29,630 nucleotides of DNA. Origin: Neophaeotheca triangularis (taxonomy: Eukaryota). The position numbers were made by a program, and so were the translations under genes. Positions 1-29,630 of this stretch are shown piece after piece. How positions within the stretch are numbered: the stretch's first letter is position 1; every line of letters begins with the position of its first letter. The DNA lies in contig BAAIJX010000057.1 in the NCBI GenBank assembly GCA_054600435.1, forward strand, positions 124,001-153,630, in the 5' to 3' direction. Under the pieces are notes generated by a model that ran no database searches, had not been told where the DNA came from, and saw nothing but the letters and a program-made list of their open reading frames with translations.

Positions 1-71
1 GACCGCCTCTTCGCAGACCACAGGTTTTCTTTTTCCGTGCAACGACTTTCGACTCGACTAGAGAAGTCAAG

Positions 72-2100
72 ATGGTCTCTTCTGGGTCTTCTCCCGAGCG
101 TCGTGAGTCCCAAGTATACGATAAGGCGGACGTGGAGAGAATCAATACCCTCGAGCGTGCTGGCACCAACGCCGAATACTACGAGAAGGATGGCCTCCGC
201 ACGGAAGGCGATGGTGTCGACCATGACGGCACCCATCATAAGGTAAGCAACGCTCGATACCGCGTGCAAGCAAGAGACAAATCGCTAACACTCTGCAGTT
301 CACTTTCAAATTGTTCAGTGCACTGACGGCCATGTCGTTCTTATGGATCGGGTCTCAGATTCCTCTGTATGTCTTCTTTCCCGCATCGACTATACAACGC
401 TCTTCTCACGTCCGCTCAGGTTCCTATTCGGTGGCGTCTCGCCCGACATTTACTCAGACATTGGAGGATACGATCGATGGGTATGGCTGGTTATCGGATA
501 CCTGATTCCCAACGCCGCGCTCTGTCCATTTGTGGGAGCCCTATCCGATCTCTTCGGAAGAAAATGGGTTGGTGTTGCTGGCCAAGTTTTCTTGATCATG
601 GGCCCCATCATCACATCGACTGCTGATACGATGAACATCGCCATCGGTAAGAAATCCGCCGTCGCAAGTCGTTGGGATCTATCGACTTACTGAATTGTCA
701 ATAGCTGGTATGGTTTTCTCTGGAATCGGCGCAGGTCTCAACGAGCTCATCGCACTCTCTGGAACGGGAGAGATGGTACCAACAGCGAAGCGTGGAACGT
801 ACGTCGGGGCCGTCGTCATCACTATCCTCCCGTTCGCACCGTCAGTGCTCTATGCGCAACTCATCACTGGCGCCTCCTCCTGGCGTTGGGTCGGTGCCTT
901 CGTGGCTGGATGGAACTTGCTTGGTCTCATCTTGATCATTGTCGCCTACCACCCTCCAGCCCGCCCTCGTCGCGGACATTCCAACATGGAAATCATCAAG
1001 AGGGTCGATTATGTTGGTGGCATTCTGAGCATCGGTGGAGTATTGATGTTCATGATGGGCATGCAATGGAGCGCGCAGCAGGTGAGCGGCCTACACTCCA
1101 TTCCACAAGGGGACTTTGCTAATGTATACAGTACTCTTGGGGGAGCTCACACGTTCTGGTCCCGTTCATCTTGGGCATCGTTTTCATCATCGCCTTCTTC
1201 GTCTGGGAGGTTGTTGGCGCTAAGTATCCTATGCTTCCGGGGCGGACTTTCTCCAAGGCCAAGCGCACGATGACCCTCATCCTCCTGATCACCTTCCTCA
1301 GTGGTGCGAACTTTTTCGTCATGCTGCTCTTCTGGCCTACTCAGATCTACAATGTCTACGGTGGAGAGGACCGCGTTGGCATCGGAATTCGCAGCTTGCC
1401 CATCGGTTTCGGTATCATCGTCGGCGCCTTCCTCTCGCTTGTGGCAATCCCGGTCACTGGCGGTCGCATCAAGTTCATCATGATCTTCGCGACCGCTCTC
1501 ATGACTGCCGGTACCGGTGCGATGTCGGTCGCCAGGCCGGACAACCTCAACGTCGTATACGGACTGGTTACTATTGCCAGTCTTGGTGTAGGAGCCGTCA
1601 TCATCCCGTGCTCGATCATCGCACAGATTATTTGTCCAGACGATCTGATTGCCACAATTACGGCCATCACTCTTGCCATTCGTTACGTCGGAGGTGCCAT
1701 CGGCTTCACTATCTACTACAACGTCTTTTACCAAAAAGTGGAGAAGCTGATCACGGACAACGTGGCCACAGAGGTCATCATATACCAGCTAAGCTATCTG
1801 GAGGGTGTTGCATCAGGCGATCAGTCTTACATCACAGCTCTTACGGAGGCCATCGCCGAGGCGCGCTATGCGGACTTCAACAGGCTTGCCGAGGCCGCCG
1901 CCATGTTCCCGACAGTCACCGTTTCGCCGCAAGTCTTCAAGGACACGATCGTGGCGGCAGCGCAGGAACAGTTCGCCAATGCCTACCGGTGGCCTTACTA
2001 CATCTCGATTGCCTTTGGTGGAGCTTGCTTTATCATGTCGATCTTCTTGGGCGACATCAAGCCGTTCCTAGATGAGCACGTTGCGGCTGTGGTCGAGTAG
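72..2100 (+). CDS. MFS drug-efflux transporter, fungal trichothecene efflux pump (TRI12)-like, about 603 aa; exons 72-242, 299-366, 420-646, 705-1081, 1132-2100
   Basis: Four GT-AG introns with branch sites join the ORF pieces in frame (total 1812 nt). Many hydrophobic TM segments. MFS motif A-like GALSDLFGRK. N-terminal AMSFLWIGSQIPL segment is typical of TRI12-like pumps. Confidence 0.88.
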
Positions 2101-2702
2101 GATGGTAGACATAACACGCTGTCGTTACTGCTCACGAATGAGTGTGTACATAGCTTTATTTCTTCATATTGTTCATGTTCCTCAGTAATGTTTGGAATCA
2201 TTCCTCGACATCGAGTCAAGTGACAGGTGCCACCATAGGACATGGAGAGTGTTCGTTCTCTTCTATTAGCTGCGATTTTGAGTATTGTTGCAGCAAGTCG
2301 CAATATCCAGACTGGTGCTTCCAGTTCCAAATCGCAGCTTTAAGCTTGCCCGCGCCAATCGAGACTTGCGGTTTATACTATTCGAGCTCTACACGAAGGC
2401 CGCCTTTTCGTAGAATCGAGTCTGAGCAGGGCCTTGATCGAGAGCGAGGTGGGCATGGGCGAAGTATCCATCTTGGCCCAAGAGAAACAACACGCAAAGT
2501 GGCCCGACCAATTTCACGTAACCCCTTCAGATACCTAAAGTCCGAAACAACTATTGAATGCAAACGTACCATCTCGCGCCATCGTCAAAAGAACACATCT
2601 GCATTTAGGTGCTGGAGCGGCTGCGAAGCTTCCGTCCGCCTTCTGAATGACCGAATCCGAATAATCTTACAGTCTGGCTACTGACAACACTTTCAGGCAC
2701 AA

Positions 2703-4429
2703 TCAATTCAATCCCAGAGCCACCACATCAGGCAGGTCCGCAACGTTGATCATCCTTCGACTATCCGCATCAAAGATTCTCAAGACCCCCAGGTCAAGCA
2801 CCCCTATCTTCATAGCACGTAGCCTTAATTGCGTTTCGTAACATGCGCCAGCGGGTAATGGGCCTATCCTGATATCGGCGTCGAGCGGTAAGACGTCGGG
2901 CAGGTTTTTGCGAGTCTCTAAGATGCTGCTGTCGCCAGAGCCTGTGTTCGCGTCTGCGCCTGAGCTTTGGAAAATGGGCTCTGATTGCCGGTTTGGCGCT
3001 ATGGCGAGTGAAAATCTTCTCGCACGGTTGCTGTTGTTGATGCATTGTATGCGGAGACTGAACTCTTCGCCGCGGGTGGTAGAAGGGGGCCCTTTGATGG
3101 AGAATGTCATGCCCGTATCGCTGCTGACCCTCTTGACCTCGGAATCCGAGGACTTTCGCACTGCGTTGGAAGGGATCGATACTCCGCTGAGAGGTCTGGT
3201 CCACTTGTATTCCGGCTGCGAATCTGCTGGCGAGAGGTCGGCTTGATTGTGCCAGCAGATGTCGAGGTTGACGTGGGAGCCTTGGTCTAGTTTTGCGGTT
3301 GCGAGGACATGTACCGTGACTTTTGCAGGAGATGTATCCTGGCTTGCATAGTCCTCGCGGAGAGCCTCGGCTTGGAAAACAATGATGAGCTCATCCCCTG
3401 GGTGGGTAGTTTTGGGCCACGTTGTGGCGTTCAGCTGGCGGAGATGGAAGCCTGCTGCCTCTAGGGAGACGTCCTCGATTGTCACGGTTCCCGCTATCAC
3501 GTGGGCCGTCTCGAGATGGAGGCTTACCAGCACGCTTTCCGCTAGCCGAGAATACCGGAGTCTTGAAAACAAAGCAGGCACGGTAGGAAAAGCCCGTTTT
3601 GTGGCCCCTCGTATAGATCTCAAACGCTCCTCACTCTGGCTCTCATTCGGCGATATTTTGGTGATGCGATCTTCGGGGAGGTAAACATCAGAGCCAGAGA
3701 GCGAAGGTTCGAATTTCAAAGGCTCCAAAACATTGGCCGGCAAAGGTTCGTAGCTCTTCAAGTATGTCGGTTGGACTCGCTGAGTATTCGTCGCGGCCGC
3801 ATCATCGAATGCGACGCTCGCAGTGAAGTAAATTGCCGGTCGTTGTAGCCTTACACGAGGCCATGGCAGATGCAGGACTAGCTTCCAGATCACGAAGAGG
3901 TTGTCGTTTGCAGCGACGATCTCAGGATCTTTGGAACCCTCGAAACTTCGGCTGACAAGGTCATGTTTGCCGGATGCAGAAGCAGCATTTCCACCACCAT
4001 GCGGCACAGCGTCTGTGACATGCGATGATAGGGTGACCTCGAGCTTTTGTAGGAGTTGCCGGAGATGCTCGGTATTTGTCGGAGTCGTCTTAAGGACAAG
4101 GCATATCGTTACGCTCTCATCTAGTTTCACCAACGGTGAGTACGATGGTCGTCTGAACGACGTTGCTGCTCCCTCTTACCGAAGAATAAATTACGCCTGG
4201 TCGAGATATCCGACAGGGAATCCCCCGGCGATTCTCTCTGCAGTGAAGGCTTAAGGTCCTGGTCGTGCTTTCGGGGGAGTAGAATCTGGAGTGAGGCGCC
4301 TTGGGATAAAGCCTCGTACTCACCCCGCGCACTCGTAGCAGATACGCTCATCCTACGTGCATTCTGGGAGTGTTGGCGAGGACGTGAGGTTGACGGTGAA
4401 CTGTGATGCATGTTCTGATTGGCTGCCAT
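2703..4429 (-). CDS. TRS65: TRAPP II complex subunit Trs65-like, about 555 aa; exons 4429-4180 and 4120-2703
   Basis: Minus-strand intron 4179-4121 (GTAAGA...CTCAC...TAG) joins RRNLFF|DESV in frame. C-terminal DIRIGPLPAGACYETQLRLRAMKIGVLDLGVLRIFD resembles the fungal Trs65 domain. Start codon uncertain. Confidence 0.78.
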
Positions 4430-4548
4430 CGCTGCTTATCTAATCAAGTTTGGCGGCGGCTGAAGCAGGGAGACTCTTCCAGTTGCAACAGCCACAACAC
4501 CTCCTGAGCAATGTAATCTCCATCGTCTCGCTCCTTGACTATTGTATC
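4430..4548. promoter_or_regulatory. Very short (119 bp) divergent intergenic region, probable bidirectional promoter for TRS65 and TBCE
   Basis: Head-to-head ATGs at 4429 (-) and 4549 (+). Confidence 0.55.
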
Positions 4549-6300
4549 ATGAGCCACCTGGCCTCGTTCTATGAAGGGCAGAGGCTAAGCCTCAAAAATC
4601 TTACTTGCACTGTCCGCTTCGTTGGATCGGTAGCAGGCAAAGCAGGGGAATGGCTGGGGGTTGAGTGGGACGATACGAGCCGTGGCAAGAATAATGGCAC
4701 ATTCGACGGTGTCAGGTACTTCAGCTGTAGGACCCACTTTTGCAGTTCCTCCTTAGCGGCCTTTACATCTCATACTTACAATGCAGGCAGGAGCTCTTCC
4801 GCGACAGCGGCATCATTCTTGAGGCCATCCCAGCCATGGGACGAGCCAAGAACATTTTTCCAGGCTGTCCGTGATAAGTACGTCGCCAACGAAGGTGCCA
4901 GTAGAGCGGAGGTCGTCTACTTGTCTGGCAAACAGGCAGAAGAGGTTGGCTTTGGGAAGTTTGCCAAGCGACAGGCTAAGCTCAAGGGGATCCATGTCCT
5001 GGTGCTCGACCGCATGCAAGTTCATGGCAGGCAGCGGCCTGAGAATGAACTTGACGTGGAGACTGCCCATATGTGTGCCAAGGTCACAGATCTCGACCTT
5101 AGTAGCAACCTCCTCGAGTCAGTGGAGGAGATCCAGAACATATGTTCGAAACTGCCCGAGCTGCAGCGCTTGACCCTCGATGGAGATCGCATCCTTCACG
5201 CAGTACCATTACGTCTGAGCCGGCTCAAAAGTCTCAGCATCTCGAATCTTTTCTCCCAGTGGCACGAATGCTCTCGCTTATTAGAAGGGTGCGATTCCCT
5301 AAAGATTCTCACAGCCGCGGAGAGTGGATTCACCAAAGTAGAGGATGAGCTTCCGCCTCTAGTCAGCGAACTTGATCTCGCTGGCAATCAAATGATCTCG
5401 CTCTCGCAGCTTATCGGTCCTGCCAAGAGTCAAACACTTACCAAGCTTGTTCTGAAACACAACAAGATCAGTGACACTGGCGCTAATCAGCAGCCCTTTC
5501 ACTCCGAACTTGCAGACTTGGACCTCAGCTACAACCAAATCAATACATGGTCCTTCTTCGACCAGCTTCCTCTTATTCTGCCTAGCGTCAGACATCTCCG
5601 AGTAACTGGGAACCCGCTGTATTTGAATTTGAGGTCCGCGGAGGGCAAACCACTGTCGACAGAAGACGGATACATGCTCACGATTGCTCGTCTGCCTCAA
5701 TTGCAGTCCCTGAACTACAGCAAAATCACAGACAAGGAGCGACTGAACGCCGATACGTATTATCTAAGCCAGATAGCGACCGAGATGTCTCTCACACCGC
5801 CGGAGAATGAAGCAGAGATAGCGAGTAGACATCCTAGGTGGCAAGCGTTAGTCAAGGAGTACGGCGAACCGGTGGTGGTACGGAAGCTTGGTGCCGACGA
5901 GATTGATCCAAACTCATTAGCTGCTCGACTAGTCCGCTGCAAGTTCAGCTTGGTGGATGAGGCGCAATCGATTCCGCATGCAGATTATTGGGAAGAGGAA
6001 ATCCCGAAGTCGTTCGATGTCTACAAGTTACTCGGATTGGTTGGTAAACGACTGGACCTCTCGCCGCGTTGTCTACGCTTGACTTGGGTGACGGGCGAGA
6101 AGGACCCTCTGGCGCAGAAAGACGACCTGCAGGGACCCGAATGGTGGGATAGCGATGACGAAAATGAGGCAATCCCAGAGGAAGATGAGCTCGTCTCTCG
6201 GGAGGTGGAAATCGTTCCCGGGACGAGAGCTATTGGCACGTATTTTGAAGCTGGCGAGGTTGCGATCAGGGTTTCTCTGAAGGAGCGCTCCTGTCCTTGA
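4549..6300 (+). CDS. PAC2: Tubulin-specific chaperone E (TBCE/Pac2/Alp21), about 563 aa; exons 4549-4726 and 4787-6300
   Basis: N-terminal CAP-Gly domain (TVRFVG...WLGVEWDD..RGKNNGTFDGVRYF), leucine-rich repeats (LDLSSNLL, LDLAGNQM, LDLSYNQI) and a C-terminal ubiquitin-like region. A 60-nt in-frame intron lies at 4727-4786 (GTAGGA...CAG). Confidence 0.92.
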   Translation: MSHLASFYEGQRLSLKNLTCTVRFVGSVAGKAGEWLGVEWDDTSRGKNNGTFDGVRYFSCRTHFCSSSLAAFTSHTYNAGRSSSATAASFLRPSQPWDEPRTFFQAVRDKYVANEGASRAEVVYLSGKQAEEVGFGKFAKRQAKLKGIHVLVLDRMQVHGRQRPENELDVETAHMCAKVTDLDLSSNLLESVEEIQNICSKLPELQRLTLDGDRILHAVPLRLSRLKSLSISNLFSQWHECSRLLEGCDSLKILTAAESGFTKVEDELPPLVSELDLAGNQMISLSQLIGPAKSQTLTKLVLKHNKISDTGANQQPFHSELADLDLSYNQINTWSFFDQLPLILPSVRHLRVTGNPLYLNLRSAEGKPLSTEDGYMLTIARLPQLQSLNYSKITDKERLNADTYYLSQIATEMSLTPPENEAEIASRHPRWQALVKEYGEPVVVRKLGADEIDPNSLAARLVRCKFSLVDEAQSIPHADYWEEEIPKSFDVYKLLGLVGKRLDLSPRCLRLTWVTGEKDPLAQKDDLQGPEWWDSDDENEAIPEEDELVSREVEIVPGTRAIGTYFEAGEVAIRVSLKERSCP

Positions 6301-7209
6301 TGGAGAGCGGATACAATCAAACTGAAGATGTACGTGGAAGTACTAGTAGGCAAGAGTTGACGGATCTGCAACGGTACAAATGCTGTCGGAGATCACCGAC
6401 TGCTAGCTGAGCACTGGCTGTCTGTGGTGCTAGCCGTCAAGCAACTTTGAGACCTTGTCAGTACTTGCGTCTCGCTTCCACCAGACTATTGCAACAGCTT
6501 TTGTCAAACACGACCCTGTGCTTTCCAAATGGTAATTAAGCGCCTCGAGTGGACGACGCAACGTTCAGTCGTGATCATCCTCTCGTTCTAGTTTGCACCT
6601 GTTCGCAATGCCATCGCCTCGTTGAAAGCGTTCTAGAAGCCGTTGAGACCGAGCATCGTCGGCGCTTAATGGTCCGAGGCTGGCTTGCTCCTACCATCAA
6701 CCTGGCGTACGAACACGTAGATGCATACACGTGCATACATGTTTGACTACAGTACTTTCTCAACGTTCATCGACGTCGAACATCTATCTTAATTACTTGC
6801 CTACAAATTTCCAGCAACCTTTCTCAATTTGACGTTGTCGATCAAGTTTCGACCTGTACCCTCGGAGGACTCGGTATGCGAGGCTGCTCGACTCCCGGTA
6901 CCTTCGATCGGTGCAACCTCTAGCTGAGTAGGAACTCTTAAGCTTCGACACGGCAGTCTCCTGGGCATCTTCGGACGAGCTTCTTGGACCGGCACAAGTG
7001 CCCAATTCATTGATAAAAGGGTTTTGTTATCGCAGTCGTCTTATCGCCAGGAAGAATGAAACACCGGCACCAGCTCGAGGGACCCTTGATCAAGCAAGTT
7101 GTCTCTAGCAAGCCTGGCGTCTAGGCCGGAGCCAACAGACCCCACCTGAGTAAACTTTGTAAGTTTTATATATCTCTGACCTTGCCAAACGCCAACAATC
7201 ACCCGATCA

Positions 7210-7305
7210 GCCGGGGTAGCTCAATCGGTAGAGCGTGTGGCTCTTAATGGATCATCAGATCCAGAGATCACCTCAAGGTCGTGGGTTCGAGCCCCACCTT
7301 CGGCT
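7210..7305 (+). tRNA. tRNA-Lys: tRNA-Lys(CTT), copy 1, with a 23-nt canonical intron at 7247-7269
   Basis: Cloverleaf: acceptor GCCGGGG/CTTCGGC, D stem GCTC/GAGC, anticodon CTT at 7243-7245, T arm GTGGG-TTCGAGC-CCCAC. Intron follows A37. Upstream TATA-like TTATATAT and a downstream T-run. Confidence 0.95.
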
Positions 7306-7309
7306 TTCC

Positions 7310-7332
7310 TTTTTGCTCTTCTCACCTTTTTT
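7310..7332 (+). terminator. Pol III terminator T-runs of tRNA-Lys copy 1
   Basis: T5 at 7310-7314 and T6 at 7327-7332, immediately 3' of the tRNA. Confidence 0.75.
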
Positions 7333-7422
7333 GCTTCGCACTCATTTCTGCATTACTTAGACTGATTTTCCAACGACGAGCGAAACAATGCGCGGTCTTC
7401 GCGGTCGGCAATTATCCGATAC

Positions 7423-7583
7423 GCCGGGGTAGCTCAATCGGTAGAGCGTGGTACGTTCCAACACACGCTCGAAATTACCTCATCAGTGCATCTTCTAACA
7501 CCCAACAACAGTGGCTCTTAATTGAACACTACCAGTTCAAACAGATCACCTCAAGGTCGTGGGTTCGAGCCCCATCTTCGGCT
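7423..7583 (+). tRNA. tRNA-Lys: tRNA-Lys(CTT), copy 2, with two introns: spliceosomal-type 7451-7511 (between positions 28/29) and canonical tRNA intron 7521-7547
   Basis: Exons 7423-7450, 7512-7520 and 7548-7583 join to a mature sequence identical to copy 1 except C65>T, which gives a G-U pair in the T stem. A and B boxes are intact. T5 terminator at 7588-7592. Confidence 0.85.
7451..7511 (+). other. 61-nt spliceosomal-type (GT-AG) intron inside the tRNA gene
   Basis: Donor GTACGT (7451-7456), branch site TTCTAAC (7493-7499), acceptor CAG (7509-7511). Length matches the mRNA introns in this window. Absent from paralogous copy 1. Confidence 0.85.
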
Positions 7584-8315
7584 TCTCTTTTTGCTCCTCT
7601 CACCCTTTTGCTGTGTCCTTTTGCTTCTCTAGTCTTGAAACACTTTGAGCCATCTGCTTCACGCGAGTGCATGCAGTGCTTGGGCAGAGTACGGGCGGAG
7701 TTGGGAATTTTTTCTTCTTCTCCCAGCCCCTGTTGACTTGACTGCTAGGCGAGAACAATAATGTCCACAAAGAGGTAGCGTAGCGTTCAGTCCTCAGCTC
7801 CTCGAAGCCCGGGTTGCCTCGAGCTAACGGCACATGTGGTTTTAAAAGCCCAGGAGCAAGCAAGCGGTATCCGTACGTACGTAGGTAGGTAGATACGTAC
7901 GCCACCTCGCCCCGTCTGTCTTGGAGACGCGGCTGTTTTCAAAATCGGCCCCGTCGTGGCTAGTTATACCTGGGACGTTGGTAAAGCAGGCAAGGAAGCA
8001 GCATTAACGCCAGCCAGCCCCTGGGTAGGCATACGGCTGCGCTAAGCAACGGCAACGGCGAGACCCATGTCTTCAAACTCCCCTGATAAGCGAGGCGAAC
8101 AAACTGCATGTAGCCAACGATACGTGACGAACAAGCGAGGTTGGATAGATGGCATTCAACAGGATATGTCCAGACAGATGAAATAAGCCTCTAGATACGA
8201 GAAAGAAGATGGATGAAAGGAAAGAAGAATATCAAGTAATACCACCCAGTTCAGCCAGCCAACCCAAAGAGTAGGTCTCGCGACCCTGAATGTTTTCCTC
8301 CCTTAGATACCCGGT

Positions 8316-8332
8316 AAAAAAAAAAAAAAAAA
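8316..8332 (+). repeat. Poly(A) homopolymer (17 nt)
   Basis: Directly visible run. Confidence 0.9.
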
Positions 8333-8756
8333 GACTCCATGCCCCCTCCAAAAGACATGTTTCGCGTGACTGTTTTTTGCTCCCCAATCTTTGGTGGGAG
8401 AAATTGAAATGAGTGGACGGCAGGTCCTCAAGACCTTTTTCCCAGGAATGTTTCGTCGTGACTTCGTCCCATTGGATTCATCAATGGACCTGCCAAGCTA
8501 GTGGTGGAAAAAAGAGAGTGTGAATGGTTGTGTGTAAAAGGGAGGCATTCCTGTATGCACAGTCGAATCGAAGGAGAGAAGTGGGCCGCTGCTTTCCAGG
8601 CGCTGTGAACAGAGGTCCCTTGCGGAGGAGAGCTGGAAACAGACTCGTGTGGTTGCTTGGCGGCAAAGGGAGCTCCGTTTCACATCTGCAACCTTCCCTG
8701 TGCATGGGACAGGGGAGGTTCGATTGCAAAATGCAGCAAGTTCTGTTCGTCGAAGC

Positions 8757-9575
8757 CTAGATCCAGCCGGCAGTGTCGTTGTCTTCTGCGAACAAGTAGT
8801 CCATGACGCTGGAGATCTCTGCCATGTAGTCGCTGGCGCCGAAGTGCGCAAGACCGAGCGATTGCATGTAGACGGTGTCTTCGTCGTTGCTGTGGTTCGA
8901 GATTACTTGTCCGTACTCTTCTGCGACCTCGTCGAGCTGGGCGAGCTCGTTGTCAAAGGGGCTTTCCCTGGGCGCTTCAACAAAGCCTGAACGCGTAGGG
9001 CTGAAAGCCTCAATCGATGTGCGTCCCCTGGAGCCTGGCGGTGACTGCATGCGGCTAATGGAACGCTGTCGGCTGACCATTTCGTGAGCCTTCTTGGAGT
9101 GCGAGGGAGCGCGTTGTGGCAGGTTTGGCCTGCTTGAGTCGAAAGAAGGACGGGCAGAGGCAGTGGGAGAGTGGCTTGACGTGGGCCTGTTGGTCTCGAC
9201 GGCGGGCTTGAAGTAGCAGCTCAAATGGTTTGGCTCGCATGGCGACTCGTCAACGGAAGAAGCGTCGGTGATGGTATCGTTCGAGTGCACGCTACCACTG
9301 CTGGCGTCGCTGTCTTCACCCGAGCTGTGGCTTGAAGCGGCAGACGATGGGTACGAGGGCTGGTTGCAGTACTCGATGGGCGAGGTGCCGGGGATATCAG
9401 CGTGGTTGTGCGCCGTGGCATTCGTCGTCGACAAAAGTGCTACGGGGGACGAGATCTCATGGCGGAATACCGGCTTACCACCACGTTGGGTAGCAGCTCT
9501 GCCTATACGCATGGGGTTGCTGATTTCGGGCTCGGGCTTCTTGCCGCGAGTGCTGAATGCGCGAGCGAAGGCCAT
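8757..9575 (-). CDS. Ser/Pro-rich hypothetical protein of filamentous ascomycetes, 272 aa, single exon
   Basis: Long ORF with coding-like codon usage. Motifs RHEISSPVALLSTTN, PNLPQRAPSHSKKAH and ELAQLDEVAEE resemble a conserved Pezizomycotina protein of unknown function (from recall, not searched). Confidence 0.8.
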   Translation of the reverse strand: MAFARAFSTRGKKPEPEISNPMRIGRAATQRGGKPVFRHEISSPVALLSTTNATAHNHADIPGTSPIEYCNQPSYPSSAASSHSSGEDSDASSGSVHSNDTITDASSVDESPCEPNHLSCYFKPAVETNRPTSSHSPTASARPSFDSSRPNLPQRAPSHSKKAHEMVSRQRSISRMQSPPGSRGRTSIEAFSPTRSGFVEAPRESPFDNELAQLDEVAEEYGQVISNHSNDEDTVYMQSLGLAHFGASDYMAEISSVMDYLFAEDNDTAGWI

Positions 9576-10983
9576 GTCGTTGTATGGTCTGGTCTGGGTT
9601 GGCGAAGATGGTGAAGATGAGTCGACTCGGTGTGGTTGTTGACGATGGGACTGAGGTGCACGCGACTGTCTCGGGCGTCTGTCTGCTGACTGGCAGCAAG
9701 TGTGGTGACGGATTTGAAATGGGACCTGGCTCTCGAATTGTCACGAAAGGATGAGGTTAGGTTCCGGACCGGTCTCTACGGGTCGAAGTGGGCAAGGAAT
9801 GGAATGTGGTGGGTTTGGCTGAGCTGCTGCACTTGGCGCAGGGAAGTAAATGATAGTGGTAAAGTAGGACGATGACGATGCTGGTGGTGTTGTTAGTGAG
9901 CGTGTAATAACGAGTGGACAAGTGCGCAAGGCTCGGGCGCGTGGTGGTGGTGGAAAAGAGTGACTAGGAGGGGCGTGATGCGTGCGAGAGAGCGCGTGGT
10001 CGTGGAGCGAAGGAGAGTAGATGGTTAGTTTAGTGTGCAGAAGCGCCGTCGCAGAGAAAGACGGAGGAGATTGATTGAAATCTTGCCTAAGCAGGCGCAC
10101 GGACGGGACGGGATACGCCTGCCTGTGCCTGCCTGTGCCTCTACTGTGGGTACATAGCCGTGCCTGCCTCGTTGGGTTCAGTCTGGGGTCGGGCGAGCTG
10201 GATGCCGTCTAGCGTTGCCCTGGGCCCACACTCCCATCCAATCAATCACTGCCTGGCCGCCTTGTTCACCCGACCATGTCACGGTCCGGCGCGTGTGTTG
10301 AGCAGGGGCCGGCCAATCACTCTCCTCCCTACGTCTTCCGTCTCGAACAAATTCGTCGGGAGGCTCGCCGAGGCGTTTCACCCGCAGCCAATTTGCATTC
10401 AAATCTTCTGTACGCGAGGCGGTTTTGTTCGGTGACCACACTACCTTAGTACTACTACTAGGAAGTACGTACGGTACTGACCACGTCTCATCGTTCATGT
10501 CCATCCATCGGGTGGATATCATCACAGCGCATGACGATTGACGTGCAGCCCAAACAAGACCGATCGAGGTTCGCAGATGTCGCGATTCATCGTTCCTTTC
10601 GCTATTCTCTAAGCAATCCATCATGTGTAGAAGCGTGACCATATCATGCAAAGCGAGACGCGTGCAAGAGGAGCAAATAGGTTGTCTAGAACAAACCCTA
10701 CTGCAGACTTTTAGACTTGCGCACGCTTGGGGTACTGTAGGTACTGTAGAAGCGGGCGGCTACCAGAGGTATGCTATCAACTCTGGACAAAAGCCACAAT
10801 CTCATCAATGTAACAAATACAACACCATCAGTCTTTGCTTTTCTAGACGGCAATAATCTGTCAGCACACTTCAACGATGAATCAGTAAATGTAGCAAAGC
10901 CAACTCCTCGCTAAATCGGCAATGAATTAAGCAAAGACGGCACCCATGTCACCAAATCCACCCGACAGCTCTCAACCACATCT

Positions 10984-13776
10984 CTACTCATCTGTCAGCA
11001 TCGCCGTGTCGGACTGGGCGAGACTGTCGCTCAACACAGCCCTCAGCTCATGAATCACTTCTGCACCTGGATCTTTGATCTCAAGCAGGGTGCGCAGTCT
11101 CGAAGTCATTTCGTCCAGTTCGGCCGGCTCCAAGGTCTGTGAGAAAGCACCGTAGGCACCAACAGCCGGCTGATTCCAGCTGAGGCTCGTTGTGTTGGTC
11201 TTTTCCCCAGCCAGTGCCTTTTGACCTGCTCCTTGGTCACAAGTGAGTACCAAATTGTGTGTCCGCCGCTTTGCAGGTACATTCTCCAGTGGTAGCCGAG
11301 AAGACTTCCTCCGGCGAAGGTGGGTTGTGTCTCCAGCCTCGGTGGTGCGGCGCCGGCGTGGCCCTGGCGCCTTGTCGCTCGCAGGTAGGTATTCTTCATC
11401 GGCAGCATCGACAACGTTTCCACTTATCTGCCTCAGCGGACGTGAGCCGCCGCTTTTGCGTCGCCTCGATAGCAGCTCTGGGTTGTTGTCCGGCCGAGCT
11501 TGAGCTTGAGCTTGCAGTTCTGCCACTTCGCTCGCAGGCACGAAACCTCTACCGGCCATTACACCGCTTGGTGATGTGCTCGCCCCCTCGTCAAGGACCG
11601 TGACATCTTCGGATGCCAGGCGTCGCGCAGACTGCCTTCGCTTGGAAGCAGGGTGTCTCCTGTTCTCAGTAGGATCGCTTTCAAGGCCATCATTTGCGGA
11701 CTCGGTAGACCCAATCCAATCTCGAATGTCTCCATTATGGTCGGGTGATGTCCGCATTTGTGTATCTTCCATTTCACCCTGGCGTACAAGACCATGCGCA
11801 GGTGCACGCACGTTGGTTGGCCTTGAAGGACGCTCGATTCCTTCTAGATGGTCGAACCAAGCTCTCCCCTCGGGAGGCCGCATAGTAGTAGGCGGAACGA
11901 ATGGCTTGTTTACGGAGGCTGGCTGGCCTTTTTTGAGATAGGTACGACGTGGCTGCCGATGAGCCTCCGGAATAGCGCTCAATGAGGTGCCGGGTTCAGG
12001 GTTGCTCGACGAAGGAGCGGTGTTATAGTTGTAAGCAAGTCTTTGCTGAACATTCAAGTTTGCGACAGGAGTTTGGATCCGAGGGACTTCCACCTCGTAA
12101 GGCGTAGCCGGTAGAGGTAGCGCAGCTTCACCTATGAGGCGGCCGTCCTGTGCGTGTTGATGCCCCGGGACGTGGTTTGATGGATGAAAAGTGCCCTGCG
12201 GTAAGGGCGGCGATGATGGTCGGGGCGTGGGCAACATTCCAGGCTCGTCTCCCCGGTCTTGTCGGAGACGTATAGGACTCGAAGGGGGTGCCATTGTATC
12301 CGAGCTGGGTTGCTCAGAGGTATCGTAACGGGGTCCTGGGCGACCAACCGATGCATTCATTCTGGCCATTACCCACGGATTGGACACCGTAATATCCTTC
12401 TTCGCTTGGCGGAGCTCCTCCACATCCGCTGCAGTCCTGTCAATCGCCGGGCGAACCCCCACTGTTTCATCTTCGTCATCGCAGCCGTACATGTTGGACA
12501 GGAACGAACGCTGCTCCTCAGCGGGAGGCTCGTTGTACTCGATCATGGCGGGCACTGTCGGTGCATTGCCGTGTGGAGGTTGAACGGCGCTGACTTTCAC
12601 AGGTGTCGAGAACCTTGATCGGGGCGGGGACTCAAGGGACGGCTGTTGCAAGTGGTAAAGCGCTTCTGTGGTAGCTTGCGCAGCATCTTGTATGGTGCTT
12701 TTAGCCTCACGGCTCCGGCGCTCTTCAACATCCGTAAATGCTTCAGCAAAGAGCCTCCGTGCACATTCGACGACTATGTCTGGATCTTCAAACAAAACAT
12801 CATCTTTTGCAGGTTCGACATTGGCGTCATAACTTTCAGCCGGGCAGCTGACCTCCAGATAGATGAAAGGGTCTTTCACCCCGTCGAACCGATTGTTGGC
12901 CCCCTTGAGGGCCTCCCTGAAGATCTTGACCAATTGCTTTGCCATATTGCGGGAAGTTGAAACTGGCCTACCATCGATGGAAATGAAAGAACCCACATTG
13001 CTGACTTTGACAGGGTCCGCATCTGTCCGAGGGAGATAGGCGTGCATTGTGAAGCCTTCATGCGAGGTAACAATCCAGTCGCATTGAGAAATGCAAGAAG
13101 AACCTAGCACTTTGAGAGCTGCGCTTTGCGCCTGATTGGCACCCGACTGTGGTGCGTATGTGAAATTGCCTTTGTCGTTCTTCGCCTTCAAGACTCGAAG
13201 GGACAGTCGAGTTTGTGGCCTCGCTAAAGCGTACGCTTGCATGGTCTGTTTGATCTTTTTCAAGCATTTCTCTGCATTCTTCAGAATGTTTTGCCGACGG
13301 ACAGGATTCACTTTGATGAAGTCGCCAAGCTTGACGGTGGTACCGACAGGAAAAGATGCGCGGTCATGGCTCAGGACTTCGCCTTGCTGGCTGATTTTCA
13401 AAGATGTCGCAACCGGCTCGCCCTCTACTCGGGTACTGATGGTTAAAGTTCCGCACACTTCAGCTGCACTTGCCAACGCCTCGCCGCGAAAGCCCAAGCT
13501 CGAGCCGCCAATAGACAAGAGATCGGCCTCTCCGCTGATCTTGCTCGTGCAGTATCGTCTTGCCACCATGCTGCGGTCCTCGGGGGCGATGCCATGGCCA
13601 TTGTCGCGGACTTGAATCACATCGACGGTATTGTTGCTAATCTCCACGGCGATCGACGTAGCGTGTGCGTCCAGTGCATTATCGATGAGCTCCTTGACTG
13701 CGGCAGCTGGGTCCGTAAGAACTTGCGAGGCGCCGATTGCTCGGACGGCTTTCTGAGGCAAGGCTTGGATACCCAT
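10984..13776 (-). CDS. MutL-family DNA mismatch-repair protein (MLH2/PMS1-like), 930 aa
   Basis: GHKL ATPase motifs (KELIDNALDA, DNGHGI, TSKI, SLGFRGEALAS, GTTV) and transducer domain (YDANVEPAKDDVLF), followed by a long low-complexity tail. Confidence 0.92.
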   Translation of the reverse strand: MGIQALPQKAVRAIGASQVLTDPAAAVKELIDNALDAHATSIAVEISNNTVDVIQVRDNGHGIAPEDRSMVARRYCTSKISGEADLLSIGGSSLGFRGEALASAAEVCGTLTISTRVEGEPVATSLKISQQGEVLSHDRASFPVGTTVKLGDFIKVNPVRRQNILKNAEKCLKKIKQTMQAYALARPQTRLSLRVLKAKNDKGNFTYAPQSGANQAQSAALKVLGSSCISQCDWIVTSHEGFTMHAYLPRTDADPVKVSNVGSFISIDGRPVSTSRNMAKQLVKIFREALKGANNRFDGVKDPFIYLEVSCPAESYDANVEPAKDDVLFEDPDIVVECARRLFAEAFTDVEERRSREAKSTIQDAAQATTEALYHLQQPSLESPPRSRFSTPVKVSAVQPPHGNAPTVPAMIEYNEPPAEEQRSFLSNMYGCDDEDETVGVRPAIDRTAADVEELRQAKKDITVSNPWVMARMNASVGRPGPRYDTSEQPSSDTMAPPSSPIRLRQDRGDEPGMLPTPRPSSPPLPQGTFHPSNHVPGHQHAQDGRLIGEAALPLPATPYEVEVPRIQTPVANLNVQQRLAYNYNTAPSSSNPEPGTSLSAIPEAHRQPRRTYLKKGQPASVNKPFVPPTTMRPPEGRAWFDHLEGIERPSRPTNVRAPAHGLVRQGEMEDTQMRTSPDHNGDIRDWIGSTESANDGLESDPTENRRHPASKRRQSARRLASEDVTVLDEGASTSPSGVMAGRGFVPASEVAELQAQAQARPDNNPELLSRRRKSGGSRPLRQISGNVVDAADEEYLPASDKAPGPRRRRTTEAGDTTHLRRRKSSRLPLENVPAKRRTHNLVLTCDQGAGQKALAGEKTNTTSLSWNQPAVGAYGAFSQTLEPAELDEMTSRLRTLLEIKDPGAEVIHELRAVLSDSLAQSDTAMLTDE

Positions 13777-14133
13777 GATGAAAGCTCTCAGCGCTGATAT
13801 TTCATGCCTGCCGTTCTGCGCGATGGCAAATCTATTAGATGTACATGTCGTGGTGAATATTAAGAGATGAGGTCTACATTTAGTCTTGGCAGTATGGTAT
13901 CAAGTTCAAAAGACGCGTCCAGGTTGACGCGATTTGGGAAAGGACCGACCGAGGTCGGCCTATGACGTAGCCACCAGCGACCATCCACCTCAATCGCCCA
14001 ACCCGACTTCAATGCTCGAGAGGATGCCCTGCATTTTGAGCGCCAGCACAACACCTCACGCTACACCAATCAAAGCAAAAAAGACACAAGCGCAAAGAAT
14101 AGCGAACGGACCACCCAATCTCCCAGAATCATC

Positions 14134-15057
14134 ATGACACTGAACCCAAGATTCGCCGGCCAAAAGATGGGAGGGCCCCCAACCGTCCACACCCTCGAGC
14201 TCTGTAGGCATCTCTCTAGTCACTACGCCTCAACATGCGCGTGAGAACAGCTATGAAAACTAACTCCCACACAGTCCTCGACTACGTTTGCCCGGTACAA
14301 AGCCCCCTAACCCTCCCCCGAAACCAAAAGAGAGAGAGAAACCCCCCCGCCCCCCCTAGGGCAAACCAAAACTAACTAAACCCCAACCAACCGCCCACAG
14401 TTCTCCCAAAAAATGTTCACCACAGTCCACGACTCCACCCTCCCGCTAATCCAAACCAAATACGCCAACAAAGTGCAAATAATCCTCCGCCAGCAAATCC
14501 AGCCCTGGCACCCCTCCTCGACGCTCACGCACGAAGCCGGCGCGGCCGTGCTCAAAACCCAGCCGGACAAGTTCTGGCAATTCAGCCGGGCGCTCTTCGC
14601 GAAGCAGACGGAGTTTTTCGACGCCAGTGTCGTGCGTGAGGCGCGCAATGAGACGTACCGGAGGCTTGCGCGCGTCGCCGCCAGTGTCGGTGTCGATGGC
14701 GAGAGGGTGTATGCGCTGTTGGAGGTTTCGGAGCGGCCGGCTCCGGACGGCGGGTTGAATGTTGGCAATGCCGTTACGGACGATGTCAAGTTGATGGTCA
14801 AGGTCGGATTTTTTCCGCGCGTCTTGAGATTTTTGTGTGTGCGTGTTTGGGGCTGACGACTTGTTGCAGGCGAATCGTTTGACGGGCGTACACGTGACGC
14901 CGACGGTCTTGTTTAATGCATGTTGCGATCCCGTGCCCTGGCATATCGGCTTGTTTGATGTGAGCTGACGTTTGGACAGGGCGTGGTGGAGAACGGCATC
15001 TCCAGCAGCTTTTCCGGGGAAGATTGGGCGCAGTGGTTGGAAAAGAACGTCGCTTGA
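14134..15057 (+). CDS. DsbA-like thioredoxin-fold protein, about 205 aa; exons 14134-14203, 14275-14294, 14401-14802, 14870-14917, 14980-15057
   Basis: Spliced product reads TLELFLDYVCPFS...RQQIQPWHP...GVHVTPTVLFNG (CxxS motif and cis-Pro TP loop). Four introns with CTAAC/CTGAC branch sites; the last has a GC donor. Total 618 nt in frame. Confidence 0.87.
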
Positions 15058-15524
15058 CTCGAGCTGGAAGAGGCAACTTTCCGGTCATCTTTATGAATTA
15101 CGAGTGGGTGTTGCTTGACTCGACGTGGAGGGGACAACTTGGATTCCATACAGCCAAGTCGTCTATAGTGGAATGGCAGACCGTTTTGTTTTCGACAAAC
15201 CCCGTCTTAAGGAATCGTACCCCGTTGGCTCGGGAGATCTTGGGACAAAGCTTTTGAAAATTTACCTTGCGAAATTGACACTATACCGCATCATTCCTGG
15301 ACTACGTTACATTCGACTTCAAGCGGACGAAGCACCCTGACTGACTTGCTCCCGGACTCAAGAACAGCCCAGGCGCCAAAAAGGCATTACGAGCGGGAAA
15401 GTGATCGCGCACGATATCCGGACAAGTACCAGCAAACGAGCACCGATGTGAAAAGCGACCAAATTGTACAACGCAGCGAGCAGAGCAAATAATATATTCC
15501 ATTGCCTGCAAATTTCACCATCAG

Positions 15525-15753
15525 AACCGCCGCGGCCAATGGCTCAGTGGTTGTGTGTCTCCCCCTCCCCCCAAACCTGGGACTCGAGTTCGAGTCTTGG
15601 GGTAAACCGGCCTTCTTGAATTTAAAAAATTCATAAAAAATGGAAGGTGCCCGCCATTGATGTTCGCTAGGTGGGCTAAGCGTGTTTACTGACTCTTCGC
15701 TCCCATATTCTAGGGCATAGATACGGGTGAAGAGGTCAAGTTTTGCTATTTTT
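15525..15753 (+). ncRNA. Candidate Pol III-transcribed structured ncRNA or tRNA-derived SINE; boundaries approximate
   Basis: A box TGGCTCAGTGG (15540-15550), B box AGTTCGAGTCT (15587-15597), upstream TATA-like element (15490-15498), at least five helices, and T4/T5 runs at 15741-15753. Confidence 0.55.
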
Positions 15754-16274
15754 GCTGGTGCCAGACTTACTTTTTTCTAGTCTTAGGCTGAATGAGAATG
15801 AGGGATTTCGGATTACTTGATAGAAGAGACTGAGGTAGAGTTGAGAAAAGGCTACAAACTCGGTTGACTTCGACAGAAAACAAATTACATTAACATCCTC
15901 GATGAAAGCCGAGGTGGTTGATGATGAACGCCGAAACGCTTCGCTAAAACTTTCAAAATGAATGCCTCATGCCTCCGATGTATCTCTTCTATCTCTTCCC
16001 ATCTCCCCTTGCTAAAACTCCATGGATGCCGGCTCTACCGTCGTGCTGTCTTTGATTCAACGTGCCGTGTCTCGCGGCGACAAGTTTGCATACCTGCCAA
16101 CTTGGTGGCTTTCGAAGCTTTTCGAGTGCTTCGCGCCTGCTGCAGCTGCAGTAGTGACCCAGCCCAGCGCGTACGGGACGCAAGAGAGTCGCCCACGCAA
16201 GGGCAAGGTAGCCCGACGACGACTAGCACTCCATCCGTGGCAGAATATAATACCCACAAAACAACACCTCCTCT

Positions 16275-19200
16275 TCAAGGCATAGTCCTATTATGCGCCG
16301 ACCGCTGGACATCAGGCGCCAAACCACCCCCACTGGTGGAAGAAGGCGCAGGAGGCGTCCTGGCCCTCGCCGGCTCGGAACTCAAACTACTGACCGAGCG
16401 GTCCATGCTCGGCGGCCGCAGACTCTCGCCATCGCCATCTCTGCGATCAATAGGCGACCATCCGGCGACACTGCCGGCGACAACGCCCGCCATGGCGATG
16501 CCCGCGAGAGCCGAGTTGCTGCGTGAGCGGCTGCGGTGTTTGGAAGACGGTGTTGGGGGTGCGCTGAGGTGTTCGGCGTGTTCCTGATCGGGGGTCTTGG
16601 GGGGAGTGCTCTGGGATAGACGGCTGCGGCTCGGGCTGCGGGAGTAGATGAGAGCTTGGCGGGGGTGCTGGAGGGTGAATTTGAGGTTGTTGAGGCGGCC
16701 ACCCTTGTACTTCTTGATGAAGGCGAGTTCGCGCTTGATTTCGTAGAGACCCTCTTCCTGGAATGCGAAGCTGTTTTCCTCGTCGGCGTTCTTCTTGCGG
16801 GTGAATCGGGCGAAGAAGCGCTTGACTGGCGAGGGAACGAGACTGCAGAGGAAGGCCCAGAAACGTCGGACGATTTCATCTGGGACCAGACGTACGACCA
16901 CGCCGACTAGGAGAGATACAGCACCGCATACTATCGCAATAGCCCATTGATCTTTGTTCTGGTGCGTTATGCGAAAAGCGGCTCCGCCCACAAAGATGAT
17001 GAGGACCTGGCCACCGATCATGACGCAGAGGATACCGACGAAGAACAAGTTCCGGTGAATCCCTTCGAAGATATTGAAGTTGTTGTCCAGACGTCTGTTG
17101 TTGAAGGCGTTAAAGATTTGCATCCACGTAAAGGTATTGAACACCAGGGTCTGAATGTGCTCTTCGTCGAAATGGAACATCGTGGTGCCTGCGTAGTAGA
17201 GGATGAAGGTGATGATGAGCTGGTAGATAGCCTGACCAATGATCATCTTCCACATCCTTAGCGAGATCAAAGGCGCAGATTTAGGATCGGGCTTGCGGTT
17301 GAGGATCTTGCGAGTGGGGGGATCGGTCGCGAGCGCGAGTGCTGCCATTGTGTCCATGATCAAGTTGATCCATAGAAGCTGCACTGCGGTAAGCACAGAT
17401 TCCTCCTCTGCACTGCTTACGGCCGAGACGAACGCCAGCAGCACTGCAGTGATGTTGACAGTAAGCTGAAACTGCAAGAATTTCCTCACAGCGTCGTTCG
17501 TAGAGCGACCCCATTTGGTGGCGTCGATGATGGCCGCAAAGTTGTCGTTCATGAGAACAATATCCGAAGCCTCTTTCGCGACTTCAGTACCTGCGATGTT
17601 CATGGCGAAACCAACGTCAGCAGTTTTGAGGGCCGGTGCGTCGTTGGTGCCATCGCCAGTGACGGCGACGGTCTCGCCCATGTCCTTGAGTAACTTGACG
17701 AGAATTCGTTTGTCCTCTGGTGACGAGCGCGAGAGAACCTGAAGAGTTGGCAGTAGTTCCCTTTGTTGCTGCTCTGACAAGGTACGGAAGAGCGGGCCTT
17801 CCATAGCGATACCGTCGCCGTGAAGAATGCCACATTCGCGAGCAATGGCTTTTGCGGTCATGATATTGTCACCTGTAACCATACGCACAAAGATGCCGGC
17901 CATCTTGGCGTCCTCGACTGCCTCGATGACACCTTCACGAAGAGGGTCTTGAATGCCGACCAAGCCGAGCCAAGTCATCTCCTTGAGCACGTCTCCGAAT
18001 ACAGCCATTGTAGGGTCGTCCTCTTGTCGTCGGACATCCTTCGGTGGCCATGATGCAAAATCGCGATAGACGAAGCCAATGGTTCTCAGCGAATCGGTGG
18101 CATAAGACTCGATCGTTGACTCAATCACCTCGCGAGTCTGGGATGTCATAGCCATTGTTCCAATGCCTGCAGTCGGATCCTGGATTATGTTGGAGCAGTG
18201 GCCTAGCATGATTTCGGAAGCACCCTTAACCATAAGCCTGTACCCGCTTCCATCCTTGAGCTTCACGACCATGGCCATGCATTTTCTCGACGAGTCGAAT
18301 GGTACAATCTGGACAATACTAGCATTGCTGCGTTCAATCTGAACCGATTCCATGCCGAGATAGGTTCTAGCGAAATCCAAGAGAGCAGTCTCGGTTTTGG
18401 AGCCGACGTACTGACCTTCGTCATTTTCAAAAGCAGTGGAATTGATGACAATGCTTTCTCGCCAAATGTTGCTAACCCTCTCGTGAAGCTGCTGGACGAA
18501 TTTCTGGGCCGTTGTCGTTCCCAAGTGGCCAGGCTTGGTGGTGTTGGTCTCTGCGCCTTCAGTGTCCAACTTGGTACGGTTGTTGAACTTATTGGACACC
18601 CCGAGGGAGCCAGTAACAACAGTCATGACGTTTTGAGTGAGAGTTCCAGTCTTGTCGGTACAGACGTTGGTCGCGTTACCCATGGTCTCGCACGATCTGA
18701 GAACTCTCACCAGGTTGCCCTCCTTGAGCATTCGCCTCGTTGCGAACGCCAGAGCCAAGGTAACTGCGAGCGGAAGGCCTTCTGGAACAGCCACGACGAC
18801 AATGGTAACAGCCACAATCAGAATATCCATGAAGCGTCTGCCCTTTTGCGCCGGTGGCTCATCGTTATTGGGCAAGTCGGCGAGGAATTTGATGAGCAAG
18901 ACCACAAATAACAGGAGAGCAGCACTACTACCCAGCTTGGCGATCTGGTCTGCCAGCTTGTTGAGCTTTTTCTGAAGAGGTGTCGGGTCGTTCTCCTCAC
19001 GCAAAGCCATCATAGTCTTGCCGTAAAGCGAGTTGACACCGGTTCCCGTAACAAGCATCCGACCGACGCCTTCAGTGACCTTGGCTCCGGAGATGATGAA
19101 AGGATCCAGCTTCCTAAGGTTTTCGTTGGCTTCCATGGCGCGGTAGACCTCGTAGCCGTTGGATTTCCTAACCAAATCGGACTCGCCAGTAGCCGATGAC

Positions 19201-20345
19201 TCGTCGCATTTGATGCTGAAGGACTCAACGAGCACACCGTCGCAAGACAGCATGTCACCAGTCTCGAGCAGTAGTATGTCGCCTACCAGGATATCGTGGA
19301 CACTGATCTCGCGGGTTTGTCCCGAGCGGCACACCTTGACATTGCGGTTATCCTTTTTCTTGTTGAGCTTGACAAATTGTCGTTCTTTTTGCCAGTCATT
19401 GAGTGCGCCCACACCGACCACGACGATGATTGCGACGATGATTGCTACTCCTTCGACCCATTCAACATTAGGTTCACCTGCTTCATGTTCCTGACCGAAG
19501 GTCGAGTAGAGGCCAAGTGCCAAAGCAATGGCGGCGGCGGCTGTAAGCAGAATGAGGATTTTGTCGTTGTAGGCCATCCATGCCAACTGCAGGATGTTCT
19601 TCGCTTTACGTTCGGGTAGCTTATTCGTTAGGAAGATTCGTCTCCGGTCGCCGAATTGATCACTAGGGTTCGCGGGTGGGCCAGCATCAGCCTTTCCTAC
19701 TTGGGTGGTGTCTGACGATGGACTGTCTGTCGCTGTGACGTCCTCAAACGTGACACGACCAGGCAGATGGGCTTCCTCGAGACTCAACCCGGCGGCCAAA
19801 TTTGTCCTCAGTCCCTTCTCCAACCCAGGCAGTCCACCAACGGCATGAAAGGCCCCTAAACTCTTGGGATTCACCAGCTTGGTCATATGCCCAGGCGCAA
19901 AGGCAAAAGGGTTCTCGTCCCGCTGGAAGTCGGCTTCAGTGCCGGGATCGGGCTTGAGGGCAGCATCGTCGGGCAAAACTGGATGACCGCCAGCGCCGGT
20001 GGGAAGAGAATCGGATAGGAAGGCCTTGTTCGACCTGTCGGTAGGTGAATTGACGTAGGTGACATCAGAAGTCGTGGTCGAGTAGGAATTGTTGGTGTCG
20101 ACGCTGCCTCCACGATTCCGTGTGGGTACAGACAGGTGACTTGATGCCGGTGGTTGTGGGGATATCGGGGGGGCTTGATTGTCGCTCATATCATCTCGAC
20201 TTTGTGGAGGCTGACCGACAGCCGATGTATCGATAGTAATGGTTGGTGCCCGAGGGCGACCCTGTTGGGCGTCAGCGAGCAGCCCATGCCAGACACGATC
20301 ATGTCTTGGCGTTGATGGGGATGGACATGGACATACGGAAGCCAT
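16275..20345 (-). CDS. PMC1: P-type IIB (PMCA-type) Ca2+-transporting ATPase, about 1331 aa; coding exons 20345-20337 and 20261-16275
   Basis: Motifs TGES, VVAVPEGLPLAVT, DKTGTLT phosphorylation site, KGASE, TGDGTNDAPALK and QLLWINLIMD. A 75-nt in-frame intron at 20336-20262 (GTATGT...GCTGAC...CAG) follows MAS. Confidence 0.95.
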   Translation of the reverse strand: MASVCPCPSPSTPRHDRVWHGLLADAQQGRPRAPTITIDTSAVGQPPQSRDDMSDNQAPPISPQPPASSHLSVPTRNRGGSVDTNNSYSTTTSDVTYVNSPTDRSNKAFLSDSLPTGAGGHPVLPDDAALKPDPGTEADFQRDENPFAFAPGHMTKLVNPKSLGAFHAVGGLPGLEKGLRTNLAAGLSLEEAHLPGRVTFEDVTATDSPSSDTTQVGKADAGPPANPSDQFGDRRRIFLTNKLPERKAKNILQLAWMAYNDKILILLTAAAAIALALGLYSTFGQEHEAGEPNVEWVEGVAIIVAIIVVVGVGALNDWQKERQFVKLNKKKDNRNVKVCRSGQTREISVHDILVGDILLLETGDMLSCDGVLVESFSIKCDESSATGESDLVRKSNGYEVYRAMEANENLRKLDPFIISGAKVTEGVGRMLVTGTGVNSLYGKTMMALREENDPTPLQKKLNKLADQIAKLGSSAALLLFVVLLIKFLADLPNNDEPPAQKGRRFMDILIVAVTIVVVAVPEGLPLAVTLALAFATRRMLKEGNLVRVLRSCETMGNATNVCTDKTGTLTQNVMTVVTGSLGVSNKFNNRTKLDTEGAETNTTKPGHLGTTTAQKFVQQLHERVSNIWRESIVINSTAFENDEGQYVGSKTETALLDFARTYLGMESVQIERSNASIVQIVPFDSSRKCMAMVVKLKDGSGYRLMVKGASEIMLGHCSNIIQDPTAGIGTMAMTSQTREVIESTIESYATDSLRTIGFVYRDFASWPPKDVRRQEDDPTMAVFGDVLKEMTWLGLVGIQDPLREGVIEAVEDAKMAGIFVRMVTGDNIMTAKAIARECGILHGDGIAMEGPLFRTLSEQQQRELLPTLQVLSRSSPEDKRILVKLLKDMGETVAVTGDGTNDAPALKTADVGFAMNIAGTEVAKEASDIVLMNDNFAAIIDATKWGRSTNDAVRKFLQFQLTVNITAVLLAFVSAVSSAEEESVLTAVQLLWINLIMDTMAALALATDPPTRKILNRKPDPKSAPLISLRMWKMIIGQAIYQLIITFILYYAGTTMFHFDEEHIQTLVFNTFTWMQIFNAFNNRRLDNNFNIFEGIHRNLFFVGILCVMIGGQVLIIFVGGAAFRITHQNKDQWAIAIVCGAVSLLVGVVVRLVPDEIVRRFWAFLCSLVPSPVKRFFARFTRKKNADEENSFAFQEEGLYEIKRELAFIKKYKGGRLNNLKFTLQHPRQALIYSRSPSRSRLSQSTPPKTPDQEHAEHLSAPPTPSSKHRSRSRSNSALAGIAMAGVVAGSVAGWSPIDRRDGDGESLRPPSMDRSVSSLSSEPARARTPPAPSSTSGGGLAPDVQRSAHNRTMP

Positions 20346-20610
20346 GGTGGAAAAGGAGACTGCAAGCTGTGTCTGCCTGCTTGGTAGATTGTGATGCGGA
20401 ATAGCGGTTGTGATGAGGTTGTGGGCGGGTCTTGGTAGGTAGGCTTGAATCAATTGCGACCAGGATTGGGGTTGTGGCAGGAGCCGCGGGAGATGTGCGA
20501 AGGATTCTTCATGCCAAACAAGCACTGAGTGCAGGTACTGTGTAGTGTCGAAAGCAGTAACGACTTCCAATTCCCTTTTGTTGTTTGTTCGCTGTGAGCG
20601 CTGACGTGCG

Positions 20611-20634
20611 TGGTGGTGGTGGTGGTGGTGGTGG
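20611..20634. repeat. (TGG)8 microsatellite in the PMC1 5' region
   Basis: Directly visible. Confidence 0.9.
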
Positions 20635-21207
20635 CAACAGATGTAGAAGTTGAACAGCAAGCTTAGCGGGAGAGGACGACGAACGATGGGGGCTGACGGG
20701 CGGCGATGAGCATCTGATGATGGCGGGCAGTGCAACAAGAATACCTAAGGTACCTTATTGATGGATGTTTAACTTACACAGCCCCAAAAGGTACCTAACA
20801 AGGTAGAAATGGACTGTATTCCTCGTCAAGTACACCTCAGGTACGAATGCTTGGCGTGAAGGAGGCGCAGCAACTACACCACGACCCGCTAGTTATGCAC
20901 CCCACACCGCTAAAGGGTATGCCCAGGCGTATTGTCGATAATAATAATGGAGAGAGAAGAGACAAAGGTAAAGCGACCGGTCCCGCGAACCATGTCCGAC
21001 TGTAACAATTATACCTTAGTCCTTATAACCCTCACAGTCAAAACATAATAATACTACTGAAGATTGTTCATCTTCGAGGACAGGTCTTAGCAAGCAAGTA
21101 TGGCTGTATAGCGATTATTGGAAGTACTACTAGTATGCACCTCAGTAGTGACTACTGACAGCAATTGCAGCTGCCTCTTCCCGTCGCCACCCCATGAGGT
21201 CCGGGTG

Positions 21208-21235
21208 TTTTGTCTTTTGTCTTTTGTCTTTTGTC
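21208..21235. repeat. (TTTTGTC)4 tandem repeat
   Basis: Four exact 7-nt copies. Confidence 0.9.
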
Positions 21236-22886
21236 AAGCCTCCGTCAGGAACGGGTATTTTTGCCAAATCCATTCGGACCTGCCTGGGCCTCTGGTAGCT
21301 GGGCCTCTGGTATGCTCAATTCTTCACCGCTCGAGGCCTTTAGACTTCTCACGAAAAATAGAAAGACAGCCTTCATCTTTCCAGAGCTTCTCCGGGGAAA
21401 GTCAGACGATACCTTACCTACCATCCACGTAACATCCATATGTTTTTCGCATAACGGAATAGGAGCGCGCCTCACGGTACCTGATTATTACACGCATCGC
21501 TTATTAAGGTAACAAGACAACCTCAACTTTTAAGCTCAAACTGGACCAACGGCGGCTCCACTCGAGACCCCGGCCGGCAATCTGCTCTTTTTCTCGTCAT
21601 CCTTCAACTTGGAACAACAAGAATGATCTAAACTTGTTCCCGACCCCATCCTAGTAACAATACCTAGTTGTATCCCATCATTCGCGCCTAATTTATACGT
21701 CGCCTGCTTGCTTCGAGAATAAAAGCCGGTCGTGTCGACTCTCCGCTCCGACCTGGGAAGTGTTCGAGTTTGTTGAAAATCTCCGTCACTAAACAAGCCC
21801 AGCACTCATCAACTAGTCACCTACCTACTGATTGACCTCGACATCTTCCATCATCGGCAATGTCATCATTCACACACGTACACGATCAGGTCGGTCGTGT
21901 CTCCTTGCCGAGCGCGTTCATCAGCTCGACGTGGTCATGTCCCGTCCAGAAACCGGGGCTCGAAAAAAGCAAAATCTGTCATTCCCGCTTCGCAATTTGA
22001 CGATCAATTTGCACAGCCTTCTTCGGATTTGGACCAAAACGTCACGCTCGAGCCGCCGTCCTTCGCAATCGTGCACCAAGACATACTGATCGCTGCTACC
22101 GCCTTTTTGGGTTGCCACGACCGGAGACTAGTTGACACGTTTGATAATCCACTCGACGGGGATTGAGCCAACCACACCAATCAACTGAATGAGCTCGACA
22201 GCGTGTGGCGCAGTCTCAACATCAACGCCACACGACATCGGCGCCGCCACGGTGATAGTCACCTTCTCGCGCACGTCACCCGAAAACTGAGCACCCATCA
22301 ACATACCAATATTGTGCCTGGAAGCCTTGGTCTGAAGTTCTCAACCCTTGGCGGCCACCAAGAATCGCGTCGTAAGACATGGCGGTGCAACAGACTTCAG
22401 CTTGCGTCTTCCAGGCTTCGTTTCCAAGCAGGCGCAGGTGAGGCGAAGATTCGGACGAGGTAAGTAAGTCAGGAGGGCAGTGACGGAAGGATTTCTAGCA
22501 GCCAAACGGCGTCCCCGATAGATCACGGTTGAGTCTTCATTGGCCTTCGTACGTAAGTAAGAAGCGGACTGTGGCAAAGGTCGCACGTCCATGAAGTGAT
22601 CATGCGTAGAACTCCGGTCAAGCACTTGCGGATTACTGCGGGCGGAAGAGGCTGAGAGACACTTTCTTCTCAAGGCAGTGCAAGCAGACGAAATGCGGTG
22701 TCGACGTGAGATCTGAACAGAACAGGAACCGGAAGGCATCAATTTCCGCAAGCAATCTATCAAACACCAATACCACGACAACCACAGCCCATCCAAACCT
22801 GGACCCTCCCAAGGCGGCCTCTATTCAACTCGCCCCTTTCCGAACGCCCCACCATTCTCACCACTCCCAGAACTCAACAACCGAAA

Positions 22887-23105
22887 TCACCTCCGCCCCA
22901 CAATCTTCCTCGGCGCCGACTTCTTCGCCCTGCCCGGCGACGGCTCGAGCTCATAACAATGCGGGCAATCCGTCTCTATCTTGACCGTCGCCCAGATGTC
23001 GCCCCGACCGCACGGCTTCTGGACCAAGGCTGCGTTGGGGCAGAAGGCCGCGAAGACTGTTTTGGTGTGGCCGCAAGGGTGCGTGTGGGCGTAGTATTTG
23101 CACAT
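22887..23105 (-). CDS. Small Cys-rich protein (72 aa), putative metal-binding
   Basis: MCKYYAHTHPCGH...C...C...CPHC pattern typical of small 'MC...CGH...CxxC' ascomycete proteins. Good start context (CAACATG), strongly C-ending codons, basic C-terminal tail. Confidence 0.72.
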   Translation of the reverse strand: MCKYYAHTHPCGHTKTVFAAFCPNAALVQKPCGRGDIWATVKIETDCPHCYELEPSPGRAKKSAPRKIVGRR

Positions 23106-23562
23106 GTTGAGTGGGAGGTGGCTTTTGGGGGAAGGGGGTTAGTGGAGGCTGTTGCTTGAGGGGGTGTCCGTTGTTGTTGATGGTACCTTGGGGTTGTAGC
23201 AGGCTGGCCTGACGAATTATCGGCTTCTGCTGAGCGTTTTGAATATGACCCGAGTCCGCTCGAGAATGTGCGCCTTTCGCTGCTTGGTAATTCTCGACAC
23301 CGGTGAGTTCCTGGAGACATCACAACCAAGGAAGCGTCTTCTTCGACCCTTTATCCGAAGTCCTCGATACAGGGACAAACATCGCTACCTCAACTGCAGC
23401 CTGAGTAACCATTCACCTCTAACCTCCTAGCCTCGAGACAATTACAAACATTACTATGTCGACCACAGCCTGAGCGACTAGGCCTGTGCTCACTCATCCT
23501 ACCCTTGTAGCGAGTTGTACGACGACAAACTGCCGACTGACAGCGGCATTCGAACAAGCGCT

Positions 23563-23659
23563 CCTGCACCTTACCGCCCGGAAGCAAAGAACAAGAGTAC
23601 GAGTCCAGCGGCACTCACCAAACCCGCCTGCACCTTACCGCCCGGGAGCAAAGAGTAAG
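23563..23659. repeat. 33-bp direct repeat, two copies (23563-23595 and 23627-23659), 30/33 identical
   Basis: cctgcaccttaccgcccggaagcaaagaacaag versus cctgcaccttaccgcccgggagcaaagagtaag. Confidence 0.9.
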
Positions 23660-26600
23660 CAGAAAGAAGTGCGACCTCGTCGAATCCTAAACCTCTCCCG
23701 GGCCCGACGGAAAATGGCGATAGTAGTGCATGGCCACCTCGTGTATCTGTAATGTGCCACCGTATAGTAAACACTCAGCAAACAGTCGCCCACCGGCTCG
23801 TTGCGAACCAGTGGAAGAACGTTGATGCGACGAGTACCGGGGATCGGGCTTGGCGGTCTCTCCGACAGCCAATAGTACCCCATCGGTCCTCCTGGAGGTA
23901 GGTACTTTACTGCGCATTTTATCTCGACTGCGTTTTGTTGTAAAAAGGGGTCACAATAAAGCAACTCGACACGAGCACGATATGGCCTGGTGAGTATTCC
24001 CACAGTTTTTCCCACCCCAATGCTTCCCATCCCAGTGAGGTATACTACCGAGTTGAGGGTTGAAGCGCACATGGCTAAGATGTCTTATCAACCACCAGTC
24101 CAATCCGCTGCATTTTCGATGCCGTGTTCGAACGCAGAGCGGCAATCACCATTGCTCTCACTCTCACGTCTGCCGACTCGAACGGGCTCTTCACACTGCG
24201 TAGGTAGCCATGCGCTCCACTACACCTCCGAGCATGGCTGTTGCGGGGCTTCTACTGCCAGCATATTGGGGGGAATCCTAGCCCCAAGGATTACGCGCTG
24301 AGCGTAATGTGTCCAAAATGAATATATGGAAGAAACGAAGTTTCCATTCTGGTAGTTTCAGACATTGGAAAATTCCTCAACGGTGTCAACATGCTGACAT
24401 ACCACATCCCTCCCGCGGGCTGGGACCGTGTCGAATCTTTCATGGAGCCGTAGCAAACATCTCCCAACAATGTGGACCAACGGAGGTCATGCTATCTTTC
24501 AAAAGGGATACCACCATACTGATATCGTCCGCGTGAAAGCGCCATCTCGACTCGACGGATTGGTCAAGGGCGCGGACCCATTCTTCCTTTTCGTCTCCCC
24601 AACAGCGCCACGCGTGGACGACGAGAATCAAACTACAATCCCATGCAAGCATATGGATTTGTTTCCCAACACCACAGCTCCACGCCTTCCGAGCTTCAAC
24701 CCACCGGACAATGTCCACTCCAACGGACTAGAGTGCGGTTGTATCAAGGACATCCCCTAAATGGACGAAAACACCATCACACGATCGAAGCTCGAGCACA
24801 GGCGGAGAGCAGCTCAGTCTCTAAAGGGTATAAACGAGATGCTTGCGGATATTCTGAGGAAGCTGTACTACTTGGACAACACCTACAGTATGCTGACTGT
24901 TCTACTGTTATGAGCGAGAACCGAGCTAATTTGCCTACAAGTCTTTTCCTCATCCGAATAACGCTGACCGTTTCGGTGACACGTCGAATGACTGCTGGAA
25001 AGGCCGCGGCCTACATCGAGGACACCGACATTTCTCTCGTCGGCCGCGGCCAGGGCATTCCACTGTTGCCAAGCTCGCTCATCGACATGGCTCCCGCTTT
25101 CCTCGACACAGCAATCAAGACGCGCAGACACAGGAACTGATCCATGGCATGAACGCCCACGCTTCTCGTGCAAACCTTTCTTGCGCCAAACGGATGCATG
25201 CCAGCCGCAGACTCCTCTCTACCCGCCGTCATCACGCTCAAAGAAGGACTCTGGACCCCATGCTCCATGTACGACGAGCTCTTTGCCTCCCGCCCCGCGC
25301 GTCGACATCGCCCAGTGCTTTAGGGCGGCCATCAAGCCACGGTAGTGGAAGCGGCCGTTCTGCCCTTCCAGGGCGCAAAGAGGCGCTGTGCGAGGTGTAA
25401 ACATGCAGTCGACGGCCTTCGCTTGGCCTGACTGAAGTTTTCCAAGTTCCCGCGGGTTGTGCTGGGAATTGACCGACTCGAGGGGCGGCTTTTTCATGAG
25501 GCAGCGCTCGCTACTCGACTCGACTCGACTCTCGAGGAGAGTACGAGGCCTTGTTTTGACCGAGGAAGAACTGGATGGGAATCTAGAGCGATTGATCTAG
25601 AATTCGCGTCCGCCCTTTACGTCTGATGAGGGTATTTTGAGTCGAGGACCTGAGCCATGTGTTGGTCAATAAAGCGGTTTGACAGTTGCAAGTTTTCGTC
25701 TTGTCAGCCTTGCATTTGCTATCCGTCTAAGGAAATAGGCCTATACCTTACCAACCCCTTCATCGCACCTCGAGCCCCTTCCTACACCTAGTAAGAAACC
25801 GCGATAGCAAACGCACACCCACACTGGGTATCCCACCTCTACCACGCCTGTCGTCCTGACATTCCCTCTCCCGGCAAATTGGCAGACTGGCGTGGGAAGC
25901 AAGCTTCAACAAAACAACTATCTCACCGCAGAGCACCGCGCCCGACTCGCGGGTGCGACGTTCGCACGGATGGTGATGGTGGCTCCGAGCGCGGTGGAGT
26001 GCTTTTGTCGCTTTGATTCTTCCTTCTCGCTGCTCCGTGGTAGGGCTGCTTCTTGCGGTTGACAAATGATTATTATTAACATTATTACCATGATGACTGC
26101 GCTTGGTCTGGTAGGTAGGCTAGCATGACAATCAATTAGGACTCTTGGAGATATGTCGTGGAAAGCTGGTGGTGTACCCTGATGATAATCCATGTCTGGC
26201 GAAGTCTGAAGGTAAGGTACCGTAGCTAAGATAATAGATGGCGGACTGAGTTTGCATCGAGCTTCACCGCCAGTTACGGTGAGTTCTCGAGAGGTGAGTG
26301 AGTGGAGGTGGGGTTGGGGTGTCTTGGCAATATATATTGTATGACACTCTTTACTACTATATCATGGTCTGTATCAGTACTAGTAGACAGTACAGTACAG
26401 TACGGTACAGTACAGGAGAATGCCTTCAACTCTTTTTACATTGTTACTTACAGCCAGCAATGAATGATAAAATGATAATGACAAGAAGAAGCTAATACGT
26501 GTCACCACTGCTGCCCGGCTCTTCATGCAGGCCCAATGCACCTTTCCGCCAACTAGTCTGCGCTATTCGCTCCTTTCTCTCTCTCATATTCATCATTCTT

Positions 26601-27603
26601 GCACACGCTGCACTCCTTTTCTTTTCCTTTCTGCCTGTACCTCTTTTCCGGCCGTATTCCTCATTCGTTGGGCTTGAGCGGCGCCCATCTTTCGCCATCT
26701 TTTTCTTTTCCCCGCGCTGCTTGTCCTCACGGCTGCCTGGCAATATACCTACCCAACGACACGACACGACACGAACGAACCTCACGCGCAATACCATACC
26801 ATTTCCATACGATTCACGCGACTACAAAGGCATTGAGAGTTCCGAGCTGACGAGATAGCTACGCCAATTGTGCTTTCTGCCTGCATCGGGCACTGCTGGA
26901 AATCCTCCTGCGGTAGAGAATCGCCACAACGCCAGCACATCAGTAGCCAGGATAGTAAGGCGTCGACCTCAATGCACCTGCATTACGTCTCCAGCCTCCT
27001 CGCGTGTTCGCCTTAAGACGTGGTGACGTTCACTCGACAGGCCCCAGCCTTCTCGGGCATTGACATCAAACCGCCTGGCTCCATTGGCTTCTCCCAAGCT
27101 GCTTGGAGCGAATAGGAGCCCGCCGTCTACTTGCCTCGCCAGCTGGTTACGTCTTACTAACAGGTGCGTCGATTCCATCCTTGCCAGCAATACCCGTACT
27201 TTCAGAGGCTGATGGGCTTTTGAATTGCTTGCTGTAGCTTTTGAGACTCGACATTCACTGCGAGCACAGTTTGCATTGGCATTCTCTACCATATATCCTG
27301 CTGTTGGCTCCTTGTCTTTTCTATTTGTAATTTGTGCCATTGGCCTTCAATCACCCGAAGTTACCCACCAATTACTTGTAAAATCACTTCCCTTGCCGAC
27401 AGCGTCGACGCGATTCATTGAGGAAGGAAGGAAGTGGCTGGCGAAACATCTTGTAGCCGCCTGCTCCCAAACCACGACTTCACGATCGACGAAGACGAGA
27501 AACCGAACAATTATCGACAAGACAATCATGCACGGCCTAAGCCTCTGCAGCTAGCAAAGTTCGTCCCAACACAATCATTGAAGTCTATTCCTTAGGTTAC
27601 TCA

Positions 27604-29561
27604 ATGGCCGTCTCTCAGATCGAAGAGAAGATCTTGGGACGGCTAGCCCAACAAACAGCGTCCGATAATCCTCTACTGTCCGCATCACTACACCAGGTTC
27701 TTGGCCTGTCGATACTGCTTTCTCGAAAGCTGTTCCGAGCAAAGAAGCTACGCAAGCTCGACCATACCAGGGATACAAAGTCACTGCAGTTGTACCACCA
27801 GATTGTCTGGCTCGCACGAGAGGGTCTCTCAATCACGGAAGTGTACGTCCTACCGTACTGTCAAGATGGAGAGCAAGGCCCGGAATGCCGTGTCATGGCC
27901 GCAAAGCTGCGTGCGTCGCTGTACCACGTCTTTTGCCTTTTCCACAACCACCCGCTAGTCAGTCAGCTCAGTGCGCGCTCGTACGACTCTGGGAGTTCGC
28001 CGGAATCTGATCAGACCGGCAAATCGAAGAACGGGCAAGCAAAGCATTCGCCGAACGGCAGCAAAGAAGGGGCTCCGACCAGGCGCAGAGCTGGGAAGGC
28101 TCCTTTACGGGACGCGATACCTTCAATGACCTCGGACACATCTTATGTGACCAACCCATACGCCAACGTGGGTCCTGCGCAAACGCCTCCACCACCTGGA
28201 CCACCTCCTCCAATACCAACAGAAGCTAGAAAAACGCCCAATCGCCCTCCTGGTCTCGCTCCTATCAACGTCTCGCCTACACTTGCCGCGGCGTCATTTT
28301 TATTACCCCCGTTGAACTTTGTCCCTATGACACGCGAGCACTTCGACACATGCCAAAAGCTTGCGCAGTCGCTACTCACACCCGCGCATGCGCTGCGTTT
28401 GTCGGTATCGCTCGAGCATGCGGCCTTTCTATGGGACTGCGTCAATGAACATGCAAGCGCCCGAAAATTGGCAAGGAGGACGATCAAAGAAGTTTACGCA
28501 TCTGCTGAGGGACTAGATGATGATGAATTTGCAGAAGCATCGGCGATGGTGCAAGCATTGGGCGGTATTGTAAAAAAGGGCATGGACGAGACAACACCAA
28601 ACTCTAGTACAACGAAGCCGGCCGATGAGCCTCTGAAACCGACCAAGGCGAGCCCAATCATCGACCGAACAATAGCAGTCACGCCTCCAAACAACAAGCG
28701 CTCCCGAGCAGAATCTCCCACAATCACTCCCTCCAACCTACGCAACCCCGGCCGCCTTTCCACTGTCCCCGAAGTGGACTTGGCAGAAAGCAGCAACAAA
28801 GCCCAACCCACCGCAACCACAGCTCCCAGCCCCCTCTCACCTCCGACATCCCGCCTAAGCGGGCGCAGCAAACCCTCTCGCCCCGCCGCCCGCTCCACCC
28901 ACTCCGTCTCGTCCACCTCGTCCGACAAAGCCAGCAAGCGCGCCCGGGCCGAGCACGCCGAAGAACTCTACCGCATCAACAGCGCGAGCAAGTCAAGCAG
29001 GCACAGCAGCGGCGCACACAGCCGCGACGCCTCGCCGCCTGAAGGGTACGTCCATGCCAACAACCCCTGCCCCCTCGACACCACCACTACTACCACCACC
29101 ACTGCCAACCAAAAATCTCCCGCTTCCCGCTTCCCGACAAAACCCCCGCGCGCACACCCACCACCCAAGGCATAACCAACCACCCATCAAACCCCCCACC
29201 CAAAAAACCCCCCCAAACCTAGCCAGCAAGCAAACCTCAAGAAAATAACAAGCAACCCCCTAGCGCCGAGACGCCACCAACCTCACACACGACCTCACAA
29301 ACGGCAAACGACTCTAGCGAGAAAAGAGGCAGGAAAAGTGCCGGCCGGGGAGGCGGTGCCAATGGCCATCGAGACGAAGCCACCCTGCATGACGATGAAG
29401 GAGGAGGAGGAGGAGGAAGAGAGCAAGAAGCGCCCGCGGGACTGCTGAGCCAGGTCCCTGACGTCCCGGTTGAGCGAAGAGAGGCTATCCTCCGGGCGTT
29501 GGAGATTGTGCATGCGGCCGGGCGGCAGTGGGCCGGGGATCAGGGAGCGGGGAAGGGGTAG
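27604..29561 (+). CDS. Divergent fungal 14-3-3-like protein. The unspliced ORF ends at 29175 (523 aa); a probable terminal intron 29046-29263 extends it to 29561 (about 579 aa).
   Basis: HALRLSVSLEHAAFLWDC...ARKLARRTIKEV...LDDDEFAEASAMVQAL parallels the C-terminal helices of 14-3-3 proteins (HPIRLGLALNFSVFYYE...). A Pro-rich insertion and a Ser-rich tail are present. The 3' end is uncertain. Confidence 0.8.
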
Positions 29562-29630
29562 TTACGGGATGCTGGTGGTGGTGGTGGTGGTGTTGGATTT
29601 GGGGATTGGTGTGAGTGAGGCACTTGGGGG

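Follow-up and report, generated by a model that had tools for sequence, protein, structure and literature searches.

A tRNA-Lys(CUU) gene in nuclear, fungal DNA is interrupted twice, once by its canonical tRNA intron and once more, in the anticodon stem, by a 61-nt insert that is by its sequence an ordinary fungal U2-type spliceosomal (GT-AG) intron, and very probably a spliceosomal intron by origin as well. As a whole explanation, to which we give a probability of about 0.5, we propose that a spliceosomal intron was transposed into one of several tRNA-Lys genes and that the receiving copy is redundant and weakly productive or non-productive. That non-coding RNA genes may harbour spliceosomal introns is known; judged by sequence, the tRNA gene adds a new class of host. 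Such introns are rare and provide the main natural evidence that the spliceosome can re-insert introns into nucleic acids. Most of those described are in spliceosomal snRNAs, for which proximity to the active site offers an explanation; a tRNA gene lacks this proximity.

Results

A tandem pair of tRNA-Lys(CUU) genes

The 29.6-kb stretch of DNA that was analysed (the window) has a G+C content of about 53%, and Pfam profiles identify in it a TRI12-type MFS transporter, a CAP-Gly/LRR protein, a MutL-type mismatch repair protein, a P-type ATPase and Trs65. It is the TRI12-type match and the style of the introns that mark the DNA as fungal. Two tRNA-Lys(CUU) genes lie in tandem, head-to-tail, in the gap downstream of the CAP-Gly/LRR gene (ORF 4444-6300, + strand), which points towards the tRNAs and ends about 900 nt upstream of the first of them. 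This first gene, copy 1 (7210-7305, + strand; 51.9 bits with the Rfam tRNA model RF00005), consists of two exons (7210-7246 and 7270-7305) separated by a canonical tRNA intron of 23 nt at 37/38 (7247-7269), for which ARAGORN with option -i gives tRNA-Lys(ctt); a T5 terminator follows at 7310-7314.

Copy 2 (7423-7583, + strand) has two interruptions, and RF00005 aligns to it with 37.3 bits while treating 101 nt as insertion. Its first exon part (7423-7450, tRNA positions 1-28), which has the same letters as copy 1 and contains the A box (about 7430-7441), is followed by the 61-nt insert of spliceosomal type (7451-7511), a clean alignment gap relative to copy 1. Then come a 9-nt middle exon, TGGCTCTTA (7512-7520, tRNA positions 29-37), which carries the anticodon CTT, and the canonical tRNA intron, 27 nt at 37/38 according to ARAGORN (7521-7547), so that the insert stands only 9 nt upstream of the latter. 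The 3' exon (7548-7583, tRNA positions 38-73) contains the B box, GGTTCGAGCCC (7562-7572), and at 7588-7592 the trailer has its longest run of T, a T5, where Pol III is likely to terminate; inside the gene no T run exceeds 2. The only exon difference between the copies is C65T at 7575, which replaces the pair G49-C65 of copy 1 with G49-U65. In both copies the canonical intron can form a 6-bp hairpin (TTGAAC/GTTCAA in copy 2, TGGATC/GATCCA in copy 1), and the two versions are related by two compensatory double changes; since the hairpin was kept in this way, copy 2 would have been a selected pre-tRNA long after the duplication.

The insert has the signals of a spliceosomal intron

In the pairwise alignment of the two copies, the insert is one gap of 61 columns between tRNA positions 28 and 29, with matching exon letters on either side. 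Its boundary slides by one G, and the register that gives GT...AG is 7451-7511. On the + strand, and hence in sense orientation within the tRNA gene, the 5' splice site GTACGT (7451-7456) fits GTRNGY at the insert's first base, the branch signal TTCTAAC (7493-7499, branch A at 7498) fits CTRAY, and the acceptor CAG (7509-7511) provides YAG at the last base, its G lying 13 nt past the branch A. With 7451-7511 taken out in silico, ARAGORN recognises a normal tRNA-Lys(ctt) of 73 nt whose intron, 27 nt long, is at 37/38.

The short introns of the window show the same GTRNGY...CTRAY...YAG signals. Three of them, a small sample retrieved by a strict signal search with ORF or Pfam profile support, measure 56 nt (243-298, GTAAGC...GCTAAC...CAG), 50 nt (1082-1131, where the TRI12 profile passes from one frame to the next) and 75 nt (20262-20336, - strand); their branch A is 9-10 nt from the acceptor, and the insert, with a length of 61 nt and a distance of 13 nt, resembles them in both. 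A preliminary description of this DNA, made from the letters alone, is borne out on all these points: it had reported a clean 61-nt insertion between positions 28 and 29 (every coordinate checked is correct), the three splice signals, which can be read directly in the sequence, and a spacing like that of the mRNA introns of the window. It was equally right that excision restores the copy-1 sequence, that a canonical tRNA intron is present in addition, that the insert holds no internal Pol III terminator, that A box, B box, anticodon and terminator are intact, and that the single exon difference keeps its pairing.

The combination of signals is far from common. A motif anchored to the ends of a segment (opening with GTRNGT, closing with YAG, and with CTRAY 6-30 nt upstream of the close) occurs in one of the 59,138 61-mers on both strands of the window, which is the insert itself. 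Among window segments of 45-120 nt it is found in 7 of 4,491,220, a chance of about 1.6e-6 per segment, and 2,000,000 shuffles of the insert yield 0 matches. These counts imply that the splice signals are not accidental. A stricter, unanchored scan across the window picks out two segments of this kind, the insert again being one.

Folded alone, the insert is unstructured (-1.97 kcal/mol, z 0.19). The alignment reveals neither terminal repeats nor a target-site duplication at its ends, only the 1-nt ambiguity of the junction, and a short-word BLAST search finds no second insert-like stretch within the 29.6-kb window. Compared with the canonical intron on the direct strand, the insert scores 16, next to a shuffle mean of 13.5 that was measured against the reverse-complement target.

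Read-assembled contigs carry the insert in two samples

The locus is present in two sequencing runs only, X1 (word share 0.90) and X2 (0.25); a further run, X3, reaches only 6980-7258, at a depth of 2. In X1, a read-assembled contig of 294 nt covers 7279-7572 with 0 differences and bridges the insert at a word depth of 128.8, next to 123-132 in the flanks. X1 is perhaps the window's own source sample, and its contigs therefore exclude an assembler artefact, a possibility raised in the preliminary description, and are not independent biology. Over 7444-7511 the depth in X1 equals that of this single contig (128.8), so X1 has no other contig at least 80% alike, and the insert is single-copy. X2 carries the same organism label but comes from a different sample and differs at about 3-5% of non-coding positions. 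Its 294-nt contig over 7280-7572 retains the insert, with a depth of 96.4 where the flanks have 108-111. A junction of 7450 with 7512 is present in no contig of any run. Introners and introner-like elements were considered as a class for the insert and rejected: neither the X1 depth nor the 29.6-kb window points to multiple copies, and there are no repeats and no fold.

Relative to the window, the X2 contig has 5 substitutions and a 1-nt insertion in the spacer 7306-7422 (117 nt), 3 substitutions in the insert (61 nt; 7491 T>C, 7503 C>A, 7505 A>G), 1 substitution in the canonical tRNA intron (27 nt; at 7533) and no listed difference in the 88 exonic positions covered. The insert thus changes at a rate like that of the spacer, with 0 substitutions in its splice signals; decay of these signals, for which the preliminary description had proposed to look in orthologous loci, is not seen in X2 at about 3-5% divergence, the only other sample in which the locus was found. 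Through the substitutions at 7503 and 7505 an AAG arises 7 nt past the branch A, which we take to be too near the branch A for use. Altogether, 9 substitutions and 1 indel fall in 205 non-exonic nt; that all 9 miss the exons has a p of about 0.04 under uniformity, with 1 of the 10 other letters unlisted and perhaps in the 3' exon.

The next X2 contig (7564-7842) has one unlisted difference. Its start at 7564 is what the word graph would be expected to give if X2 has C at 7575, given that further tRNA-Lys loci of X1 match 7555-7593 with a single mismatch. U65 may therefore be a private feature of the X1 lineage. The exon likeness between X1 and X2 hints at constraint on a living gene, or else at gene conversion among tRNA-Lys copies. 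The other tRNA-Lys loci of X1 are visible as two upstream and two downstream continuations at the exon borders and include a paralogue with another intron; as a rough guide only, the summed word depth over the shared exons is about 6-8 times that of a single copy. Since such loci exist, loss of copy 2 would be tolerable. The six RNA runs contain 0.05-0.07 of the words each, and in one of them, X17, three contigs match only within 7210-7286 and then diverge; they are tRNA-Lys of other organisms.

A predicted hairpin covers the 5' splice site

In the predicted fold of the precursor, the end of the first exon part and the beginning of the insert pair with a downstream part of the insert (hairpin 7440-7479, + strand): GGTAGAGCGTGGT (7440-7452) faces AC.CACGCTC.....TACC (7461-7479). 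The hairpin has 4+7+2 bp, including those of TACC (7476-7479) with GGTA (7440-7443), at pair probabilities of 0.8-1.0. It would bury positions -7 to +2 around the 5' splice site, in competition with the D stem. Hairpins of this kind at the 5' splice site inhibit splicing in yeast, and the predicted structure would count against efficient splicing of the insert.

The core of the hairpin is a match across the insertion point: in a short BLAST comparison, 7462-7470 of the insert (CACACGCTC) hits GAGCGTG^TG, the sequence before the insertion, as its exact reverse complement. Of 20,000 dinucleotide shuffles, 112 have a match of 9 nt across the junction, which is borderline for a feature noticed post hoc, and 238 have one of at least 9 nt anywhere in the gene. 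When the insert is aligned locally with the reverse complement of the whole pre-insertion gene, 306 of 5,000 shuffles score as high, which is not significant; what stands out is only where the match lies, over the junction. The stretch 7462-7479, complementary to tRNA positions 18-30, could be the trace of a target choice made by pairing with the pre-tRNA or with a displaced DNA strand, comparable to the exon-binding sites of group II introns; we consider this rather improbable.

The same folds bear on whether the tRNA endonuclease could remove the insert by way of a bulge-helix-bulge (BHB). In these purely thermodynamic predictions, neither the MFE structure, nor the centroid, nor the pair probabilities contain a BHB that joins both junctions; the 5' junction is predicted to lie within an uninterrupted helix of 7+2 bp, the 3' junction to be paired with the 3' strand of the anticodon stem. 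As the predicted folds lack a BHB, removal of the insert by the tRNA endonuclease appears unlikely. We know of no fungal case of a BHB-type ectopic tRNA intron.

Discussion

Origin and fate of the insert

We propose that a transposition brought a regular spliceosomal intron, complete and exact between its first and its last G, into the 5' strand of the anticodon stem, in sense orientation and at position 28/29. The gene that received it is one of two nuclear tRNA-Lys(CUU) genes arranged in tandem. The route, which we infer, would most likely have been RNA-mediated, and three candidates can be named. The excised intron could have reverse-spliced into the intron-containing pre-tRNA, followed by reverse transcription and recombination; it could have reverse-spliced into DNA, the target being the sense strand that an R-loop displaces at the Pol III gene; or a cDNA of the excised intron could have been captured at a break. 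If the target was RNA, it would have been the unspliced precursor, because the canonical tRNA intron 9 nt away is retained.

What makes this locus informative is the redundancy of the host gene. Protein genes keep only those insertions that can be spliced, so clean GT...AG ends tell little about mechanism there. Copy 2 is redundant and could survive without any need for spliceability, and yet what it contains is an exact intron unit in sense orientation, which points to an event based on intron RNA. The exact GT-to-AG unit, with no target duplication, in a redundant copy favours such a route over a transposon route; in addition, a single-copy insert with no stable fold of its own is unlike a young introner or transposon. 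tRNA genes are hot spots of R-loops, and the insert agrees with the proposed targeting of genes that are highly transcribed and prone to R-loops. Reverse splicing into R-loop DNA has been put forward, with the expectation that new introns would land in sense orientation, in an extract of a study of introners (PMC11146597).

The insertion would predate the divergence of the two sampled strains. Copy 2 would since have survived as a redundant gene, since other, identical tRNA-Lys copies exist, and for any rescue of its transcript the spliceosome would have to work on a product of Pol III, which is what happens with U6 in fission yeast. We see an even chance that copy 2 is weakly productive or non-productive.

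A possible living gene with two splicing machineries, and other readings

The same features can be read as those of a living gene. Pol III would then produce a precursor of about 170 nt, from which the spliceosome would remove 7451-7511 before the tRNA endonuclease and ligase remove 7521-7547, to give a working tRNA-Lys(CUU). What Pol III transcription needs is kept, with A box, B box and T5 terminator intact, as are cloverleaf and anticodon. The splice signals are of perfect consensus, and the intervening sequence, 88 nt in all, has T runs of no more than 2. This total lies within the range of 6-133 nt given for natural introns of eukaryotic tRNAs in part of a review (PMC4090602), and there is a precedent in fission-yeast U6, a Pol III transcript described, in an extract of another article, as having a spliceosomal intron (PMC5855946). 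The compensatory changes that keep the hairpin of the canonical intron in copy 2, together with the retention of the insert in two diverged samples with no exon change listed between them, also speak for a living gene.

Against these stand several observations. Selection to keep copy 2 would be weak, given several copies with identical exons, and the predicted strong hairpin would compete both with the D stem and with U1 binding at the 5' splice site. C65U weakens the T-stem pair 49-65, and the signal of exon conservation is itself weak, p being about 0.04 at best with unlisted differences. A second example did not appear in the metagenome scan described below (0 matches), and in tests with animal cells Pol III transcripts were spliced poorly. 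On balance we think it unlikely, though worth serious consideration, that copy 2 works in this way. If it does, it would be the first tRNA known to depend on the spliceosome, and it would link two pathways thought to be separate.

The insert could also be an intron of a Pol II transcript that crosses the tRNA locus, either read-through from the CAP-Gly/LRR gene or a non-coding RNA, with the tRNA gene as a mere landing site. The upstream CAP-Gly/LRR gene does point at the tRNAs on the + strand, and a stop-free frame (7248-7736) spans the locus; however, the CAP-Gly/LRR ORF stops about 900 nt short of copy 1, while the frame has no Pfam match and is of a length expected about once by chance in the window. 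No RNA contig lies over the locus, in RNA runs that contain only the small share of words given above. A Pol II intron would, moreover, leave both the exact tRNA context and the insertion itself unexplained, and we regard it as very unlikely.

It is likewise highly improbable that the insert is a chance or unrelated insertion (filler DNA, a transposon fragment or a degenerate introner-like element that arrived as DNA) with accidentally splice-like ends, or that it is an assembly artefact. An old introner-like element is conceivable, in that such elements soon become indistinguishable from regular introns, as stated in an extract of work on them (PMC4457414). Nevertheless, the anchored signals are too rare in the window and in shuffles, the insert has no terminal repeats or target duplication and is single-copy and unstructured, and read-assembled contigs from two samples span it; motif statistics and contigs together largely refute chance origin and artefact. 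Hardly credible, finally, is a non-canonical tRNA intron cut by the tRNA endonuclease through a BHB, as in Cyanidioschyzon or nucleomorph tRNA genes: position 28/29 in the anticodon stem is a site of ectopic BHB introns in archaea and some algae, according to part of a review (PMC4090602), but such an intron is at odds with the predicted folds and gives no reason for the set GTACGT...CTAAC...CAG.

Relation to known systems

A transposed spliceosomal intron in a tRNA gene would add a host to those already known. An extract of one article reports spliceosomal introns in U6, U2, U5, U1 and rRNA genes and ascribes them to reverse splicing, calls the determinants of intron insertion into non-coding RNAs unclear, and gives a list of hosts from which tRNA is absent (PMC5855946). 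There is a close likeness with the U6 genes of S. pombe and other fungi and with U1, U2 and U5 of Rhodotorula hasegawae, where, in the same extract, a GT-AG intron with a branch signal is found in the gene of a small structured non-coding RNA, as in copy 2; the U6 introns further resemble the insert in that they lie in a gene with an internal Pol III promoter, are assumed to have arrived by reverse splicing and are lineage-specific (PMC5855946). The differences are of three kinds. U6 is in the spliceosome's active site, which accounts for its targeting, and tRNA is not there; splicing of S. pombe U6 has been demonstrated, whereas excision of the insert of copy 2 is predicted from sequence; and copy 2, unlike U6, has a second intron of another type 9 nt away.

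The spliceosomal introns of ascomycete rDNA (Bhattacharya et al., 2000, as cited in an extract of PMC5855946) are also in non-Pol II genes of ascomycetes, but these are Pol I genes with introns at many sites and in many taxa, while here we deal with a single Pol III tRNA locus. Two interruptions of a eukaryotic tRNA gene, one of them in the anticodon stem, are also known from the ectopic BHB introns of Cyanidioschyzon merolae and nucleomorphs; in the part of the review that describes them, these are short introns that structure defines and the endonuclease cuts, unlike an insert with spliceosomal sequence signals and no predicted BHB (PMC4090602). Introner-like elements of Dothideomycetes and algal introners are, in extracts of the respective studies, likewise short introns, recently gained and perhaps transposed by the spliceosome, yet they form multi-copy families in protein genes, in contrast to a single-copy insert without stable fold in a tRNA gene (PMC4457414, PMC11146597).

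A tRNA-Lys gene interrupted by a larger element exists in the organelle world. Plastid trnK(UUU) contains a group II intron, which forms a lariat, so that a tRNA-Lys gene is interrupted there as it is here. Plastid group II introns of tRNA genes belong, however, to an organelle, splice themselves or depend on a maturase, are of kilobase size and interrupt the anticodon loop, and in all this they are unlike the insert.

Detection and occurrence of such genes

In our full-text literature search, most subscription journals being outside its reach, we found no description of a spliceosomal intron in a tRNA gene, in agreement with the preliminary description, which knew of none. A review of tRNA introns contains no word beginning with "spliceosom" (PMC4090602), and odd insertions in single members of eukaryotic tRNA families are usually taken as pseudogenes, according to part of the same review (PMC4090602).

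The expectation that standard finders miss such genes holds for one tool and fails for another. By default, ARAGORN misses copy 2 and mis-names copy 1 as tRNA-Leu(taa), and in intron mode it turns copy 2 into a tRNA-Ser(tga) with a 68-nt intron, whereas the Rfam tRNA model detects copy 2 despite the insert. If copy 2 is living, tRNA finders would undercount genes of its kind, as the missed or mis-named copy 2 in ARAGORN illustrates. The further suggestion, that a whole class of such genes is hidden, found no support: the pattern of the 5' exon joined to GTANGT has 0 matches in 241 million metagenome records.

The neighbourhood was also followed into relatives. In fungal metagenomes, 79 loci encode relatives of the CAP-Gly/LRR protein, with 26-76% identity in the best segment, mostly 30-50%. 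Neither half of the tRNA-Lys, with up to 4 errors allowed, is present in these 79 loci; the synteny of CAP-Gly/LRR gene and tRNA-Lys does not extend to them, and no orthologous locus was found beyond X2. ARAGORN reports one distinct tRNA on these loci, a tRNA-Phe, which is shared by four near-identical ones.

Duplication and intron structure of the tRNA-Lys pair

The duplicated unit of the tandem tRNA-Lys(CUU) genes (copy 1, 7210-7305; copy 2, 7423-7583; both on the plus strand) extends into the flanks: the motif CAAT.A.CCGAT is present upstream of both copies (7190-7209 and 7405-7422), and the T-rich trailers (7306-7335 and 7584-7612) are alike over ~30 nt, with GCTC.TCTCACC. The first 10-13 trailer bases also occur at other tRNA-Lys loci in sequencing run X1. 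The canonical tRNA introns are unlike in sequence and length, 23 nt in copy 1 (7247-7269) versus 27 nt in copy 2 (7521-7547), and have in common a first base A, a 6-bp hairpin beginning at the second base and an AGATC end. Because both partners have changed at two base pairs of this hairpin, comparison of the two copies suggests that intron structure is under selection.

In copy 2, the 61-nt spliceosomal-type intron (7451-7511) is itself in part complementary to the exons: read in reverse complement, 7462-7470 reproduces without mismatch the tRNA letters that flank the insertion point on both sides, and a second block pairs 7440-7443 with 7476-7479. Folding predicts an exon-intron hairpin spanning 7440-7479, with pair probabilities of 0.8-1.0. 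The 9-nt complementarity across the junction was matched in 112 of 20,000 shuffles, a frequency that applies to a feature spotted post hoc.

Automated annotation of the pair would come out wrong. ARAGORN in default mode labels copy 1 (7209-7306) tRNA-Leu(taa) and misses copy 2 (7423-7583), which becomes tRNA-Ser(tga) with a 68-nt intron in intron mode. On four near-identical metagenome loci (L044, L047, L048 and L049; 6362-6478, minus strand), downstream of the cofactor-E-like gene, the program calls a tRNA-Phe(aaa) interrupted by 21 nt of intron; the anticodon is odd and this may be a mis-call.

Other features of the window and sample variation

A strict scan of the window for GTRNGT...NCTRAC...YAG retrieves, besides the insert, a single segment (23303-23430, plus strand; 128 nt, GTGAGT...TCTAAC...TAG), probably an intron of some gene. 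GC skew is strongly positive in the 1-kb bins 9001-10000 (0.31) and 20001-21000 (0.26), which lie within or adjoin minus-strand ORFs.

In X2, a diverged sample under the same organism label, two 155-nt contigs (depth 52.3 and 62.3) with differing substitution sets cover 7060-7214, indicating that the sample is heterozygous, heterokaryotic or mixed there; one contig only covers 7280-7572.

Follow-up and report, generated by a model that had tools for sequence, protein, structure and literature searches.

Spliceosomal introns are described by van Hoof et al. as a feature of Pol II transcripts, mRNAs among them (PMC12530127). They are also known from the U6, U1, U2, and U5 snRNA genes and from ascomycete rRNA genes; a review of U6 that cites the works on these ncRNA introns (Tani and Ohshima 1989, 1991; Takahashi 1993, 1996; Bhattacharya 2000) tentatively ascribes them to reverse splicing and calls the determinants of intron insertion into ncRNAs unclear (PMC5855946). 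Ares et al. report that intron-lariat spliceosomes keep their catalytic activity and propose reverse splicing into RNA, or into the single-stranded DNA of an R-loop, that enters via the exon-release tunnel seen in the cryo-EM structures of others (PMC11146597). The same source covers the introner-like elements (van der Burgt 2012; Collemare 2015; Simmons 2015) and gives a general description of EBS–IBS pairing. Yeast tRNA genes are sites of R-loops (PMC4214602, PMC5413955), and group I introns spread by reverse splicing via intron–exon base pairing (PMC1299323). In full-text literature searches, no report of a tRNA gene with a spliceosomal intron was found, nor any case of one small Pol III RNA that needs both the spliceosome and the tRNA endonuclease. 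The birth of spliceosomal introns is a long-standing open question, and reverse splicing has been favoured for the introns of snRNA genes without a sequence-level footprint.

The locus described here lies in a stretch of 29,630 nt that was analysed as a whole (hereafter, the window). The window has a G+C content of 53.6% and the appearance of nuclear DNA from a filamentous fungus, and its long ORFs give Pfam matches to a TRI12-type fungal efflux pump, a P-type cation ATPase, a MutL-type mismatch-repair protein, Trs65, and a CAP-Gly/LRR protein. An Rfam search of the whole window returned only two matches, both to tRNA (RF00005), and no other family at the gathering score. These two matches are tandem genes, copies 1 and 2 (Table 1). 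Both are assigned to tRNA-Lys(CUU) because, in the Rfam alignment of copy 1, the triplet CUU follows C32–U33 and occupies positions 34–36. ARAGORN called copy 1 Leu(taa); this identity was rejected, as the intron had been taken as tRNA sequence and the Rfam alignment gives Lys(CUU). Without intron handling, ARAGORN missed copy 2.

Table 1. Features of the two tandem tRNA-Lys(CUU) genes, in window coordinates.
Feature	Position	Strand	Remarks
tRNA-Lys(CUU) copy 1	7210–7305	+	RF00005, 51.9 bits; without the mRNA-type intron
Canonical tRNA intron, copy 1	7247–7269 (23 nt)	+	tRNA position 37/38
tRNA-Lys(CUU) copy 2	7423–7583	+	RF00005, 37.3 bits (gathering score 29); 101-nt insertion in the anticodon arm
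Copy 2, exon 1	7423–7450	+	tRNA nt 1–28: acceptor 5′ strand, D arm, G26, U27, G28; identical to copy 1, 7210–7237
Spliceosomal-looking (mRNA-type) intron, 61 nt	7451–7511	+	between tRNA nt 28 and 29 of copy 2; fungal splice signals
9-mer CACACGCTC	7462–7470	+	antisense to the ligated exon junction GAGCGTG/TG
Predicted exon 1–intron hairpin	7440–7479 (40 nt)	+	7444–7450/7464–7470 (7 bp), 7451–7452/7461–7462, 7440–7443/7476–7479
Copy 2, exon 2	7512–7583	+	tRNA nt 29–37, 7512–7520; tRNA nt 38–73, 7548–7583
Canonical tRNA intron, copy 2	7521–7547 (27 nt)	+	tRNA position 37/38

When positions 7451–7511 are removed from copy 2, all exon positions equal those of copy 1 except T7574, a base private to copy 2 that converts a T-stem G–C pair into G·U. 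Since the exons are otherwise identical to those of copy 1, the A- and B-box regions of copy 2 are intact. Each gene is followed, 5 nt past its end, by a T5 terminator (at 7310 for copy 1 and at 7588 for copy 2), and no run of four or more T occurs within copy 2. Copy 2 looks like a maintained gene and is presumably transcribed by Pol III. The flanks common to both units extend for about 15 nt upstream and about 35 nt downstream of each gene. In their middle parts, the canonical introns of the two copies no longer align, but each forms a 6-bp hairpin adjoining the anticodon. Because these introns have diverged, the gene pair must be old enough for intron turnover to have taken place while the exons stayed unchanged. 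The likeness of the exons could also stem from gene conversion among tRNA-Lys genes.

The 61-nt segment that splits copy 2 carries fungal splice signals at both ends. The donor GTACGT (7451–7456), directly 3′ of tRNA nt 28, fits the extended fungal donor consensus, GTRNGT. A branch site, CTAAC, lies at 7495–7499 and places the branch A7498 at 13 nt from G7511, and the acceptor CAG (7509–7511) contains the first AG past the branch site, there being no other AG in 7499–7511. The GTRNGT donor, CTRAY branch, and YAG acceptor of a U2-type intron are thus all present, and exact removal of the segment restores the tRNA. On this evidence, the premise of an earlier sequence-only reading, namely, that a spliceosomal-type intron resides in a tRNA gene, holds at the level of sequence. 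By simple arithmetic, a random 61-mer would carry all three signals correctly placed about once in a million or less.

In comparison with copy 1, the insertion is precise, its boundary being ambiguous by one G only. No target-site duplication longer than 1 nt was found at 7451–7511 and no terminal inverted repeat was seen there by eye, i.e., the segment has neither of the two marks of transposon-derived introners. Such an insertion is what would be expected of reverse splicing rather than of transposition. Folded alone, the intron is unstructured (−1.97 kcal/mol, z = +0.19). Within the window, it has no sister or donor copy; the best other matches are 9–14 nt long, with E values of at least 1.2.

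Other identities were considered for the segment and rejected. Excision by the tRNA endonuclease would have to occur at 28/29 rather than at 37/38, and the best register for a BHB motif has 4 of 7 pairs. A group I intron would agree with the presence of a complement to the exons, but the pair at the splice site is G7450–C7464 and not U·G, the length is 61 nt, and neither a P3–P9 core nor an Rfam match was found. Nor is it a group II intron: it starts with GUACGU instead of GUGYG, is 61 nt long, lacks domains I–VI, and has no Rfam match. Finally, the resemblances noticed by eye to the 3′ part of the tRNA (ACCTCA, TTC.A.C, and CCCA) might have marked a decayed duplicate, but a direct local alignment gave p = 0.51.

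The reverse complement of the 9-mer at 7462–7470 is GAGCGTGTG, which consists of the last 7 nt of exon 1 (GAGCGTG, 7444–7450) and the first 2 nt of exon 2 (TG, 7512–7513). Both the sequence and the coordinates are exactly as first noticed in the sequence-only reading. This junction sequence, GAGCGTG/TG, exists only before insertion or after splicing. Complementarity continues beyond the 9-mer: GGTA (7440–7443) faces TACC (7476–7479) across a 5-nt internal loop, and GT (7451–7452) can pair with AC (7461–7462). Overall, the intron is antisense to tRNA nt 18–30 at 13 of 13 positions, with one 5-nt gap. The pairing of 7444–7450 with 7464–7470 encloses a 13-nt loop (7451–7463) that contains GTACGT, and ACCTCA at 7477–7482 is identical to 7548–7553 (tRNA nt 38–43); both observations had been made before and were reproduced. 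The ACCTCA repeat is non-significant: arithmetic predicts about 1.3 direct 6-mer matches, and the direct local alignment does no better than chance.

Group II introns select their targets, in forward as in reverse splicing, by EBS–IBS pairing between intron and exon, and the spliceosome is considered to be related to these introns. The explanation favoured here, tentatively and with less than an even chance of being right, is that the 9-nt complement and its TACC extension are a relic of a base-pair-guided insertion. A free intron RNA, in a post-splicing spliceosome, would have annealed through its antisense stretch to uninterrupted tRNA-Lys sequence, either in a tRNA transcript or, where an R-loop had formed at the tRNA gene, in the sense strand of DNA that it displaced. 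Reverse splicing of the intron opposite the paired stretch would have followed, in a geometry like that of P1/P10 in group I introns and of EBS/IBS in group II introns, and a complete mRNA-type intron would thereby have been placed precisely between tRNA nt 28 and 29. The present exon–intron hairpin would be a side effect of this event, taking the place of the D stem for as long as the intron is present, and the 37/38 intron would be left afterwards for the tRNA splicing endonuclease. An origin footprint of this kind is compatible with a precise, duplication-free insertion and with a complement across the uninterrupted junction. Indeed, among the explanations considered, only a relic accounts for the fact that the complement spans a junction that is uninterrupted. 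It would also give a reason for a tRNA being the target, though a tRNA is not a known neighbour of the spliceosome's active site.

A more specific form of this explanation holds that reverse splicing was guided by the 9–13-nt antisense match acting as a group-II-like, intron-borne ‘exon-binding site’ within a modern spliceosome, with 7462–7470 and 7476–7479 as its footprint. This form is possible but doubtful. Exon contacts in the spliceosome are supplied by U5 loop 1, so an intron-borne guide would be unprecedented. Several observations speak against a relic in either form. The scissile bond would sit 2 bp within the duplex, and no donor or sister intron is present in the 29.6-kb window. When metagenome contigs were scanned for exon 1 joined to GTNNGT, 31 loci were obtained, and none of the 31 is in a tRNA; because none has tRNA sequence upstream, these loci are regarded as chance matches.

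The main competitor of the relic is coincidence, according to which the intron is real, the complement is a chance match without a role in origin or function, and the hairpin is incidental. This is possible, if somewhat doubtful, and it turns on how unusual the match is. The sequence-only reading had estimated that a given 9-mer would be met about once in several thousand such stretches, and the naive expectation, 53/4^9, or about 1 in 4,900, bears this out. Decoys were made from all segments of 61 nt in the window, the tRNA pair excepted, each with its own flanks, and a junction-spanning complement of at least 9 nt was found in 98 of 58,116 (0.17%), in agreement with the naive 8 × 53/4^9. The same was found in 0.67% of 20,000 dinucleotide shuffles of the intron core, a more conservative control since the dinucleotides of the motif itself are retained. 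Introns called from reading frames in the window had been considered as a control and were replaced by the all-positions decoys; a strict filter left 0 candidates, and a relaxed one left 405, mostly spurious and overlapping. Both controls weigh against coincidence, as does the growth of the match by 4 + 2 further pairs into a 40-nt hairpin.

Fairer definitions of the match shift the balance toward coincidence. The 9-nt match is a single instance and was noticed post hoc. A reverse-complement match of at least 9 nt anywhere in the 100-nt pre-tRNA occurs in 1.3% of shuffles, and a match of at least 9 nt to the pre-tRNA in either orientation occurs in 4.5%. A gapped local alignment between the intron and the antisense pre-tRNA has p = 0.068, and the ACCTCA repeat, as stated above, is at chance (p = 0.51). 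In terms of energy, the duplex of the intron with the last 15 nt of exon 1 (−14.7 kcal/mol) is equalled or surpassed in 3.2% of the shuffles, in about 3.8% of pieces drawn at random from the window, and in 6.7% of decoys, i.e., it is ordinary for a G+C-rich exon end. The same values count against a relic. Collectively, the exact junction-spanning match is unusual, roughly at the 0.2–0.7% level, and the strength of the pairing is only mildly so. If the complement is coincidental, the intron in a tRNA gene stays a notable feature and the 9-mer becomes a footnote.

Public sequence data bear on these explanations to a limited extent. A search of public runs gave 21 matches, four of which were compared, with one covering copy 2. 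Of the other three, one covers only 6980–7258, and two match only the exon sequence of tRNA-Lys genes at other loci. All four consist of DNA contigs, and no spliced junction is seen in them. No RNA run of the organism was among the 21 matches; the six RNA rows are metatranscriptomes that share at most 0.07 of the words. The related contig, which shares its organism label with the probable source run but comes from another sample, covers 7280–7572. It contains the intron and shows 10 differences from the window and one 1-nt insertion. The list gives nine of the 10: those at 7345, 7364, 7376, 7390, and 7415 lie in the spacer, those at 7491, 7503, and 7505 in the 61-nt intron, and the one at 7533 in the hairpin loop of the canonical intron. 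The exons, the splice signals, the 9-mer, and the partner of the 9-mer are free of these nine. The nine all lie at least 31 nt from the contig ends, and the tenth may lie near an end.

The listed substitutions amount to 9 in 205 non-exon positions (4.4%) and 0 in 88 exon positions; by Poisson arithmetic, P(0) for the exons is about 0.02, and P(at most 1) is about 0.10, which lends weak support to the view that copy 2 is maintained. At about 4–5% divergence, a neutral 9-mer is expected to be unchanged in about 2 of 3 cases, and the absence of listed changes from the 9-mer in this one relative agrees with coincidence. With a divergence of only about 4–5%, the relative is too close to reveal constraint, decay, or covariation. 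All three listed intron changes lie within the last 21 of the 61 nt, for which (21/61)^3 is about 0.04; this speaks against coincidence, and the partition was chosen post hoc.

In the sequence-only reading, the pairing was also suggested to compete with the D stem and to block folding of the tRNA. In silico, the competition is pronounced. The 40-nt hairpin has a predicted energy of −13.6 kcal/mol (z = −2.90), and 1 of 200 shuffles was equally stable. In the full 161-nt precursor, whose free minimum is −43.3 kcal/mol (z = −2.15), the seven pairs between 7444–7450 and 7464–7470 have probabilities of 0.975–0.999, in comparison to 0.002 for the D stem. Enforcing the acceptor, D, and T stems raises the energy to −34.1 kcal/mol, a cost of 9.2 kcal/mol, and forcing 7464–7470 to be unpaired raises it to −35.2 kcal/mol, a cost of 8.1 kcal/mol. 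The D arm alone reaches −3.9 kcal/mol, compared with −11.3 to −13.6 kcal/mol for the hairpin, and in stepwise folds the hairpin supplants the D stem as soon as 7470 has been transcribed. The unspliced precursor is thus predicted to hold tRNA nt 18–28 in an exon–intron hairpin and not in the D stem. However, RNAfold fails to return a cloverleaf for copy 1 as well, and also for copy 2 once the 61 nt are taken out, and for this reason the predicted folds say little about a cell, in which tRNA-binding proteins are present. The suggested competition and block to folding are thus supported in silico only.

These folds are the basis of a third explanation, namely, that the hairpin is selected as a fold-blocker or timer. 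By occupying nt 18–28, it would stop the D arm and the L-shape from forming, and end-processing, export, and endonuclease cleavage would not take place before the spliceosome has acted. Dominance of the hairpin in the predicted ensemble, the energies required to open it, and its early formation during transcription are in its favour, as is the fact that the relative has no listed change in the first 40 nt of the intron. Yet such an unchanged stretch has, by arithmetic, P of about 0.17 at the local neutral rate, and thermodynamic folding mispredicts tRNAs generally, as copy 1 shows. Moreover, the 2 nt complementary to exon 2 play no part in the hairpin. The stem would also bury exon positions −3 to −1 and mostly the +1/+2 positions of the donor (unpaired probability 0.00–0.18), leaving +3 to +6 in the loop. 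From work in yeast, hairpins at splice sites are expected to slow splicing rather than to aid it. A selected fold-blocker is therefore considered unlikely.

It had further been proposed that the complement serves as a guide sequence that joins the exons. Nothing speaks for this past the 2-nt overlap with exon 2, and the intron lacks the features by which group I and group II introns are defined. Least probable of all, and in our view very unlikely, is a DNA-level origin, in which filler at a repaired break was partly copied in inverted form from a tRNA-Lys template by template switching and proved spliceable by luck or became so later: tRNA genes are prone to breaks and R-loops (PMC5413955), and the intron contains an inverted copy of tRNA nt 22–30 (or of nt 18–30 with a 5-nt gap) as well as two short, colinear direct matches to the 3′ half of the tRNA (ACCTCA and a 7-mer at intron index 38), but the direct matches do not exceed chance, no nearby sequence matches the remainder of the intron, no target bases were deleted or duplicated beyond 1 nt, and random filler that begins with GTRNGT, finishes with YAG, and has CTRAC at 13 nt from that finish would arise about once in a million or less. 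In order of probability, the relic of a guided insertion comes first, followed by coincidence, a selected fold-blocker, and DNA repair.

What makes the locus informative is a combination of four features: a tandem twin without the 61-nt intron that serves as the ‘before’ state, a precise insertion, a candidate pairing footprint across the site, and the private base T7574, which could mark the mature product of the split gene in tRNA sequencing. Should splicing of the transcript occur, one small Pol III RNA would need both the spliceosome and the tRNA endonuclease.

Among known systems, the closest are the introns of fungal U6 and other snRNA genes and of rRNA genes (PMC5855946). As in those cases, a GT–AG intron with fungal signals is located in the gene of a structural ncRNA, and U6, too, is a Pol III transcript. 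The host gene is different: the passages of PMC5855946 on snRNA and rRNA introns do not include a tRNA, and a tRNA has no known place near the spliceosome's active site. Those passages likewise do not mention a junction complement such as the one seen here. The introner-like elements of fungi and algae, in the account given in PMC11146597, resemble the present intron in being short (<200 nt), non-coding, recent, free of transposon features, and possibly moved by the spliceosome. Unlike them, this intron has no second copy in the window, is unstructured when folded alone, and resides in a tRNA gene rather than in a protein-coding gene.

With regard to the self-splicing introns, the arrangement at 7462–7470 recalls the internal guide sequence of group I introns (P1/P10): in both, the intron holds, soon past the 5′ splice site, a stretch complementary to the last bases of exon 1 and the first bases of exon 2, without a break at the ligated junction. 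The present intron differs from group I in its length of 61 nt, the absence of a ribozyme core, a G–C pair in place of U·G at the splice site, and its spliceosomal signals. In contrast to introns with group II EBS–IBS pairing, it has neither a GUGYG start nor domains I–VI. A further difference separates copy 2 from the snRNA-gene introns, in that it also keeps an endonuclease-type intron, and two splicing systems would share one 161-nt transcript. The occurrence of an mRNA-type intron together with a canonical tRNA intron in a single tRNA gene is more remarkable than the 9-mer, and it would place copy 2 in the known class of ncRNA genes with spliceosomal introns.

The tandem genes at 7210–7305 (copy 1) and 7423–7583 (copy 2) are both tRNA-Lys(CUU), as identified by Rfam alignment. 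ARAGORN called copy 1 (7209–7306) as tRNA-Leu(taa), an identity ruled out by this alignment, and its output did not contain copy 2 (7423–7583). Therefore, split tRNA genes of this kind would be missed or mislabelled by standard tRNA finders. The pair is located in a 2.4-kb gap, with the CAP-Gly gene on one side and the ORF lacking a Pfam match on the other (see the table).

Canonical introns of the two tRNA-Lys copies and neighbouring ORFs
Feature	Position	Strand	Length	Pfam match
TRI12-like MFS pump ORF	1171–2100	+		yes
Trs65 ORF	2703–4133	−		yes
CAP-Gly/LRR protein ORF	4450–6300	+		yes
Canonical 37/38 intron, copy 1	7247–7269		23 nt	
Canonical 37/38 intron, copy 2	7521–7547		27 nt	
ORF	8757–9575	−		none
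MutL-type mismatch-repair protein ORF	10984–13776	−		yes
P-type cation ATPase ORF	16275–20738	−		yes

The similarity of the two units extends into their flanks. Approximately 35 nt on the 3′ side of each gene (7306–7340 and 7584–7617) are conserved between the units (CTTTTTGCTC.TCTCACC..TTTTGCT), which exceeds the requirement of a bare T-run terminator, and approximately 15 nt on the 5′ side are likewise conserved. The middles of the two canonical 37/38 introns could not be aligned with each other. Nevertheless, a 6-bp hairpin adjoins the anticodon in the canonical intron of each copy; thus, the structure has been retained while the sequence has been swapped out.

For the 61-nt mRNA-type intron of copy 2, a comparison is provided by the contig of a related sample (public run X2). 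All three substitutions listed within this intron (7491, 7503, and 7505) fall in its 3′ third, where they flank the branch site without touching it, and none is listed in the 5′ 40 nt.

Both copies carry a U29·U41 mismatch in the anticodon stem (7238/7273 in copy 1 and 7512/7551 in copy 2). Among the tRNA-Lys contig loose ends from two other public sequencing runs, the 3′ strand of this stem reads CCTCA in X21 and in one loose end of X4, and TCTCA in another X4 loose end. These loose ends point to the U29·U41 mismatch as a probable lineage feature of this tRNA-Lys. The sole exon difference between the copies lies at 7574, where copy 2 has T, giving a G49·U65 pair, and copy 1 has C. T7574 is a ready marker by which the mature tRNA of the split copy 2 could be distinguished from that of copy 1.
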